Source of the DNA: Candidatus Latescibacterota bacterium
GTDB lineage: Bacteria > Latescibacterota > UBA2968 > GCA-2709665
NCBI GenBank assembly: GCA_963667175.2
Contig: CAXXXF010000014.1
Location: 160,001 to 224,000 of the forward strand
Reading direction: 5' to 3'
DNA length: 64,000 nt
Part shown: positions 1 to 64,000 of the stretch, in pieces
How positions within the stretch are numbered: the first letter of the stretch is position 1
How the letters are laid out: each line of letters starts with the position of its first letter
Notes under the pieces: model-generated
Told to the model about the DNA's origin: nothing
Databases searched by the model: none
What the model saw: the letters and a program-made list of their open reading frames with translations, nothing else
Position numbers and translations under genes: made by a program

Positions 1-622
1 GTCGGGCGTCTCCCTCCGCCGCGCCCGCAATCGCCTCCAAGGCATCGGCGTCGGCGCTGACGTCCGGCAGCCCCCGCCCGTCGCCGGCAAGCGCTGCGTC
101 CAGGATATCGCATATTGCAGGGATATCCAGCAGATTCAGTACGAACACCTGTGTGCGCGAAAGCAATGCCGCGTTCACCTCGAATGACGGGTTTTCAGTC
201 GTGGCGCCGATCAGACTGATGGTACCGTCTTCGACGTGCGGCAGAAACGCGTCCTGTTGCGCCCGATTGAACCGGTGAATCTCGTCGATGAACAGGGTGG
301 TCCGCCTCCCCGTCCTGCGCTCCCCCTTTGCGCGGGCAACGATTTCCCGCACCTCTTTCACCCCGGAGGTTACCGCGCTGAACGCCACGAACCGGCTTTT
401 CGTGGACTCGGCTACAAGACGCGCGAGCGTGGTCTTTCCCGATCCGGGCGGTCCCCAGAAGATCATCGACGGCGCCCGGTCGTCTTCGATCAACTTGCGA
501 AACGGCGCCCCCGCCGCCGTGAGATGATCCTGTCCGCGGACCTCGTCCAGGCAGCGCGGCCTCATGCGGTCCGCAAGCGGCGCCTCCGGTTCGAGCGCAG
601 CGAACAGATCATCCCCACCCAT
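1..622 (-). CDS. rarA: Replication-associated recombination protein A (RarA/MgsA AAA+ ATPase), runs off the window start
   Basis: Manual translation from ATG at 622: MGGDDLFAALEPEAPLADRMRP..., Walker A GPPGSGKTT, LFIDEIHRFNRAQQDAFLPHVEDG, GATTENPSFEVNAALLSR. Not in the ORF track because it is open-ended. Confidence 0.95.
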   Translation of the reverse strand, partial: MGGDDLFAALEPEAPLADRMRPRCLDEVRGQDHLTAAGAPFRKLIEDDRAPSMIFWGPPGSGKTTLARLVAESTKSRFVAFSAVTSGVKEVREIVARAKGERRTGRRTTLFIDEIHRFNRAQQDAFLPHVEDGTISLIGATTENPSFEVNAALLSRTQVFVLNLLDIPAICDILDAALAGDGRGLPDVSADADALEAIAGAAEGDAR

Positions 623-893
623 AGCTTCTCCTCGGCCGGGCCGACAGCGACTTCAGCTTTCGCACCAGGACCCTCTCGTTGACACGGAAAGCGAACAACT
701 CTTCGCCGTTCACCTGTACGACGGGAACCCGTTCGCTGTATCGCGCGGCCAGTTCAGGATCGCTGTCGACGTCGACGATCTCCAGCCGAAACGCGACACG
801 CCTTCCGGCCGACTCGATGCGCCCTTTCGCGACGTCGCACAGATGGCAGTCGTTTCTGGATAGGAGCCGGACCACGGGAAGGGTTTCGGACAT
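609..893 (-). CDS. Glutaredoxin-like protein (DUF836 type)
   Basis: From ATG 893: MSETLPVVRLLSRNDCHLCD (CxxC), YSERVPVV cis-Pro motif; overlaps the rarA start. Confidence 0.85.
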   Translation of the reverse strand: MSETLPVVRLLSRNDCHLCDVAKGRIESAGRRVAFRLEIVDVDSDPELAARYSERVPVVQVNGEELFAFRVNERVLVRKLKSLSARPRRSYGWG

Positions 894-1197
894 CGGCTGT
901 GACCACGTGCCGGCCAGTTCGGACACGGTTGAAGACGGACGGAAGGGATGGTACCACGATCGACGCAATCTGCTGAAAGTTAACCCGAAAGCCGATACGG
1001 GTCAAGCGGAACAGTCGCGTGAATCCCGGCCCTGATTTCTCTTGTTCCCCATTGAATAAGCCATATCTTGATTCGCCACCGGGCCCGTCTCCGCCGCCGT
1101 CGAAGGCCTCGCGGAGACGCGTGACAACCCGTGAGGAGCGCCCGGCGAACGGACCGCCCGGCAACCGCGTTCGGAGGTTTCCCGAAGGAAAACAGAA

Positions 1198-3357
1198 ATG
1201 GGCGAAGCGGAAATTCGCGAGCGTTACGGATGGGCGGAAATCTGCCCGGACCGCCCGGTGACGGCCGGCGCAACCGGCACGTGGCGTATCGTCTATCACG
1301 CCGGCCGCTACGGCGTGGATGACGGCGGAGTCATTAAGATCGCGTGGCGTGACGTCAGCGACTGGGAAGCGCCCCGGTTCGACCATCCGGCCGCGCCGGG
1401 GTACGCCTCGGTATCCACCACGGGACCCGCGTCACTCCGCCCCGCCTTTGAAAAACAACGCTACGTGCGGCCGTGGCGCCGGTGCGTCACCATCGACGTC
1501 TTCGACGACTCGCTTGCCGAAGGCGACACGGTCACCCTTATCCTGGGAGACACCTCGGGGGGATCGCCGGGCATCCGCGCGCAGACCTTCTGCAAGGACC
1601 GGTTTGAGTTTCGCGTAGCCGTCGACTGGTGCGGCGCCTGGGTCTACGTGGACGTGCCTTCGCCCGCCGTACCGATCGTCAGCGGCGCCCCCCGCAAGCT
1701 TGTCGCGGTCTGCGCCTCGGAAACCGCGCCCGGCGAATCCGCCTGGGTGGGAATAAAGGCGGAGGACGCGTGGGGGAACCCGTGCCGGGACTACACCGGG
1801 GAGGTCGAGGTGGATGCCGACGGCCTTGCCGGGCTCCCGGAGACGTTCCGCTTCTGCCCGGAGGATCGGGGAACCCGCCGGTTCGACGACGTCCGCGCCC
1901 CCGGACGCGGCATCTTTCGCATCGGCGTTTCCGACGGGCGGCTGGGCCTGAAAGCCGTAAGCAATCCGCTGCGGTGCGTCGAAAACGGGACGGGGCGCCG
2001 TCCATTCTGGGGCGACCTGCACGGACAGAGCGAAGAGACCGTGGGAACCAACCCGGTAGCGTCGTACTTTCGCTTCGCGCGGGAGTCGGCCTTCGTCGAC
2101 TTCGCGGGACATCAGGGGAACGATTTTCAGATCACCGAAGCCGTCTGGGAGGAAATCAAACGTCAGGCCAATACGCAGAACGATTCCGGGCGGTTTGTCA
2201 CGTTCGTCGGGTACGAATGGTCGGGAAACACCCCGGTCGGCGGCGATCACAACGTGTATTTCCCCGGCGACACCGGTCCCCTCCATCGCTCCAGCCACGT
2301 CCTGATTCCGGACAAATCCGACGCCCATACGGATTGCCTGCACGTAACGGACCTTTACGGGGCGATGAAGGGAAGAGACGTCCTGCTCGTGCCGCACGTG
2401 GGCGGCCGATACGCCGATCTGGACTGGCACGACCCCGAGCTCGAGCGACTGGTCGAGGTCTACTCCGAATGGGGGGAATTCGAATGGTTCCTCAGGTGGG
2501 CCCTCGAAAACGGCTATCGGGTGGGGTTCACCGCCGGAAGCGACGACCACAAGGGCAGGCCCGGCGCCGCGTACCCCGGCAGCGGCTCGTTCGGCGTGTA
2601 TGGCGGGCTCACGTGCGTCTTCGCAACCGAACTCACCCGGGGCGGGCTGTGGAAGGCGCTGAAAGCCCGGCGCTGTTACGGTACCACGGGTCAGCGGATC
2701 CTCGTGAACGTCACCGCCGACGGACACCCGATGGGCTCGGACCTGAAGGCGTCGGTACCGCCGGAAGTCGCGGTCGACGTGATCGGCACGGCGCCCATCG
2801 AACGCGTGGAGATATTCAGAGGACTGAAGCGGGTATACCACTACCCCGAGACCATACCCCGGTCGCGAGATCGAATCCGCATTGCCTGGTCGGGGCAGCG
2901 CATCCGTGCGCGAAATCGCCTGGTTCGCTGGGACGGCGGCCTCACCCTTACGCAGGGCAGGATACGCGACGCCGAAGGATATGCCTTCGATTCGGCTTCA
3001 GAGGGTATTACCAGTGTATCCGACCATTCCGTGACCTGGAAATCCGTCACCACCGGTGATGCCGACGGAGTCATACTCAGCGTCGACGGTCCGCCCCGGG
3101 CAGCCATCGACTTCAGGACGAACGTCGTGTCCCATACCGTCACGCTCGGGGAACTCGCGGAGGGACCTGTCCGGATTCCCGCGGGCGGAATCGATATTGC
3201 CGTTGTCTTCGAGCAGGCGCCGGCAAACGCCGGACTGGAAGCAGCCTTCACCTGGCGAGAGCCCGAACTCCAGGACGGCTGCCATCCCTACTGGGTCAGG
3301 GTGACCCAGACCGATGGCGCCAAAGCCTGGACGAGTCCCATCTACGTTAGCACGTAA
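1198..3357 (+). CDS. DUF3604 / PHP-like metallohydrolase domain protein
   Basis: 719 aa; WGDLHGQS, GYEWS, GDHNV, GFTAGSDDHKG, RRCYGTTG and C-terminal AWTSPIYV are typical of this family. Confidence 0.8.
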   Translation: MGEAEIRERYGWAEICPDRPVTAGATGTWRIVYHAGRYGVDDGGVIKIAWRDVSDWEAPRFDHPAAPGYASVSTTGPASLRPAFEKQRYVRPWRRCVTIDVFDDSLAEGDTVTLILGDTSGGSPGIRAQTFCKDRFEFRVAVDWCGAWVYVDVPSPAVPIVSGAPRKLVAVCASETAPGESAWVGIKAEDAWGNPCRDYTGEVEVDADGLAGLPETFRFCPEDRGTRRFDDVRAPGRGIFRIGVSDGRLGLKAVSNPLRCVENGTGRRPFWGDLHGQSEETVGTNPVASYFRFARESAFVDFAGHQGNDFQITEAVWEEIKRQANTQNDSGRFVTFVGYEWSGNTPVGGDHNVYFPGDTGPLHRSSHVLIPDKSDAHTDCLHVTDLYGAMKGRDVLLVPHVGGRYADLDWHDPELERLVEVYSEWGEFEWFLRWALENGYRVGFTAGSDDHKGRPGAAYPGSGSFGVYGGLTCVFATELTRGGLWKALKARRCYGTTGQRILVNVTADGHPMGSDLKASVPPEVAVDVIGTAPIERVEIFRGLKRVYHYPETIPRSRDRIRIAWSGQRIRARNRLVRWDGGLTLTQGRIRDAEGYAFDSASEGITSVSDHSVTWKSVTTGDADGVILSVDGPPRAAIDFRTNVVSHTVTLGELAEGPVRIPAGGIDIAVVFEQAPANAGLEAAFTWREPELQDGCHPYWVRVTQTDGAKAWTSPIYVST

Positions 3358-3395
3358 ACGGGTCCACCGAAAAACGCCAAATGATAAAAAAACCC

Positions 3396-3424
3396 TTGAC
3401 CTGCACAGGGCAGGCTTATATTAT
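3396..3424 (+). promoter_or_regulatory. Sigma70-type promoter for ggt
   Basis: TTGACC-17 bp-TATTAT with an A-tract upstream. Confidence 0.7.
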
Positions 3425-3525
3425 CGAACCCCGGCTCGCGCCGTAGACCCTGGCGCCCCTTTGCCCGGGGTGTATCGAACCTGTCTGTGCGTGGATTTCG
3501 AGCGAATGAAGGAGGGCCGTCATCA

Positions 3526-5115
3526 GTGTCAGCCAAGTTTGAGGAAGCCGCTGTCGTCGGGCAGCCGGAAGCCGATGCCGCGGCCGTCAACATATTGAAA
3601 AAAGGAGGCAATGCAGTTGATGCAGCCGTCACCGCCGCCCTGCTCGCCTGCGTGGTGACGCCGCACCACACCGGAATCGGCGGCTACGGCGGGGCCCTCA
3701 TGGTCTATATGAACGGTGAAGTCGGGTGCGTCGACTTCAATACCGTCGCGCCCGGCGCCGCTACCGGAAGGATGTTCCAGGTTGCCCGCTCCGACGGGCG
3801 CTTCGGGTCGCTGGTCAGGAACCGGGCCAACGAGATCGGCTGCCTTGCGGTCTCCGTTCCCGGCGTACTCGCCGGACTGGCTGCGGCGCTTGAAAAATAC
3901 GGGAAGATTCCGCTGGATCAGGCGCTTGCTCCCGCCATTCGGGCATGCAATAACGGCTTTCGGGTTTCGCCCGAGTACGCAGACGCCGTCGCGGAGAATG
4001 AAAAGCGCATCCGCGCGTCGCGGGATACCGAACGTCTGCTGATGGTCGACGGTTCATTGCCCACCACCAGGGACAGGGCAGCCAATCCGAATCTGGGCCG
4101 GATCCTCGAACAGGTCGCGAAAAACGGCGTCGATGAGTTCTACCGGGGAAGAATCGCGGGACGAATTGTCAAATATATCCGGGAAAACGGCGGCATACTG
4201 ACGGAAGACGACTTCGCGGACTTCCGGGCCCGCCACGTCGAACCCGCCCGCGCGTCCTGCCTCGGTTTCGATCTCTACACCGCGCCACTGTGTTCCAGCG
4301 GCCTTACGGTACTGCAGATGTGCCGCGTTGCGGAAGTTGCCGAACTGGACCTCTGGGCCCGCGACGCCGCACGCCTTGCCCACGGCCTGACCGAAACCAT
4401 CCGCGCCGCATGGCTGGACCGCTACCGATATTTCGGCGACCCCGCATTTGTCAACGTACCCCTCGAAACCCTGACTTCCGACGTCCAGATCGGTGCGACG
4501 GGGCGCGAAATCGCGGAGCACGTGTCGGAGGGAACGCGCGGGCAGGCACTCCTGCGCCCGCTTTCGTACGGCGGCACGACCCACGTCTCTATTGTGGACC
4601 GCGACCGGAACATGGCTTCCCTGACCCTGACCCACGGACCGGGTTTCGGTTCATTTGTCACCGTACCCAGAATGGGGCTTATCATGAACGCCGGCATGTC
4701 CCGCTTCGATCCCGGCTCGGGACTGCCCAATTCGGTGGACGCGGGCAAGTCGCCCGTCAACAACATGTGCCCCATGCTCATCCTCAGCGACGGGGAGCCG
4801 GTGATGACGCTCGGTGCGTCGGGAGGAACCCGCATTCCTTCCTCGCTGTTTCAGGTGCTCGCAAGGCGACTGGTGCTCGACGAGGACCTCGACTGGGCGG
4901 TCAGCGCGCCAAGAGTACACTCCGAGGGCAACGAATGGGTCGCCGTTGAAGAAGGGTTTGGAGAAATCGCGCCCGACTACCTGAAGTCGGAGGTCAAATA
5001 CACACTGGGCAGGGGGAGTGCGGCCGCCAACGTACGGGCCATCGAAATCACCGAGGACAACGAGCTTCTCGCCACTCTCGATCCCAGAATCCGGGGGAAG
5101 GAGAAAGGGCTCTGA
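3526..5115 (+). CDS. ggt: Gamma-glutamyltransferase family protein
   Basis: GGNAVDAAV, GIGGYGG, VSVPG, nucleophile motif TTHVSIVD, GASGGTRI, DPR near the C-terminus; GTG start at 3526 follows AAGGAGG. Confidence 0.9.
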   Translation: MSAKFEEAAVVGQPEADAAAVNILKKGGNAVDAAVTAALLACVVTPHHTGIGGYGGALMVYMNGEVGCVDFNTVAPGAATGRMFQVARSDGRFGSLVRNRANEIGCLAVSVPGVLAGLAAALEKYGKIPLDQALAPAIRACNNGFRVSPEYADAVAENEKRIRASRDTERLLMVDGSLPTTRDRAANPNLGRILEQVAKNGVDEFYRGRIAGRIVKYIRENGGILTEDDFADFRARHVEPARASCLGFDLYTAPLCSSGLTVLQMCRVAEVAELDLWARDAARLAHGLTETIRAAWLDRYRYFGDPAFVNVPLETLTSDVQIGATGREIAEHVSEGTRGQALLRPLSYGGTTHVSIVDRDRNMASLTLTHGPGFGSFVTVPRMGLIMNAGMSRFDPGSGLPNSVDAGKSPVNNMCPMLILSDGEPVMTLGASGGTRIPSSLFQVLARRLVLDEDLDWAVSAPRVHSEGNEWVAVEEGFGEIAPDYLKSEVKYTLGRGSAAANVRAIEITEDNELLATLDPRIRGKEKGL

Positions 5116-5239
5116 GGCGCTCGCGACTATCCGTCATCCGGCCCGGCCACCGATGCCGGCGCCGGTGGATTCCACGAGCGACCTGAACGTCCGCAAAGAT
5201 TCATTATAAATAACTGGAAAATAAGGATATATTTACGGA

Positions 5240-6364
5240 GTGAAGACGTACCCCTTTGGCAGCGGCCGTCCCGATCCGGCCTCCTTTCCCAATCGGGGCC
5301 TGGCGGATGCGGCCCTGCGCATTCTGCCGGAGCTGGGCGACGAACTGGCGTCTTATCCCGGTTTGCTCGGGTACGAGCCGCTCAGGAAACTGATGGCTCA
5401 ACGGTTCGCGCGCCGGGAAGGCGTCGTCCTGCCCGTCGATCAAATCGCACTCACCACGGGCTCCATGCAGGCGGTAACGCTCGTGGCTCAGGAATTCGTC
5501 GAGTCGCCCGGCGACGTGATCGTGCTCGAGGAATACTCGTACTCGGGCACCCTGAGCGCCTACCGCAAGGAGGGGGCCGAACTCGTCGGCGTCCCGCTCG
5601 ACGAACACGGCATGCGGATGGACGCCCTCGAGCGTACCCTCGACAAGCTGGTGTACCGGAACAGAAAACCGAAATTCATCTACACGCTGGCAACCTACCA
5701 GAACCCCACGGGATCGATCATGCCGGTCGATCGACGCCGGGAACTTCTGGACATTGCGGGCCGTTACGGGATACCGGTGGTTGAAGACCACTGTTACGCC
5801 GACACCGTCTACGAAGACCGCCACGAACCCGCCCTGTGGACACTCGAACGTGATACGCCGGTGATTCACATAGAGTCTCTGTCCAAAATCCTTGGGCCCG
5901 GTGTCCGTCTCGGCTATCTCGCGGCGCCCCGACGTCTGCTCGACCGGATTCTCCAGTACCGGCGCGACGGAGGAGCCAGTGCGCTCAGCGCGGCCATCGT
6001 CTGCGAATATTTCAGAGAAGAACTCTGGTCGCACGTGGACAGAATCAACGCCATCGTCCGGAAGAAACGCGATCTGATGTTCGACATGCTCTCGCGTTTT
6101 CCGGACGCATTCGAGTGGTTCAGCCGTCCCAGCGGCGGTCTGTTCATCTGGGTCAAGCTGCCCGACGCCACCGATACCGTCGCATGTGAGCAGCTTGCCG
6201 AATCGATGGGAATCGACTACGCGACCGGCAAGGCATTCCACGTGTACAATATAGACGTGCCGTACATCAGACTTGCATTCGGCTTCGCAACGCACGACGA
6301 CATACGCGCCGGCATACCCGTACTGGCCGATTGCATTCGCAGAAGCCGCAAACTGCCGGGTTGA
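5240..6364 (+). CDS. PLP-dependent aminotransferase, class I/II (2-aminoadipate transaminase-like)
   Basis: YQNPTG, VEDHCY, SLSKILGPGVRLG, GGLFIW motifs. Confidence 0.9.
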   Translation: MKTYPFGSGRPDPASFPNRGLADAALRILPELGDELASYPGLLGYEPLRKLMAQRFARREGVVLPVDQIALTTGSMQAVTLVAQEFVESPGDVIVLEEYSYSGTLSAYRKEGAELVGVPLDEHGMRMDALERTLDKLVYRNRKPKFIYTLATYQNPTGSIMPVDRRRELLDIAGRYGIPVVEDHCYADTVYEDRHEPALWTLERDTPVIHIESLSKILGPGVRLGYLAAPRRLLDRILQYRRDGGASALSAAIVCEYFREELWSHVDRINAIVRKKRDLMFDMLSRFPDAFEWFSRPSGGLFIWVKLPDATDTVACEQLAESMGIDYATGKAFHVYNIDVPYIRLAFGFATHDDIRAGIPVLADCIRRSRKLPG

Positions 6365-6401
6365 ATGCATTCCTCGAGGCCACGTCGCAGGAGGCCCTGT
6401 C

Positions 6402-7196
6402 TTGAATACGAACGCAGCCGTGCCCCGGCCCGCGCCAATTCCGGGTGTCCGTCACCTGGTCGCCGTCGCCAGCGGCAAGGGCGGCGTGGGAAAATCCACC
6501 ACAGCCGCCAATCTTTGCGTTGCGCTGGCACGTCAGGGCGCCGCAGTGGGTCTCATGGACGCGGACATCTACGGCCCGAACGTTCCGATCATGATGGGCA
6601 TCGACGGAACGCCGGACATGGATCCGAACGGCGGGATTGTTCCCCTCGAACGCTACGGTGTCAAAATGATTTCCCTCGGTCTGATCACCGAAGCGGGCGC
6701 TCCGGTGATCTGGCGGGGTCCGATGCTGGCCAAAATGGTATTGCAATTCCTCCGGGACGTTGCGTGGGCGCCGCTGGACTTTCTCCTGATAGATCTGCCG
6801 CCCGGAACGGGCGACGTTCAGCTAACCCTGATTCAGTCCGCGCGCCTTGACGGCGCCGTCATTGTCACAACGCCGCAATCCGTGGCGCTCGAGGACGTGC
6901 GCCGCGGCATCCGGATGTTCAACACGGTGGACGTACCCGTTCTGGGTATCGTCGAAAACATGAGCGAATATATCTGCGGCAGGTGCAATACCCGGACCGA
7001 TATCTTCGGGCAGGGCGGCGGCAGAAAAATGGCCGCTGAATACGACGTGCCTCTGCTGGGCGAAATCCCGCTCGACACGCGGATACGCCGGGGCGGAGAT
7101 ACCGGCGCCCCCGTTTCGGCCGTCGATCCCGAATCCCGGATCTCCCGGCGTTACGCCGATATTGCGTCGAGCGTCAGAAAGGCCGTGGAGAGTTAG
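6402..7196 (+). CDS. mrp: Mrp/NBP35/ApbC Fe-S cluster carrier ATPase
   Basis: SGKGGVGKST, DADIYGP, IWRGPM, DLPPGTGD, GIVENMS, CxxC; TTG start at 6402 after AGGAGG. Confidence 0.92.
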   Translation: MNTNAAVPRPAPIPGVRHLVAVASGKGGVGKSTTAANLCVALARQGAAVGLMDADIYGPNVPIMMGIDGTPDMDPNGGIVPLERYGVKMISLGLITEAGAPVIWRGPMLAKMVLQFLRDVAWAPLDFLLIDLPPGTGDVQLTLIQSARLDGAVIVTTPQSVALEDVRRGIRMFNTVDVPVLGIVENMSEYICGRCNTRTDIFGQGGGRKMAAEYDVPLLGEIPLDTRIRRGGDTGAPVSAVDPESRISRRYADIASSVRKAVES

Positions 7197-7424
7197 CGCG
7201 TCGGACGTCCGTCCCATGAGGCTGGGCCGTCGAAAGAATGGCGGCCCATTGGCTTTTTTGCGAAACATCCGGCATCACTGAAGCGTCAAAGACGGCGGGA
7301 GATTTCACCCGAACCGGCATCGCATGAACCGGCGCCGTACCAGGCGAAGTTTCGGCGGCGATGCAGCCTCGCTGCCGCATGCCGCCGGGAGTGTCCACAC
7401 ATCGTCCGGAAGGATATACGGATA

Positions 7425-8618
7425 ATGGAAAGCCGCATCATAAGACGCTTTGGTTTACTGGCCGTGGTTTTCGCGTGCGGCGCACTCACCGGGTGCGGCG
7501 GCGAAAAAGCTGAGGGCGAGAGCAAGACCGGCGCCGCGGCCGACTCCGCAAAGACCGACTCGACGGCGACCGACACGACCAAAGCCGCAAAAGAGAAAGG
7601 AAAAAAGACGCCGGAAGGCGTTCCCGTAAAGGTGCATCGTGTTCAACGGGGCGCCATTTCCTCATACCTGCTCTACCATGCCAGGGTGGAGGCTGAAGAA
7701 ACCGTGGACGTTTACGCCCACGGAAACGGGCACGTCAAACGCGTGCTGGCCGAAGAAGGCGACCGGGTCCGGGTGGATCAGGTCCTCGTCCGCCTGGTCG
7801 ACGACGAACTCAAGCTCGCCGAAGCGGAAGCCAAAGTCGCGTACCTCAAGCTGGAGAACGACTTCAATCGTCAAAAGAAAATCTTCGACAAAAACCTGCT
7901 CTCCAAAGAAGAATACGAACGTAACGCGTTCGACCTGCAACAGGCCAAAATCCGGTGGCAGCGGGCCGAGCTGGATCTGGACCACGCCCTGGTTCGATCT
8001 CCGATAGCCGGCGTCGTGGCGGAACGGATCGTCAGATTGGGCGACCGTATCGGTCCTTCAACCAGGCTCTATGCCCTGGTCAATATGAACAGCCTGATCT
8101 CCAGAGCACACGTACCGGGAGGGGACCTGCCCAACGTCTCAGTCGGGCAGCCTGCGCGCATCACCACGAATCTCTTTCCCGATGTCAATTTCCCCGGGCG
8201 CATTATTCGCATCAGCCCCGTTGTCGATCCGAACAGCGGTACGTTCCGGGTAACGCTGGCGATCAACGACGCGAAGGAGAGGTTGCGGCCCGGAATGTTC
8301 GTCACGACCAGAATCGTCACGGCCACCCACGAAGAAGCATTGCTGGTGCCCAAACGCGCGATCGTCCACGATGACGGATATCCTCACGTTTTCGTGGTTC
8401 AGGACAGTACCGCACGCAAAATTCAGCTCGACCTGGGGTTTGAAGACACCCAGCACCAGGAGGTGCTCAGCGGCGTCTCGCAGGGGGACAGCATCGTGGT
8501 TGTCGGCCAGAACGGCCTCAAGGATCAGGCCCGGGTCCGGGTGATCGAAGGCACGGGCCTACGCATTCCGGCCACACCGGATACCACGGAGCAAGAGCCG
8601 CAGGAAACCACGGACTAA
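7425..8618 (+). CDS. RND efflux periplasmic adaptor (MFP) lipoprotein
   Basis: Lipobox LTGC, EGDRV, RSPIAGVV, LRPGMF, EVLSGV..GD motifs; directly upstream of the RND permease. Confidence 0.9.
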   Translation: MESRIIRRFGLLAVVFACGALTGCGGEKAEGESKTGAAADSAKTDSTATDTTKAAKEKGKKTPEGVPVKVHRVQRGAISSYLLYHARVEAEETVDVYAHGNGHVKRVLAEEGDRVRVDQVLVRLVDDELKLAEAEAKVAYLKLENDFNRQKKIFDKNLLSKEEYERNAFDLQQAKIRWQRAELDLDHALVRSPIAGVVAERIVRLGDRIGPSTRLYALVNMNSLISRAHVPGGDLPNVSVGQPARITTNLFPDVNFPGRIIRISPVVDPNSGTFRVTLAINDAKERLRPGMFVTTRIVTATHEEALLVPKRAIVHDDGYPHVFVVQDSTARKIQLDLGFEDTQHQEVLSGVSQGDSIVVVGQNGLKDQARVRVIEGTGLRIPATPDTTEQEPQETTD

Positions 8619-8664
8619 GCGGCGTCGACGCGCGGCGGCGCCGCTGATCGAGGACTCAGAAGGC

Positions 8665-11600
8665 ATGGACGACGAATCCGCAGGCGCCGGATCACGAAAT
8701 CCCGCTTCCCGCGCCGGAACCCATACTTCCCGCACGTTCGAAATCACCACCCGGAGGCCGGTGGCCATTTTTATGGTCGTCCTGGCCATCGCGGTCTTCG
8801 GCTATATATCCTACCAGCAACTGCCGCTCACCCTGATGCCGGACATCTCCTATCCCACCCTCACCATCCGCACGGACTATCCCGATACCGCGCCCGAGGA
8901 AGTTGAAAACCTGATTTCCAGGAGAATAGAACAGCGGCTGGGGGTCGTCAACAACCTGGCCAGCATCGTCTCCATTTCCCGGGCGGGAATGTCGGACGTC
9001 ATCCTGGAATTCGGCTGGGACACGGACATGAACGACGCTGTACAGACGGTGCGGGAAAACCTGGATCGGCTGAACCTGCCCCGGGGCGTCAACAAACCGC
9101 TCATCCTGCGTTACGATCCGACGCAGGATCCGATCATGCGGATCGGCCTGTACGGCGATGCCGACCTGTACGCGCTGCGGCTCATCGCCGAGGAAGAGAT
9201 CAAACAGGCGCTGGAGGCGATGAAAGGCGTTGCCGCGGCCCGGGTGCACGGCGGTCTGGAAGAAGAGATCCGCGTCGAAATCAATGAACGGCAACTCGCC
9301 CTGATTGGGCTTGGCATCGGCGACGTCAACCGGCGGCTTCGTGAAGAGAACGTCAACCTCGCCGGCGGCAGCCTTCTGGACGGCCAGACCCAGTATATGG
9401 TCCGCACGCTGAACGAATTCCGGACCGTCGACGAAATCCGCAACCTCGTCATCGGACAGAAAAACGGCGCCGATATCCGGCTCAAAGACGTCAGCCATGT
9501 TGTCCGAGGTCATAAGGATCGGGAGATCATTACCCGTGTCAACGGCGTGGAGAGCGTGGAAATCGACGTCTTCAAGGAAGCCGACGCCAATATCGTCGCC
9601 ACCGCGCAGCGGGTACGCGATCGACTGTTCGGCACGCCGGAACAACTGGCCTACGTGAAGCGGCTGAATGCCGGAGAGATCGAGCCGGCGGACGCCGCCA
9701 ACCGGGCCGCGCAGGTGCGGCAGTTCGTCAAGCTCAAGGAAATGACCGGCTACATTGCCTATTCGATGCCGAAAGACATGCAGGTGGAAGTGCTTTCGGA
9801 CCAGTCGCTGTTTATCGAGCGATCGGTCGACGAAGTCAAACAGACCGCCGTCATCGGGGGCGTACTTGCCATCCTGGTGCTCTATATCTTCCTGCGAAAT
9901 CCTTCCCATACGGGCATCGTGAGTCTGGCGATCCCTATCTCCATCATCGCCACGTTTGCGCCCATGAAGCTGTTCGGCGTCTCGTTGAACATCATGTCGC
10001 TGGGAGGCATGGCGCTGGGTATCGGCATGCTTGTCGACAACTCCATCGTCGTACTGGAAAGCATCTTCCGGTGCCGCGAGGAGGGAGACGACGTCGTTAG
10101 CGCGGCGGTGAGAGGCGCCGGAGAAGTCGGAGGCGCAGTCTTTGCCTCCACGCTCACCACGGTCGCGGTCTTCTTTCCGATTGTCTTCGTCGAAGGGGTG
10201 GCCGGCCAGGTCTTCGGAGATATGTCCCTGACCGTGGTCTTTTCGCTTCTGGCGTCACTCGCTGTCGCGCTGTTCTTCATTCCCATGCTGGCATCCCGCC
10301 GGATCCGCATCGGCGAACCCGGAAGCGGACGCGCGGGCTCGTCCGCGGGCGGCGTGTTCAACTCGGAATTGCTGCGGTTCCGATCCCTCGTTCGTCTCAA
10401 GGCGCTCGCGGGCGAACGGTCCCTGACACAGGTCCCCTTCGTGGTGCTCAAGGGCCTCGTCTATCTGCCGTGGCTGGTCTTCGAATGCGTCTGGCGCACC
10501 CTCTGGGTGGTACTCGCGATCGTGATTGTCGTTCTAAAGGCGGCCTGCGTGATCCTCGCGCCCATCCTGTATTTTCCCGCCGCCGTCCTTGTCCTGAAGA
10601 TCAGGAAAAAACCCGCGCACGCATGGCGGAATCTCTGCGCGTGGACCCGAAACCCGGCGCCGTTCGGATCCGGAATTGCCCGGGCCATCTGGCACGATCT
10701 GCTGGTATTCAATGCCCCCGTCGCGTTCGGCGAAGGACTCGCCGGCTGCGTACGATGGACGTGGCGCGCCGCCGGACGTACATGCCGGTGGCCGTTACGC
10801 GGCAGCCGTCTCGGTATCGTCCCGCGTGTTCCCGCGGCCCTGGCCGGCGTTCTCCTGCTGGTCCTGCTCTTCGGACTCGGACCTTGCTATTTCATTCTGC
10901 GATTCGTGATCTTCCAGACGGTCTCGCTGCTGGGAAAACTCCTGATCCTGCTGCTGATGACAACCTTTCCGGCCGGGGTTACGGTCGCGGCTCTGCTGGC
11001 CGCCGTCGCCCTTCCCCTGATCGCGCCCGCAATACACGCCTTTGACGTCGGCTTCGGCGCCATCAGCCGCGCCTATCCTCCGGTGATCCGCTGGGCGCTG
11101 AATAACCGGCTCACCATCGTCTCTATGGCCCTCCTGCCGTTCATTCTGTGCTGGTACTTTCTGGCGCCTCATATCGGCCGCGAACTCATTCCGGCCGTTC
11201 ACCATGGCGAATTCGACCTGGAACTTTCCATGCCCGTGGGCACGCCCCTGGAACGCACCGAGAAGACCGTTGCCGACGTGGAATCACGGGTTCTGAATGA
11301 GCGGGACGTTGCGCGCATTGCCACCGTCGTTGGGGTGGATAAGACCTCCGTATCCACCTCCGACCAGGGAGAACATACCTCGAGGGTCACCATCGTCGTA
11401 TCCGACGAGGCGTCAAACGGCGCAAACGACGCAGGCCGGATCTGGCAGGACGTCCGCACGTTTCCCAATAGAGTATGGGCGGGAATTTCCGGCAACACGC
11501 TACTGGCGAAACGGGAGGCGGACCTCATGTCCCGGCTGCGCGACAGGCTGGGCGACCTCCCGCAGGTTACGGTCGATTTTTCGCGTCCGGCGCTTTTTAC

Positions 11601-12666
11601 GTTCAAGACGCCGGTTGAGCTGGAAATTCGAGGCTACGACCTCGCCAGCCTCGCCAGCCTGGGACGTAGCGTGGAACGCGCCCTTTCGGGTATCCCGGGG
11701 CTTTACGACGTGAAATCCAGCCTCCAGCGCGGGAATCCGGAAGTGCAGATCGTCTACCGCAGGGACCTGCTGGCTTCGTACGGCCTCAATCTGCGCAGCG
11801 TTGCCACGCTGGTTCGGGAAAAAGTGCAGGGCGACGTGGTCACCCGGTTCCGGGAGGCCGACCGACGAATCGACGTTCTGGTCCGCGTGGACGAAGCCGA
11901 TCGGTCCGGCGTATCCGATTTGAAGCGGCTGGTGGTCAACCCGGATGGCGAAGCCCCCATCTACCTTTCCGCCGTCGCCGATATTCAGGTTCGGGAGGGC
12001 CCGAGCGAGATCCGGCGCATCGACCAGCAGCGGGCGGTGCTGATATCGGCCAACGTGGCGGGCATCGATCTGGGGACGGCAACGGGGCTGATCCAGCAGG
12101 CCCTGGAGAAAGTCGAGATTCCCGGGGACGTCTCCTTCGTTATCGGCGGCCAGAACCGGGAGATGCAGACCTCCCTCCGGAGCCTGATTTTCGCGCTGTG
12201 CCTGGCCGTCTTTCTGGTCTACATCGTCATGGCCTCCCAGTTCGAGTCCTTCGTCCATCCATTTGTCATCATTTTCACGATTCCACTGGCGCTGATCGGC
12301 GTTCTCGTCGTCCTCTTCGTGACCGGAATCTCGTTCAGCGTCGTGGTCTTCCTGGGTCTGATCATGCTGGCCGGTATCGTGGTCAACAACGCCATCGTTT
12401 TCGTGGACTACATCAACCACCTGCGCGCCGGCGGCCGGTCCAGGACCGATGCGATCGTACAGGCCGGCTCGGTGCGGCTGCGCCCCATTCTGATGACCAC
12501 GGCAACCACCGTTCTGGGACTCCTGCCCATGGCGCTGGGTCTGGGCGAAGGCTCGGAAATCCGCACGCCCATGGCCATCACAGTGGTCGCCGGCCTGATC
12601 AGTTCGACCGCGCTCACGCTCATCGTCATCCCGACCGTCTATTCCCTGCTGGATCGGGGGGACTGA
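8665..12666 (+). CDS. RND efflux permease (AcrB/MdtBC-like), enlarged to 1333 aa
   Basis: RRPVA, GIGMLVDNSIVVLESI, ASTLTTVAVFFP, GIVVNNAIV, RLRPILMTT, PMAITVVAGL motifs. Confidence 0.95.
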   Translation: MDDESAGAGSRNPASRAGTHTSRTFEITTRRPVAIFMVVLAIAVFGYISYQQLPLTLMPDISYPTLTIRTDYPDTAPEEVENLISRRIEQRLGVVNNLASIVSISRAGMSDVILEFGWDTDMNDAVQTVRENLDRLNLPRGVNKPLILRYDPTQDPIMRIGLYGDADLYALRLIAEEEIKQALEAMKGVAAARVHGGLEEEIRVEINERQLALIGLGIGDVNRRLREENVNLAGGSLLDGQTQYMVRTLNEFRTVDEIRNLVIGQKNGADIRLKDVSHVVRGHKDREIITRVNGVESVEIDVFKEADANIVATAQRVRDRLFGTPEQLAYVKRLNAGEIEPADAANRAAQVRQFVKLKEMTGYIAYSMPKDMQVEVLSDQSLFIERSVDEVKQTAVIGGVLAILVLYIFLRNPSHTGIVSLAIPISIIATFAPMKLFGVSLNIMSLGGMALGIGMLVDNSIVVLESIFRCREEGDDVVSAAVRGAGEVGGAVFASTLTTVAVFFPIVFVEGVAGQVFGDMSLTVVFSLLASLAVALFFIPMLASRRIRIGEPGSGRAGSSAGGVFNSELLRFRSLVRLKALAGERSLTQVPFVVLKGLVYLPWLVFECVWRTLWVVLAIVIVVLKAACVILAPILYFPAAVLVLKIRKKPAHAWRNLCAWTRNPAPFGSGIARAIWHDLLVFNAPVAFGEGLAGCVRWTWRAAGRTCRWPLRGSRLGIVPRVPAALAGVLLLVLLFGLGPCYFILRFVIFQTVSLLGKLLILLLMTTFPAGVTVAALLAAVALPLIAPAIHAFDVGFGAISRAYPPVIRWALNNRLTIVSMALLPFILCWYFLAPHIGRELIPAVHHGEFDLELSMPVGTPLERTEKTVADVESRVLNERDVARIATVVGVDKTSVSTSDQGEHTSRVTIVVSDEASNGANDAGRIWQDVRTFPNRVWAGISGNTLLAKREADLMSRLRDRLGDLPQVTVDFSRPALFTFKTPVELEIRGYDLASLASLGRSVERALSGIPGLYDVKSSLQRGNPEVQIVYRRDLLASYGLNLRSVATLVREKVQGDVVTRFREADRRIDVLVRVDEADRSGVSDLKRLVVNPDGEAPIYLSAVADIQVREGPSEIRRIDQQRAVLISANVAGIDLGTATGLIQQALEKVEIPGDVSFVIGGQNREMQTSLRSLIFALCLAVFLVYIVMASQFESFVHPFVIIFTIPLALIGVLVVLFVTGISFSVVVFLGLIMLAGIVVNNAIVFVDYINHLRAGGRSRTDAIVQAGSVRLRPILMTTATTVLGLLPMALGLGEGSEIRTPMAITVVAGLISSTALTLIVIPTVYSLLDRGD

Positions 12667-12671
12667 GGGAT

Positions 12672-12834
12672 TTAACCTTAATTCCAAGAAGATAACCGCT
12701 AAATGAGTCACAAAAAGCACAAAAGGGTTCGGCGCCAAACAGCGTGTGTCGAAACGCCTTGACCCTGCAGGGTTTTCCTTGTCTTTCGGCTATACGCCCT
12801 GTAACGGATTCGCTGTTTTTGTGCCTCTTGTGGC
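12672..12834. repeat. About 165-bp dispersed palindromic element, copy 1 (family B)
   Basis: Aligns to 52272-52444: cacaaaaa.cacaaa ... tgaccctgcagggttttcc.tgtctttcgg.tatacgccctg ... tttgtgcctcttgtggc; the ends are imperfect inverted repeats. Confidence 0.85.
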
Positions 12835-12849
12835 AAATTGCCTTCTAAT

Positions 12850-12923
12850 AAGTCCATCCGGGCTGCCTGCCTGTGCGTTCGCACGCAGACAGGTGTCCGA
12901 CCCTTGTGACCGAGTGACGGCGT
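12850..12923 (-). repeat. Partial inverted copy of MITE family A carrying a 28-bp palindromic insert (12866-12893)
   Basis: Reverse complement aacgccgtcactcggtcacaagggtcggaca[insert]cagcccggatggactt matches the right half of the 25837 and 36032 elements. Confidence 0.75.
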
Positions 12924-13165
12924 TTGCATGGCAGGTTCCGTCGATTCCCGACGTCCGTGACGTGTCGCGGGTCCCCATTCACGGAAGTTTTCACTTTCCT
13001 TTTCTGCTGAATTCTGTTTTCTTTTTTTGTCGTCATCGGCTCGGGGAAGCGGTTTGCCGGTAACTTTTCCTGTTTTGCGTTGTCTAAGTGAGTGACCGCT
13101 ACGTCGAGAATATGGGAAAAGCCGATTACGACGTTCTTCCATGACGTCGAAAGGGTTTTGACGAG

Positions 13166-14563
13166 ATGATAATTGGTGCGCCCGGTACGTCGCGTCTGTT
13201 GAGAATAGCGCTGCTGTTCACCGTTGCTTCCATGCTCTCGGGACCGCTGGTGGCTGAGGAAACGGCGCCCAGAGACATGCATCTCAGCCTCGCCGAATGC
13301 ATCGAAATCGCTCTGGGCAACAACTCGGCGATTACGCAATCCCGCTTCTCGCGGGAGATTGCCGTTGCCCGGATCGACCAGAATAGAAACAACTTTCTGC
13401 CGTCGCTGAACAGCAACTATCGCATCTCCAGAAGCGTAACCGGCCCCAGGGAAGGCGCAATCTTCGATGCGACAACGCAGACAATCGTCACCACCCTGGG
13501 CGAAGACCGCGTGGGTGGGTCTCAGTCCGTCGGGTCGAGTCTGAACGTTACCATATTCAACGCCGCCGATTTCGCGAATCTCTCGGCCAGCAAGAAGTCG
13601 GCGCGTGCGGCTGAGTTGGACCTTTCGGTAACCCGGCGTCAGACGACTTTTCTGGTGAAACAGCGATATTTCATCCTTCTCCAACGTATCGAGCAACTGG
13701 AACTGGCGAAGGAGCAGGTGAGCTATTCGGAAGAGGACCTGCGCCGCGAAAACACAATGTATGAAATCGGTTCCTCCACCATCGCCGAGGTTCTGAGCAC
13801 CGAGTCGCAGCTTGCGGGCGATCGCGTGACGCTCATCGCCAGGGAAAACGAAGTTGCCACCGCCCGCGCCGAGCTTGCGTTTTCTCTCGGACTCAGTCCC
13901 GACGTCGTTATTTTTCCGACGGAGAAGACGTTTTCAGTCTCCCCGCCCCCGGTCGCATACCAGGAAACGATGAATCGCGCACTGGCGGGAAGTCCCGAGA
14001 TCCAGGCACAAAAACACAGAATGCTCGCAAGCAGGGATCAGCTGAGAGCCACCAGATACAGCGTTCGCTTTCCGAGCATTAGCGGAAGCGCAGGTTACGG
14101 TTGGCAGTTGAACCGGGGCGAGAATTTCGCGGGCGTGGAGGATCTCTTCGTCAAGAACTACTCTTACAGTGCGGGCATCAGCGTCAGCGTGCCTGTTTTC
14201 AACCGGCTGGCTACGGAAAACAACGTCAAGATCGGAAAATTGGAATACCTGAGGAGCCGGGAGCAACTCGACCAGGCGAAACGTCAGAAAGCCATGGATA
14301 TCAGGCTGTCGTTTCTGAACCTCGAACGGCTTCGCCGGAGCGTCACCGCAAACGAAGCGGCCGTGAAATTCCGCGAAGAAAATTTCAGGCTTCAGGACCA
14401 GAGATACAACCTGGGAGGCGGCACGTTTCTCGAACGCCAGCAGGCGCAACTCCAGCTCTTTTCGGCCCGAAACCAGCTTGTGCAGGACAGATTCCAATAC
14501 CAGATCGAACTGGCTCAGCTGGAACTGCACGTCGGCGGGCCGCTCGTTCAGAACGACGAGTGA
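13166..14563 (+). CDS. TolC family outer membrane efflux protein
   Basis: Signal peptide, LSLAECIEIALGNN, two OEP repeats (FLPSL / FPSIS, VPVFN, RYNLGGGT); follows the RND genes. Confidence 0.88.
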   Translation: MIIGAPGTSRLLRIALLFTVASMLSGPLVAEETAPRDMHLSLAECIEIALGNNSAITQSRFSREIAVARIDQNRNNFLPSLNSNYRISRSVTGPREGAIFDATTQTIVTTLGEDRVGGSQSVGSSLNVTIFNAADFANLSASKKSARAAELDLSVTRRQTTFLVKQRYFILLQRIEQLELAKEQVSYSEEDLRRENTMYEIGSSTIAEVLSTESQLAGDRVTLIARENEVATARAELAFSLGLSPDVVIFPTEKTFSVSPPPVAYQETMNRALAGSPEIQAQKHRMLASRDQLRATRYSVRFPSISGSAGYGWQLNRGENFAGVEDLFVKNYSYSAGISVSVPVFNRLATENNVKIGKLEYLRSREQLDQAKRQKAMDIRLSFLNLERLRRSVTANEAAVKFREENFRLQDQRYNLGGGTFLERQQAQLQLFSARNQLVQDRFQYQIELAQLELHVGGPLVQNDE

Positions 14564-14606
14564 ACTGAAGTTGCGCCACACACTTACTCGACCCCCGGAG
14601 GACGTC

Positions 14607-15077
14607 ATGCACATCCGTTGTCGAACCCGCGCGGTCGCCGTCTCGGTCGCCGTCACCGCGTTATGCGTCTCAGCGGATCCGGCCCGGGCGCAGATGAAAA
14701 CCAGAGACTTCCTGTACTCCAAAAAGCTCTACGGTGCGCTGTCGCTGGGTGCGAGCATCTGGTTTTTCACCGAGGCGCACGCAGCCAGGAAAGACGCAAA
14801 CGACGCGTACGAACGGTACAGAACGACCACTTCCTCCCAGACGGCGGGAGACCTCTACAGCGAGAGCAAATCCGGCGATACCAGGGCCGCCATCATGTTC
14901 GGGCTCGGCGTCGGAACCCTGGCGTACTCGGTCCACCTCTTCCTTTCGGATGAAGACGAGGAACTTCCGCCGCCGGAAAAGCGGAACAACCTGGTCGAAA
15001 TGAAAGGCGTAGGCCTGCGCGTCAACGGCGACCTCAAAACCAGGGGCGTCCGTTTGAACCTCAACAAGGCGTTTTGA
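14607..15077 (+). CDS. Hypothetical exported/membrane protein
   Basis: ATG after GGAGG, signal peptide, two hydrophobic segments, ends in a beta-strand with terminal Phe. Confidence 0.7.
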   Translation: MHIRCRTRAVAVSVAVTALCVSADPARAQMKTRDFLYSKKLYGALSLGASIWFFTEAHAARKDANDAYERYRTTTSSQTAGDLYSESKSGDTRAAIMFGLGVGTLAYSVHLFLSDEDEELPPPEKRNNLVEMKGVGLRVNGDLKTRGVRLNLNKAF

Positions 15078-15288
15078 CTCTCCTCTCACCGCGCATTCCT
15101 TCCAGTCCACTGTATTTTCCTTCGCTCGTGAATTGGGATGTATTGGATTCCATGCTCAGTTCCCCTTTTGTGAATAGATGTAAATATTCCTATCTCTTGT
15201 ACGCGCACCATTTCATCCCTTGCAGTCCAGTCCATTGTCTCAAGCATAGGCCAATCCGCCGACCGATCGCCGCTTTGAATGGAATCGT

Positions 15289-15573
15289 ATGTTCGATTGG
15301 GATCCAGCCAAAGCAGCGAGCAATCTACGGAAGCACAACGTCAGCTTCGAACTTGCCGCCACGGTGTTCGTGGATCCACTTTCGAAGTCGATTCCCGACC
15401 AGGATCAAAGCGAGTTCGAGGAGCGGTGGATAACCGTGGGCATCGCTCGAAACGGTCAGTTGTTGGTCGTATCCCACACCTATGTCGACAGCAGCGGGGA
15501 GGTGTCCGTGCGTCTCATTTCAGCTCGCGCAGCCACCCGTAAAGAGCGACGCCAATACGAGACCGACGAATGA
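15289..15573 (+). CDS. brnT: BrnT family toxin (DUF497, RelE-fold ribonuclease)
   Basis: FDWDPAKAASNLRKHNVSF, EERWITVG, VRLISARAATRKERRQYE signature. Confidence 0.92.
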   Translation: MFDWDPAKAASNLRKHNVSFELAATVFVDPLSKSIPDQDQSEFEERWITVGIARNGQLLVVSHTYVDSSGEVSVRLISARAATRKERRQYETDE

Positions 15574-16934
15574 AGACCGAATACGACTTTTCAAAGGGCA
15601 AGCGCGGCAGGTTTTTCAGCTTAGACGCTAAGATGAGCTTACCCACCTCGGATGAGAAGGTTGTATGGGTTGGTCCCGACGGTCCGCTTGGCGGGTTCAT
15701 TGACCAGCAGACGAGGAAGACCCTCGATGCCTATCGCGAGCATCCACATCTGGTAACCGAGCATTCCAACCAGGAATACGACACCGCCCACGGAGGATAT
15801 ACTCATCGGCAACTCTTCGAACTCGTGCAGAACAGCGCGGATGCCCTGCTTGACGCTCCGAAAGGAAAGAGCATCCTGATCCGCCTGACGAGACGTTTCC
15901 TCTACTGCGCCGACGACGGAGATCCCATCGACGAGGACGGTGTCGTAGGGCTCATGTTCGACCGCCTGTCGAGCAAACGGAACACCGCGGCCATCGGCAG
16001 GTTCGGGAAGGGTTTCAAATCGGTCTTGAGGATAACGGATGCTCCAGAGTTCTACAGCCGGTCCGGGTCGTTTTGGTTCGATAAGACGCGTTCGGAGCGA
16101 CAAATAGCTGAGGTCGCGCAGGCCGAGCGATACCCTGTGCTGCGTTTGCCCGAACCCATCGATCCCTCCCATGAAAGGGATTCCGACGAGGAAATGCAGG
16201 AACTGATGAGTTGGGCGACGAACATCGTTCGACTGCCGCTGAAGCCCGGCGCGCATGATGGCCTCGCCCAACAAATCAGGGAGTTTCCACCCGAATTTCT
16301 GCTTTTCGTCGATCATGTCCGTTACCTGACCCTTGAATGTGAAGGAGTCTCCCGAAGTTTCACGTTGCAGCATCGGAAGGAGGAGTTCCATCTCGATACC
16401 GGCGACGAGACTTCGCGTTGGCGGCTTTTCAACACAACCCATACCCTTTCTCCCGATGCGCAAAGCGACTGGGGCTTGAACGAAGACAGCGGCAACGTGC
16501 CGGTCTCGTGGGCGGCGCCGCTGGATCGACTGGATCGCCCCGGACATTTCTGGGCGTTCTTCCCGACACATACCGCGAGTCTCGTGGCGGGTATTCTGAA
16601 TGCGCCGTGGAAAACAAACGAAGATCGTCAGAATCTGCTGCCCGGGCCGTACAACAATGAACTGATCGAAACGGCGGCACGACTGATTGCCGACGAATTA
16701 CCCCGACTCTCGACGCAGGAAGACCCCGCTCGCCACCTGGATGCCCTCCCCCGCAGACAAGAGGCAGGTGACTCGGAACAGAGTGTTCTCCTTCGCGACC
16801 GGCTGTTTGACCATATGCAGGAACGAGAGATCGTCCCCGATCAGCAAGGTAGATAGTGCACCGTCGAACAACTCATGCATCCGACTCGCGAATTAATGGA
16901 CATCACAGACACGGCTTCCTTAGCAGTCCGTTGA
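15570..16934 (+). pseudogene. BrnA-like N-terminal peptide fused to a sacsin-like GHKL ATPase domain; truncated (ORF 15570-16856, frame stays open to 16934)
   Basis: N-terminus MKTEYDFSKGKRGRFF; GHKL boxes ELVQNSADA, DDG, IGRFGKGFKSV; FFPT and LNAPWKTNEDRQNL. TAG at 16854 is followed by 25 more sense codons that run into an IS-like end. Confidence 0.7.
16924..16934 (+). mobile_element. Isolated terminal-repeat fragment of MITE family A
   Basis: cagtccgttga is identical to the left end of the 25837 element and is preceded by cttag; only 11 bp. Confidence 0.45.
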
Positions 16935-17007
16935 TAAGGCACGCCCTCCTGCAATCTGCCGTGTTTAAATTCGGACGGGACGGGATGAGGCGGGGACAGG
17001 GTTTTCA

Positions 17008-17169
17008 ATGCGCCTGCTTGCTCGCATCCTTCAACTTGCCGGGCTGATCTATATGGGTTTCGGCCTGTTTGTCGGCCTCTACGAAGAGGACATCGGCCGG
17101 GAGGTGCGCTTTGCGATCATCGGCGGTCTGATCTTCACGGCCGGCTGGCTGCTGCAGAAACGCGCGTAA
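17008..17169 (+). CDS. Small two-helix membrane protein (53 aa)
   Basis: Manual translation MRLLARILQLAGLIYMGFGLFVGLYEEDIGREVRFAIIGGLIFTAGWLLQKRA; host-like codon usage; below the ORF track cutoff. Confidence 0.7.
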   Translation: MRLLARILQLAGLIYMGFGLFVGLYEEDIGREVRFAIIGGLIFTAGWLLQKRA

Positions 17170-17239
17170 ACGTGAACAGGGCTGTACCTGACACCCGTTG
17201 GCTATTCGAGCATCGGGCGGCGGCCCCGTCGTAAATCGC

Positions 17240-17268
17240 TTGACAAAACCGGCGCCGTCTGCTAATCT
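17240..17268 (+). promoter_or_regulatory. Sigma70 promoter with extended -10
   Basis: TTGACA-17 bp-TAATCT with TGn immediately upstream of the -10. Confidence 0.75.
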
Positions 17269-17321
17269 GAACGGACCGACGCTATCCGCACCCGGCGAAA
17301 CCCGAAGAGGAGACCGATTGC

Positions 17322-17768
17322 GTGGCCAGACAACGGCGCAGACAGATGTCGGTTCTGTTCATACCCGACGACGGATCGCGCACCTTTGTGTTCAAGCTCG
17401 GTACCTGGCCGCTCAGAGCGGCGGCCGGCGCGATTCTCCTGCTGCTCGTCATGCTGATCCTGGAATTCGCGTTCATCTGGAAGATTCAGGAGTGGAGACA
17501 GTCGGCGCAGACCCTGAAGGCAGAAAACAGCCGGCTGAATGAGGAAGTTGCACGCGTGGAGGAACTCGCGCTTACCCTGAAGCGAATCCAGGGAACCAAT
17601 CAGAAACTGCGTCAGATGCTGTTGCCTGACGCGGGGCCGGCGCAGGCTTCCTTCACGAATGCGGTTTCTTCCGGACGCCGGGAGGAGAACGGAAAGCTGG
17701 GCGCGCCCGTCGCCAGCGCGGTCAAGGGCGCTGCCGGGGCACCCCGCGATTCCGTGAATTCCAGATGA
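17322..17768 (+). CDS. Membrane-anchored coiled-coil protein resembling the N-terminal half of M23 peptidases
   Basis: SVLFIPDDGSRTFVFKL, TM helix, coiled coil; no M23 catalytic motifs. Confidence 0.65.
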   Translation: MARQRRRQMSVLFIPDDGSRTFVFKLGTWPLRAAAGAILLLLVMLILEFAFIWKIQEWRQSAQTLKAENSRLNEEVARVEELALTLKRIQGTNQKLRQMLLPDAGPAQASFTNAVSSGRREENGKLGAPVASAVKGAAGAPRDSVNSR

Positions 17769-17905
17769 ATACAGGACGTCCGGCGTCCGGTTCCCGACCT
17801 TTCCGCGACCTCCCCGTTCCATCCGCGGGACGTTGTGATTCCCAACGCGGGGGAATGCCACTTGGACAATCTTCCAAAACAGAAGACATGTGAGCGGACA
17901 TCCGA

Positions 17906-18328
17906 ATGTTAGCGTTCAAACAAAAGCTGGAAAAAGAAGCCATTAAAACGGTGATCGGCAAAGACACGGTGATGGAAGGATCGGTTACGACGGATGAAAG
18001 CATCCGCCTGGATGGAACGCTCAAGGGCGAACTGCATGCATCGGGCACCCTTGTCATCGGTCCGTCCGGAAGGGTGGACGCAGAGGTCGTCCGGGTGCGT
18101 GACGCGGTGATAGGCGGGGAAGTTACCGGAAAACTGGAAGCCGACGGGAGCGTCAAGCTGGAAGCCAGCGCCGTCTTTACGGGTGACATCGCCGCACGTT
18201 CCATCGTCGTGGAAGAGGGCGCCATTATCAAGGGGAAGTGCGCCGCCGGAAACGAAGTTTCGTCGCCCGCGGCGATTGAAAACCAGGAATCTCAGCCTGG
18301 CGAAACAGGGAATGAATCCTCGACCTGA
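17906..18328 (+). CDS. Bactofilin (polymer-forming cytoskeletal protein)
   Basis: TVIGKDTVMEG, IRLDGTLKGE, LVIGPSGRV, GDI.ARSIVVEEGAIIKG beta-helix repeats. Confidence 0.93.
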   Translation: MLAFKQKLEKEAIKTVIGKDTVMEGSVTTDESIRLDGTLKGELHASGTLVIGPSGRVDAEVVRVRDAVIGGEVTGKLEADGSVKLEASAVFTGDIAARSIVVEEGAIIKGKCAAGNEVSSPAAIENQESQPGETGNESST

Positions 18329-18437
18329 CACGAAGGCGTGTCCTGAGAAACCGGCTATACACAAGTAACAGGCGTTCGCGGTTCCCGTCCGCAAACGCCT
18401 GTTTCATTTTGTCAGCCCGCAGAGTTCGAACTTCAGT

Positions 18438-19739
18438 TCAACGTTTGATCTGAAACCTTCCGTCGGGAACGAGCCGCCTCGCATTCTGGCGGCTCAGTTT
18501 GATCTCCAGAAACACGTCGTTTCCCCTATAGGTCGTATTCAATATTTCGCCCACCCGATACAGTTCCGAGAGGAGCTTTCCTTCCGCCTGCGGAACCCGC
18601 AGTTGCATCACCTTGCGTTCGCCCTCGAGACGGTCGTAAATCGCCCACCGCAGATCGTCCAGCCCCCGGGCTTCCTGTGCTGAGACCCAGACGCCGTCCG
18701 GATACCCGGCCCGAAGTCGCCTCTGCATAGACGGATCGTGAAACTGATCGATCTTATTGAATGCCATCAACGTGGGGTACTCCGCGATGCCCAGTCCCTG
18801 GAGCGTTTCATGCACCGCCTCGATCTGCTCCTCGCACATTGGATGGCTCACATCGACAACATGCAGTAACAGGTCCGCATCCACCGCCTCCTCGAGGGTG
18901 CTTCTGAACGAAGCGACAAGGTGATGCGGCAGCTTACGTATAAACCCGACCGTGTCGGTCAGCAGGACTTCCCGATTGTACCCCAGATAGACCCTTCGGG
19001 TCGTGGATTCCAGTGTTGCGAACAATCGATCTTCCACGAACACGTCGGCGCCGGAAAGTACGCGCATCAACGTCGATTTTCCGGCATTCGTATAGCCCAC
19101 CAGGGAGATACGGAACGTATCCGTTCGCTGCTTGCGCCCCAGCACACGCCGCCGGGCGATCCTGTTCAGCGCTCTGGTCAAAACCCCGATACGGCTCCGC
19201 AGCGCCCGGCGGTCCACCTCCAGTTGGGTTTCTCCCGGACCCCGGGTGCCGATTCCCCCTGTCGTCCCGCCGTGGCCGGCCTGGCGCGACAGATGCGTCC
19301 ATCGGCGCGTCAGCCGCGGCAACAGGTAGTTGAGCTGTGCCAGTTCCACCTGAGTCTGAGCCTCGCGTGTCTTGGCCCGTCCCGCGAAGATGTCCAGAAT
19401 CAGCCGGCTCCGATCGATGACGTTGGCGCCCGCCACTTCCTCGAGGTTCTTGAACTGGGCGGGCGACAGGTCGTCGTCGAAGATCACGACCTGCGCCTGG
19501 AATTGCTTCACGCGGAGCGCAAGTTCCTCAGCCTTGCCCCGACCAATAAAAAAAGCCGGATCGATGCTTTCCCGCTCCTGCACCATCCGATCCACAACCC
19601 GCGCGCCCGCAGTGTCCGCCAGTAACGCAAGTTCATTCAGCGTGTCGTCCGTATCCCAGGATGAATTGCCCGGAAGCGCCATGCCCACCAGAATTGCGCG
19701 TTCCGGCTCCCTTGAGGTGATGATTTCATGCACCGCCAA
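18438..19739 (-). CDS. hflX: GTPase HflX
   Basis: LILDIFA, QVELAQL, GTRGPGETQLEVDRR, GYTNAGKST, DTVGFIRKLPH, NKID. Confidence 0.97.
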   Translation of the reverse strand: MAVHEIITSREPERAILVGMALPGNSSWDTDDTLNELALLADTAGARVVDRMVQERESIDPAFFIGRGKAEELALRVKQFQAQVVIFDDDLSPAQFKNLEEVAGANVIDRSRLILDIFAGRAKTREAQTQVELAQLNYLLPRLTRRWTHLSRQAGHGGTTGGIGTRGPGETQLEVDRRALRSRIGVLTRALNRIARRRVLGRKQRTDTFRISLVGYTNAGKSTLMRVLSGADVFVEDRLFATLESTTRRVYLGYNREVLLTDTVGFIRKLPHHLVASFRSTLEEAVDADLLLHVVDVSHPMCEEQIEAVHETLQGLGIAEYPTLMAFNKIDQFHDPSMQRRLRAGYPDGVWVSAQEARGLDDLRWAIYDRLEGERKVMQLRVPQAEGKLLSELYRVGEILNTTYRGNDVFLEIKLSRQNARRLVPDGRFQIKR

Positions 19740-19781
19740 TAGATCAGTCCCCTTCCGGGCCGGCGCGGCGCGCGCCGGACG

Positions 19782-20558
19782 TTACTTGCGGGATCCGGAT
19801 TTTCGGTCTGCGCCGGGCGAAAGAGCCTGGAGCTGATCCCGAAGCTGGGCGGCGCGCTCGAAATCTTCAATGGCAACCGCCTCGCTGAGTTGCTCCTTGA
19901 GGTCCTGAAACAGAGGCCTGGGTCGATCCTTTCGGATTTCTTCCGCCCATTCCTTCAAAAATACCACCTCTTCGCTGTCTTCCACGAGGTCGGGCCTGTC
20001 GTACTCTTTGAAGAACCCCTGGATCTCTTCGATGCCGTTGTGGATTTCCAGGAGTGCCCGATCGAAATTCTCGTCCTCGAGTTCCTGCAGGACCACCGCA
20101 CGTATGCGATGTCCGATCACAAAGGGCCTGTATTGCTCAAGGACCATGCTATCTTCTTCTTCACGCGCGTGTTCCTTGACGAAGTCGAACATATCGAGGT
20201 TTCGCTGAGCGTCATCCTGAGCAAGTCGATATTCTCCCAGTTCAAGAAAGCTGATCCGTCGATGGTAATACTGGAGCCCTTCGACCTGAAGTGACAGGCA
20301 GACGTCCGGATCGAGCCTGTACGTCTTCGTGTCCTCCGGCGACGTCCGCACTTTCTCCTTGTAGTAATGGAGCAGCGACTCATAACCGTGGGGGCGCTGT
20401 CCGTCCGGTCGGCCCGCGACTTCCATCTGCAATATTCCCATCTCCACGCGAAGCTGGATTTTTTCCTCGCCATCCGTCCCCTTGATGCGTCTCACACAGA
20501 GTTTGTCCGGCTCGTACGGCCAGCTTTCCAGAAGTGGCTGAATGTCATCCATCCCCAT
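19782..20558 (-). CDS. UvrB/UvrC-motif-containing protein
   Basis: KIQLRVEMGILQMEVAGRPDGQRP, C-terminal AVAIEDFERAAQLRDQL; ATG 20558 follows GGAGG and lies downstream of a clear promoter. Confidence 0.8.
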   Translation of the reverse strand: MGMDDIQPLLESWPYEPDKLCVRRIKGTDGEEKIQLRVEMGILQMEVAGRPDGQRPHGYESLLHYYKEKVRTSPEDTKTYRLDPDVCLSLQVEGLQYYHRRISFLELGEYRLAQDDAQRNLDMFDFVKEHAREEEDSMVLEQYRPFVIGHRIRAVVLQELEDENFDRALLEIHNGIEEIQGFFKEYDRPDLVEDSEEVVFLKEWAEEIRKDRPRPLFQDLKEQLSEAVAIEDFERAAQLRDQLQALSPGADRKSGSRK

Positions 20559-20632
20559 ATACGTCTTCCTCCAGCTTCCCACGGGTGAGAGCGGCCCTTC
20601 GAACTGCAACCACGATACCGGAACTCTCTGTG

Positions 20633-20661
20633 ATTTTACCATAACGCCTCACCGTTGTCAA
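20633..20661 (-). promoter_or_regulatory. Sigma70 promoter for the UVR-motif gene and hflX
   Basis: Minus strand TTGACA-17 bp-TAAAAT with TGn extension. Confidence 0.75.
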
Positions 20662-20817
20662 GGTATTTGACCCTGGAAACAGGACAAGCGCGCCCCGGCG
20701 GAAGCGTGGTTGGGCAGCCGGTTTCCGCAGACCCGTTACGATGGAATCTGCGCAGGCTGACGCGGGGGGACGGGTTGACCCTTCGATTCGACGGGGACAA
20801 GTCCCGCGAACGGGACG

Positions 20818-22113
20818 CTACAGTGCGGCGACCACCGACCCTACCGCCGAGCGCACCTGACTCAGTTCCTCTTCGCCATGGGTCAGGCCCACGTACCATC
20901 GGCCGTCCGGCAACAATTGAACGCCCGCCTCCAGCATACCGGTCCTGAACCGGGCATAGAGCGCCATGTCCGTCTCGGTGAGGTCCCGATACTGAACGGG
21001 GGGAGACAGTACTCCGAAGTGAACGTTGAAGACCGTGCCCGCGCCCGACGTGCAGACGTCGATTCCCCGGGCAGCCGCAGCCGCCTCGATAGTCCGCCGA
21101 ATCGCGTACCCGTGCTCATGCATCCGGTGGAAGGCCCGGGGATCCGCGCTCAGGATCGTGACCGTCGCGAGGCCTGCGGCAAGATTGACCGTGCTTCCGT
21201 TGTACGTCCCCGCGTGGATGGTCGCGCCGTTCCTGAGCACGTCGAACATCCTCCGCGAACCCGCCACCGCGGAAAGCGTGAACCCCCCGGCCAACGCCTT
21301 CGCGTAGACCGAGAGATCGGGGGTCGCGTCGAAATATTCCCGGGCGCCACCGAGAGCGAGGCGAAACCCGGTTATGACCTCGTCAAATATCGAAACCGCG
21401 CCGTTGCTTCGACACAGATCGACCATTCCCTGAAGGAACCCGTCCGAGGGCATGATGGATCCGGAATTGGCCAGCACCGGCTCGGTGATGACCGCTGCAA
21501 TCTCCGACCCCCGTTCGGAGAACAGGTTTTCCAGCAGATCCAGCCGGTTCCATGGCAACGTGACGGTCTCCGCGTATTCGGCCGCCGGCTGGCCGCCGCA
21601 GGCGGGCACGACCCTGGGTGATTCCGGATTCCCGAGCGCTTCGTCGGATTCGTGATAACTCACCAGAACGTTGTTCAACCATCCGTGGTAATGTCCCTCG
21701 AATTTGACAAACCTGGTACGACCGGTCGCGGCGCGCGCGAGCCTCAAGGCCGCCTGAACGGCCTCGGAGCCCGTATTGGAAAAAATCACCTGGTCAACGC
21801 CCGGGAGTGTTTCCACCAGCAGTTTTGCGAACGCAACCTCGCCCGGATGCTGGGCCCCGAGGGTGTATGAATTCCGAACCGCCGCCGTCACGGCCGCGTT
21901 CAGTTCCGGGTGATTCGAACCGAGAATCAACGGCCCCCACGCCAGGGTATAGTCCAGCAGTCGGTTTCCGTCCACGTCGTAATAGTACGGCCCCTCCGCC
22001 CGCTCGAAGAAAAGCGGCGGCGACGTCACGGCGCGCCTCATACCCGACGACACACCCATCGCGAGGTATCGGGAACTCGCCTTGAAAAGCGCTGTGGATC
22101 GAACCGTTTTCAT
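20818..22113 (-). CDS. Class III PLP aminotransferase (glutamate-1-semialdehyde aminomutase-like)
   Basis: WGPLILG, NTGSEAV, KFEGHYHG, IFDEVITGFR, AKALAGG, HAGTYNG. Confidence 0.9.
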   Translation of the reverse strand: MKTVRSTALFKASSRYLAMGVSSGMRRAVTSPPLFFERAEGPYYYDVDGNRLLDYTLAWGPLILGSNHPELNAAVTAAVRNSYTLGAQHPGEVAFAKLLVETLPGVDQVIFSNTGSEAVQAALRLARAATGRTRFVKFEGHYHGWLNNVLVSYHESDEALGNPESPRVVPACGGQPAAEYAETVTLPWNRLDLLENLFSERGSEIAAVITEPVLANSGSIMPSDGFLQGMVDLCRSNGAVSIFDEVITGFRLALGGAREYFDATPDLSVYAKALAGGFTLSAVAGSRRMFDVLRNGATIHAGTYNGSTVNLAAGLATVTILSADPRAFHRMHEHGYAIRRTIEAAAAARGIDVCTSGAGTVFNVHFGVLSPPVQYRDLTETDMALYARFRTGMLEAGVQLLPDGRWYVGLTHGEEELSQVRSAVGSVVAAL

Positions 22114-24755
22114 CGTGTGCCATCCGCTCCCGGCGCATCGATTCGAGGTTGGATATCACAGGTCGGACAAACGCGCCGCAGGTGGTCCCGCCGCGCCTTC
22201 CAGACCTCTATTGCCGGCACGAAGAACGAGTCCGCCCGGCCCACTTTCCCGCGGCGCTGTTTGCCCCGGCGATCAAGCGCCCTGTTCAGCTTCCCCGGCG
22301 GCACCGGACACAGCGCCGACCTGAACGCCAGCCCCCTCACCTGCCGCACGCCCCCGTCCGCCGCCACGACGTTGTAGACATTGCCGAACGGGTCGATGCA
22401 CCCGCAGGGAACCGATAACTCGGCCACATGGTAGGCTGTCGTGGCATTGTGGTCGACGCCAAGCAGCAGAACGTGCCCGTTTCCGTGTACGAGCTGGCCG
22501 ATGGGGCTGTGAGGCGTCCACAATCCTTTCTTTCCGTGATCCCTGCAGAAGGTCTCGGCTCTGGGACCCACCGCCGCCACCGCGTGCGTGGAATGGTCGC
22601 TCCTCACCACGTCGGGACGCCGCCAGAACGCATCGGGGATGGCGCCGTTGGTCGTGGGTGTGGTCATCGGATTGTACACCCGTGCGGCCCGGTGGTGAAA
22701 CGAGGGCATCATCAGCGTGCCGCGCTTTCCGATAACCTCCAGCAGCGCCTCGATCACCGCATCCGCGCCGCCCGCCACGTGCCCGATGGACGACAGGGAA
22801 CTGTGCGCCATCACGTCCATGCCCCGGATCAGGCCCAGCGAGCGGAGGTCCGCCACAAGGCGTGCGCGCGTCACCCGTTCCGACTTCTCGATAAGCTCTA
22901 CGTATCCCAGTTCAGCGTGCGCTTCGAAGTAAGCGACGACGCTCGCCACCTTCACTTCGTTGCCGGTCTCGCATGCCACGGCCTGCGAAATCTCCTGAAT
23001 CGTCCGGTTGCCGTCCGCCCAGAACAGCGCCCAGGGAGAAAGCCCTGTTTTGCTGATACGTCCGGCGATCTCCGGCGGCGTATTTTCCCCGATAGGAGAC
23101 AACACACGGGTGCGCCTCGGAATCCGGTCCGCGCCCTCGACGCGCCTTCGGCGCGGACGTCTCCTTCCCCGGGCGGCATCCGCCGCGGACTCCCGCACCT
23201 CGCGCTCGTGCCCGGCGAACTGCTCCAGGACGTCCCGCCTGCGCCCGCCCCACATCCAACGATGAAGCTTCTCCAGGTTCACGCGATGCTGCTCGCGTTC
23301 GTATTCGACCTGAGCAACCGACAGGCTCCCCGACCCCAACCTCCCAATCGTCCGCGCGGTCTCCGCGGCGGCCACGTCGACGATATCCTCCGTGCCTGCG
23401 TCCGCCAGCCAGTACAGATACCCCGCCATCGCCGTCGCGCACGCCGCCAGTCCCCTGGCGCTCAACAGAGCCGGCGTGTCCGCGGACGAATGGTAGGCGT
23501 CAAATCCCCGCCCGCGTTTGTGGTGGTGCGTGGTGAGCCAGGGACACGGAAATCCATACTTCGGATCCCCGATGAGCGTGTCTGAGGTGGGCTGGAACGG
23601 CTCCATCGACAGGCGATAGCCGGGGTTTCGCAGCTGCAGTGTTTCCGTCAGGATCGTCTCGCCCAGCCGGTCCACGAAACCGGCCGACATTGGAATCGAG
23701 GCATGCCACTCGATGCGGCCGCCGCAAACCGAGGGCTTGCTTCCCACCGAATCGATCACAACACCGGCAAGAGGAGTCTGCAGGCGCTGTGTGTCCTCCA
23801 GATACTTGAAAAATCCGTGACACTCGTAGGCGTTCATCAGACGTATCGTGCGTCTGGGCCGCGCCAGCTCACCGGCTGCGATATGTTCCTCGAGGACACG
23901 CGCAATTTCCATGCACAGCGCCACCCCCGACGCATTGTCGATTGCGCCGGGTTCCGCGCTGTGCGCGAGCGCCCACACTTCATCCTGTGGATCGGCGTCA
24001 CCGTGCACCACCCCGCTCACCTGATCGTGCGTTCCCTGGTAGTGACGAATGTCCACGTCTGTCCGTACGGTCAATGCGCCGTGCCTGCGCAGCAGGCGGC
24101 GCAGGCGTTTTCCCTGGTTCTCCGATAGAACCAGGCCGACCATCTGGACGGCCGCATCCTGAATGGGGACGCCACCCCACCCGAATTTCGTCCACGCGGT
24201 CGCGTCGGGCAGATTCGGTACGGGATGATCGGCGACCACCCCCGCGGCGCCGGCCTCTGAGAAGGACCGCAACATGCCGCGCGGATCCATGCGCGTCAGA
24301 ACCACCTTCCCTGCCAGTCCGCCTCTGGGAATCCGGGTCAGGGCCTCCTTTGAATCCACGACAGCCAGCTCGTTTTCCATCCCTCCCGGCGGCGTGGCGT
24401 CGCTCCACTGAATGACGTGCCACGGATTCTCCCTGTAATCCAGGACACGCGTTTTCACCGGTCGAATCACGTCCATCGTCGCGGAACGCACGTCTGCGGC
24501 CTTATGAATGATCCATCGCCCCGATCCGATGGCTCCGCCGGTCCGCATGGTGTGCACTTCCGCCCTTGCGCCCGATTCCTCGTAACGACGCACAAGTAAC
24601 GCCGTGGTGTCCGCGAACCGGTCGAATGAATTCCACCGGTCGGTAGCCACAACCTCGCGCACGTCCTGCAGAATCCGTCGTCCGTCCGTCTTCCCGTGCA
24701 GAAGCGGCAACACCGTCTTGCAGAAGTTGACAACCGATCCCGGACGAGCGGTCAT
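22110..24755 (-). CDS. Fusion: M28/DUF4910-like peptidase domain plus C-terminal AAC(3)-family N-acetyltransferase
   Basis: AHSAEPGAIDNASG, YHSSADTP (M28-like); HSSLSSIGHVAGG, GTLMMPSF, RSDHSTH, LLLGVDHNATTAYHVAE (Antibiotic_NAT). Confidence 0.8.
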   Translation of the reverse strand: MTARPGSVVNFCKTVLPLLHGKTDGRRILQDVREVVATDRWNSFDRFADTTALLVRRYEESGARAEVHTMRTGGAIGSGRWIIHKAADVRSATMDVIRPVKTRVLDYRENPWHVIQWSDATPPGGMENELAVVDSKEALTRIPRGGLAGKVVLTRMDPRGMLRSFSEAGAAGVVADHPVPNLPDATAWTKFGWGGVPIQDAAVQMVGLVLSENQGKRLRRLLRRHGALTVRTDVDIRHYQGTHDQVSGVVHGDADPQDEVWALAHSAEPGAIDNASGVALCMEIARVLEEHIAAGELARPRRTIRLMNAYECHGFFKYLEDTQRLQTPLAGVVIDSVGSKPSVCGGRIEWHASIPMSAGFVDRLGETILTETLQLRNPGYRLSMEPFQPTSDTLIGDPKYGFPCPWLTTHHHKRGRGFDAYHSSADTPALLSARGLAACATAMAGYLYWLADAGTEDIVDVAAAETARTIGRLGSGSLSVAQVEYEREQHRVNLEKLHRWMWGGRRRDVLEQFAGHEREVRESAADAARGRRRPRRRRVEGADRIPRRTRVLSPIGENTPPEIAGRISKTGLSPWALFWADGNRTIQEISQAVACETGNEVKVASVVAYFEAHAELGYVELIEKSERVTRARLVADLRSLGLIRGMDVMAHSSLSSIGHVAGGADAVIEALLEVIGKRGTLMMPSFHHRAARVYNPMTTPTTNGAIPDAFWRRPDVVRSDHSTHAVAAVGPRAETFCRDHGKKGLWTPHSPIGQLVHGNGHVLLLGVDHNATTAYHVAELSVPCGCIDPFGNVYNVVAADGGVRQVRGLAFRSALCPVPPGKLNRALDRRGKQRRGKVGRADSFFVPAIEVWKARRDHLRRVCPTCDIQPRIDAPGADGTR

Positions 24756-24776
24756 GCCTGGTCTCCATTGTTAGAT

Positions 24777-25832
24777 TTACGCCACGGCGCCCGTGTCCGA
24801 CACCGATACGCCCAGTTCTTCAGCCACGGAACGGATCTCCGACCACGTCGCGTCCTCCAGGCACACCCCTTCGGACTCCCGTTCCCTTCGCGTCTCCGCT
24901 TCAATCTCTCCCGGCACGTAGATCGTCTCTACCCCTGGCATCTTCGGCGACGATTTCACCCAATCGATCAGTTTCCCCACCTCCGACTTGAAATCGTCCA
25001 CGTCCACGAAGCTCTCGATCTTTATTGCCAATGCAAGAAATCCGCTCGCGCCCCGCGTGGGCGCCTCCGTACTGCATCCGGCCCAGGAAAGTCCGCCCGC
25101 GATGGCGTCGATCATCATTGCCAGACCGTATCCCTTATGGCCCACCGGGCCTCCAAGGGGCAGCATGGCCGCGTTTCCGGCGTAGAATTCCTCGGGATCG
25201 GTGACGGTGTTTCCATCCAGGTCGACCATCCAGCCTTCGGGCAATCGTTGTTTCCGCAAACGGCAGATGTCCACCTTGCCGCCTGCCACCATGCTGGTCG
25301 TGATATCCAGCGTCATGGGCGGCCCGTCTCCGGTGGGGACGCCGATCGCGATCGGGTTGGGGGGCAGCCGCCGGGCAGTGCCGCCGAAGGGCGCCGCGAA
25401 CCGTCCTCCTCCGTTCAATATCAGGATTCCGATACAATCGCGCGCCGCGGCAACGGACGGAAAGTCGCCAAGCCTGCCGATATGTCCGGACCGATGGACC
25501 GCAACCGCCCCGAGCGTGTGCTCAAGGGCGCGGTCTACCGCCATGCGCATGGCGATATTTGCCACCACGATACCGATTCCGCCGCCCGCGTCGATGGTCA
25601 GGGAAGCCGGTGTCTCCCGAACCACTTCATGGTTTCCGGCGGGCTTGATCGCCCCCTCCCTCACGCCGCGCGCATAGCCAGGCATACGATGGATACCGTG
25701 GGAGTCGTGTCCCATCAGATTCGCATCCACGAGATGATCGGTTACGATCCGCGCCTGGTCTTCCGGCAGCCCGGCGGCGACAAATACCGCGTACCCGCAT
25801 TTTCTTAAGGTTTCATGCGACAAAATCGGCAT
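24777..25832 (-). CDS. Ldh_2 family oxidoreductase (malate/lactate/ureidoglycolate dehydrogenase type)
   Basis: GHDSHG, HIGRLG, APFGG, NPIA, LDITTS, GHKGYGL, YVPGE. Confidence 0.92.
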   Translation of the reverse strand: MPILSHETLRKCGYAVFVAAGLPEDQARIVTDHLVDANLMGHDSHGIHRMPGYARGVREGAIKPAGNHEVVRETPASLTIDAGGGIGIVVANIAMRMAVDRALEHTLGAVAVHRSGHIGRLGDFPSVAAARDCIGILILNGGGRFAAPFGGTARRLPPNPIAIGVPTGDGPPMTLDITTSMVAGGKVDICRLRKQRLPEGWMVDLDGNTVTDPEEFYAGNAAMLPLGGPVGHKGYGLAMMIDAIAGGLSWAGCSTEAPTRGASGFLALAIKIESFVDVDDFKSEVGKLIDWVKSSPKMPGVETIYVPGEIEAETRRERESEGVCLEDATWSEIRSVAEELGVSVSDTGAVA

Positions 25833-25836
25833 CTAA

Positions 25837-25990
25837 CAGTCCGTTGAAAAAGTCGCTCTGCAGGCGAGGTCGAGTCATTGTGGCCGAAGACAAGGCGCGC
25901 CTGTCTGCGTGCGGACACGCACAGGCAGGCAACGCCGTATTTCGGCCACAAGGGCCAGACGCAGCCCGGTTGGACTTTTTCAACGGGCTG
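25837..25990. mobile_element. MITE family A (IS5/IS1182-like terminal inverted repeats), full copy
   Basis: TIRs cagtccgttgaaaaag / ctttttcaacgggctg (15 of 16 match); left ~60 bp identical to the 36032 copy; no transposase. Confidence 0.85.
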
Positions 25991-26022
25991 CTTAGTTCCT
26001 TGAAGGCGCCGTTCGCCTCCGG

Positions 26023-28011
26023 TTAATACAAATATCGGTCGCGGAGGAACCCAGCTATCTCGGCAACGGTTGTCTCCGTACCTCGAATCGCATCGTGGAC
26101 GCGAACGTGCCACGGTTCCGGTCCCAGCGCCGCCCGCCAGTTCCGGATCGCCGAAACGTTGTCCCGGCCCGCCTTCTCGAGCGATCCGAGCGCGGCATGC
26201 AACTGTGTCTGGACGTCCGCGTCAGCCAGGTCGCACGTCGCCACCTGTTCCGCGACGCAATAGATGCACCGGGCCAGTTCCACGTAGGTCATCACCACGC
26301 GTGTCTCATTGGCGCGATGCGGACGCTCGAATTCAGAAGCGATCCGGATTGCCTGACGGCACGCGTCGGCCTTTTGTTCAAAGGCCCTCTCATCTTCAAA
26401 ATAGCGGAACATGCCCTCGCCGAGATACGGCCGCTCTTTCCGCCGAATCATCTCAGCCGCTTTGCCCCAGGAATAACAGATCGGAAAATCCGAATCGTAG
26501 ACGTCGAACGCCACGGGCCCCGTCCGTTCCGACCATTCCCCGAACGCGTCGGCGTCCCGATACCCTTCCCGCGTGGCCCACGCGGCGGCGAACTCCCTTT
26601 CGCTACGTCCGTTCAGGTTCCACGAATACTCCGCCAGGGCCGCGACGTTGTACCCGCACGTCTCCTTGCCCTTGGTGACCCACGCCATCATTCCGTAGGC
26701 CCCGCTGTATTGCCTGCGAATCAGCTGCCCCACGTAGTCCCGGATCCGATGCGGTGACGACTGTGGAACCTTGAATTCAGGGGTATCCACCCTTCCGTTC
26801 GCGTTGATCGGCACGTCGTAGCTGGCGATCCATCGACCCTGCGAGGCAAGGTGATCCAGAAGCGGGTTGGCCGCCAGATCCCGGGGCAGGTGCGGCACGC
26901 GCTCCATTTCGGTTGCGCAGGCGCGTTCGATCTTGACCTCTCGCGGCAACTCCGCCACGACCCGGTAATCCCGCTCAGACGTCGTGGTCGAAAGAAACAC
27001 GCGAATGTTGAACTTGGGATACCGGGGACGAATCCGCTTCCAGGCGTCGACGAACGCCCTGGCTTCGAGCACAAACTGCCCGCGTGACGTGCAATCACCG
27101 CATTCACACTGGGCGGGCCGCTCGGTCAGCCAGCAGCCCACCTCCAGCGCGCCCTGGGATGCGATGTCCGACATCCACTCGGCCAGAATGTCCACGAGCA
27201 GAGGATTGGACGCGCAGGGCGCTCGATGCTGTTTGCCTTGCTTGTGGGCAAAATACCGCCCGGCCAGCGCGCCGTCGCCCTTGCCCGCCAACTCGGGATA
27301 GGCGCGGTACAGGCCGCGTTCGTGCAGGAAATTCAGATGGGTGATCATCGGCACATAGTGAAATCCCAGCAAACGCGCCTTTTCCATCAGAGCCGTGTCG
27401 ATCCTGGCGCGGTTGGCTTTCCCTCGCACCACCCTGGACAGTTCCGTGGTGGCCATTTTGCCGTAGTTCAATTTCATCGACGCCATCCACGGAATCCACT
27501 CCTCCGGCGGTGGAAAGTTCCACATGCCGCGTTCGTCCAGATCCGGCCAGTCGGTCACCGAAACGAGCGGAACGCGGATGCTTCCGGGCGTCAGCATCGG
27601 ATCCAGCAGTTGGCAGAGCGTCCGTGCCGCGTACGAAATTCCGGGTTCGGACAGCGCGGCAAGCTCCAGGCGCCGCCGACCCGCCGGCCGGATCGTATAT
27701 GCCTGATCGCAATTCGGCAACCCCCGCAGCAGATCCGCGTCCGGACCGCCTTCCACCAGCCCGATCGAGACTTCGAAAGCGGTGCCCGCGGACATCGCGC
27801 CCTCGCCGGTGGCGCCCGCCTGCGCAGCGCCCTGCGCTGCAGGCAGGCAAAGGCGTTCCAGCATCGCGGCCGCATGCGTCTCGACCGCGCCCGCTCCGGG
27901 CCTTACCGCAATCGAAACCTGTTCGGGCCGACATTCAATTTCGCCCTGGATCGCGATCTCGTGAGGCAGTGGCAGCAGGTGACGCTTCCACTGCTCGTAT
28001 CGACTTTCCAT
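26023..28011 (-). CDS. Protein with an N-terminal GH20 domain-2 (zincin-like) fold; putative glycoside hydrolase
   Basis: LLPLPHEI, QAYTI, GISYAARTLCQLL, VTDWPDLDERGMW, MASMKLN motifs; catalytic family unclear. Confidence 0.7.
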   Translation of the reverse strand: MESRYEQWKRHLLPLPHEIAIQGEIECRPEQVSIAVRPGAGAVETHAAAMLERLCLPAAQGAAQAGATGEGAMSAGTAFEVSIGLVEGGPDADLLRGLPNCDQAYTIRPAGRRRLELAALSEPGISYAARTLCQLLDPMLTPGSIRVPLVSVTDWPDLDERGMWNFPPPEEWIPWMASMKLNYGKMATTELSRVVRGKANRARIDTALMEKARLLGFHYVPMITHLNFLHERGLYRAYPELAGKGDGALAGRYFAHKQGKQHRAPCASNPLLVDILAEWMSDIASQGALEVGCWLTERPAQCECGDCTSRGQFVLEARAFVDAWKRIRPRYPKFNIRVFLSTTTSERDYRVVAELPREVKIERACATEMERVPHLPRDLAANPLLDHLASQGRWIASYDVPINANGRVDTPEFKVPQSSPHRIRDYVGQLIRRQYSGAYGMMAWVTKGKETCGYNVAALAEYSWNLNGRSEREFAAAWATREGYRDADAFGEWSERTGPVAFDVYDSDFPICYSWGKAAEMIRRKERPYLGEGMFRYFEDERAFEQKADACRQAIRIASEFERPHRANETRVVMTYVELARCIYCVAEQVATCDLADADVQTQLHAALGSLEKAGRDNVSAIRNWRAALGPEPWHVRVHDAIRGTETTVAEIAGFLRDRYLY

Positions 28012-28326
28012 CCCTCAATTACCCCATGGTGTCCTGTCCCAAAAACACCTCGCCATTCGGCCGAATTCGGGCAACGTATTTCCGGGACAGAACACTGATC
28101 GCACGTCAACTCCGCATTGACGACGTTTGAGGATTGTCGAAGAAACCCGCCCGGACCACGGCCTTGTGCGCGGCCGCGAACCGCCCGTCGGCCGCCGGCG
28201 TGGTCCCACGGGTACGCGCTGTCGCACCGGACGCAGACGCGGTATATGATTGCAACGGGAACCCGGAAAGTCAAGCCATAACAGCAGGACGATTCGACGG
28301 AACTCATCGCTGATTTCAGGAAAACC

Positions 28327-28369
28327 TTGACAGCCCGCGACCCGATGCTTAACATTGTCACATTGACAA
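28327..28369 (+). promoter_or_regulatory. Sigma70 promoter of dut-ispH with an overlapping palindrome
   Basis: TTGACA-17 bp-TAACAT; palindrome TTGTCA-cat-TGACAA at 28355-28369. Confidence 0.65.
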
Positions 28370-28394
28370 ACCGGCCACGAAAGGAAGCGCGACA

Positions 28395-28841
28395 CTGAGC
28401 GAGTCAGTCAGGAAAATCCAGGTCAGACGAGTGGACCCGACGCTGCCTCTGCCGCGCCATCAGACATCGGGTTCGGTCGGATTCGATCTGCTCTGCCGGA
28501 AGGACATGGTCGTCCCGCCGGGCGAAATCCGTCTTGTTCCGGCCAATCTCATCGTTGCGGTACCTCCCGGTTACATGCTCCTTCTTGCAGCCCGCAGCAG
28601 CCTGCCGCACAGAAAGGGCCTGATGGTACCGAACGGCGTGGGCATTGTCGATCAGGATTACCGGGGTCCCAATGACGAGATCCACGTCCAGGTCTACAAC
28701 TTTACAGGTCGTCAGGTGAGGGTCCAGCGCCTCGAACGGCTCGCACAGGGGATTTTCGTCCGTATCGTCCAGGCCGACTGGACAGAGACCGAAACCCTCG
28801 GCGCGTCCGACCGGGGCGGATTCGGGAGCACCGGACGCTAA
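28395..28841 (+). CDS. dut: dUTP diphosphatase (probable CTG start; ORF track start 28431)
   Basis: GFDL, ARSSL, GIVDQDYRG, RLAQG, RGGFGSTG motifs. Confidence 0.93.
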   Translation: MSESVRKIQVRRVDPTLPLPRHQTSGSVGFDLLCRKDMVVPPGEIRLVPANLIVAVPPGYMLLLAARSSLPHRKGLMVPNGVGIVDQDYRGPNDEIHVQVYNFTGRQVRVQRLERLAQGIFVRIVQADWTETETLGASDRGGFGSTGR

Positions 28842-28912
28842 CGGTACGGATAAGGCGGCCCCCCGGCTTATTGCTTGCCGGACGGGTCCGATTCACAGGC
28901 CGGAGCCGAGTC

Positions 28913-30136
28913 ATGGCACGCCAGTTCGACATTCCCGACTTCTACAAGAGTCCGGTTATCTCACGCGTGAAGGCGTTCAGGCAGATGCAGGACATGCGCA
29001 AACGGGACCTCTCGCCTTCAGTGCTCGACTTCGGCCCGGTACGGTTTCTGCTGGCCCGGCATTTCGGGTTCTGCTTCGGGGTGGAGAACGCAATTGAAAT
29101 CGCTTACAAGACCCTGGACGAGCACCCGGATCGACGCATCTATTTCCTCAACGAGATGATTCACAATTCGAACGTCAACAACGACCTGAAGGACAGGGGC
29201 GTGGAGTTTATTTTCGACCCGTACGGGATGCAACTCATCCCATGGGAGCATCTTTCTCGGGAAGACATCGTTGTGGTGCCCGCGTTCGGCACCACGTTGG
29301 AGATTCAGGAGGCCCTTGCCGCCCGCGGTATCGACGCCTACACGTACAACACGACGTGCCCCTTTGTGGAGCGGGTCTGGAACCGCAGCGCCAAACTGGG
29401 CGATTCAGGATTCTCCGTGGTCGTGCACGGTAACGACACCCACCAGGAGACCCGCGCCACCTTCTCCCACAGCGTCCGAAACGCGCCTACGGTTGTTGTC
29501 ATGGACGTGGAGGAGACGCACATCCTCGCCGACTTCATCCGGGGCGCCTCAGACCATGAAGCTTTTTTCGCACGATTCGGTCACAAGTGCTCCGAAGGCT
29601 TTGACCCGGACCTGCACCTCGATCGCATCGGAATCGTCAATCAGACCACCATGCTGGCTGCCGAGACGAGGCAGATCGCCGAGGTCATCCGCGAAGCCCT
29701 CGCGGACCGTTATGGTGAGGAAAACCTGCAGAATCACTACGCCGACACGTCGGATACGCTCTGCTACGCGACCAATGAAAACCAGAACGCGACCTACGCC
29801 CTGATCGACCAGGATGCCGACCTGGCGCTCGTCGTCGGCGGTTACAACTCGTCCAACACGTCGCACATTGTGGAGCTCTGCCTCGAACGGATGCCCACCT
29901 ATTTTATCAAGGACGCTGATGAGATCCGTTCGGAATCCATGATCCGCCACTTCAACCTTGAAACAAAAAAAACCGCCTTGACGACGGACTGGATTCCGGG
30001 AAATCGCCCCTTGTGCATGGCGCTGACGTCCGGCGCCTCCTGCCCGGACGCCATTGTCGACGCAGTGCTGTTGCGCGTCCTTTCCTTTTTCGAGCCCGCC
30101 CGCTCCCTCGACGACGTCCTCGCCCGCTACGCATGA
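28913..30136 (+). CDS. ispH: 4-hydroxy-3-methylbut-2-enyl diphosphate reductase (long type)
   Basis: FGFCFGVENAI, MIHN, TTCPFV, NQTTM, TLCYATNENQ, GGYNSSNT, TSGASCP. Confidence 0.95.
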   Translation: MARQFDIPDFYKSPVISRVKAFRQMQDMRKRDLSPSVLDFGPVRFLLARHFGFCFGVENAIEIAYKTLDEHPDRRIYFLNEMIHNSNVNNDLKDRGVEFIFDPYGMQLIPWEHLSREDIVVVPAFGTTLEIQEALAARGIDAYTYNTTCPFVERVWNRSAKLGDSGFSVVVHGNDTHQETRATFSHSVRNAPTVVVMDVEETHILADFIRGASDHEAFFARFGHKCSEGFDPDLHLDRIGIVNQTTMLAAETRQIAEVIREALADRYGEENLQNHYADTSDTLCYATNENQNATYALIDQDADLALVVGGYNSSNTSHIVELCLERMPTYFIKDADEIRSESMIRHFNLETKKTALTTDWIPGNRPLCMALTSGASCPDAIVDAVLLRVLSFFEPARSLDDVLARYA

Positions 30137-30151
30137 CCCGTCCATCGCCGT

Positions 30152-31384
30152 TCAGATGGATGTCAACGGCCCGAGCGCGACCATCGCCGCTTCCCCATCC
30201 AGCGGGTAACGCTCCAGGTATTCGGCGACCCGTTTCGGCGTCACGGCGTCGATCTCGGCCAGCTCCTCTTCCAGTGTTTTCAGCGGCGTACCGGTACTCA
30301 GGCTTCCAACGACCTGTGAGAACCGCCGGAGGCCGTGCTCGCCCCCGATCACGAGGGCGGTCGCCTGTCTGGTTCTGGACCTCGCAAGGGCTTCCTCATC
30401 CACACCCCGCTTAAGGGCGTCGATTTCCCGCCGCACGATTTCCAGCACCTGCGAGACGTTCTTCGGATCGACCGAGGCGTACACGTAAAACAGACCGGTA
30501 TCGCTGAACCCGTAAAAATCAGCCGACGCCTCGTCAGCCAACCCCTGCTGGACGACCGACCAGAACAGACGGCTGTTGGTGGCCGCGCCGAGGTAGTGGG
30601 AAAGCAGACCGGCGGTCGCAGACCATTCATCGGATTCGCACGGCGCGGGATAGGCCATGGCGATATGCTCCCGAATCACGTTCGGGCGCTCCAGAACACG
30701 CCTGCAAGGCCGAAATTCCGGCGCCGCCTGCTCCCGAGCCGCCTCACTCGGTTTCCAGGCGCCGCATTGGACGTCAGCCACGCGAATCATCTCGTCACGG
30801 TCAAATCTGCCGGTCACGATGAACGACATGTTGTCCGGCGCGTATCGATCCCCGAAATATTCTGACATCTGCTCCCGGGAGATCGACCCGACGGTGTGCT
30901 CGGTGCCAAGTACGCTCTGTCCGAGCGGGTGACCCGCGAACGCTTCCTGAATCAGTTCGTCGATAATCAGCGCGTCGGGCCGATCGCGGTACATCGCGAT
31001 CTCTTCGAGGATGACTTTCTTCTCCACGTCGAACTGGTCTTCCGGCAGCGTCGACCGCATCATGTCGGCCAGAATTTCCGCCGAATTCGCGGCCCGTTCG
31101 CTCTGAACCCAGTGAAAATAGGCCGTGCCCTCCCACCAGGTATACGCATTCCACATGGCGCCCAGATCGTCGACGTCGAGACTCAGCTGGCGCCAGTCCC
31201 GGCTTGCCGTTCCCTTGAAGCACATATGTTCCAGAAAGTGTGACACGCCGGCCAGGTTTGCGGGTTCGTCGCGCGAGCCGGTATGAACGTAGAATCCCAG
31301 TGCTGCGGAGTTTATCCTGGGAATCGCCTCAAATACCAGTTGAAGACCGTTATCGAGCGCGTGGGTGGAAAACGTTGACTGCAT
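30152..31384 (-). CDS. M16 family metallopeptidase, catalytic subunit
   Basis: GSRDE, GVSHFLEHMCFKGT (HxxEH), NAYT, EKKVILEEI. Confidence 0.92.
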   Translation of the reverse strand: MQSTFSTHALDNGLQLVFEAIPRINSAALGFYVHTGSRDEPANLAGVSHFLEHMCFKGTASRDWRQLSLDVDDLGAMWNAYTWWEGTAYFHWVQSERAANSAEILADMMRSTLPEDQFDVEKKVILEEIAMYRDRPDALIIDELIQEAFAGHPLGQSVLGTEHTVGSISREQMSEYFGDRYAPDNMSFIVTGRFDRDEMIRVADVQCGAWKPSEAAREQAAPEFRPCRRVLERPNVIREHIAMAYPAPCESDEWSATAGLLSHYLGAATNSRLFWSVVQQGLADEASADFYGFSDTGLFYVYASVDPKNVSQVLEIVRREIDALKRGVDEEALARSRTRQATALVIGGEHGLRRFSQVVGSLSTGTPLKTLEEELAEIDAVTPKRVAEYLERYPLDGEAAMVALGPLTSI

Positions 31385-31405
31385 GGAAATCTCCCGTCGT
31401 TCTGC

Positions 31406-32653
31406 TCAGGTACGCTGTACGTCCAGGGCTCTCGGCCCCAGTGTAACAAGCGTGGCCGGCGACGGCGGAAACGCATCGAGACAGGCTGGCACCCGGTCCA
31501 GCGTCACGCCGTCAATCCCTTCCGCAATCTGGTGAATGGAACGCGGCCGCCCATCCAGAAACAGGCCGTCCATCATACTGCCCACGCGGCCTTCCGGCAA
31601 ATCGCCGGTCGTGAACAACTGACCCTTCAGGACGGTCTTCGCCCGGTCGAGTTCGGCCTGCGTCACGTCCTCCGCGAGCCGCCCGACCTCCCGCCGGCAC
31701 ACGGAAAGGGTTTCATCCGCGCGTTCGGCCGTGGTGCCGGCATACAGCGCAATCAGACCGCCGCCCCGACGCGCCCGATAAGAGGCCGAGACACTGTACG
31801 CCAACCCCCGCTTCTCTCTGACCTCCGTGAACAGCCGGCTGGACCCGCTGCCAGAGAGTACGGACACCGCCAACTGGGCGGGATAGTAGTACTCGTGGCC
31901 CCGTGGCGCGGCTTCAAAAAGAATGCCGATGTGGGCCTGCTCGGACTCCTTGGGACGGTGTACGGACCGATCCGCCACGGATACCGGTTGTGGATTGCCG
32001 GGCGCCGGACCGGACCGACCCCAGTCGCCGAAAGCCTCTTCCAACGCGCTGAACATCTCTTCTGCCTTCAGGCCGCCGGCCACAGAGATCAGAAGACGCT
32101 GCGGGCCGCACAGTCGCCGCCAGAATCCTCGGACGTCGGACGGGTCGATAGCGCTAATCGTCGGGGCTTCTCCCAGCGGATTCCGCCCCATCGGATCCCC
32201 CAACCCGGCCTGATAGGCCATATACATAACCTGATGCGTCGGATTGTCTTCCAGACGCTTCAGTTCCTCCAGCGCAAGCGCTTTCGTCACCTCAACCTGT
32301 TCATCGGGAAACGATGCGCTGCGGAACACTTCGGCGAAAAGCCTGAGCCCTTCGCGAAAATGCCTGGGCAGGAGCTGCGCCTGAAACTCCGTGAATTCAA
32401 CGGCCGTCGCGGAGCCGCGTCGTACGCCAAGGGAATCGAAGGCGTCGTAGATCGAGCGCGCGTCGCGCGTCGGCGTGCCCTTCAGAAGCGTTTCTTCGGC
32501 GACCCAGGCCAGGCCCAGCCGGTCGGCAGGATCGTCTTTCGCCCCGAAGCCGAAACGGAACGCAACCACAACGGATTGGGCGCCGGGCATGGACTCGGCG
32601 ACGACCTCTATTCCATTATTCAACGTAGTTCGCTGCGGTTCAACTGGATGCAT
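31406..32653 (-). CDS. M16 family peptidase, non-catalytic partner subunit
   Basis: No HxxEH motif; has SSRLFTEVREKRGLAY; tandem with the catalytic subunit. Confidence 0.88.
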   Translation of the reverse strand: MHPVEPQRTTLNNGIEVVAESMPGAQSVVVAFRFGFGAKDDPADRLGLAWVAEETLLKGTPTRDARSIYDAFDSLGVRRGSATAVEFTEFQAQLLPRHFREGLRLFAEVFRSASFPDEQVEVTKALALEELKRLEDNPTHQVMYMAYQAGLGDPMGRNPLGEAPTISAIDPSDVRGFWRRLCGPQRLLISVAGGLKAEEMFSALEEAFGDWGRSGPAPGNPQPVSVADRSVHRPKESEQAHIGILFEAAPRGHEYYYPAQLAVSVLSGSGSSRLFTEVREKRGLAYSVSASYRARRGGGLIALYAGTTAERADETLSVCRREVGRLAEDVTQAELDRAKTVLKGQLFTTGDLPEGRVGSMMDGLFLDGRPRSIHQIAEGIDGVTLDRVPACLDAFPPSPATLVTLGPRALDVQRT

Positions 32654-32836
32654 AATCTTCCTTCCGTGGGTTGGCCATAGGCCGACGGACCGCTGGAAAC
32701 CGAAAGACGGAATATAGGCCAGGGAGCGGACAAAGGAAAGCAAAAACAGGTCGACAGATCGCACATTTCACGGCTTGAAGGGCTTCCCGGTCCTCCTCGA
32801 TCACCCGACGTGGGGTTCCGCGTTCCATCTTTCCAC

Positions 32837-32865
32837 TTGACACAGGCCGGGCCATTGGCTAATTT
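32837..32865 (+). promoter_or_regulatory. Sigma70 promoter upstream of the lysine riboswitch
   Basis: TTGACA-17 bp-TAATTT. Confidence 0.7.
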
Positions 32866-32880
32866 GTTGCTTTCCGACAG

Positions 32881-33058
32881 GCAAGGGTAGAGGCGCAGGT
32901 TTTCAAAAGTACCCGGTGATAACGAGGCGTAACCATCGCATCGGCGAAAGGGGAAGCCTGCCGAAGTCCCGAATCTGCTCCGCCGCAGAAAGGGGCTGGT
33001 CCACTTCGGATAAGATCCGATGGACTGTCACGGAAACCTCCGTGGAGTGCTCTCTTGC
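32881..33058 (+). ncRNA. Lysine riboswitch (L-box) aptamer
   Basis: Conserved blocks AGAGGCGC, AGTA, GAAAGGGG, GCCGAAG, GCTGG, ACTGTCAC, GTGGAGTGCT; P1 gcaaggg/ctcttgc; immediately upstream of dapA. Confidence 0.92.
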
Positions 33059-33079
33059 GCCATCCATGCTGGAACTTGC

Positions 33080-33127
33080 ACGGCCGGCCTTGCCTCCATC
33101 CTCCTCGGGAACCGGCTGTTTTTTTTG
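33080..33127 (+). terminator. Riboswitch expression-platform terminator
   Basis: acggccgg...ccggctgt stem followed by a T-tract between the aptamer and the dapA RBS. Confidence 0.65.
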
Positions 33128-33175
33128 CCCTGAAGGGTAACCCGGTTTCCCCCAATTCCACATGGAGGTGACCCC

Positions 33176-34213
33176 ATGTTATTCAGCGGATGCTATACGG
33201 CTCTCATCACACCCCTGGACGCCCACAAGGGCGTGGACGAACCGGGGCTGGAAAAGCTGGTCGATTTCCAGATATCACAGGGTGTCAGCGGCGTTCTGGC
33301 GGTGGGTACCACCGGCGAGAGTCCAACCCTCAACAGGGGAGAACACAACAGCGTCACGGATCGGGTCTGCGCGCTGGCCCGGGGGAAGTGCCGCGCCATT
33401 GCCGGCACCGGAGGGAATTCCACGGAGGAAACGCTGCGCGCCACGGAGCACGCCGCGCACGCCGGCGCCGATACCGCGCTGCTGGTAGACCCCTATTACA
33501 ACGGTCCCAGTTCGCTTGAAATCCGCCGGGAATACGTCGCGCCCGTCGCCGAAGCCTTTCCCGAAATCCAGATGGTCTCCTACGTCATTCCGGGCCGCTC
33601 GGGAACGAAGTTGCTCCCGGAAGACCTGGCCATTCTGCACCGCGGCTGCGAAAACGTCAACGCCGTCAAAGAAGCCACGGGCGACCTGGAAAACATGGCC
33701 CGGACCCGTGAAGTCTGCGGAGACGATTTCTACATACTCTCCGGCGACGATGACGTCACCTACGCCATGATGACCGACGCACGAATCCGTGCAGCCGGCG
33801 TCATTTCCGTGATGTCCAACGTGGTCCCCGGACCCATACAGCGCTTGACTCAGGCGATCCTCAACGACGATATGATTGAAGCGGACCGCCTTGCGGATGC
33901 CCTCAAGCCCCTCTTCGGAATGGTCACCATCCTTTCGGAGGAAGCGACGCCCTTCGGAACGACGCAGGTCAAGGCCCGCAACCCGGTGCCCATAAAGACG
34001 TTGATGAATATCCTCGGCATGCCGGCCGGTCCGTGCAGGCGGCCGCTGGGCCGGATGAACCACGGCGGACTGCGGCAGGTGCTTGAAATTGCCCGAACCG
34101 TGCAGGACAACAACCCTGAACTCTTTGCGCCCATCGAACGATTCTTCAACGTGGACATTTCAAACCGCGTCTCGGACGCCTCTGTTCTCGAAGACCTGGC
34201 GTACGCAGACTGA
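33176..34213 (+). CDS. dapA: 4-hydroxy-tetrahydrodipicolinate synthase
   Basis: TALITP, GTTGESPTL, AGTGGNST, PYYN, AVKEATGD, LSGDD, NPVPIK; lysine riboswitch upstream. Confidence 0.95.
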   Translation: MLFSGCYTALITPLDAHKGVDEPGLEKLVDFQISQGVSGVLAVGTTGESPTLNRGEHNSVTDRVCALARGKCRAIAGTGGNSTEETLRATEHAAHAGADTALLVDPYYNGPSSLEIRREYVAPVAEAFPEIQMVSYVIPGRSGTKLLPEDLAILHRGCENVNAVKEATGDLENMARTREVCGDDFYILSGDDDVTYAMMTDARIRAAGVISVMSNVVPGPIQRLTQAILNDDMIEADRLADALKPLFGMVTILSEEATPFGTTQVKARNPVPIKTLMNILGMPAGPCRRPLGRMNHGGLRQVLEIARTVQDNNPELFAPIERFFNVDISNRVSDASVLEDLAYAD

Positions 34214-34237
34214 CCCATGAATCCTGGAAGGAGTAGA

Positions 34238-36031
34238 ATGAGAAACGCACGTACCACGAACCGTAAACTGCTGGACTGGGTAGACGAAGCCGCGAAGCTC
34301 TGCCAACCTGATGACATCCACTGGTGCACCGGATCCCGGGATGAGTACGATCGGCTTGCCGACGTGCTGTGCCGTGCGGGAACCTTTATCCGGCTGAATC
34401 CGGACCGGCGACCCAACAGCTTTCTCGCCCGCTCGGACGCCGGCGACGTCGCGCGAGTGGAAGACCGCACGTATATCTGTACACCGAACGAAGAAGACGT
34501 GGGCCCCACCAACAACTGGCGCGAACCCGTTGGGATGAAACGCACGCTGAAGGGACTGTTCGCCGGTTCCATGCGCGGACGGACGATGTACGTCATCCCG
34601 TTCTCCATGGGGCCGATCGGTTCGCCCACGTCCAAGATCGGCGTTGAAATCTCCGACTCGCCGTACGTCGTGTGCAGCATGTTCATCATGACTCGAACGG
34701 GCGACGCGGTGGTGGATGCGCTCGCCGACGGCGACTTTCTTCCCTGCATGCATTCCGTGGGCGCCCCCCTCGAGCCCGGTCAGGCCGACGTCTCGTGGCC
34801 CTGCGACGCAAATCAGAAATACATCGTCCACTTTCCCGATGAGCCGTCCATCTGGTCCTACGGGTCGGGCTACGGCGGCAATGCGCTGCTCGGCAAGAAA
34901 TGTTTCGCCCTCCGGATCGCTTCAACCATGGCGCGGGACGAGGGCTGGATGGCCGAGCACATGCTCATCCTGGGTCTCACGTCGCCCGCGAACAGCAAAC
35001 ATTACATCGGGGCCGCATTTCCGTCCGCGTGCGGAAAGACGAACCTGGCCATGCTCCAGCCCACGGTCCCGGGCTGGAAGGCCAATTGCGTTGGCGACGA
35101 TATCGCATGGATGCGACAGAGTCCCGATGGCAGGTTGCGGGCGATCAACCCCGAAGCCGGATTCTTCGGCGTCGCCCCCGGCACCAGCCTGCAGTCCAAC
35201 GGGCACGCCATGGCCGCCCTTGAAAAAAACAGCCTCTTCACGAACACGGCGCTCACCCCGGAAGGCGACGTCTGGTGGGAAGAGATGACGGACGACCCAC
35301 CGCCCCAACTGGAAGATTGGCTCGGGCGCGCCTGGACGCCGGAGTCGGAGGACAAAGCCTCGAATCCCAATGCCAGGTACACCGCACCCGCCGCACAGTG
35401 CCCGGTTATCGACCCGGAATGGGAGAATCCGGAGGGCGTCCCCATGTCAGCCTTTGTCTTCGGCGGCAGGCGCTCAACGGTCGTTCCGCTGGTATTCGAA
35501 GCGCTGAACTGGAGGCACGGCGTCTTCCTGGGCTCCATTATGGCGTCCGAAACCACGGCCGCCGCCGCCGGCGCGGTGGGAAAGCTGCGAAGAGATCCCT
35601 TTGCGATGCTTCCATTCTGCGGCTACAATATGGGCGACTACTTCGGTCACTGGTTTAAAATCGGCGCCAGGCTGGGTGACAACGCGCCCAGGATCTTCTA
35701 CGTGAACTGGTTCCGCAAAGACGCCGAGGGTGGCTGGCTGTGGCCCGGATTCGGCGAGAACAGCCGGGTGCTCAAGTGGATCTGCGAGCGGATCGACGGC
35801 GCCGCCGACGCGGTTGAGACCCCGATCGGATATATCCCCACGGCCGACGCCCTGGATCTGGACGGCCTGCACGTCCCGGAAGCCGACGTCGAGGAACTGC
35901 TTTCCGTGAACCCGGAAGACTGGCGCGCCGAACTGCCGGATATCCGCAGGTTCTACGCGGGATTCGGTAATCGACTGCCGTCGGAGCTTCTAACGGAACT
36001 CGATGCTCTCGAGGAACGGCTGAGCACATAG
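34238..36031 (+). CDS. pckG: Phosphoenolpyruvate carboxykinase (GTP)
   Basis: [69 protein letters not shown]. Confidence 0.97.
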
Positions 36032-36210
36032 AAGTCCGTTGAAAAAGTCGCTCTGCAGGCGAGGTCGAGTCATTGTGGCCGAAGACAAGGCGCGCGACCG
36101 ACGCGAATCCCCGGATTCGGGGAGGGAGCGCCTGCCTGCCGCAGGCAGGCAACGCCGTCATTCGGTCACAAGGGCCGGACGCAGACCGGATGGCCTTTGT
36201 CAACGGGCTG
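36032..36210. mobile_element. MITE family A, full copy, directly after the pckG stop codon
   Basis: agtccgttgaaaaag ... ctttgtcaacgggctg ends; near-identical to 25837-25990 apart from the central segment. Confidence 0.85.
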
Positions 36211-36252
36211 TCAGGGAGCCGGCAGCGAAGACAACCCACCCGGAGAATCCAA

Positions 36253-37059
36253 ATGACAAACCTGGCTATCTGCGGCATCGCGGGACGCATGTGCGGACGC
36301 ATCGCCCATCTTGCCATGGAATCCGACGACCTCGAGGTCGTCGGCGGGGTGGAGGCGCCCGGTAACCTCGCCATCGGACGAGACATCGGCGAGATTCTGG
36401 GAACCGCGCAAACGGGTCACCACGTTGTCGACAACCCGGAATCCGTCGTTGAAAACGCCGACGTGGTCGTCGCCTTTACCGCGCCCCCCGACGGCACGCT
36501 GGACGCCGCACGGATCGCCGGGAAAGCGGGCAGGCCCATGGTGGTGGGCACCACCGGCATGTCGGCTGAGCAACTTGTCGAATTCGAAACGGCCCTTAAG
36601 GACGTCGCCTGCGTTTTTGCGCCAAGCTTCAGCATTGGCGTGACCGTACTCACGAAGCTCGTCGAAGACGCCGCACGTATGATGGGCCGGGGGTACGACG
36701 TGGAAATCGTCGAGGCGCATCACCATTTCAAGACCGACGCGCCCAGCGGAACCGCCCTCGCGCTGGCGAAGGCAGCGGCAGCGGGCCTGGGTCGAAACCT
36801 GGAGGACGTGGCCCTTTTCGGACGACACGGAGAAGTGGGCGCCCGCACCGGGGATGAAATCGGCATCCATGCCATCCGCGCCGGGGACCTGGCGGGAGAG
36901 CATACCGTCATCTTCGGCGGCACGGGCGAAATCTTCCAGCTGGTTCACCGCGCGCAGAGCCGGGATTCCTATGGCGTGGGCGTCCTCGAGGCCATCCGGT
37001 TTGTCGTGAACGCGCGCCCGGGGATGTTCACCATGCGGGACGTGCTGGGCATCGAGTAA
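36253..37059 (+). CDS. dapB: 4-hydroxy-tetrahydrodipicolinate reductase
   Basis: GIAGRM, VVGTTG, EIVEAHHHFKTDAPSGTA, HAIRAGD, GEHTVIF. Confidence 0.95.
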   Translation: MTNLAICGIAGRMCGRIAHLAMESDDLEVVGGVEAPGNLAIGRDIGEILGTAQTGHHVVDNPESVVENADVVVAFTAPPDGTLDAARIAGKAGRPMVVGTTGMSAEQLVEFETALKDVACVFAPSFSIGVTVLTKLVEDAARMMGRGYDVEIVEAHHHFKTDAPSGTALALAKAAAAGLGRNLEDVALFGRHGEVGARTGDEIGIHAIRAGDLAGEHTVIFGGTGEIFQLVHRAQSRDSYGVGVLEAIRFVVNARPGMFTMRDVLGIE

Positions 37060-37183
37060 GGAATCTCGCGAGGCACGTGCGTACCAGACGGCTCGCCGGC
37101 GTTAACGCCGATGCGCAAGACGACAGACTTGAGACGCAGCGGGAACAGTCGAGCACCTTATGTAACGTGAAGGGAGGCCCAGA

Positions 37184-39124
37184 ATGGCAATCGACGCCTC
37201 AGCTGTGGCGGAAGCCATCGAGAGTGGGCATACACTCGCCGCCGCCGACCAGGTACTCATCGATCCGCAGCGCGGTACGCTGAACGTCCGCGTGGACGAA
37301 CTCCTGTCGGCCATACAGAACAACGATTGCCCGGCCAGCGGGGTGTGCCGAACCTTGATCCGGCTTGGGATGAACTTCGTGGGACGCGACGCCGAGATCG
37401 TGGGGTACGGCGCGGACGAGGCGGACGGGGCCCTCGAGCAGGTCCTATCCGCCATCGACGATCTCGAAGGGGCTGTTATGGCGGACGTCGTGGCTGAATT
37501 TCTCGCCGACATGAAGTCCGTCAATGGGAGCGACAGCCTCTCCGGCCTCCTCGCGGAGCGCATCGAAGCGGACCTGAATCCGGCAAGTCCGGGCGGTTCT
37601 TTTCTGACGCTGCTCAAGCGGCAGATGCGCAGCGGCGTCTACTGGGAAATGATCGGCGAGGACTTCTGCAAATTCGGCAATGATTTTGCGCGAGGTCTGG
37701 AATACCTCCGCCACTACGGATTCTGCCAGGTCTCCACCAACCCCGTATTGGCGGCCAAGGCGTTTGACGAAGACGATTCACTTGCCGATCAGCTCAAAAG
37801 CGAAATCGCGAGGCACGACAACTGGACGCAGGACCCCGAGGCTCACGCCGACGAAATCGCCATGGCGGCCACCCTCATCGCCCTCTGGCCCAACCTGTCC
37901 ATTTTCAGGCCGCTCGCGGTGCATACGGACCTTGAAGACTATATGGTCAGCTTCCAGCTCAATCCCAACATCGCCGATCGGGCCGACGCGAGTATCGAGG
38001 ATGCGCGAAACGCGTACGGGCTGGCCGCCGACTTCCTCGAAGGATACGACCGCCTGCTGGGCCTGGGCGAACGCTCCGGCCGGGTGAACCCGAACATCGT
38101 CTTCAAAGTCGCCGCCAGCCACGAGGCCGCCCGAAAGATAACGACGACGCTCAACGGCAATGCCATCGGTTCCAACAATACCGTGGTCTACACCGTGGCC
38201 CAGGAAGTCCAGTTGATCCTGGATGCGTTCGAGGGCAAGGCCCGGGCCGCAAAGGCGGGTGAACAGGTCGTGCGCACCTACGAAACCAACATGGGCGGCC
38301 GGTTCGTAAGTCACCTTCGGGAGGTCGAAGCCGAGAAGATCTTTCTCGACGCCGCGGCTAGGGCGGGTGAAGGCAGGGCGAGCGAACTCCTCGACGCCCT
38401 GGCCGCCGATCTGGACGCCGGCGATACGCCAGACGGGTCCCTGGCCGAGAGGGCCGGGGCCGTCTGCGCTTACGCGAATCTCAAATCCCTCGACCACCGC
38501 ATCGTCCTGGAAGCCGCCGAAGCCGCCGGCCAGTCCGCGGACGCGATCCTGCTGCTGGAAGAAGATCTGAAGAAAGCGGGCACCCTGGTGGCCCGCCGCG
38601 TCTACTGGGTCTTCTTCAGCCCGGAGAACCGGCCGAAATGGGTCGCCCATCTTCGCAGGACATGCGGCGTCACGGACGACCAGGCAGAGTGGATCGTGGA
38701 TTCCATGGACGTCCTTCCCGCTTCCAAACGCATTCCCGAAGACTCCTTCCACACGCTGGGCGCGTCCAACATGTGCAACACCGAGTTTCCGAACCACGCG
38801 CGTGCCGTCCAGATGGCCTCGGAAGCCGACGGCTTCAGCCTTGAGGACTTCCGTGACGCGGTGCTGGATTCCTACGAACCCGGCGTGGACCAGCGCCTGC
38901 GCGAACTTTCCGATTTCTGCCGCGGATACGACCTGACGCCCTCCCTCAAGGACTTTCTGCAGAACGTCGTCGGCATCGATGTCGCCGGCTGGCAGACCCG
39001 GGGCCTGGAACCCGGCGACTGGCCGGATTTCGGTTCCGTGCAGAAAACCAGCGCCGAGTTCCAGGACGCCTACGACACCTTCGCCGGCAAATGCGTCGCC
39101 ATCGCCCGAGAGGTTGCGGATTAG
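37184..39124 (+). CDS. Transaldolase family protein, extended (646 aa)
   Basis: VSTNPVLA, VSFQLNP, PNIVFKV (Schiff-base Lys position), NNTVVYTVAQ. Confidence 0.7.
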   Translation: MAIDASAVAEAIESGHTLAAADQVLIDPQRGTLNVRVDELLSAIQNNDCPASGVCRTLIRLGMNFVGRDAEIVGYGADEADGALEQVLSAIDDLEGAVMADVVAEFLADMKSVNGSDSLSGLLAERIEADLNPASPGGSFLTLLKRQMRSGVYWEMIGEDFCKFGNDFARGLEYLRHYGFCQVSTNPVLAAKAFDEDDSLADQLKSEIARHDNWTQDPEAHADEIAMAATLIALWPNLSIFRPLAVHTDLEDYMVSFQLNPNIADRADASIEDARNAYGLAADFLEGYDRLLGLGERSGRVNPNIVFKVAASHEAARKITTTLNGNAIGSNNTVVYTVAQEVQLILDAFEGKARAAKAGEQVVRTYETNMGGRFVSHLREVEAEKIFLDAAARAGEGRASELLDALAADLDAGDTPDGSLAERAGAVCAYANLKSLDHRIVLEAAEAAGQSADAILLLEEDLKKAGTLVARRVYWVFFSPENRPKWVAHLRRTCGVTDDQAEWIVDSMDVLPASKRIPEDSFHTLGASNMCNTEFPNHARAVQMASEADGFSLEDFRDAVLDSYEPGVDQRLRELSDFCRGYDLTPSLKDFLQNVVGIDVAGWQTRGLEPGDWPDFGSVQKTSAEFQDAYDTFAGKCVAIAREVAD

Positions 39125-39268
39125 GTATCCGATAACGGCGCGCGAGTACAGTCAATTCCCGCATTTCCGGGGAAATCGTAATCGTGGCAGGCGCAGCGCC
39201 TGTCCCTTCGTCGTTTGTTCATCCGCGCAGGACCGCAAGACGACCGCCCGACCAGACCCGCTTTCCTT

Positions 39269-40501
39269 ATGAAAACGACAAATCAGGATTCCTGGATCAC
39301 GCAACTCGACCGTGCCGTCGATGGGTTGGAGGACCGCATGGTGCAGACCAGGCGGCATCTCCATGCCCATCCCGAGGTGAGTGGCGAGGAGACGGAGACC
39401 ACCCGGTACCTGGAAGCGCAGCTGGCGTCCGACGGCTTCCACGTCCGCACGGGTCCCGCCGGCCGCGGGGTGATCGCCGAGTCCTCCGGAAACGGGTCGG
39501 GGCGCAGAATCGCCATGAGGGCCGACCTGGATGCGCTACCCATCCAGGACGCCAAAGCCGTCGACTATCGCAGCAGCGTGCGCGGGGCGATGCACGCCTG
39601 CGGCCACGACGCCCATGCCGCCGCCGTGCTGGGGGCCGCTCTGGCGCTCGACGCCGCCGGAAAATCCGGAAACCTGCCCTGGCCCGTTTCCTGGCGGGCC
39701 ATCTTTCAGCCGGCCGAAGAGATCAACCAGGGCGCCCTGGAGATGATCGAAGCCGGGGCGCTGGAGGGCGTCAAGGCGATGCTGGCGCTCCACGTGGACC
39801 CGTCGCGCCCCGCGGGAACCATCGGGCATCGATCGGGCGTCCTGACCGCGCATTGCGATATATTGCGCGTGCTCGTCCGGGGCAGCGGCGGTCATGCGGC
39901 GCGACCCCATGAGTCAAGGGACCCCATTGCCGCGGCGGCCCAGTTGATCAACGCGCTCTACGCGGCGGTGCCGAGGTCGCTCGATCCGCGGCATACCGTG
40001 GTCCTGACGGTCGGCTCCGTGACAGCCGGAAGACGTTACAATGCGATTCCCGATCGCGCGGTGCTCATGGGCGCCGTACGCAGCCTCGACAAGGGCGCCC
40101 GCCGCCGGGCCCTCGAACGTGTGCGGGAGGTCGGCGAGGGGGTGGCGCGCACGTCCGGCACGGAAATCGACGTCACGTTCAGATCCGGGCCTCCGTCGGT
40201 CCTGAACGATCCGGGCCTGACCAATCTGATCCGGGATTGCGCGGTCGACCTGCTCGGGCCCGACCGGGTCCAGCACATCGAGCAGCCCAGCATGGGAGGC
40301 GATGATTTCGCCCATTATCTCAACCACGTTCCAGGCAGCCTGTTTCGCCTCGGATGCTCGGCTCCGGGGGCGCCGGTGACGAGCCTGCATTCGCCGGATT
40401 TCGACGTCGACGAACGCGCGCTGGGCATCGGCGCGAAGATTCTGGCGCGCGCGGTCGTGTCATGGTCGAAACCGAAAACTCACGACAAAGAGGCAGATTG
40501 A
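39269..40501 (+). CDS. M20D family amidohydrolase
   Basis: HAHPEVS, RADLDALP, MHACGHDAH, FQPAEE, GGHAARPH, SMGGDDF, LHSPDF. Confidence 0.93.
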   Translation: MKTTNQDSWITQLDRAVDGLEDRMVQTRRHLHAHPEVSGEETETTRYLEAQLASDGFHVRTGPAGRGVIAESSGNGSGRRIAMRADLDALPIQDAKAVDYRSSVRGAMHACGHDAHAAAVLGAALALDAAGKSGNLPWPVSWRAIFQPAEEINQGALEMIEAGALEGVKAMLALHVDPSRPAGTIGHRSGVLTAHCDILRVLVRGSGGHAARPHESRDPIAAAAQLINALYAAVPRSLDPRHTVVLTVGSVTAGRRYNAIPDRAVLMGAVRSLDKGARRRALERVREVGEGVARTSGTEIDVTFRSGPPSVLNDPGLTNLIRDCAVDLLGPDRVQHIEQPSMGGDDFAHYLNHVPGSLFRLGCSAPGAPVTSLHSPDFDVDERALGIGAKILARAVVSWSKPKTHDKEAD

Positions 40502-41628
40502 TGAGTCGAATGGAGTTCAACCCCAGTCCGGCGCCCACGGTCGGCGTGGAGATCGAGCTTGCGCTCGTGGACTCCGGAACGATGGCCCTGCGCAGCGCCG
40601 GCCAGGGACTCATCGCGCGGGTGCCGCCGCGCCTCGAGGGAACGATCAAGCCGGAATTGATGCAGTGCTACGTGGAAATCAACTCTGACGTCTGCGTGAA
40701 CCTCAAGGAGGTCGAAGCGGATCTCAGGGAGAAGCTGTGCGCGATCGAGGCCGTCGCCGATCAGGAGGGCGTGAGACTCTTCTGGTCCGCGACCCATCCG
40801 TTTTCGACGTGGCGGGACCAGGACATCACGCCCAACAGGCGGTACGCCGGCCTGGTGGACCTGCTGCAGGACACGGCGCGCCAGCTGGTCACGTCCGGGC
40901 TTCACGTGCACGTGGGCGTGGACAGCGGCGACAAGGCGGTCATGATCTGCGAATTCATCCTGCGTTACATTCCGCTCCTGCTGGCGTCGAGCTGCAACAG
41001 TCCCTTCTGGGAGGGCCGGAATACCGGGGTCTGCTCCTGGCGGTCCAAGATCATGGACGGTCTGCCCACCGCCGGGCTGCCGCCGCTGATGCGCAACTGG
41101 AGTGAATACGTCTGGCTGGTGAACCACCTTGTGGAAACCGGCTATATCGAGACCATGCGGGAAATCTGGTGGGACGTCCGACCCCACAACAAATTCGGCA
41201 CGGTCGAGATCCGCATCTGCGACATTCCAGGCGATTTCCACGATACCCTGGGCCTGGTCGCTCTGATCCAGTCCCTCGTAAAATACCTCTCCGACCACAT
41301 CGACCACGGCGCCTATCAGCACGACTGCCACCCGATGCTCATCCGGCAGAACAAGTGGCGCGCCGCCCGCTACGGCCTCGATGCCCAGATCGTCGACTCC
41401 GATACCTACCAGTTGCGGCCGGCGCGGGAAATGGTCAGACGACTCGTCGATCAACTGAAGCCGACCGCCGATGACCTGGATTGCGTTTCCTACCTGGAGA
41501 GGAATCTGGACCTGGCGGCCAGGCCGACCTGGGCCCAGCGGCAGGTGGAAATCCTGGACAGGACCGGCGATGCCCGGTCCGTCGTTCGGGAAATGACGGC
41601 CGCCTCCCGCCTGACGTCCCCGGCCTGA
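40501..41628 (+). CDS. YbdK family carboxylate-amine ligase (GCS2)
   Basis: TVGVEIEL, GLHVHVG, NSPFW, WWDVRPH, GTVEIRICD, NKWRAARYG. Confidence 0.93.
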   Translation: MSRMEFNPSPAPTVGVEIELALVDSGTMALRSAGQGLIARVPPRLEGTIKPELMQCYVEINSDVCVNLKEVEADLREKLCAIEAVADQEGVRLFWSATHPFSTWRDQDITPNRRYAGLVDLLQDTARQLVTSGLHVHVGVDSGDKAVMICEFILRYIPLLLASSCNSPFWEGRNTGVCSWRSKIMDGLPTAGLPPLMRNWSEYVWLVNHLVETGYIETMREIWWDVRPHNKFGTVEIRICDIPGDFHDTLGLVALIQSLVKYLSDHIDHGAYQHDCHPMLIRQNKWRAARYGLDAQIVDSDTYQLRPAREMVRRLVDQLKPTADDLDCVSYLERNLDLAARPTWAQRQVEILDRTGDARSVVREMTAASRLTSPA

Positions 41629-41652
41629 CCCCCGCCGTCCCGATCGCTCACG

Positions 41653-41686
41653 AAAAGAAAAGGCGCATCCCTCACGGCATGCGCCT
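41653..41686 (-). terminator. Intrinsic terminator after purE
   Basis: Minus strand aggcgcat-loop-atgcgcct followed by a T-rich tail; lies between convergent genes. Confidence 0.7.
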
Positions 41687-41715
41687 CCAATCCGCCAATC
41701 AGTCGATATCCGATG

Positions 41716-42162
41716 CTAACCTTCCGCGAGGCCCTTCTTGTAGGCCTCCAGCTTCTCCTTGACGCCCGCGTCCGTCTGCGCGATGATCTGTGCGGCGAGC
41801 ACGGCGGCGTTTCTCGCGTTGTCGATCCCCACGCAGGCCACGGGCACTCCGGGCGGCATCTGTACGATCGCATACAGCGAATCGATCCCGTTCAGCGCCC
41901 CGGAGGCGACCGGCACCCCGATGACGGGCAACGTGGTATGCGCCGCCATCACGCCGGGCAGCGCCGCCGCAAGGCCCGCGCCGGCGATAATGACTTTCAG
42001 CCCGCGCGATTCTGCCGTGCGCGCAAACTCGCCCGTCCGATCGGGGTTCCGATGCGCGGACGACACGGTCATCTCGTACGGTATGCCGAATTCTTCAAGA
42101 ATGGGTATTGCCTTCTGCATGATCGGTTCGTCGGACTTGCTGCCCATAATTATGCCTACCAC
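41716..42162 (-). CDS. purE: N5-carboxyaminoimidazole ribonucleotide mutase
   Basis: [37 protein letters not shown]; GTG start after GGAGGAGG. Confidence 0.96.
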
Positions 42163-42223
42163 AATCCTCCTCCTCTGGTATGTTTGAACGGCTTGATGAC
42201 AGATTCGCCTCACTGGAATCGCC

Positions 42224-43504
42224 TCAGTTTCCCGCGCGTTCGAGCGCTCGGTATCCGATGTCCCTCCGGTAGGTTGCATTATCGAACTGTATCTTCCCGA
42301 CCGCCTCGTACGCGCGACGGACCGAAGCCCGAATGTCCTCCCCGATGGCCGTAACGCCCAGAACCCGACCGCCGCCCGTCACCGTTGCCCCTTCACTCCG
42401 CGCCGTGCCCGCGTGGAACACCATCACGTCGTCCAGTGCTTCCGCCTCGTCCATGCCCGAAATGGCAACTCCCGTTTCAACCGCGCCGGGATACCCTCCG
42501 GAGGCCAGAACGACGCAGGTTGCGGCCCGGCTGTCCAGTTCGATCTCCAGGTCTTTCAGCGTGCCGTCGGACACCGCCACCATAATGTCGACAAGATCGG
42601 TCTTGAGCAGCGGCAGCACCACCTGCGCCTCCGGGTCGCCCAGACGGCAGTTGAATTCAATGACCCGGGGGCCGCGGTCCGTAATGATCAGGCCGCCATA
42701 GAGGATCCCCTTATAGGGCCGCCCCTCCGCGGCCAGCGCCTTCACGGTCGGAATCATCACGCGTTCCAGAATGGATTGCTGCATCTCCCGCGTCACCACG
42801 GGCGCCGGCGCGTACGCGCCCATTCCGCCCGTATTGGGGCCGGTATCGCCCTCGCCGATGGTCTTGTGGTCCTGCGACGGCACGATACACACCACGTGTT
42901 CACCGTCGCTAAACCCCGTAATCGACGCTTCCTCGCCCGCCAGATATTCCATAACGACCAGTTTATCTCCCGCGGCGCCGAATTCCCGGTCCACCATCAC
43001 CCGGTTCACGGCACGCAGCGCCTCGTCAACCGAAGTACACACCAGGGCGCCCTTTCCCGCGGCCAGACCCGATGCTTTCAACACCACCGGCGCCCCCCAA
43101 TCCCGCACGAACCCGCGCGCGGCGTCCGGGTCCGTAAACGTCCGATATTGGCCGGTTGGAACGTTGTATTTGCGCATCAGACGGAGCGCGAAATCCTTAT
43201 CGGCCTCAATTCGGGCGGCTTGCCGCGAGGGGCCGAACACGCGAAGGCCGACCGCTTCGAAACGGTCTACAAGCCCGTCCGCAAGCGGTTCCTCCGGCCC
43301 GACCACGGTCAGATCGATCCGCTCCCGCTGCGCGAATCCCACCAGACCGTCCAGATCGTTTACGCCGACGTCCACGCAGGTGGCATGTCTTGCCATTCCG
43401 GGATTGCCCGGAGCGGCATAGATGCCGGTCACTTTCGGACTCCGGGAGATCTTCCACGCAAACGCGTGCTCGCGGCCTCCCTTTCCCACAATCAGGACTT
43501 TCAT
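42224..43504 (-). CDS. purD: Phosphoribosylamine--glycine ligase
   Basis: [49 protein letters not shown]. Confidence 0.97.
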
Positions 43505-43605
43505 TGGCACGAATCCCCCGAATTCGAATTCATCTCTTCGCGGCGGCCCGGGCGCAACGGGGATGCATCTTCTTCGACGTCGCCCCGCGGGCCGCCCGGC
43601 AGTCG

Positions 43606-44340
43606 TTATGCCAACTCGTCTCCGGATCCATGCGCGATCACCGTTCCCAGGTCTTCGCCGTCCAGAATCCGGCCCATCGTCCCGCGCGTGTCAAAATCGA
43701 AAACATGGATGGGGAGCCGGTTGTCGCGGGCAAGTATCACCGCGGACTGGTCCAGCGCGCCCAGGTTTTCCCGCACGACGGTATCGTAGTCGACGCTGCG
43801 ATACAGGCGCGCCTCGGGACTCCTGTTCGGGTCGTCGGTGTAGACGCCGGCGGTCTTGTGTTTCGCGAAGAGAATGGCGTCGGCCCGAATTTCCAGGGCG
43901 CGCTGCACGCCGGGATAGTCCGTTGTCACGTACGGATTGCCGATGCCCCCGGCGAAGATCACGATATATCCCTTTTCGATATGGTGAATGGCGCGCAGCC
44001 GGATAAAGGGTTCGGCGACCGCGTTAATCGGAATTGCCGTCATCACGCGCACTTCGGCGTCGCTCCTGGCGGTCATCACGCCGCGCAACATCAGGCTGTT
44101 GACGATCGTACCCAGCATACCGATGTTGTGGGCTTCAGACTCTTCAATTCCCCATTGCGCGCCGAGCATCCCCCTGAATATGTTGCCGCCGCCAATGACG
44201 ACACCCACGCCGACGCCCATGCTGTGAACGGCCAGGATCTCATCCGCAATGTATTCCAAAGCGACCGGATCGAATCCGAATTCCCGATCGCCCGCGACGG
44301 CAGCGCCGCTCAATTTAAGCACAATTCGCCTGTATCTCAT
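43606..44340 (-). CDS. pyrH: UMP kinase
   Basis: RIVLKLSG, VIGGGNIFRG, IGMLGT, GIGNPYVTTD, GVYTDDP. Confidence 0.88.
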   Translation of the reverse strand: MRYRRIVLKLSGAAVAGDREFGFDPVALEYIADEILAVHSMGVGVGVVIGGGNIFRGMLGAQWGIEESEAHNIGMLGTIVNSLMLRGVMTARSDAEVRVMTAIPINAVAEPFIRLRAIHHIEKGYIVIFAGGIGNPYVTTDYPGVQRALEIRADAILFAKHKTAGVYTDDPNRSPEARLYRSVDYDTVVRENLGALDQSAVILARDNRLPIHVFDFDTRGTMGRILDGEDLGTVIAHGSGDELA

Positions 44341-45109
44341 GATTCTGGTATACTCCGGGGCGCCAATGGGAAGAAAATGAGGGATGGTTAGTGGAACAGA
44401 ATGGTTCGGTCCCGGGACAGACGATGGGAACCGGTTATGCCGATATCACGCGGCGGCCCGATGGGGATATCGGGAGCGCCTGACGCGGAACGCCTCGCGG
44501 CGGCGCTGTCCTGGATGCCATACCGATTTAATATAGAACCGTCACGGCGCGTGTCAACGGAATTTAATTCCTCCCCATCGGCAAGTCACCGGCAACAGGC
44601 CTTCAAGGGGAGACGTAAGACGGGAGAGGAGATGAATACCCGTTCGTTCTATTTGACGTAACAACGATGGCTTCCGAGTCGGCACGGGCTACGTGACTCC
44701 CCGCCGTTTGATTGGGACGAAGGGAAATAGCAGGTGATTGGGAGCTTAGGCATTTCTCTTGCAGGTAGGCAATTGTCGAGTGGGTTGTCCGTCTGCAGGC
44801 GACCTGTCCGGCCGCGTTGGATTAACCGCGCCCGGACCAACCGGTTTTCCTTCTTCCTTCTTCCTTCTTCCCGTCTCACCGGTTTTGCGCTCCCCTCATA
44901 AGGCGAGCAGTTGCGTTTTTTCTTTCACGATTCACGCACATTCGTTACCTTGACTCGTGGCCCGACGCCGCACGGTTTGCTCAACGGAATGGGATTCGGA
45001 CGTCCGATTGACGTGTACAAATCGTTGGAATGTATATATTTCCACTGTTTGAACTGACCCTCGACGCGGCAAGACGTTAAAGTCGAACTCATCCGTTCAG
45101 GGAGGTGAC

Positions 45110-45919
45110 ATGCCCCGCCGAAAAGTTCTCGTCACCGGCGTATACGGCCTCATTCCCGGCGCCATTTACGAGCATCTGATCCAGTCGCCCGACGCGTACG
45201 ACGCCTACGCCCTCGCGCGCAGGCGCTATCCTTCCGACCGGGCGCCCGGGGGGCGGGTACTCAGCATCCCGGACGACAGATTTCACCTCGCGGACCTCTC
45301 CGATCCGGAGGCGGTGCAGAACGCCGTCAACGGCATGGACACGGTCGTCCAGATGGCCGCCGATCCCCGGCCCGATGCAAGTTGGGACAACATCCTGAAA
45401 AGCAACGTGATCGGCGCCTACAACGTGTTCGAAGCGTGCCGCGTCGCAGGAGTCCGGCGGATCATCTACGCAAGTTCCATCATGACCAACTGGGGATATC
45501 AGGACGACGAACCCTACAAGGCCATTAGAGAGTGCCGGTTCGACGAGGTTCCCGATCCCATTCCCATCGTTACGCACGAAGACCCCACGCGGCCCACGGA
45601 ACCCTATTCCGCCAGCAAGGTCTGGGGCGAAGCCCTGGCACGATTCTACGCCGACGTCCACGGGCTATCGTGTATATCCCTGCGGATCGGGGCGGTTAAC
45701 GCCGAAGACCGCCCGGCCAGCCCCGAACTTTCCGCGGTCTGGTGCAGCCAGCGCGACGTCGTGAAGATCACCGAGGACTGTATCAACGCGCCGGACGATC
45801 TCCGCTTCGATATCTTCTACAGCATCTCCAACAACAGGTACTGTTGGGTTGACATGGGCCATGTCAGGGACGTTCTGGGCTTTGTTCCTCAGGACAGCGC
45901 TGAAGACTACATCCCGTGA
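45110..45919 (+). CDS. NAD-dependent epimerase/dehydratase (uronate dehydrogenase-like)
   Basis: VLVTG, NVIGAYNVFEA, YASS, YSASKVWGEAL, LRIG. Confidence 0.88.
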   Translation: MPRRKVLVTGVYGLIPGAIYEHLIQSPDAYDAYALARRRYPSDRAPGGRVLSIPDDRFHLADLSDPEAVQNAVNGMDTVVQMAADPRPDASWDNILKSNVIGAYNVFEACRVAGVRRIIYASSIMTNWGYQDDEPYKAIRECRFDEVPDPIPIVTHEDPTRPTEPYSASKVWGEALARFYADVHGLSCISLRIGAVNAEDRPASPELSAVWCSQRDVVKITEDCINAPDDLRFDIFYSISNNRYCWVDMGHVRDVLGFVPQDSAEDYIP

Positions 45920-46059
45920 CCGCATCTACGGTGATTCAGCCATTTTTCGCGTACACGGTGGCGGTCCCCCACGGCACAATCATCTACCGTTCGACCCGAT
46001 CTCAGCGTCATCGCGTCGGACCGGACGGTCGCCGCAGATAAATTCGAGGAACCGCTCGC

Positions 46060-47262
46060 ATGTCCACGCTGCGCATGGCCGTTGCCGGTGTCGGCGCCCA
46101 GCCGGGATCGCGCGCCAGGGGTTACCTGGCCACGATCCGCAAGCTGGCGCATCTCTACGACCTTTGCGCCATCTGCGACGCCGGCGAAGACGCCCTGCAC
46201 GCGGCGGGGGAATTGTTCGAAGTTCCGGCGCGCTATACGTGTATCGAAACGCTGCTCGATGAACAGAAACCGGACGTCTTTTTCGTTCTGCTCCCCACCG
46301 ACGGTCAGACGGTGGCGGCCCTCGCGGGCATTGCGCACGGTTGCCATATCGTCACCGAAATCCCCTATGCGCTCACGCTGGACGTGGGAGACGCGATCGA
46401 CCGCGCGGCAGGGGCAAAGGGACTGAAATGGGAAGTCGCTGAAAACGTCTGGCTCTGGCCCAGCGAACGGCTCAAACAGAAAATCGCGCGGGAAGGCGTC
46501 CTGGGCAGGCTCACCCATGCCCGGCTCCGGTATCCCGCGGGCAGTTACCACGGCCTGAACGCCGTTCGCGCGATTCTGGACAGCAGGCCCCGGCGCGCGA
46601 TGGGCTACGCCCAGGCCGTAGAGGTACCGCCCTACAAGAACTACGGCGGGGGTGACGAAACGGCCCGATGGTGGGAATCCGGCGTGATCGAATTCGAAAA
46701 CGACGTGGCGTGCATCTACGAGATGCCCACCGCCCCCGGCGCCGCTTCCGGCATGAACTGGGACATCGAAGGTCTGAACGGCTACCTCTCGGGCGGCGAA
46801 TTGACGCTTTACAACCCCGCCGGGCGCGAGACCTATCCCATTCGCGAAATCTATGAGGAAGTCGATGGAGAACGGGTCCTGGCGAGGGTTCAGGTGGACA
46901 CGGACCCTCCAGTCGCCTGGGACAATCCCTACAAGCCGTACAGGGTCTCCAGCCAGGACGACGTGGCCAAAGCCGCCATCCTCGAGAGTCTTCATACGGC
47001 CGTCACCCGCAATACAAACCCGCAATACGGCGCCGCCGGTGGCCGGCTGGACTACGAAACGTGGGTGGCGCTGCGGGAAAGCGCGGACGTGGGGGGCGGC
47101 TGGGTCGACGTCCCGCTGAATGCAGCCACGGGCCTGGAGGAACGGATCCGTGCCGAATTCATGCGCACCTACGGGGGCGACCCTGTGGCGGATGCCCGGA
47201 GACTCGTCAACGCGCCCTTCGGGCGGCTGAGCGCCATGTGGACCGTCGCGGGATGGCTGTAG
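46060..47262 (+). CDS. Gfo/Idh/MocA family oxidoreductase
   Basis: N-terminal Rossmann fold (AVAGVG, AICD, KPD), EIP at the EKP position, VAEN, SYHG. Confidence 0.8.
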   Translation: MSTLRMAVAGVGAQPGSRARGYLATIRKLAHLYDLCAICDAGEDALHAAGELFEVPARYTCIETLLDEQKPDVFFVLLPTDGQTVAALAGIAHGCHIVTEIPYALTLDVGDAIDRAAGAKGLKWEVAENVWLWPSERLKQKIAREGVLGRLTHARLRYPAGSYHGLNAVRAILDSRPRRAMGYAQAVEVPPYKNYGGGDETARWWESGVIEFENDVACIYEMPTAPGAASGMNWDIEGLNGYLSGGELTLYNPAGRETYPIREIYEEVDGERVLARVQVDTDPPVAWDNPYKPYRVSSQDDVAKAAILESLHTAVTRNTNPQYGAAGGRLDYETWVALRESADVGGGWVDVPLNAATGLEERIRAEFMRTYGGDPVADARRLVNAPFGRLSAMWTVAGWL

Positions 47263-47353
47263 TGGACGCGATCACGCGGCGAAAGGGCGGCGGATTCATG
47301 TCGTTTCTCTTCCCGCGTTGCGGGGTCGTCCGTCGATCCGGAGGCGTTCGTCC

Positions 47354-48121
47354 ATGAACAGGTCCGGAAGGCTGGCGCTGGTCACCGGCGCCGCCAGCGG
47401 CATCGGCAGAGCGATTGCGGAAAGGTTCTCAAACGAAGGTGATCGGATTATCGCCCTGGACCGTTCGGAGCGCGCCCTCGAAGAACTGGCCGGGCGGATT
47501 TGCGGAGTCATTCCGTGCGTCTTCGACCTGAACGATCTGGAGTCCATACCGGAACTGGTGGCGGGCGTCGCAAGAGAGAACGGCGCCATTGACGTACTTG
47601 TGAACAATGCCGGGGCCTGGTGCTATGAACCCCTGGTCGACATCGCCCTCGACCGCTGGGAGGAGATCTACCGGATCAATGCGACCGCGCCATTCATCCT
47701 TACGCGGGAGGTCGCACCCGGCATGATCGAACGCGGCGACGGGGTTGTCGTCAATATTGCGTCCCGAAATGCAATGGTATCCAGCAAGGGCTCCGCGGCG
47801 TACGATTCCTCCAAAGCGGCGCTGGTCGCCTTTACCCGGACCGCCGCGGGAGAATTCGCGTCGCACAACGTACGCGTCAACGCGATCTGCCCCGGCGTGA
47901 TCAACACGCCGGCGAACGACGACCTGCTGGACGACAGGGAGACCCTGGACAATTACCTCAAGCTCATTCCTCAGGGCCGCTACGGTGAACCGGAAGAAAT
48001 CGCGGGTATTGCATACTTTCTCACCACTCAAGACGCCCGGTTCATTACCGGACAGACGCTTGTCGCGGACGGTGGACAGATGGCATTCTCGGACTGGAAG
48101 AGGCTCTTCGACAAGCCATGA
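47354..48121 (+). CDS. SDR family oxidoreductase
   Basis: TGAASGIG, NNAG, YDSSK, NAICPG, ADGG. Confidence 0.93.
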   Translation: MNRSGRLALVTGAASGIGRAIAERFSNEGDRIIALDRSERALEELAGRICGVIPCVFDLNDLESIPELVAGVARENGAIDVLVNNAGAWCYEPLVDIALDRWEEIYRINATAPFILTREVAPGMIERGDGVVVNIASRNAMVSSKGSAAYDSSKAALVAFTRTAAGEFASHNVRVNAICPGVINTPANDDLLDDRETLDNYLKLIPQGRYGEPEEIAGIAYFLTTQDARFITGQTLVADGGQMAFSDWKRLFDKP

Positions 48122-48162
48122 TAATGATGCCGAACAGCAACTTGCACTGAGAGAGGACAGAT

Positions 48163-48930
48163 ATGAGTCACCGGCAATTCACCGGCAAAGTCGCGATCGT
48201 AACCGGCGCCAGCAGCGGGATCGGCCGGGCCGTCGCACTCGCCCTGGCGAACGAGGGCGCATCGGTCATGGCCACCTACAACAGCAACAAGGCCGGCGCG
48301 GACGCGCTCAAAGCAGACGCCTCGACGTCGGAGGGCCGCGTCGAGACCGTAAGGACCGACGTCTGCAGCGCCGGAGACGTCCAGCGCCTGGTGGACCACA
48401 CCCTCGAACGCTTTGGCGGGCGACTGGATGTACTGATCAACAACGCCGGTCAGTGGATGGACAAGGTGTCCATTGCGGAGTGCCCGGACGACGTGTGGGA
48501 CCACATCATCAACGTCAACCTGAAGAGTGTTTTCCTTTGCTGTCGCGCGGCCATTCCCGCCTTGCAAGAGCAGGGTGGCGGGACCATCGTCAATATCTCG
48601 TCGGTGGCCGGTCATACCGGAGGGGGAGGAGGCACCCTGCCTTACGGCACGGCGAAGGGCGGCGTCAATACCTTCACACGGGGACTCGCTAAAGAGCTTG
48701 CACCGTTCGACATCCGGGTCAACGCGCTCGCGCCGGGCGTGATCGACACGCCGATGCAGCACCGGCACTCCACAGCGGAGCAACTTGCATCCTTTGGAGA
48801 AGCCACACCGCTGAAACGGGTCGGCCGACCCGAGGAAATGGTCGGCGCCGTGCTGCTCCTCGCATCGGACCAGGGCAGCTTCATCACAGGCGAAATCATC
48901 GACGCCAACGGAGGGATCTACATACGCTGA
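48163..48930 (+). CDS. SDR family oxidoreductase
   Basis: TGASSGIG, NNAG, YGTAK, NALAPG, ANGG. Confidence 0.93.
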   Translation: MSHRQFTGKVAIVTGASSGIGRAVALALANEGASVMATYNSNKAGADALKADASTSEGRVETVRTDVCSAGDVQRLVDHTLERFGGRLDVLINNAGQWMDKVSIAECPDDVWDHIINVNLKSVFLCCRAAIPALQEQGGGTIVNISSVAGHTGGGGGTLPYGTAKGGVNTFTRGLAKELAPFDIRVNALAPGVIDTPMQHRHSTAEQLASFGEATPLKRVGRPEEMVGAVLLLASDQGSFITGEIIDANGGIYIR

Positions 48931-49058
48931 CCACGAACGGCGTCGGCCGCCGGTCCCCGATATCCTGTTGCGGAATTCCGGCTACCACACGACCCGATTC
49001 GATTCCAATTCGCCGGTATCCTGCTACGTAAATACACCCAGCCAGACGGGAGACACCA

Positions 49059-49979
49059 ATGAGAACAGGATGGATATTGCTTGTATCGCTGCTTTTTATC
49101 GCATGCGAAGCAGACAAGAATGAACTGGCAACCGAAAACGAGAGATCCAGCTACAGCCTGGGATTCACGATTGGGAAGGACGTTGTCAGAGGTCTGGAAA
49201 AACTCTCGCTGGTTCTCAATGCGGATTCGTATTGCAAAGGCGTTATGGAAGCGGCGGCGGGCGGGGGAACACTCTATACCCGGGAAGAAATCGAGCAGAC
49301 GCTCCAGGCGTTCCAGAAAGAAAAAGCGGTGTCGGACAATGATAAACTCAACTACTCTCTTGGGTATGCGATGGCCAGGGACGTCGTGGAAGGGCTTCGG
49401 CGAAACGGTGGTCTGGATGTCGATCCCAATGCGTTCTCTCTGGGTGTCCGCGACTGTATCATGAAAACAGAATCCCGGATGACCAGCGAGGAGATCGAAG
49501 CCGCAATGGCTTCATTGAAGCAGAAAACGATCGAAAGGCAACGGGCGCAGATGAAGGCGCGGGGCCCGAGACCCAACATTGGAGAAATGGCAATGAAGAA
49601 CAAAGAGGAGGGCAGGCTGTTCCTGGTGGAAAACAAGTCAAAGGACGGCGTCACTGAACTCCCCAGCGGGCTGCAGTATAAGATGACCAGAGAGGGTACC
49701 GGGAAGTCGCCCTCCGCCACCGACAAGGTGACGGTGCACTACCGGGGCACGCTCCTCGACGGCGCCGAATTCGACAGCTCCATCAAACGCGGAAAACCGG
49801 CCACGTTCCCGCTCAAAGGCGTCATCCGGGGCTGGACGGAGGGACTGCAGCTGATGAAGGAAGGCGCGAAATACGTCTTCTACATTCCTTCCCAACTTGC
49901 CTACGGCGACCGCAGCATTCCCAGAATCCCGCCCGGCTCGACGCTCATCTTCGAGGTTGAGTTACTGAAGGTCAATTGA
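49059..49979 (+). CDS. FKBP-type peptidyl-prolyl isomerase (FkpA/Mip-like lipoprotein)
   Basis: Lipobox FIAC; SGLQY, VTVHYRGTL, FDSS, VIRGWTEGL, LAYG, TLIFEVELL. Confidence 0.93.
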   Translation: MRTGWILLVSLLFIACEADKNELATENERSSYSLGFTIGKDVVRGLEKLSLVLNADSYCKGVMEAAAGGGTLYTREEIEQTLQAFQKEKAVSDNDKLNYSLGYAMARDVVEGLRRNGGLDVDPNAFSLGVRDCIMKTESRMTSEEIEAAMASLKQKTIERQRAQMKARGPRPNIGEMAMKNKEEGRLFLVENKSKDGVTELPSGLQYKMTREGTGKSPSATDKVTVHYRGTLLDGAEFDSSIKRGKPATFPLKGVIRGWTEGLQLMKEGAKYVFYIPSQLAYGDRSIPRIPPGSTLIFEVELLKVN

Positions 49980-50186
49980 GAACCGGCGCAGCAGTCCGCA
50001 CAGCGGGAAGTTCCACGATCTGTCGGGAAATAAAGCGGTTACGCCACAAAGGACACGATATGTACTTCAGCAACTTTCAATAAATCTGTTGTGGACAATG
50101 ACGTTTTTTATTACATTTCGCGTTTCGATACCTGATGTAATCTGAAACGTTCGCTCCCGCCCGCGGGGGCGCGAAGGAGGTACGAG

Positions 50187-50438
50187 TTGCCCACGCTTAA
50201 GTCGTCCCACAAGAGGCTCCGGCAGAACCGAAGGGCCCGGCTACGCAATCGAAGCGCGCGTTCCGCTCTGAGAACCGTCTTAAAAAAGGCGGCGAATACC
50301 AGTGACAGAGGGGAAATGGAAGCGTTGATGCCACAGGCGGTATCGGTCATAGACAAAAGCGTAAGGAAGGGTGTCCTGCATCGAAACACCGCTGCCAGGT
50401 ACAAATCCGACCTCGCGCGACGCGCAAATGCCCTGTAG
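50187..50438 (+). CDS. rpsT: 30S ribosomal protein S20
   Basis: KSSHKRLRQ, RSALRT, IDKSVRKGVLHRNTAARYKS; TTG start after AAGGAGG. Confidence 0.95.
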   Translation: MPTLKSSHKRLRQNRRARLRNRSARSALRTVLKKAANTSDRGEMEALMPQAVSVIDKSVRKGVLHRNTAARYKSDLARRANAL

Positions 50439-50456
50439 ACGACCTTTCCTAAACAG

Positions 50457-50497
50457 AAACGCGCCCGGTGTCTATTGAGACACCGGGCGCGTTTTTT
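50457..50497 (+). terminator. Intrinsic terminator between convergent rpsT and cysK
   Basis: aaacgcgcccggtgtct-attg-agacaccgggcgcgttt perfect stem followed by Ts. Confidence 0.9.
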
Positions 50498-50507
50498 TCG
50501 GACCCGT

Positions 50508-51434
50508 TCACGCAAAGAGATAGGCGTCCATATAACGTTCGCCGGTATCCGGCAGGATCACGACCACACGTTCATCCGGCGACATCGGGCGGGCGATCGC
50601 TGCGGCCGCATGGGCCGCGGCGCCGGAGGAGATGCCGGCCAGGATGCCCTCTTCTCTCGCCAACCTGCGCGACATCCGGCGGGCCTGTATATTGGTAACC
50701 GGCATGACGCGGTCCAGGATATCCACATTGAGAACGTCGGGGACCATCCCGGCGCCAAGCCCGTCGATTTCCGTGGGTCCGGGTTGCCCGCCGGACAGTA
50801 CCGCGGAATCCTGGGGTTCGACGCCGACAACGCAGGTTTCCGGAAATTTCGCTTTCAGGACCTCACCCACGCCGGTGACCGTCCCTCCAGTACCCACGCC
50901 CGCGACGAAGACGTCGGGCGCGCCATCCATCTGCCGCAGGATCTCCCGCGCGGTCGTTCGGCGGTGCACGTCCGGATTGGCCGGATTCTCGAACTGTTGA
51001 GGCAGATAACATTCCGTACCGTCCTCGACCAGCTCCAGCGCTTTCTGGATGGCGCCCTGCATCCCGTCGTAGGCCGACGTCAACACAACCTCGGCGCCCA
51101 GCGCCCTGAGCAGCTTCTGGCGTTCGTCGCTGACGCCCTCCGGCATGGTAATCGTCAGCCGGTACCCCTTCACGGCGGCCACCATCGCCAGCCCGATGCC
51201 CGTGTTCCCGCTGGTCGGCTCAATGATTCTCATTCCGGGCTTCAGATCGCCGCGCGCTTCGGCAGCCTCGATCATGGCCAGCGCCGTCCGGTCTTTTACG
51301 CTGCCCGCCGGATTGAATGCCTCCAGCTTGGCCCACACGTCGGCGCCCTCAGGGCGCGCGACCCGGTTCAGCCGGACCATGGGCGTCGCGCCGATGAGAT
51401 CCAGAATGTTGTCGCCCTTCCTGAGGGAATCCAT
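50508..51434 (-). CDS. cysK: Cysteine synthase A
   Basis: KLEAFNPAGSVKDR, EPTSGNTG, QQFENPAN, GVGTGGT, PDTGERY. Confidence 0.93.
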   Translation of the reverse strand: MDSLRKGDNILDLIGATPMVRLNRVARPEGADVWAKLEAFNPAGSVKDRTALAMIEAAEARGDLKPGMRIIEPTSGNTGIGLAMVAAVKGYRLTITMPEGVSDERQKLLRALGAEVVLTSAYDGMQGAIQKALELVEDGTECYLPQQFENPANPDVHRRTTAREILRQMDGAPDVFVAGVGTGGTVTGVGEVLKAKFPETCVVGVEPQDSAVLSGGQPGPTEIDGLGAGMVPDVLNVDILDRVMPVTNIQARRMSRRLAREEGILAGISSGAAAHAAAAIARPMSPDERVVVILPDTGERYMDAYLFA

Positions 51435-51472
51435 TGGGTGGGTCCTGGAGGCGGGAAGAATCGTCCGGACTG

Positions 51473-51901
51473 CTATATCCGAAAGACAATACGCCCGCTT
51501 TTGGTTCGATATTTCGCGCAGAGGTCGCCGAAGGTGACCGAGTCCAGGACTTCCTCAACGGCTGCCTCCAGACTTTCATAGACTTCCCGCAAAACGTCCT
51601 TCGTCCCGTGCTCGCCTTCCGGCGTTTCTCCGGCAAGCTGGACCGGACCCTCGAGGACCTCCAGGACCGCCCCCACGGTAATGTCTTCGGGCTGACGAAT
51701 CAGTTCGTGGCCGCCCCTTGGACCTCTGACGCTCCGCACCAGCCCGGCATTGCGCAGCAGATTCAGCAGTTGTGCAAGATAGGACTCCGGAATGTCCTGT
51801 CTGGTCGCGATATCCGCACTCTGCACGACCCCCTCGCCGTAATGCAGCGCCAGATCCAGAACGGCCCGCATTCCGTAATTGCCCTTCGAGGAAATTTGCA
51901 T
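51473..51901 (-). CDS. Rrf2 family regulator (CymR-like)
   Basis: SSKGNYGMRAVLDL, YLAQLL, VRSVRGPRGG; lacks the IscR cluster cysteines; adjacent to cysK. Confidence 0.88.
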   Translation of the reverse strand: MQISSKGNYGMRAVLDLALHYGEGVVQSADIATRQDIPESYLAQLLNLLRNAGLVRSVRGPRGGHELIRQPEDITVGAVLEVLEGPVQLAGETPEGEHGTKDVLREVYESLEAAVEEVLDSVTFGDLCAKYRTKSGRIVFRI

Positions 51902-51945
51902 CGTCGGCCTCCGAACAGCCTGGCGGAGATGGACCCCGGCGCTAA

Positions 51946-52230
51946 TCAACGTCGCCCTCCGGCGATAGCCGGAACAATGGTTACGCTGTCGCCTTCTTTG
52001 AGCGGCGTCTCCGTACCCTCGAGAAAACGGACGTCCTCGTCGTTGACGTACACGTTCACGAACCGGCGCAGCCCGCCGGTGCCCGCATCGACCAGGTTTT
52101 CCTTGATGCCCGGATGTCTGGCTTCCAGGTCGTCGAGCAATTCGCCCAGTGTCGAGCCGCTGGCTTCAACGTCCGCGCGGTCGCCCGTGAATTTTCGCAA
52201 CGGCGTCGGAATTCGTACGGTCAAGCCCAT
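51946..52230 (-). CDS. MoaD/ThiS family sulfur carrier (CysO-like)
   Basis: VRIPTPLRKFT, RRFVNVYVNDEDVR, IVPAIAGG-RR; ATG after AGGAGG. Confidence 0.92.
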   Translation of the reverse strand: MGLTVRIPTPLRKFTGDRADVEASGSTLGELLDDLEARHPGIKENLVDAGTGGLRRFVNVYVNDEDVRFLEGTETPLKEGDSVTIVPAIAGGRR

Positions 52231-52271
52231 CGTCCAAGCCTCCTGATTGTGGTTGATCTGAATAGCCGAAA

Positions 52272-52444
52272 TTAATCTCAATTCGAATAAATACAACCGT
52301 TAAATTGGCCACAAAAAACACAAAGAACACATAAGGTACTGGCGCCAAACGGCTTGTGTCGTAACACCGTGACCCTGCAGGGTTTTCCATGTCTTTCGGT
52401 TATACGCCCTGCAACAGAATCGCTGTTTTTGTGCCTCTTGTGGC
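52272..52444. repeat. About 170-bp dispersed palindromic element, copy 2 (family B)
   Basis: Homologous to 12672-12834; ends gccacaaaaaacacaaa / tttgtgcctcttgtggc. Confidence 0.85.
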
Positions 52445-52512
52445 GATTTATCGCACGTTTTTCCGGTGCGCGCCGTTTTTTTGTTCCGCGAGACGCACCC
52501 GCGATCCTGGTC

Positions 52513-52980
52513 CTATCGGATTGCCGGATCGCAGCCCTCCAGCGTCGATTCCGCGAATTCCTTCGACTGCTGGTCCCACGCGAACCCGGCCGCGCCCCGT
52601 ACGGCGCCGTCGAACGTGGAGACCACCAGGTACACCACGTCGGGAAAGGCCGGCTGGTCCATGAACATGGCGGCCTGGCGGTCCTCCTCGGAAAAATACG
52701 CGCCGCAGTCGACGTGGGAATGATAGAACGCGACCACCCGTCCGCCCGCCTTCTCCGTTTCCGCGAAAATCCGGTGGACCTCCAGATCGTCCATCCGGTA
52801 GGCGTTTTTCGAGGTACGGGGATGTTCCTCCGGGTTCCGCGCGTGCAGCCGGTCCTGTATGTTCTCGCAGGGATGGGCCTGATAACCGCCGTCCGCCCCT
52901 TCCACGACAATCCCGCAGCATTCGGCAGGATAATCCCTTTCCGCGTGTTCGTGAATCTCTTTCCAGACCGTCCGATCCAA
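52513..52980 (-). CDS. M67/JAB (JAMM) metallopeptidase (Mec-like)
   Basis: YPAECCG, YHSH, FSEED JAMM motif; lies between cysM and the sulfur carrier. Confidence 0.92.
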   Translation of the reverse strand: MDRTVWKEIHEHAERDYPAECCGIVVEGADGGYQAHPCENIQDRLHARNPEEHPRTSKNAYRMDDLEVHRIFAETEKAGGRVVAFYHSHVDCGAYFSEEDRQAAMFMDQPAFPDVVYLVVSTFDGAVRGAAGFAWDQQSKEFAESTLEGCDPAIR

Positions 52981-52992
52981 ATCCGCTCTCCT

Positions 52993-53931
52993 TCAGTCCA
53001 GACGCCAGAGCGGCGTGCTCATGTATTTCTCGCCGCTGTCCGGGAAAAGCGTAACCACCACCCCTTCGCCCGCCTCCTCGGCCACGCGCAATGCCCCCGC
53101 GAAGGCCGCGCCGCACGACTGCCCGGCAGGCACGCCGAGTTCGCGCGTCAGCCGCCTAGCGGCGGCATAGGCGTCTTCGGTCTCGACGCGGATCTTCTGA
53201 TCCCACACCGAAGGGTCGTAAATGCCCGGCACGATGGACACGTCCATATTCTTGAGCCCTTCGATTCCGTGAAACTCGGGCGGCTCCACGGCGATGATCC
53301 GGATGTCGGGGTTGTATTCCTTCAGGCGTCGGCCGGCGCCTATCAACGTGCCGCTGGTGCCGAGTGTCGCCACGAAATGGGTCACGCGGCCGCGCGTCTG
53401 CCGCCAGATTTCCGGCGCGGTCTGCAGATAGTGCGCCCTGGGATTCGACGGGTTGTTGTACTGATCCGGCTTGTAATACCGCTCGGGATTCGCCGCCAGA
53501 ATCTCCCTGCACTTCAGAATGGCGCCGTCGGAGCCCTCCAGCGGATCGCTCAGAACGAGGCCGGCGCCGTAGGCCTGGATCACGTGTCGGCGCTCCACGC
53601 TCACGCTGCCCGGCATCACCAGTTCCACGCGATATCCCAGCGCCGCGCCGATCATCGCGTACGCGATGCCCGTATTGCCGGACGTGGAGTCGATGATCAC
53701 CTTGTCCGGAGTCAACTCCCCGGACGCGACGGCGTCCCGGATCATCTGCAGCGCCGGCCGGTCCTTCACCGATCCGCCGGGGTTGAACATCTCCATTTTC
53801 GCGTAGATCTCAACGCCGTCCAGATGATCCGCGAACTTCCGGATGCGCAACAGCGGCGTCCTGCCGACGTGCTCGACAATGGTCGGCTGAATCCGGGAAC
53901 TGTTCTCTGTCGTCTGCACCTGATATCCCAC
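52993..53931 (-). CDS. cysM: Cysteine synthase family protein (CysM-like); start uncertain
   Basis: VGRTPL, NPGGSVKDR, STSGNTG, DQYNNPSN, GTSGT, IEGLK, PDSGEKY; cysM-mec-cysO order. Confidence 0.85.
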   Translation of the reverse strand: MGYQVQTTENSSRIQPTIVEHVGRTPLLRIRKFADHLDGVEIYAKMEMFNPGGSVKDRPALQMIRDAVASGELTPDKVIIDSTSGNTGIAYAMIGAALGYRVELVMPGSVSVERRHVIQAYGAGLVLSDPLEGSDGAILKCREILAANPERYYKPDQYNNPSNPRAHYLQTAPEIWRQTRGRVTHFVATLGTSGTLIGAGRRLKEYNPDIRIIAVEPPEFHGIEGLKNMDVSIVPGIYDPSVWDQKIRVETEDAYAAARRLTRELGVPAGQSCGAAFAGALRVAEEAGEGVVVTLFPDSGEKYMSTPLWRLD

Positions 53932-54085
53932 AGAAGACCTCTTTGGGATCATGTCGGAGCGTGAATCCAACACCCGTTCATCGTTGATACCATTTCAGCG
54001 GGTGTGCTATCCCGTAAACTGGCGGAGACAGCCATTGTTACGGAACTCTGCGGCTCAATCAATCCCCTCCGTGCGAATTGGTCCA

Positions 54086-54379
54086 TTAGGCAACGTGTTC
54101 CTGGCGTGCCCGTGCAAGCACGTAACTCGCCTGCATCCGCATCCAGTGATCGGTGGCGCCCCAGCCGATATCCTCCAGCGCAAGCGCCATCTTCGCGGAC
54201 ACCCCCGCCTTGCCGTTCAACACGCGCGATAGCGTACCTCGCTCGCAGCCGAGGCGTACCGCCGTCTCGGAGACGTTCCAGCCGACGTCATCCATGCTCT
54301 CGCGGATCAGTTCGCCCAGGTGCGGTGGGTTCAGCATAGGGCCGACACGATTGCATGTAACATCGTCCATGGCCAGCAT
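54086..54379 (-). CDS. higA: HigA family antitoxin (HTH), no intact toxin
   Basis: MLNPPHLGELIRE, TLSRVLNGKAGVSAKMALAL, WMRMQASY. Confidence 0.88.
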   Translation of the reverse strand: MLAMDDVTCNRVGPMLNPPHLGELIRESMDDVGWNVSETAVRLGCERGTLSRVLNGKAGVSAKMALALEDIGWGATDHWMRMQASYVLARARQEHVA

Positions 54380-54391
54380 TTCCTTCCGGCC

Positions 54392-54418
54392 AGTGATAAT
54401 CGATCAGGTTCACAACCA
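54392..54418 (-). pseudogene. 3' remnant of a HigB/RelE toxin gene
   Basis: Minus strand reads V-N-L-I-D-Y-H, the usual HigB C-terminus, just upstream of higA; the rest of the gene is absent. Confidence 0.5.
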
Positions 54419-54431
54419 CGCTCCGACCACG

Positions 54432-54984
54432 TACAAAAATGGCCCCGTGTAATCAAGGAAAGACACTGGCCACACCCCACTAAGATGCCGTTAAACGAGG
54501 GGTCACGCTCTCCGCGATCTCACGACCCGCCTCGATCTCCGCCCTTCTGAGTTCCCACGTCTTTTGCAGGTTGAGCCATAGCTGCGGCGTCGTGCCGAAG
54601 TAACGCGCCAGTCGCAATGCCGTATCCGCGCTCACCCCTCGCTGGCAGTTCAGTATCATCGCAATTCGGCTCACGGGCACTCCCAGCGCCTTCGACAAGG
54701 CGTTGGCCGACAGCCCGAGCACGTCGAGTTCCTCGCGGAGTATCTCACCCGGATGAACCGGTCTCATTCCATTCTTCGTGCTCATGTCCGCATCATGCGC
54801 GCCGACAGTATCCTCTTTTAGGGCCTCCATAAATCCATCTCGCCCTTCGATCCTAAGCCGTGATTGCGATAGTATCGCCGCCGCCGCGCCCGACATGGCC
54901 CGACGATGAACTACCGCTCAAGCTAACCGCCGTGTACGACGGTTGGTTTTCACCCCTCCATTACCTACAAAAATGGCCCCGTGT
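54432..54984. repeat. 19-bp direct repeat TACAAAAATGGCCCCGTGT at 54432-54450 and 54966-54984
   Basis: Exact match seen twice, bracketing the second higA. Confidence 0.85.
54480..54785 (-). CDS. higA: HigA family antitoxin (HTH), no toxin (frame open upstream to 54896)
   Basis: MRPVHPGEILREEL, SANALSKALGVP, ADTALRLARYFGTTPQLWLNLQ. Confidence 0.92.
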   Translation of the reverse strand: MSTKNGMRPVHPGEILREELDVLGLSANALSKALGVPVSRIAMILNCQRGVSADTALRLARYFGTTPQLWLNLQKTWELRRAEIEAGREIAESVTPRLTAS

Positions 54985-55144
54985 TGCCAGGGACCAAGCA
55001 GCAGAAAACAATATATGGTGACGACCGGCTTTGTCAAGCGCAAACGGCGGAAGGCGGGGAACAGCTATCAGCCGTCAGCATTCAGCCGTCAGCTTGAATC
55101 AAAGACCGTTGACGTCTGCGCCCTGAAACGACAGGCACCGAATG

Positions 55145-55237
55145 GGCGCGTCGAGGGCAGGACCTGCCTGCCGAGCAGGTCTCGGCCTGTCTGCCGCTCC
55201 AACGGGACAGGCAGGCGCAGGCAGGTGCCCTCGCTCC
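55145..55237. repeat. 93-bp nested-palindrome repeat, copy 1
   Basis: One mismatch to 56310-56402; contains gagggca..tgccctc, cctgcctgc..gcaggcagg and cctgtctg..caggcagg nested stems. Confidence 0.92.
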
Positions 55238-55317
55238 CGGGGAAACGAGGAGACGGAAGAGGGACACACAATGGCCCCCGGAAACGATGTGGCATCGAAG
55301 CCACTTGCTGGCATTTC

Positions 55318-55352
55318 AAAAAAAAATAACCGGGCCCTGAGGAGCCCGGTTT
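55318..55352 (-). terminator. Intrinsic terminator after the poly-proline ORF
   Basis: Minus strand aaccgggctc-ctca-gggcccggtt followed by A and a run of Ts. Confidence 0.88.
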
Positions 55353-55357
55353 TGTCG

Positions 55358-55537
55358 TTATTCATTATGTTCCCCTGGTGGAGGCGGCGGTGGAGGTGGT
55401 GGAGGGGGTGGCGGCGGTGGATCCGATTCGCTCGGCCTGTGCGGCCTGATTGATCTCTCCTGTGGCGCCCGTGGACGCGGCGGCTGAGATGGCCGCCCTC
55501 CGGGATCGCGTCTGTTCACTTCCGCTCCCTCGTTCAT
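55358..55537 (-). CDS. 59-aa peptide with 15 consecutive prolines
   Basis: Manual translation MNEGAEVNRRDPGGRPSQPPRPRAPQERSIRPHRPSESD-P15-GEHNE; ATGA overlap with the upstream stop; all four Pro codons used; terminator just after the stop. Confidence 0.7.
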   Translation of the reverse strand: MNEGAEVNRRDPGGRPSQPPRPRAPQERSIRPHRPSESDPPPPPPPPPPPPPPPGEHNE

Positions 55538-56037
55538 GCGTATAATCTTGCAATCTCCCGATCGGCGATATCAGTACACTTCTTGTTGATTTTTTCGTTG
55601 TGTCCGATGTCAGCATACCCAATTGCATCTGTAATTCGATACCCTTCATCTGACAACTCCCTGACTGCCTCCAACGCTTCATTATCCTCCAGTGTGCCGG
55701 TCTGAATGTCGGACCAAAGAGTTTCATATTTCGTTTTCAGATAGGAACATTGCATACCTACGTTGTTTAGAAGCGCAACCTTTCTCGGAAGGTCAAAATA
55801 CAATCCCAAAATGGAGATGAACACAATAATCGCATTCAGCCCGATTTTCACAAGTGCCGGGAGATGTTCGCCAAATGCAAGAAGCGCAACACCCACCATG
55901 GCCGCGATACCTAAACCACCCATGACAATTCTGTGCCAAATACGATACCGCGTGGAGAGTTCGTCATAGTATCTTTCTGCTGCCGCCGAGCGCAGAAGCC
56001 CTTCCCACGCAATCGACCTTGTCGTTTCTGAAACCAT
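55534..56037 (-). CDS. Two-TM membrane protein, SLATT-like
   Basis: 167 aa, lower GC than the flanks; RYYDELSTRY helix, two adjacent TM helices, helical C-terminus; GGAGGTGG RBS. The SLATT assignment rests on architecture only. Confidence 0.7.
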   Translation of the reverse strand: MVSETTRSIAWEGLLRSAAAERYYDELSTRYRIWHRIVMGGLGIAAMVGVALLAFGEHLPALVKIGLNAIIVFISILGLYFDLPRKVALLNNVGMQCSYLKTKYETLWSDIQTGTLEDNEALEAVRELSDEGYRITDAIGYADIGHNEKINKKCTDIADREIARLYA

Positions 56038-56090
56038 TGTTCCACCTCCATTTGAGTCAGACCGTGGCTCATGAAAGTAGAATGCAGTCT

Positions 56091-56120
56091 AAATTACCCA
56101 TATGCTGCGTTCGTTGTCAA
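56091..56120 (-). promoter_or_regulatory. Sigma70 promoter for the two-TM / poly-Pro unit
   Basis: Minus strand TTGACA-18 bp-TAATTT. Confidence 0.6.
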
Positions 56121-56272
56121 GGGTATTGGAGTGACTTTGACACGAATTCATATCCGGGCGAAACATCCCACGTACGAAAGAACGGGGGAAGGCGGGGAGG
56201 CAGCCGTCAGCCAAAAGCGGTTAACGATATGCCCCCCAGCACGGAGGATTTCTGATATCCGCGCCAACAGAC

Positions 56273-56511
56273 GGGCAACCACAAGGGTTGCCCCTACAAA
56301 AACACAGGTGGCGCGTCGAGGGCAGGACCTGCCTGCCGAGCAGGTCTCGGCCTGTCTGCCGCTCCAACGGGACAGGCGGGCGCAGGCAGGTGCCCTCGCT
56401 CCGGGGAGAGCGGGAGACGCAAGCGTTGCCCCTACAGATTCACGTGCGGCGCGAAATGGCCTGCGGCTTCACGGGATTTGCTACAGCGCACAAACTGACA
56501 GTTTGTGCTAC
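56273..56511 (-). repeat. Cluster of GTAG-type REP elements (56273-56297, 56412-56435, 56488-56511)
   Basis: Reverse complements GTAG-GGGCAACCCTTGTGGTTGCCC, GTAG-GGGCAACGCTTGCGTCTCCC, GTAG-CACAAACTGTCAGTTTGTGC: a GTAG foot plus a hairpin. Confidence 0.75.
56310..56402. repeat. 93-bp nested-palindrome repeat, copy 2
   Basis: Direct repeat of 55145-55237. Confidence 0.92.
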
Positions 56512-56671
56512 GACAGCGATTTTCGGTCGGACCGACAATATTCATGTCCAGCCCTTGCCGCAATCTAGAATCAACGGGTTTCCCGTACAGAAAAACATCG
56601 GCGGAAGCCATGTTCGCTTCCGCCGATGAAGATTCAGTTCGATTAACGTCCGTCTGTCCGCCCGGTCCCGA

Positions 56672-57421
56672 TTATCCCGCCGCGAGTTGACCCTCCACTT
56701 CCGGTATCTCGACCTCCATCAGCGGCGCGTGCATTCCGCATTCCGTTTTGGACATGCCCGCCCAGCGGCCCGCGCGTTCGTCGGCGCCGGGCGCTGCCGG
56801 CTGCGTGCACGGCCAGCAGCCTATGCTGGAATAACCCTGGTCCGTGAGCGAATTGTACGGCAGACCGTTTTCAACGATGTAGTCCCAGACCTGCTTTCGC
56901 GTCCAGGCCGCAAGCGGATTCACCTTGGCGACGGCCCGTCCCCCGCTGGTCCGGTAGGCTTCCACGACGCGTACGCCCGCGCGGGATCCGGATTGATCTC
57001 TCCTGAGACCTGCGATCCAGCCGTTCAGGCCTGCCAGTTTCCGCTGCAGCGGTTCCACCTTGCGCATCGCGCAACAGCGGTCCGGATCCCTGTTGTAAAG
57101 ATCGGGGCCGCAGGCGCGGTCCTGTTCGGACACGCTCAGGCGGGGGCGCAGCGACTCGATTCGGATATTGTAACGCGCCTCGATGCGCTCTTTCAGCGCC
57201 AGCGTTTCAGCGAACAGATATCCGGTGTCGATGGTAAAAACAGGCAGTTTCGGGACCACCCTTTGCGCCATATCAAGAAGTGCGACCCCACTGGGCCCGA
57301 ATGCCGTGCTCATCGCGACGGCGGGACCCAGGTTCCACCAGGCCCACTCCAGGACTTCCTCCGGTTGCGCGCCCTCCAATGCGTCGGCGAACCTGTCGAC
57401 GTCCTGCTGGTCGATACTCAT
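56672..57421 (-). CDS. cysH: APS/PAPS reductase (4Fe-4S type)
   Basis: IDTGYLF, CCAMRKVEPL, GLRRDQS, KVNPLAAW, SIGCWPCT, RAGRW, ECGMH. Confidence 0.93.
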   Translation of the reverse strand: MSIDQQDVDRFADALEGAQPEEVLEWAWWNLGPAVAMSTAFGPSGVALLDMAQRVVPKLPVFTIDTGYLFAETLALKERIEARYNIRIESLRPRLSVSEQDRACGPDLYNRDPDRCCAMRKVEPLQRKLAGLNGWIAGLRRDQSGSRAGVRVVEAYRTSGGRAVAKVNPLAAWTRKQVWDYIVENGLPYNSLTDQGYSSIGCWPCTQPAAPGADERAGRWAGMSKTECGMHAPLMEVEIPEVEGQLAAG

Positions 57422-57464
57422 GCAAGTCCTCTGCTGCAGATCCTCTTCCAGCAATATTTATTAC

Positions 57465-57513
57465 ATTGTCAATCAAGTTAGTCAAGAATAATGAAAACAT
57501 CTCGCTCTGTCAA
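57465..57513 (-). promoter_or_regulatory. cysH promoter with an overlapping Rrf2-type operator
   Basis: TTGACA(57513-57508)-17 bp-TATTCT; 25-bp ATTCTTGACTAACTTGATTGACAAT resembles the IscR-type box. Confidence 0.7.
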
Positions 57514-57688
57514 GTCATAAATTCAACGATTCATTCGTCCGGAGCGCCGGATTTCGGGAAGAAGACGGTCCGAACCGGCGCGATCGAAGATTGGAATCGC
57601 CTTGACTTTTGAATTACGATATGATAACTTGTAAGACTGAATATTGCTGGCGTTTCGCGAAATCGTGGAACCTTCCGAAACAGGAAAC

Positions 57689-57721
57689 AAAAAAGCCCGA
57701 TCGGTTGCGATCCGGGCCTTT
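57689..57721 (-). terminator. Terminator downstream of tRNA-Lys (possibly bidirectional)
   Basis: gcccg(g)atcg/cgatcgggc stem with a T-tract on the minus strand and TTT on the plus strand. Confidence 0.7.
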
Positions 57722-57755
57722 ATAATAGCAAGTAGTTTATTTTAAGTTAGTTAAA

Positions 57756-57827
57756 TGAGCCCGGAAGGATTTGAACCTTCGACCAACGGCTTAAAAGGCC
57801 GCTGCTCTACCCCTGAGCTACGGGCCC
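57756..57827 (-). tRNA. tRNA-Lys (anticodon UUU), CCA not encoded
   Basis: GGGCCCGTAGCTCAGGGGTAGAGCAGCGGCC-TTTTAA-GCCGTTGGTCGAAGGTTCAAATCCTTCCGGGCTCA cloverleaf. Confidence 0.96.
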
Positions 57828-57881
57828 ATTCCGCATCCGGACCACGCTCCAAAAACCGCCGCGCGATCGGGCAAAGTGATG

Positions 57882-57910
57882 AATATAGACAAGCCGTTCT
57901 CCCCTGTCAA
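57882..57910 (-). promoter_or_regulatory. tRNA-Lys promoter
   Basis: Minus strand TTGACA-17 bp-TATATT. Confidence 0.75.
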
Positions 57911-57927
57911 GAAAAAGGGTTTCGGTA

Positions 57928-59163
57928 ATGATGCGCAGGCGACGCAAGCGCCGCGTGCTGAAGTGGATTCTGTGGATCGTGGGCGTGCTGGCGGCTGTAA
58001 TTCTTACGCTCTCGCTTGTTGAAATAGACGACGTGGTCATGGCCCAGGGCATCGTGGAGCCCGGGAAGAAGATCTATGTGGACTCTCCGCTCAAGCGGGT
58101 CATCGAAGCCATCCATTGCGAGGCCGGATCGCACGTAAAGGCCGGTCAGCCGGTGGTCCAGCTCTACAACGGCGACCTCCTGTCCGCGGTCGAAGCGGCC
58201 GGGAAGGAGGTCCAGCGCAGTGAGGCCAATCTGGAACACGCGCGGGCGAACCTGGCGCTCCTGGAGGAAAAACCGACCGCGGAAGCGCTGAAAATTGCGG
58301 AATCCCGGGTCGAGCAGGCACAGATTGCGCTGAAAGCCAGGAAGCAGGAACTGCAACGCGCCGAACACCTCTACCTGGGCGAGCGCCTCTGGAGCGTCGA
58401 GGAACTCGAACGCGCGAAAACCAACCATCAACTCGCGGAAACCAATCTCAAAGTCGCAACCGAGGTCCTCAGCCTCACCCGGCGCGGCGCGTCGCCTTCC
58501 GAACTGCGACAGGCGGCGGCCGAAGTCCGCCAGGCCGACGCGGCGCTCGCGAAAGCCCGCAGCAGCCTCAATGGCGCCCGCGAGAGCCTCGAGCTGACCA
58601 CCATGAGGTCGCCCGTTGACGGTGTTGTGGCCAGGCGGGACCTGCATCCGGGCATGCTGGCCGAACAGGGGCAGATCGTACTCATCATCGCCGGCGAAGG
58701 CGGGGACGACACGATCGACGCCTGGGTTCCCGAAACCAACGCCTGGAAGATCCGCCTCGGACACCCCGTGGAAATCCTCAGCAATCTCTTCACCGACCGC
58801 GAAGAATTCATCGGCGCCGGCGAAATCTCCAGGTTCTACGGATACGCGGTCCACGGCGGCGGCGTCCGCACGTTCGAGTTGGAAATCCGCATTCTCGAAA
58901 CCCCGCTACCACTCAAATACGGCTCCACGGCGGACCTGCGCATTATTGTGGGCAGGCGAAGCATCCTCAAGACCCTCCTCAATATTGAAGACCGAAACGT
59001 GGTCCGGGCCAGTCGCGAGGAATCCCAGAATCCAGGCGGACGAGGCGAAGCACAACCCGTCTCGCCCCGCCAAACCGCGTCAGACACGGTGATCACGGCG
59101 TCATCCGGAAGCGCCACGACGGCCGATAAGGGCCAGGGAACCGCAACGGGACGGAACCCATGA
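57928..59163 (+). CDS. HlyD family secretion/efflux adaptor
   Basis: N-terminal TM anchor, AQGIVEP, long coiled coil, RSPVDGVV, LKYGSTADLRIIVG. Confidence 0.85.
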   Translation: MMRRRRKRRVLKWILWIVGVLAAVILTLSLVEIDDVVMAQGIVEPGKKIYVDSPLKRVIEAIHCEAGSHVKAGQPVVQLYNGDLLSAVEAAGKEVQRSEANLEHARANLALLEEKPTAEALKIAESRVEQAQIALKARKQELQRAEHLYLGERLWSVEELERAKTNHQLAETNLKVATEVLSLTRRGASPSELRQAAAEVRQADAALAKARSSLNGARESLELTTMRSPVDGVVARRDLHPGMLAEQGQIVLIIAGEGGDDTIDAWVPETNAWKIRLGHPVEILSNLFTDREEFIGAGEISRFYGYAVHGGGVRTFELEIRILETPLPLKYGSTADLRIIVGRRSILKTLLNIEDRNVVRASREESQNPGGRGEAQPVSPRQTASDTVITASSGSATTADKGQGTATGRNP

Positions 59164-59184
59164 CATTAAAAGACGAGGGAAATC

Positions 59185-61839
<2,655 letters not shown>

Positions 61840-61868
61840 CCGGGACCGCCGCCCGGGGTTTTGCATCC

Positions 61869-62636
61869 ATGCCAAGAATCATTGCCATTGCCAACCAGAA
61901 AGGCGGCGTCGGAAAGACCACAACCGCGGTCAACCTGTCCGCCTGCCTGGCGGCCGCGGAACAGAAGACGCTGCTCGTCGACCTGGATCCGCAGTCCAAT
62001 GCCACCAGCAGCTTTGGCGTGTCCGTGGCGAGTGAGGAACCCTGCATCTACGAGGTACTCGTCCAGGAGGTTCCGCTTTCCGACGTCACCCGGGAAACCG
62101 AGATTCCCTTCCTGAACGTGGCCCCGTCGCATGTGCGTCTCACCGGCGCCGAAGTCGAAATGGTCAACCTCGGCGCCCGGGAACACCGTCTCAGGGTCGC
62201 GCTGGAAGGCGCCGGCGAAAACTACGATTTCCTGTTGATCGACTGTCCGCCCTCCCTGGGCCTGCTGACCCTCAATGCGCTCACCGCTGCCGGCTCCGTC
62301 CTCATTCCCATTCAGTGCGAATACTATGCGCTGGAGGGCGTCGGCAAGCTGTTGAATACGCTGCAGCTGGTCCAGCGCCAACTGAATCCGCCGCTCAGTA
62401 TCGAGGGCGTGCTGCTCACGATGTTCGATACGCGGCTGAATCTCTCCCGGCAGGTTGTGGACGAGGCCCGCCACCACTTCGGAACGCGGGTCTATAACAC
62501 GATCATCGGCAGAAACGTCAAACTCGGCGAGGCGCCGAGTTTCGGCAAGCCCATCATCCTTTACGATATTATGTCTCAAGGGGCGCGGAATTACATGAGC
62601 CTGGCCGGGGAGGTCATCAGTCATGGCAAAGCGTAA
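61869..62636 (+). CDS. parA: Chromosome partitioning ATPase ParA/Soj
   Basis: ANQKGGVGKTTT, DLDPQ, DCPPSLG, QCEYYALEG, EAPSFG. Confidence 0.95.
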   Translation: MPRIIAIANQKGGVGKTTTAVNLSACLAAAEQKTLLVDLDPQSNATSSFGVSVASEEPCIYEVLVQEVPLSDVTRETEIPFLNVAPSHVRLTGAEVEMVNLGAREHRLRVALEGAGENYDFLLIDCPPSLGLLTLNALTAAGSVLIPIQCEYYALEGVGKLLNTLQLVQRQLNPPLSIEGVLLTMFDTRLNLSRQVVDEARHHFGTRVYNTIIGRNVKLGEAPSFGKPIILYDIMSQGARNYMSLAGEVISHGKA

Positions 62637-63528
62637 CGCCCTGGGCAGAGGCCTGGGCGCGCTGATCCCCGGCGCCGATGAACCCGCGCCGGAACAGACA
62701 GCCGGTTCATCGGATACGGGCGACCTCCATCCGGGCGCGCGGGTGCTTGAGATCGATCTCGGAGATCTCGAGCCGAACACGCACCAGCCCCGGACCGAAT
62801 TCGATCCGGATGCCGTACAGGAACTGGCCGATTCGATCCGGGAAAAAGGGGTCATCCAGCCCGTCGTCGCCCGGCGCTGCGGGTCGAGATACCAGCTCAT
62901 CGCGGGCGAGCGTCGGCTCCGCGCCGCGAAGAAGGCCGGCCTGGCGACCGTCCCCGCCATCCTGCTGGAGGTGGGGTCCGATCAGGAAATGATGGAAATC
63001 TCCCTGATTGAGAACGTGCAGCGGGAGGACCTGAATCCGATAGAAGAAGCCAGAGCTTTCAGGGCGCTGATGGAGACCTGTTTCCTGACTCAGGAAGAGG
63101 TGGCGCGGAAAGTCGGCAAGAACCGATCCACGGTGACCAATACGCTGCGCCTTCTCCACCTGTCCGAGGAAGTCAGAAACGCCCTGAAGGACAATCAGAT
63201 TTCCATGGGCCACGCCCGTGCGCTCCTGGGCCTGGCCGACGATCGTCTCCAGGTGAATCTCTGCAGGAAAATCGTCGCCGACGGCCTTTCCGTAAGGCAG
63301 GTTGAAACCCTTGTCAAAGCCGGAAGAACAGGTCGCCGGAAACCGCCCGGGGCCGGTCCCGCGAGGAAGGACCCCCAGACGCTTTCGCTGGAAGAAGACC
63401 TTCAGCGTCGTTTCGGTACGGGGGTGAACATCAACCGCCGGGGAAAGAAGGGAAGAATCGAAATCGAGTTCTACACCGACGACGATCTGGAACGCATCCT
63501 GGACCTCCTCCGGGAAACTTCCTACTGA
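62623..63528 (+). CDS. parB: Chromosome partitioning protein ParB/Spo0J
   Basis: LGRGLGALI, QPRTEF, AGERRLRA, ENVQREDLNPIEEA, GHARALL. Confidence 0.96.
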   Translation: MAKRNALGRGLGALIPGADEPAPEQTAGSSDTGDLHPGARVLEIDLGDLEPNTHQPRTEFDPDAVQELADSIREKGVIQPVVARRCGSRYQLIAGERRLRAAKKAGLATVPAILLEVGSDQEMMEISLIENVQREDLNPIEEARAFRALMETCFLTQEEVARKVGKNRSTVTNTLRLLHLSEEVRNALKDNQISMGHARALLGLADDRLQVNLCRKIVADGLSVRQVETLVKAGRTGRRKPPGAGPARKDPQTLSLEEDLQRRFGTGVNINRRGKKGRIEIEFYTDDDLERILDLLRETSY

Positions 63529-63629
63529 CGGACGAACCCCACCGGAGAATTGGCCCCGGGGGCACGGCGCGCCGTGCCCCTGTCTGATTATCCCGTTTCC
63601 ATGGTCAACACGAGGAGCTCGCGGCAACA

Positions 63630-64000
63630 ATGCTCGGAAATTTCCTGGAAAAATTCAAACAGGGTCTCTCGAAGACCCGGGAAGGGCTGTCAGGGAAAAT
63701 CACCGAGGTTCTGCGCCGTAGCCCGACACTGGACGAAGAAACCCTTGAGGAGATCGAAGAAATCCTCATCCGGTCAGACGTGGGTGTGAACGCCACGCTG
63801 CGGATCATCGACCGTCTTCGCGAGCGCCTGCGGGAGGGACCGGCGCCGGAAGGGACGGAAGACTGGGTCCGTGACCGGCTCGAAGCCGAACTGTTGGAAA
63901 TCCTCCGGAACGCGCAACCCCCTTCCCCGGCGCTCACCCGGGCCAGGCCGCACGTCATCCTGGTGGCCGGCGTCAACGGATCGGGAAAGACGACCACGAT
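63630..64000 (+). CDS. ftsY: Signal recognition particle receptor FtsY, 5' part
   Basis: Manual translation MLGNFLEKFKQGLSKTR..., EEILIRSDVG, LVAGVNGSGKTT; runs off the window end. Confidence 0.93.
   Translation, partial: MLGNFLEKFKQGLSKTREGLSGKITEVLRRSPTLDEETLEEIEEILIRSDVGVNATLRIIDRLRERLREGPAPEGTEDWVRDRLEAELLEILRNAQPPSPALTRARPHVILVAGVNGSGKTTT

Follow-up and report, generated by a model that had tools for sequence, protein, structure and literature searches.

A BrnA-type antitoxin peptide heading Tiamat-like GHKL ATPases downstream of brnT, with a truncated copy in a Latescibacterota genome

The antitoxin BrnA carries a C-terminal ribbon-helix-helix (RHH) DNA-binding domain and autoregulates its operon. 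In PARIS (AriA–AriB) and PrrC–EcoprrI, a large ATPase or restriction complex silences a toxic nuclease until it is itself engaged by a phage factor, and an antitoxin-derived tail is not known to serve as the tether in these systems. In Hachiman (HamAB), a sensor helicase is described as restraining an effector nuclease until a cue is sensed (PMC12278908, available text); its effector HamA does not belong to the toxin–antitoxin toxins, and an antitoxin peptide plays no part. RtcR-associated CoCoNuT systems can be immediately preceded, on the same strand, by a gene for a BrnT-like RNase that has been read as a cell-death effector (PMC11090510); the downstream proteins there are of McrBC type, and the available text describes no antitoxin peptide on them. 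Single-chain BrnT–BrnA fusions, some of them in records from sponges, indicate that BrnT and BrnA parts tolerate fusion (PMC11980606), although in these chains the antitoxin is complete, including its RHH or HTH, and the word ‘helicase’ does not occur in that paper. The Tiamat preprint describes a ‘Tiamat-like Type III-A’ group with a C-terminal SF2 helicase at the position of Tiamat's nuclease; its main text contains ‘antitoxin’ once and BrnT not at all, and reports neither an N-terminal antitoxin peptide nor a small upstream toxin (10.64898/2026.09.30.754977).

Here we describe a locus in a 64,000-nucleotide stretch of a Candidatus Latescibacterota contig (the window). It shares with the BrnT/BrnA prototype of Brucella abortus the toxin family (PF04365), the toxin-first order, an overlapping downstream gene and the E-Y-D-F-S..RG N-terminus of that gene's product, but the RHH is replaced in this family by a GHKL–helicase protein of ~1480 aa, and a DNA-binding antitoxin domain is absent. 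With Tiamat (TmtA) it has the GHL/Hsp90-like ATPase head in common, and matches PADLOC TmtA profiles. The logic we propose is the same as that of PARIS and PrrC–EcoprrI, although the proteins are unrelated and the tether would here be a piece of a type II antitoxin.

The toxin gene, the fusion ORF and their homologues

The first gene, brnT (15289..15573, + strand), is intact and encodes a putative RNase toxin of 94 aa, assigned through PF04365 and alignment A1. Its product matches the Pfam profile from position 1 to 77 of 77 (E 9.3e-26; 90.4 bits, cut-off 34.5), retains all 11 invariant columns of the 29-sequence BrnT alignment A1, and matches PDB 7vd7_A (‘toxin’) at E 3.6e-17. On sequence criteria it is a full-length member of the BrnT toxin family, its RNase and toxic role being read from conservation. 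The start codon of the following gene overlaps the brnT stop codon, giving a four-base ATGA junction (15570..15573, + strand; gacgaATGAagacc); of 41 homologous loci in which a BrnT ORF is present, 34 share a four-base overlap (32 ATGA, one TTGA, one GTGA). A promoter scan of 14900–17300 returned zero sigma-70-like sites. The lone terminator-like site in that interval lies within the ORF, in minus orientation.

The overlapping frame (15570..16856, + strand) encodes 428 aa and starts MKTEYDFSKGKRGRFF. Residues 1–25 (MKTEYDFSKGKRGRFFSLDAKMSLP; 15570..15644, + strand) constitute a BrnA-type peptide, recognised by its conservation and shared with RHH antitoxins. Among 29 loci, its columns M1, Y5, F7, G13 and F15 are invariant and E4, D6, R12 and P25 nearly so, and the window peptide has kept every invariant residue. 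A variable linker, poorly conserved in alignment A2, covers residues 26–32 (15645..15665, + strand) and ends before W33, the point at which family members lacking the peptide start; in most representatives of the 50% clusters the alignment opens at query residue 23–52 (commonest 31–33), and the sole conserved start codon before W33 in A2 is M1. Residues 33–428 (15666..16853, + strand) make up a GHKL (Hsp90/sacsin/MORC-like) ATPase with a middle/transducer-like module, bearing the motifs ELVQNSADA at residue 84, DDGDP at 115 and GRFGKGFKS at 143. The frame matches NCBIfam NF047352, a sacsin N-terminal ATP-binding-like domain (E 1.5e-16; 60.6 bits, cut-off 50), and, over residues 43–423, positions 12–400 of the 1538-position PADLOC TmtA profile PDLC03964 (E 6.8e-53). 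Its AlphaFold2 model (mean pLDDT 83.3, pTM 0.82) finds its best Foldseek matches in Hsp90/TRAP1, MORC2, sacsin SR1 and SMCHD1, and residues 1–28 are predicted to be disordered (pLDDT < 50) ahead of the confident GHKL fold. No RHH domain is present in the window ORF, whose residues 33–428 are the ATPase fold; because of this, and because the likeness to BrnA extends only over the first ~25 residues, we do not class the product as BrnA. A Pfam search with the first 62 residues alone gave no match at E ≤ 10. The arrangement read in the initial annotation, a brnT overlapping (ATGA) an ORF that runs from an EYDFS-type start into a GHKL ATPase, is thus upheld by the sequence, PF04365 and NF047352; its end coordinate of 16934 needs correction, as this is the double stop met on reading through the TAG at which the ORF actually ends (16856).

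The peptide–ATPase fusion is a conserved feature of the family and is tightly linked to an upstream brnT. An M-x-x-E-Y-D-F-S..RG.F start is found in 117 of the 120 best longer homologues, and 102 of the 120 reach at least 1400 aa (full length ~1505 aa); syntenic intact genes of the same genus start identically to the window gene. In a scan of 80 loci, in which the peptide was one of six search patterns and peptide-bearing loci are therefore over-sampled, 47 carry the peptide in frame, from at least eight phyla, and 35 of these 47 retain frames of at least 1400 aa. A BrnT ORF lies directly upstream at 41 of the 47, vs one of the 33 peptide-less loci; counting remnants found by tblastn the numbers become 43 of 47 vs one of 33, leaving four peptide-bearing loci without detectable brnT. 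The single exception among the 33 (L052) has a different BrnA-type extension, which matches antitoxin chain 7vd7_B at E 0.0014. The check suggested earlier, whether full-length homologues keep both the EYDFS N-terminus and an upstream brnT, is answered in the affirmative by these counts. Neither a conserved third gene nor a conserved defence-island context was found around the loci; clear defence-type neighbours were seen at 4 of 18 loci (110 flanking ORFs), and PADLOC matches in the flanks were mostly to generic domains.

Full-length homologues combine the GHKL head with a C-terminal SF2 helicase and are Tiamat-like. In one of them, P0004, Pfam places ResIII/DEAD/Helicase_C at residues 1085–1469 in place of Tiamat's C-terminal PD-(D/E)xK nuclease; the window copy has neither nuclease nor helicase. 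DUF3684, the central region of Tiamat, was not reported in P0004 by Pfam at E ≤ 0.01 and is deleted in the window, and matches to PADLOC TmtA profiles are mostly confined to the first ~400–440 residues, with one extending to residue 527. By domain content, the full-length proteins would fit ‘Tiamat-like Type III-A’ and not Tiamat proper.

Origin and reuse of the peptide

The motif E-Y-D-F/L-S..RG occurs near the N-terminus of the ORF that follows brnT at 27 of 29 BrnT loci in genomes of the same phylum and at 50 of 61 metagenome BrnT loci, in keeping with the first reading of EYDFS..KRG as the N-terminus of BrnA-type antitoxins. RHH antitoxins of 66–67 aa encoded after brnT, collected via BrnT loci and the peptide profile, have residues 1–25 in common with the fusion up to ‘..LP’, just before the RHH strand ‘IYLD’; a homologue search with residues 1–40 among shorter proteins returned no candidate sharing three words. 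From these alignments the origin of the peptide is clear: it is the N-terminal tail of short BrnA antitoxins, ahead of the RHH. On the leash reading put forward below, the half of an antitoxin that neutralises would be able, in the course of evolution, to separate from the half that binds DNA.

Co-folding of BrnT with residues 1–45, our version of a multimer prediction proposed earlier, gave a score of 0.34 (runs 0.34, 0.35 and 0.31) against 0.00 for the best of three controls, a value to which memory may contribute since a like complex, 7VD7, is already solved. Of 80 solved complexes, 58 attain the co-fold mark, as do 2 of 110 mismatched pairs; just 7 of the 80, but both of these pairs, do so at scores ≤ 0.60. 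Between runs at least 63% of contacts agree, and the partner has a pLDDT of at least 49, the peptide's own confidence being low. In PDB 7VD7, the partner of a BrnT homologue is an antitoxin chain of 44 aa that ends ..WSEAVRGKFFR, and this ending gives a short, statistically weak match (E 0.21) to positions 8–17 of the peptide profile. PDB sequence searches with the toxin and the N-terminal extension of locus L062, the 66-aa canonical antitoxin and window residues 1–45 returned nothing usable. Modelling thus points weakly towards binding, and we suggest that the peptide may bind BrnT. The leash reading further supposes that the peptide would neutralise the toxin, that a phage signal would free it, and that the ATPase would act in defence.

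Tails of this kind are not restricted to BrnT loci. Five Dehalococcoidia (Chloroflexota) loci of the same ATPase form one clade (SH-aLRT 95 in a quick IQ-TREE tree), and their ATPases start with positions 2–48 of the 89-position antidote profile TIGR02684/PF21716 (E 5e-10 to 2e-8), matches that at 34–40 bits are below the cut-off of 53.7, the HTH half being replaced by the ATPase. A RelE/ParE toxin of TIGR02683 lies upstream at all five (three full, two partial; E 4e-37 to 2e-24) and at none of the remaining 75 loci. The toxin-first order is that of the HI1419/HI1420 pair, but the C-terminal HTH of the antidote is missing. The clade is an independent parallel, in which the N-terminal half of a HigA-type (HI1420) antitoxin sits on the same ATPase family.

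The BrnA-type peptide itself is also found on other proteins. In the same phylum, 15 of 33 strong peptide-profile matches head frames of at least 400 aa, and the large proteins so headed include Tiamat-like, DrmD-like SNF2 (PADLOC E 4.4e-112) and PD-(D/E)XK-like ones; a PbeA-like PLD-helicase (E 7e-197) with a related E-Y-D-L peptide sits after brnT. Two of the three DrmD-like loci and one of the five PD-(D/E)XK-like loci examined are missing brnT, so such large proteins can evidently occur in its absence. A methyltransferase, an NTP-transferase and an AAA-ATPase carry in-frame remnants of the peptide although brnT is absent from their surroundings, which indicates that chance fusions do occur. 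Taken together, the occurrence of another antitoxin type alongside its own toxin, on the same ATPase family, and the presence of the peptide on other defence-type proteins argue for a designed toxin leash. We put forward tentatively, expecting it somewhat more to fail than to hold, a broader generalisation: that toxin-binding tails of type II antitoxins (short BrnA, DUF4415-like BrnA, HI1420/HigA) are portable leashes, attached on repeated occasions to large, unrelated NTPases and nucleases of defence (Tiamat-like GHKL–helicase, DrmD-like SNF2, PbeA-like PLD-helicase, PD-(D/E)XK), each graft making a housekeeping-style toxin the abortive-infection effector of that sensor, as a general modular wiring of sensor to killing that has spread horizontally among sponge-associated bacteria of many phyla.

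Decay of the window copy

The window copy is a deletion remnant of the conserved two-gene module. A premature TAG at codon 429 (16854..16856, + strand) falls where homologues read VPDQDGKL..., and is followed by an untranslated remnant of ATPase-gene codons ~430–449 (16857..16915, + strand), delimited by tblastn with P0004, in which homology continues to query residue 442, and by blastn against locus L117, in which it continues to window position 16915. At the deletion junction (16916..16935), ~3.6 kb of the syntenic locus L008 (8276–11906) are missing: blastn equates window 12982–16844 with L008 4411–8275, and window 16936–20270 with L008 11907–15284. The junction is bridged by contigs of three sponge-metagenome runs from another study (X1, X2 and X4), and the X4 contig covers 16785–17054 with 0 differing letters. 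Having lost ~1075 of ~1505 codons, the window gene is unable to act as an intact guard. The guard-type architecture first proposed for this locus has therefore fared unevenly: the fusion is conserved, linked to brnT and wider than was foreseen, but the window does not hold an intact guard.

Similar decay is seen elsewhere. Decayed copies at seven separate loci keep brnT, the peptide and the first 417–450 residues, and an intact brnT accompanies similar stumps in other lineages (L007, L022, L024, L051). Close copies in 168 genomes of the phylum comprise four that are intact, two with only the 5' part and none with only the 3' part; among the 80 loci, a tally of retained 5' ends is biased in that the query was itself the 5' part. 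Shared sequence at the truncation points, such as a mobile element or programmed site, was considered and rejected, the DNA after the break being unrelated in the window, L024 and L051.

Proposed mechanism and competing readings

We propose, as a moderately probable reading, that a disordered BrnA-type tail serves as the leash by which a large sensor ATPase keeps the effector BrnT silent, the window being left with toxin and stump. The intact second gene encodes a Tiamat-like protein of ~1505 aa, an Hsp90/sacsin-type GHKL ATPase joined to an SF2 helicase, whose disordered tail would bind BrnT and hold the toxin silent, so that a large NTPase would take the place of the DNA-binding antitoxin as the partner to which BrnT is leashed. 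Sensing would fall to the NTPase, with BrnT as an effector supplied in trans; should an infection engage, inhibit or destroy the sensor, BrnT would become active and halt translation (abortive infection). In the window, the TAG and the ~3.6-kb deletion have removed all beyond the ATPase/transducer module, and what remains is most likely a toxin and a peptide-bearing stump that would be indispensable while brnT is intact. The classical logic of a labile antitoxin is at odds with a carrier that is large and stable, which counts against the reading.

Several of these observations can be read differently. The graft might be a selfish stabilising device that serves addiction only, making the 5' end and promoter of the next gene impossible to lose, with no ATPase–toxin signalling and no role in infection. 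We consider this unlikely: the stumps at seven loci, the excess of 5'-only over 3'-only copies in the phylum sample, the unrelated cargo (enzymes included) and the lack of a conserved defence context all speak for it, but grafts recur on defence-typical NTPases and nucleases with two toxin families beyond what random neighbours would lead one to expect, the enzyme cases lack brnT, and the 3' part is unprotected (truncations are many), so the maintenance of long frames at 35 of the 47 loci would be poorly explained. Permanent docking, in which the peptide would not silence BrnT but fix it as nuclease subunit to a helicase that has lost Tiamat's PD-(D/E)xK, so that BrnT would cut presented RNA and never be released, is quite improbable. 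The SF2 helicase of full-length homologues does stand at Tiamat's nuclease position, and the main text of the Tiamat preprint proposes an in-trans effector from a neighbouring gene for nuclease-less Tiamat-like proteins (10.64898/2026.09.30.754977); yet the peptide is a segment common to canonical antitoxins, whose role is neutralisation, and helicase-less stumps persist beside intact brnT, which requires that the stump silence it.

Two further readings concern the window locus itself. Both genes may be decaying, BrnT being no longer toxic or expressed and the stump functionless, as the stop and deletion in the ATPase gene and the empty promoter scan might suggest; we give this a slim chance, since BrnT is full length with every invariant column of its clade, the invariant residues of the peptide are all kept, the same truncated allele recurs in contigs of another study, and intact brnT with similar stumps is found at the four loci named above. 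The initial annotation had raised a chance deletion-fusion unique to this genome, that is, a peptide left in frame by accident from a deleted brnA, with the ATPase starting internally. An in-frame methionine at window residue 22 and the accidental in-frame remnants at L226 and L227 would suit such a wrong start, but M22 is not conserved, the same-genus syntenic genes begin at the same start, and the peptide is in frame throughout the homologues and phyla counted above; the sequence comparisons already contradict this reading, which we consider to have hardly any probability.

If the leash reading is true, an N-terminal antitoxin tail would provide a sequence-readable rule for which toxin serves which defence protein, and an effector would be supplied for nuclease-less Tiamat-like proteins. 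It would also connect toxin–antitoxin biology to sensor–effector immunity of the PARIS/Hachiman type, through a transferable tether that is very small (~25 residues). In the literature searched we found no description of an antitoxin peptide heading a large defence ATPase.

The recurrence of stumps that end just past the ATPase module suggests that toxin addiction may shape the decay of such genes. As a separate observation, one decaying locus (L066) in a long-read assembly has a natural in-frame BrnT–ATPase reading, the join of which may be an indel.

A toxin gene joined to an ATPase with an antitoxin-like N-terminus

The brnT gene of the window (15289–15573, forward strand, 94 aa) is full length, matching positions 1–77 of the 77 in PF04365 (E 9.3e-26). 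It overlaps, by the ATGA described in the initial annotation, a forward-strand ORF of 428 aa (15570–16856) that begins MKTEYDFSKGKRGRFF and carries the GHKL motifs quoted there at residues 84, 115 and 143. This ORF matches NF047352, a sacsin N-terminal ATP-binding-like domain (E 1.5e-16), Pfam SACS weakly and under the cut-off (E 6.5e-7), and PADLOC TmtA, the Tiamat defence protein (E 6.8e-53). The TmtA match starts at ORF residue 43 and is limited to profile positions 12–400 of 1538, so the initial 30–40 residues are an addition to the ATPase family, and the ORF is much shorter than its relatives.

The union of a BrnA-type peptide (about 25 residues) with an ATPase, noted initially in this one sequence, proved real and conserved in both homologue and locus counts. 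A search for longer homologues returned 1706 proteins at E <= 0.001; among the best 120 of these, 117 carry M-x-x-E-Y-D-F-S..RG.F inside the initial 20 residues, one has it after a leader of 39 residues and the remaining two are without it; 102 of the 120 are at least 1400 aa long. In full-length homologues, SACS lies at the head and ResIII/DEAD/SWI2_SNF2/Helicase_C at 1085–1469, in precomputed and rescanned annotations. An exhaustive search of 50%-identity representatives found alignment from query residue 1 in eight of the best 150, most others aligning from residue 23–52 (commonest 31–33); thus the peptide marks one part of a wider ATPase family. A 29-locus alignment shows complete conservation of M1, Y5, F7, G13 and F15 and near-complete conservation of E4, D6, R12 and P25; residues 16–32 are variable, and there is no other conserved start codon ahead of W33.

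We scanned one genome per species and obtained 80 loci, from MAGs whose titles name eight or more phyla. The match begins at residue 1 in 47 of them but not in the other 33; peptide-bearing loci are over-sampled here because the peptide was itself one of six scan patterns. An upstream BrnT ORF whose end falls between −450 and +60 relative to the match start is present in 41 of the 47 versus one of the 33 (43 versus one when brnT is counted across breaks by tblastn), and 34 of the 41 retain the 4-base overlap. Of the 47, 35 have frames of 1400 aa or more, 32 of these with the BrnT ORF. The sole brnT case among the 33, L052, has an ATPase whose N-extension is of another sort (..DDEIDTTDIPEVRDWSGAVRGLFH); it matches the 7VD7 antitoxin chain in the PDB (E 0.0014) and is a third kind of BrnA-like graft. 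PADLOC applied to the flanks of 18 loci (110 ORFs) found no conserved partner gene, and clear defence neighbours in only four.

At L066 (6704–7135) BrnT and the ATPase share one open frame (..RRQYETGP-MKQEYDFS..) in an otherwise frameshifted locus; the join may occur in nature or may come from an indel in the long-read assembly. Many peptide-less family members, mostly Chloroflexota, have a very basic start (MAKRKKRNRKQK...-like) and no toxin gene upstream (loci L050, L056, L059, L063, L065, L068, L071, L072, L074, L076 and L078; proteins such as P0124, P0131, P0136, P0142 and P0161), and P0187, P0219 and P0239 bear another N-terminal extension of about 270–290 residues. In two Actinomycetota loci (L064 and L067 6009–6776), the ORF directly upstream of a peptide-less ATPase is 255 aa long, has an HEAKH motif and looks, by eye only, like an ImmA/IrrE-type metallopeptidase.

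Truncation in the window and at other loci

In the window only a stump of the ATPase gene is left, the result of a deletion. Its alignment to the full-length homologue P0004 (1505 aa) covers P0004 residues 1–442 only; a TAG ends the ORF at a site reading VPDQDGKL in homologues, and about 20 recognisable codons continue beyond it. The locus is syntenic by blastn with L006, L007 and L008: L008 4411–8275 corresponds to window 12982–16844 and L008 11907–15284 to window 16936–20270, so that about 3.6 kb present in L008 (codons about 450–1505 and some downstream DNA) is absent. An assembly error would be the alternative. Since contigs from public sequencing runs bridge the stop and junction with zero differing letters (X4 record 28, window 16785–17054; X2 record 15, 16855–17137; X1 record 4, 16199–17500; X2 and X4 being from another study, labelled sponge metagenome), the truncation is a natural allele. 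The gene is held by four of 14 other genomes of the genus, as three open frames of 1514–1533 aa and one of 440 aa; the window gene had no match in 38 genomes of the order's other genera.

Product ends or deletion breakpoints fall within residues 417–450 in seven separate loci: truncations at 428 (window and L051), 429 (L024), 431 (L007), 417 (L022) and 418 (L036), and an in-frame deletion after residue 450 (L026). These come right after the final helix of the ATPase/transducer module, and the DNA past them is unrelated from locus to locus. In a locus set biased to 5' ends, the breakpoints fit a picture in which a truncation survives only if a stable carrier of the peptide is left; a less biased check of 168 genomes found, among close copies, four intact, two with the 5' part only and none with the 3' part only.

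The region from the upstream ORF through brnT to the stump (12982–16844) is 80% identical to L008 and more diverged than the surrounding DNA (93% at 9000–12684, 90% at 16936–20270). Elsewhere in the window's genome, L005 (contig C15, 1489–1976) has a 66-aa truncated BrnT and, after it, an ORF of 75 aa whose motif has diverged (PEYRRGDLGPGVRGKY); two more complete BrnT pairs, L003 and L004, have other antitoxin types.

Origin of the peptide and its proposed binding to BrnT

Searching 168 genomes of the phylum with a profile of residues 1–31 yielded 33 matches at E <= 1e-11, 18 of them in frames of 59–104 aa; the typical short match is an RHH antitoxin of 66–67 aa, MKPEYDFSKAERGKFYRKGAEIRLP followed by IYLD..., and the graft point in large proteins is exactly '..LP', ahead of the RHH strand. 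A motif-bearing ORF follows BrnT in 27 of 29 loci examined in the phylum (30 fetched), 26 short and one long. Among metagenome BrnT relatives (first 62 of 77 taken, the last 15, weaker or fragmentary, dropped; 61 with enough DNA), the next ORF is motif-bearing and at most 114 aa in 50 of 61 loci, and in none is it motif-bearing and longer than 150 aa.

AlphaFold2, with a 68-row alignment, models the 428-aa product at mean pLDDT 83.3 and pTM 0.82, with residues 1–28 below 50 and devoid of secondary structure and a final helix at 403–416. The best Foldseek matches are MORC2, sacsin SR1, SMCHD1 and the N-terminal plus middle domains of Hsp90/TRAP1. In PDB 7VD7 a homologue of BrnT (E 3.6e-17) is paired with an antitoxin chain of 44 aa whose last residues, ..WSEAVRGKFFR, are matched by peptide profile positions 8–17 at E 0.21. 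Co-folding BrnT with residues 1–45 scored 0.34 against a top of 0.00 for three controls, weak support for binding. We infer, with good motivation, that the antitoxin-derived tail of the large ATPase would act as a leash that binds and silences BrnT.

This arrangement of genes and domains is modular and conserved, and it is apparently new to the literature, our searches for an antitoxin-peptide/ATPase architecture having found no description. The Tiamat preprint (10.64898/2026.09.30.754977) has GHL-ATPase-plus-helicase proteins as its 'Type III-A' and speaks of effectors supplied in trans, but its main text has no BrnT and no antitoxin tail. Single-chain BrnT–BrnA fusions are reported in a RelE/ParE survey (PMC11980606), which nowhere mentions helicases; the CoCoNuT paper (PMC11090510) places BrnT-like genes directly upstream of some CoCoNuT systems.

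Parallel grafts on other proteins and with other toxins

A single clade (SH-aLRT 95, quick tree), lying within relatives that have a basic N-extension, unites five Dehalococcoidia loci, which open with positions 2–48 of TIGR02684/PF21716, an antidote profile of 89 positions. All five have the cognate RelE/ParE toxin, TIGR02683, upstream (three full length, E about 1e-37; two partial), and none of the other 75 of the 80 loci does.

The other 15 strong peptide-profile matches stand at the start of frames of 400 aa or more: six Tiamat-like (two truncated), four frames of 1054–1063 aa and five proteins of 404–553 aa. Three of the four (the one in genome G156 left out) are DrmD-like SNF2 helicases of 1051–1055 aa (PADLOC PDLC02623, E 4.4e-112) that start MKQEYDFSKA.RGKFFREGAELQLP, with brnT upstream in L219 (686–3853, reverse strand) and none in L218 (499–3666) or L229 (484–3639). 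The five smaller proteins give weak PD-(D/E)XK matches (PF14281, E 2e-5; of 404–545 aa in L221 522–2159, L222 585–1799, reverse strand, and L223 484–1704), and BrnT is upstream in four of five loci examined. After another brnT comes a 775-aa PbeA-like PLD-helicase (L197 5489–8063, reverse strand, the same place as L096; PADLOC PDLC02707, E 7e-197) with an extra N-terminal region of about 90 residues holding an E-Y-D-L variant of the BrnA-like motif.

In-frame peptides also head a methyltransferase (L226 433–1308, reverse strand), an NTP-transferase (L227 535–1326) and an AAA-ATPase_like plus PDDEXK_9 protein (L228 537–2153, reverse strand). None of the three has brnT close by, and each peptide may be what is left, by accident, of a deleted antitoxin gene. 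In L224 and L225, which are related to the DrmD-like proteins, the peptide is disrupted.

Follow-up and report, generated by a model that had tools for sequence, protein, structure and literature searches.

The locus considered here encodes, on the minus strand of a genome of a Candidatus Latescibacterota bacterium, a small protein with two predicted transmembrane (TM) segments, followed by an overlapping and much shorter ORF whose translation contains 15 prolines in a row. The question raised by this arrangement is whether the second ORF is a gene at all and, if so, what kind of system a membrane protein and a proline-rich peptide could form together. The initial annotation of the locus had proposed a minimal two-component defense or toxin-antitoxin module. 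All coordinates refer to the window, that is, the whole stretch of 64,000 nucleotides of DNA that was analyzed.

Organization of the Locus

The 167-aa two-TM ORF and the ATGA-overlapping 59-aa ORF described in the initial annotation are both present (Table 1), and in the window copy a single promoter-like site and a single terminator enclose the two genes. The promoter-like site combines a perfect −35 hexamer with a −10 hexamer that matches at only three of six positions, which is why it is absent from the list produced by the consensus scan. The strong terminator was recovered as a 10-pair hairpin followed by T9, the ribosome-binding site was found as GGAGGTGG, and the GC content over 55450-56050 is indeed lower than that of the flanks (0.46-0.51 versus 0.58-0.66). 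As a side observation, among the contigs of four sequencing runs, one (X2) spans 55208-56296 at approximately 96% identity, with no indel listed inside the peptide ORF and with five listed substitutions in the N-terminal part of the peptide, all of them residue-changing.

Table 1. Features of the two-gene locus and of its flanking repeats, in window coordinates.
Feature	Position	Strand	Basis and remarks
97-nt palindromic repeat, copy downstream of the module	55145-55241		Repeat search, family D1
Intrinsic terminator-like hairpin, then T9	55328-55351	-	Scan; stem of 10 pairs with 7 G-C pairs, loop of 4
59-aa ORF, hydrophilic Pro-rich peptide	55358-55537	-	ORF list; start shares ATGA with the membrane-gene stop
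Conserved peptide core, R31-P-H-R34-P + four residues + 15-Pro run	55376-55447	-	Alignment A4, codon list
167-aa two-TM helical protein gene	55534-56037	-	ORF list; unannotated SLATT-like family
Shine-Dalgarno (SD) GGAGGTGG	56042-56049	-	Read from sequence; 4 nt upstream of the membrane-gene ATG
Promoter-like site, TTGACA - 18 nt - TAATTT (inferred)	56091-56120	-	Read from sequence
97-nt palindromic repeat, copy upstream of the module	56310-56406		Repeat search; 98% identical to the other copy

Conservation of the Gene Pair

Whether homologues of the membrane protein carry a conserved Pro-rich ORF downstream had been named as a check on the initial annotation, and the answer is affirmative. 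Among the 34 distinct homologues in the phylum, which come from approximately ten lineages and are kin rather than independent, 29 have an intact Pro-rich small ORF beside the membrane-gene stop, an intact partner being defined as a Pro-rich ORF (at least 10 Pro) whose start lies within 30 nt of that stop. Three further homologues retain the Pro-rich frame behind a broken start, and two (L061 and L116) have no Pro-rich ORF downstream. As a control, the same rule selected 351 of the 12,294 long ORFs in the window genome (2.9%). In a second, AT-rich phylum, which contributes only two loci, a homologue was found in 2 of 401 genomes, and at both loci, with GC contents of 0.32-0.34, a small ORF with PPPP or PPPPPP adjoins the membrane gene. 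Four additional loci comprise one intact pair, one with a short, 25-aa version of the peptide, one with none, and one (L123) where the peptide ORF is kept beside a remnant of the membrane gene. Moreover, in 5/5 loci of the sister subfamily this position is taken by another conserved small ORF, its peptide and that of one Bacteroidota partner being conserved with only PP to PPPP, and in the P0137 representative a Pro-rich tail is fused to the membrane protein.

The signals that start the small ORF are tied to the end of the membrane gene. Across 26 intact loci, an SD-like 4-mer lies 6-16 nt upstream of the peptide start in 22, the start takes the form TATG in 16 (with TAT as the conserved C-terminal Tyr codon in 15 of those 16) and the form of an ATGA overlap in eight. 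Altogether, 24/26 loci overlap by ATGA or TATG, an arrangement of two adjacent, translationally coupled small genes that is also a defining trait of type II toxin-antitoxin pairs. Relative to the membrane gene, the peptide is encoded in the +1 or the +2 frame, varying by lineage. An origin of the peptide by frameshifting or read-through from the membrane gene was considered and rejected, since this relative frame varies and every peptide comes with a start and an SD of its own.

The peptide frame shows dN/dS values of 0.12-0.30 in six of six pairs of four orthologues, values that stay well below 1 across the whole peptide core, and its substitutions are concentrated at third positions (8/5/18 over the three codon positions in one example). 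All these data bear on the possibility that no gene is present and that the small ORF is merely a C-rich spacer left open by chance or, alternatively, a conserved element of the nucleic acid. Although the ORF has a short, low-complexity sequence, and protein-family searches with it matched no family, a partner at 29/34 loci against a background of 2.9%, its occurrence also in genomes of 32-34% GC, the third-position bias of substitutions, the conserved starts and SD, and a frame that varies between lineages leave this possibility hardly credible, and it is disfavored. As far as sequence comparison can indicate, the coupling of membrane gene and Pro-rich ORF suggested by the initial annotation holds, with a peptide frame that is under purifying selection, and the locus very probably represents a real, translated, and conserved gene pair.

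The Proline-Rich Peptide

The 15 consecutive Pro codons of the window peptide (55376-55420) are CCA (seven), CCG (four), CCT (three), and CCC (one), in agreement with the earlier view that a mixed-codon run reflects selection on the peptide rather than slippage. These mixed codons, together with an AT-rich homologue that has six Pro codons at a locus GC of 0.34, argue against both slippage and a GC artifact. In an alignment of 23 peptides (A4), columns R34, P43-P45, and P53 are invariant and P32 reaches a conservation of at least 90%, and the core that emerges across the alignment consists of an Arg that never varies and, at a fixed distance, a PPP run. Beyond proline itself, conservation takes in the invariant Arg and the spacing [RKQ]-P-x-R, and nearly every partner peptide contains a run of 3 to 15 or more Pro.

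Poly-Pro stretches stall ribosomes, and the elongation factor EF-P relieves this stalling. The small ORF could, then, be a cis-acting translational device in which EF-P-relieved stalling tunes the stability of the mRNA or the yield of the membrane protein, while the peptide itself has no function, a reading with which both the Pro runs of nearly all partners and the translational coupling of the ORF agree. However, residues other than proline are conserved, the low dN/dS extends over the whole core, the sister subfamily and the Bacteroidota partner maintain their peptides with only PP to PPPP, and there is no gene downstream to control, since the ORF lies at the 3' end, ahead of the terminator. 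A role for the small ORF that is confined to the mRNA is, therefore, improbable.

The peptide could also be the active agent, similar to the ribosome-blocking proline-rich antimicrobial peptides of insects and mammals, which are likewise short, high in Pro and Arg/Lys, and furnished with PRP-type motifs; the two-TM protein would then export it or confer immunity. The likeness lies in composition and in the motifs R-P-x-R-P and P-R-P. Nevertheless, no leader, processing site, or transporter gene was found in 25 loci, and some partners, including the window peptide and that of L060, are neutral or acidic in charge, so that an antimicrobial peptide seems very unlikely. The window peptide reaches a maximum KD over 19 residues of only −1.69, and a hydrophobic N-terminus and an N-terminal Cys are lacking from all 23 peptides of the alignment, the sole Cys being found near the C-terminus of the L057 peptide. 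Another small Pro-rich gene that overlaps a larger membrane-protein gene is that of the phage lambda o-spanin Rz1. An Rz1-like o-spanin was rejected because the 23 peptides contain neither a signal peptide nor a lipobox; PHROGs returned no family for the seven proteins and peptides searched, and an endolysin or holin context was likewise not found in the 25 loci.

The Membrane Protein and Its Resemblance to SLATT Effectors

The 167-aa protein has two hydrophobic stretches (mean KD over 19 residues >1.6), one at approximately residues 37-56 and the other at 59-80, and its AlphaFold2 model (pLDDT 96.8) is a helical hairpin with five helices, which span residues 4-58, 61-81, 83-112, 118-140, and 148-166. 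Hydrophobicity and model together give the layout characteristic of the SLATT clan, a two-TM hairpin between cytosolic helices in a protein of approximately 150-200 aa, and in size (~165 aa) and topology the protein is like the SLATT two-TM effectors (SLATT_1 to SLATT_6 and DUF4231) of CBASS-like, RADAR, and RT systems such as DRT10/UG17. At the level of sequence profiles, the window protein scores 20.7 bits with Pfam SLATT_4 (PF18186; cut-off 27, E 3.6e-4) and 30.1 bits with NCBIfam SLATT_4 (NF033632; cut-off 55, E 3.9e-7). SLATT_4 is matched at E<=0.01 by only 15/99 family members, and a search with the Pfam SLATT_4 model returned no gene, either in the phylum (168 genomes) or in the controls. 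The best matches of the family, all weak, are SLATT_4, SLATT_1, DUF4231, and the PADLOC 2TM effector, and the nearest ESM-Atlas cluster carries SLATT_4 on 19% of its members. Since the scores fall below the curated cut-offs, the family is called only SLATT-like here. The same label in the initial annotation is, thus, partly supported by the two-TM hairpin and the weak SLATT_4 and SLATT_1 matches, but it is not backed by any curated cut-off.

The family comprises 311 representative clusters at E<=1e-3. A word-indexed protein search returned only the window protein itself when this was the query, and 10 unnamed proteins with no Pfam label when alignment A1 was used. Structural comparison was similarly sparing: Foldseek of the model against the PDB gave no match at E<=1e-3, a sequence-profile search of the PDB gave none below E 0.3, and the wide VIA-align search had a top Z of 9.6 to generic long-helix folds, a value within the stated noise range for helical models. 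A complex prediction for membrane protein and peptide scored 0.01 against a mark of 0.32, a value that has no bearing on whether the two bind.

Distribution, Neighborhood, and Flanking Repeats

The module was found in 34 of the 168 genomes of the phylum, with a patchy distribution within genera (8/14 genomes in its own genus), and genomes carry multiple divergent paralogues, the window genome having three copies. Across 25 loci there is no conserved neighbor gene. Genes for restriction, SIR2_2, AAA_14/DUF4143, VapBC, HEPN, or transposases lie within approximately 2 kb at six of these loci, and many loci are placed among housekeeping genes, such as those for QRPTase, MoaE, an aminotransferase, or an aldehyde dehydrogenase. 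None of the 94 flanking ORFs of the 25 loci encodes a signal-generating partner (SMODS, SLOG, RT, TIR, and others), nor does any gene beside the window copy. The module, then, stands alone, often in variable or defense-type neighborhoods. In the window genome it forms a low-GC insertion, specific to the strain, with cysH on one side and a higA-like pair followed by cysK on the other, and this cysH-cysK region is a variable islet: the syntenic site lacks the module in two genomes (G001 and G014) and contains other cargo in two more (G009 and G012), that of G009 including a GmrSD/HEC-05 gene.

With regard to mobile elements, tblastn with the window protein and P0129 found no match in plasmid and phage collections, and a degenerate DNA-pattern search of viral contigs gave four chance matches and no family member. 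The pair could, in principle, consist of an ordinary membrane protein and a small accessory subunit (a stress or envelope factor, for instance) that have no part in biological conflict and whose location in a variable region is incidental. The housekeeping flanks of many loci, the strong constraint on the membrane gene, and the lack of phage or plasmid matches would suit such a pair, but its presence in only 34/168 genomes, its patchiness within the genus, its multiple divergent paralogues, the absence of the low-GC insertion of the window from relatives, and a family resemblance that points only to SLATT effectors make it unlikely.

The direct repeats at the borders of the locus, given as 93 bp in the initial annotation, are present and 98% identical, and their length is 97 nt. 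The 40-nt core of the repeat matches twice in the window and not once in 100 shuffles, and the downstream copy folds with −55.5 kcal/mol (z −3.46). The repeat family is dispersed, with 45 matches in the window genome, and one copy of the core (C7:62618-62661) adjoins, at approximately 300 nt, a Y1_Tnp match (C7:62956-63120). A stable, imperfect, short, and dispersed palindrome associated with a Y1 transposase is what defines the REP/REPIN elements of RAYT (Y1) transposases. The description of the locus as a repeat-bounded cassette is, thus, accurate as such, but the repeat is a dispersed REP-type element. The copies of near-full length, four in number, are arranged as two direct pairs, each bracketing low-GC conflict-type cargo, and we know of no description of such bracketing as a property of REPs. 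Integron core sites have the motifs RYYYAAC (R'') and GTTRRRY (R'); an attC-bounded integron cassette was rejected because these motifs are absent from the repeats and 20 nt on either side, and because contig C14 has no Phage_integrase match. Apart from this, a contig designated X3 joins 55183 to 56379, but only 35 letters lie on its shorter side, in the palindromic repeat, and it was therefore given no weight.

Loss of the Peptide

The main reading of the initial annotation was that of a classical toxin-antitoxin pair, in which a constitutively toxic membrane protein is kept in check by a labile Pro-rich antidote that has to be made continuously. The module resembles type II toxin-antitoxin and abortive-infection pairs in that both of its genes are small and co-translated, with a partner gene that codes for a probably disordered and hydrophilic peptide, and in that it is patchy, paralogous, and found in variable islets, at some loci beside VapBC or HigA-like genes. 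However, most type II pairs have the antitoxin gene first, whereas the putative antidote of this module comes second in the operon and lacks a DNA-binding fold. Locus L123, which keeps the peptide ORF beside a mere membrane-gene remnant, also speaks against the reading.

Further evidence comes from the ten close orthologues that represent the commonest type in the genus. Three of these have a stop or a frameshift in the first 10 peptide codons and in one the Pro core is deleted; thus, four out of ten have lost the intact peptide ORF. In these four, the membrane gene is intact and under purifying selection, most comparisons giving omega values of 0.04-0.12 and a single pair of nearly identical sequences 0.28. 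It follows that the peptide, at any rate as read from its annotated start, can be dispensed with. In a type II module, the antitoxin should not be lost while the toxin gene is functional, an expectation at odds with the four orthologues unless their peptides begin at a later, non-canonical start. A strict antitoxin role for the peptide is weakened by these losses, and with it the earlier proposal that the peptide restrains the membrane protein, so that a classical toxin-antitoxin pair is considered rather unlikely.

Proposed Function and Comparison with Known Systems

Taken as an explanation of the whole, a self-contained two-gene module formed by a SLATT-like membrane protein and a Pro-rich regulatory peptide stands, in our estimation, at even odds, and the more specific reading, that of a membrane effector of the conflict type (defense or addiction) regulated by a peptide, at somewhat less than even odds. 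In such a module, the first product would be a small inner-membrane protein with an N-terminal cytosolic helix, a two-TM hairpin, and three C-terminal cytosolic helices, and the second a hydrophilic, probably disordered, Pro-rich peptide of 40-60 aa. The final codons of the membrane gene contain the start codon of the peptide, often together with its SD; therefore, ribosomes that terminate on the first gene would start the second. The peptide may act as a cytoplasmic regulatory partner of the cytosolic face of the membrane protein, which would be the output of the module and could, in the manner suggested for SLATT effectors, perturb the membrane. The supply of peptide, in turn, might be tied by the Pro run to translation capacity and EF-P. 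The peptide is read as a modulator or sensor rather than an indispensable antidote.

CadC of E. coli is an example of an EF-P-dependent poly-proline protein that serves as a translational gauge. As in gauges of this type, the Pro run of the module would be expected to need EF-P and would be located in a low-copy regulatory protein. In contrast to them, the run constitutes most of a free-standing peptide, and its link to EF-P is putative.

The SLATT-RT pairs offer a closer parallel in gene arrangement, since the passages on them in two reports (bioRxiv 10.64898/2026.04.29.721553; PMC9226505) describe a tight stop-start coupling of the SLATT gene to its partner, which the module has in common with them. 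However, the module differs from SLATT systems in its sub-cut-off scores and in the lack of a nucleotide-synthase, SLOG, or RT partner in the 25 loci, and the one partner conserved with it is a Pro-rich peptide of 40-60 aa, a component that the SLATT passages of these reports do not mention. Likewise, no pairing of a SLATT-like protein with a Pro-rich peptide was found in the literature searched.

Biological Implications

A broader proposal, with a low probability, is that such loci are widespread, unannotated minimal immune or addiction modules in which a SLATT-like pore would be gated by a co-translated poly-Pro peptide. The synthesis rate of the peptide would report on the state of ribosomes and EF-P, phage or stress would shift the peptide-to-pore ratio and lead to depolarization, and the start and SD of the peptide would be hard-wired in the C-terminal motif E-x-R-Y-A of the membrane protein. 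The conservation of this motif can partly be a shadow of the start signal that overlaps it.

The second gene escapes annotation pipelines, and the membrane proteins of the family have neither a source name nor a Pfam domain in the two database searches that give such labels. If the pairing is functional, SLATT-like effectors would have a new kind of partner, a tiny Pro-rich peptide invisible to gene callers, as opposed to the enzymatic sensors. Moreover, at approximately 700 bp, the pair would provide an easily cloned two-gene system for studying how two-TM effectors are restrained and triggered, and the poly-Pro content of the peptide makes its possible link to EF-P and translation status directly testable.

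Organization of the Module

The module features were read from window positions 54800-56700 on the minus strand, together with the ORF listing, and are collected in the table. The 167-aa ORF, the overlapping 59-aa ORF, the proline run, the hairpin with its T tail and the dip in GC content, all proposed in the initial annotation, were found again. GC falls to 0.46-0.51 over the module genes, the values outside being 0.58-0.66, and the proline codons are mixed (CCA x7, CCG x4, CCT x3 and CCC x1). The sequence GGAGGTGG stands 5' of the 167-aa ORF, and the promoter-like site was missed by the scan owing to a -10 hexamer that agrees with the consensus at only 3 of 6 positions. The flanking direct repeats, previously described as 93 bp long, are present but longer.

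Features of the membrane protein-peptide module and its flanks in the window
Feature	Position	Strand	Source
Membrane protein ORF, 167 aa	55534-56037	-	ORF listing
Peptide ORF, 59 aa, ATG overlapping the upstream stop as ATGA	55358-55537	-	ORF listing
Run of 15 consecutive Pro codons	55376-55420	-	Codon list
Promoter-like site, TTGACA-18 nt-TAATTT	56091-56120	-	Read from sequence
Hairpin with T9 tail, 10 pairs (7 G-C)	55328-55351	-	Scan
Direct repeat pair, 97 nt each, 98% identity	55145-55241 and 56310-56406		Repeat search

The Membrane Protein and Its Family

Hydropathy of the 167-aa protein reveals two transmembrane (TM) segments, and its AlphaFold2 model, built on a 99-sequence alignment (pLDDT 96.8), has five helices, with a long N-terminal helix continuing into TM1, followed by TM2 and three cytosolic helices. 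A HMMER search of 1.84 billion representatives returned 311 clusters at E<=1e-3, of which 60 also pass E<=1e-10. Family members, nearly all 160-185 aa long, have in common the motifs M-V-S-x-x-T-R-x-x-V-W-x-x-L-L-D-x-x-R-x-x-R-Y-Y at the N terminus and K-L-N-x-K-C...R-Y-A at the C terminus, and those retrieved by word-indexed protein searches are unnamed and carry no Pfam label. The earlier designation "SLATT-like" holds as a likeness, through weak matches to SLATT_4 and to the PADLOC 2TM effector model (E 0.009), but the protein scores below the curated SLATT_4 cut-offs of both Pfam (20.7 bits; cut-off 27) and NCBIfam (30.1 bits; cut-off 55). Moreover, only 15 of the 99 aligned family members match SLATT_4 at E<=0.01, and in the nearest ESM-Atlas cluster SLATT_4 is found on 19% of members. 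By these profile comparisons, the protein is best described as SLATT-like and not as a SLATT_4 member. Searches of solved structures, PHROG, and plasmid and phage records gave zero matches.

A Proline-Rich Partner Gene Conserved across Homologues

Homologues of the membrane gene with 28-37% identity occur in 20 of 61 related genomes, the family profile detects the gene in 34 of the 168 genomes of the phylum, and the organism's own genome holds two additional paralogues. After removal of duplicates, 34 distinct homologues were inspected for a small ORF that contains 10 or more Pro and starts within 30 nt of the membrane-gene stop. Homologues lacking a downstream Pro-rich ORF had been named as a finding that would speak against the module; instead, the ORF, 35-88 aa long, is intact in 29 of the 34, four of these being less typical (L028, L030, L031 and L058), versus a background of 2.9% (351 of 12,294) when long ORFs across the organism's genome are screened in this way. 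In three further loci (L012, L016 and L021) the Pro-rich frame is kept with a frameshift or stop within the first 10 codons, and in two the ORF is missing (L020, through an in-frame deletion of the core, and L061). Four extra loci comprise one intact ORF, one 25-aa version, one without the ORF, and one membrane-gene remnant that still has the peptide ORF.

Coding signals bear on two alternatives, namely that the small ORF is no gene and that it is a purely cis-acting stall element. Among four peptide orthologues of equal length, dN/dS is 0.12-0.30 in all six pairs, and differences pile up at third positions (e.g., 8/5/18 by codon position). Relative to the membrane gene, the peptide lies in frame +1 or +2 depending on the lineage. 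An alignment of 23 peptides has an invariant Arg, set in [RKQ]-P-x-R-[PN], and a PPP run a few residues on, a resemblance that goes beyond composition. In the 26 intact loci examined for start context, TATG occurs in 16 and the ATGA overlap in 8, and an SD-like 4-mer lies 6-16 nt upstream of the start, within the membrane gene, in 22; in 15 of the 16 TATG cases, TAT encodes the conserved Tyr at the C terminus of the membrane protein. Since these start signals lie inside the end of the membrane gene, part of the family's E-x-R-Y-A tail may be their imprint.

Loci of a sister subfamily (5/5; L118-L122, in genomes G029, G027, G025, G147 and G132) carry a different, conserved small ORF at the same position behind the two-TM gene, of 50-64 aa and with the pattern M-A-K-K...E-D-R-N-I-P-T-I-K-V-D-I-P-M-P-K-G-A-K-P-P-K. 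In a second phylum, entered via an unrelated locus, a distant homologue was found in 2 of 401 genomes, both loci having a GC content of 0.32-0.34 and an adjoining small ORF, in one case with a TAATG overlap and a peptide containing N-P-R-P-V-R...PPPPPP. The partner at L125, also of the second phylum, resembles the sister-subfamily peptide (E-R-P-N-S-E-P-I-I-K-S-D-V-P...T-P-P-P-P-E-P). Judged by such resemblances, the subfamilies may have homologous partner peptides. In P0137, a representative family protein, a Pro-rich tail is fused in frame to the membrane protein. This conservation evidence covers one phylum and two loci of another, and related loci are non-independent samples.

Neighboring Genes

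The window copy adjoins two tandem HigA-family antitoxin-like HTH genes at 54086-54896 on the minus strand (TIGR02607, E 5e-27 and 4e-17), beside which no HigB toxin ORF is recognisable. A 31-nt repeat copy lies 5' of each (54429-54459 and 54963-54993), and a strong promoter-like site, TTGACA-16-TATATT, is found at 55010-55037. Among 94 flanking ORFs at 25 loci of the membrane gene, no neighbor is conserved; six loci have a restriction enzyme, SIR2_2, AAA_14/DUF4143, VapBC, HEPN_Apea or a transposase within about 2 kb, and the remainder are flanked by housekeeping or unknown genes. The gene pair stands alone and is patchy in distribution. A less probable reading takes the two products for a housekeeping membrane complex.

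Flanking Repeats and Insertion

The 97-nt repeat is an imperfect palindrome (fold -55.5 kcal/mol, z -3.46). It is dispersed, with 45 matches on many contigs of the own genome, most spanning a 44-66-nt core, and a Y1-transposase match (C7:62956-63120) is located some 300 nt away from one of the core copies (C7:62618-62661); the repeat therefore has the pattern of REP elements with a RAYT transposase. An integron-type cassette was excluded, as attC core motifs are absent from the repeats, and so was a tyrosine integrase, contig C14 being free of any match. Only four near-full-length copies exist, arranged as two pairs in direct orientation. The pair other than that of the module (C14:124475 and C14:127763; locus L113, C14:124475-127859, outside the window) encloses a low-GC (0.46-0.51) block of three genes, encoding a PDDEXK_4 nuclease, a DUF4411 (PIN-like) protein and a Peptidase_M78/IrrE-type protein. 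The "repeat-bounded cassette" of the initial annotation is partly borne out in that both long pairs enclose low-GC cargo, but the repeat is not confined to such boundaries. Both pairs enclose conflict-type cargo.

At the syntenic site between cysH and the higA-like genes, genomes G001 and G014 have no counterpart of window 55062-56269, which includes both repeats and the module, and in G009 and G012, the closest relatives, one partial copy of the repeat remains together with different cargo, a 678-aa dockerin-like protein, joined in G009 by a GmrSD/HEC-05-type gene. These comparisons mark the module as a strain-specific insertion into a variable islet; we infer that it arrived through recombination at a resident repeat. 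Across six relatives, the syntenic cysH-cysK interval is a hot spot of variable cargo in the genus: the GmrSD_N/PADLOC HEC-05 protein of G009 (L107 5025-6740; E 1e-188) lies there with the dockerin-like protein, a homologue of which, 723 aa long, occurs in G013. A second hairpin repeat (GGGCAAC...GTTGCCCCTACAA), at window 56269-56315 and 56407-56453, is found beside three of the four long 97-nt repeat copies and recurs downstream of L012 in a related genome, and the repeats may form composite clusters. The short motifs GCTGACGGCTG and CCCCGCCTTCC (window 55043-55090 and 56181-56215) recur upstream of the module and higA-like promoters, so the duplication surrounding the insertion extends beyond the 97-nt repeat and is more diverged than it.

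Orthologues with a Damaged Peptide ORF

In the commonest type in the genus, 4 of 10 close orthologues lack an intact peptide ORF, while their membrane gene is intact with pairwise omega of 0.04-0.12, which is hard to reconcile with a strict toxin-antitoxin pair in which the peptide is an indispensable antidote. Because of these losses beside a constrained membrane gene, a peptide acting as a modulator or gauge is favored over a strict antitoxin. The three disruptions, one of them in the own-genome paralogue L021 (C3:345405-345908), are independent, and all fall within the opening 10 of the ORF's 49 codons; the downstream core keeps its third-position bias (e.g., L012 versus L016, 0/2/8 differences, omega 0.08). 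The lesions may be recent, or translation may be able to start further downstream. A conserved Ile codon (ATA/ATC/ATT) follows a purine-rich stretch directly before the conserved R-P-P-R, and a non-canonical internal start is conceivable.

Proposed Function

The module consists of two conserved, coupled genes, one for a two-TM helical protein and the other for a Pro-rich, hydrophilic peptide. Going by the SLATT effectors, for which pore formation is predicted (bioRxiv 10.64898/2026.04.29.721553; PMC9226505), the membrane protein would be the output; an improbable rival assignment makes the peptide itself the effector. In the main texts of the papers searched, the founding SLATT paper not among them, no link between SLATT-like proteins and a proline-rich peptide partner was found. 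With the membrane protein as output, reinitiation would yield the peptide in a fixed ratio to it, and the peptide could act on its cytosolic helices. Proline runs tie translation yield to EF-P and translation capacity. By the same token, the proline run of the module would link the yield of the peptide, as modulator or gauge, to EF-P and the translation capacity of the cell.
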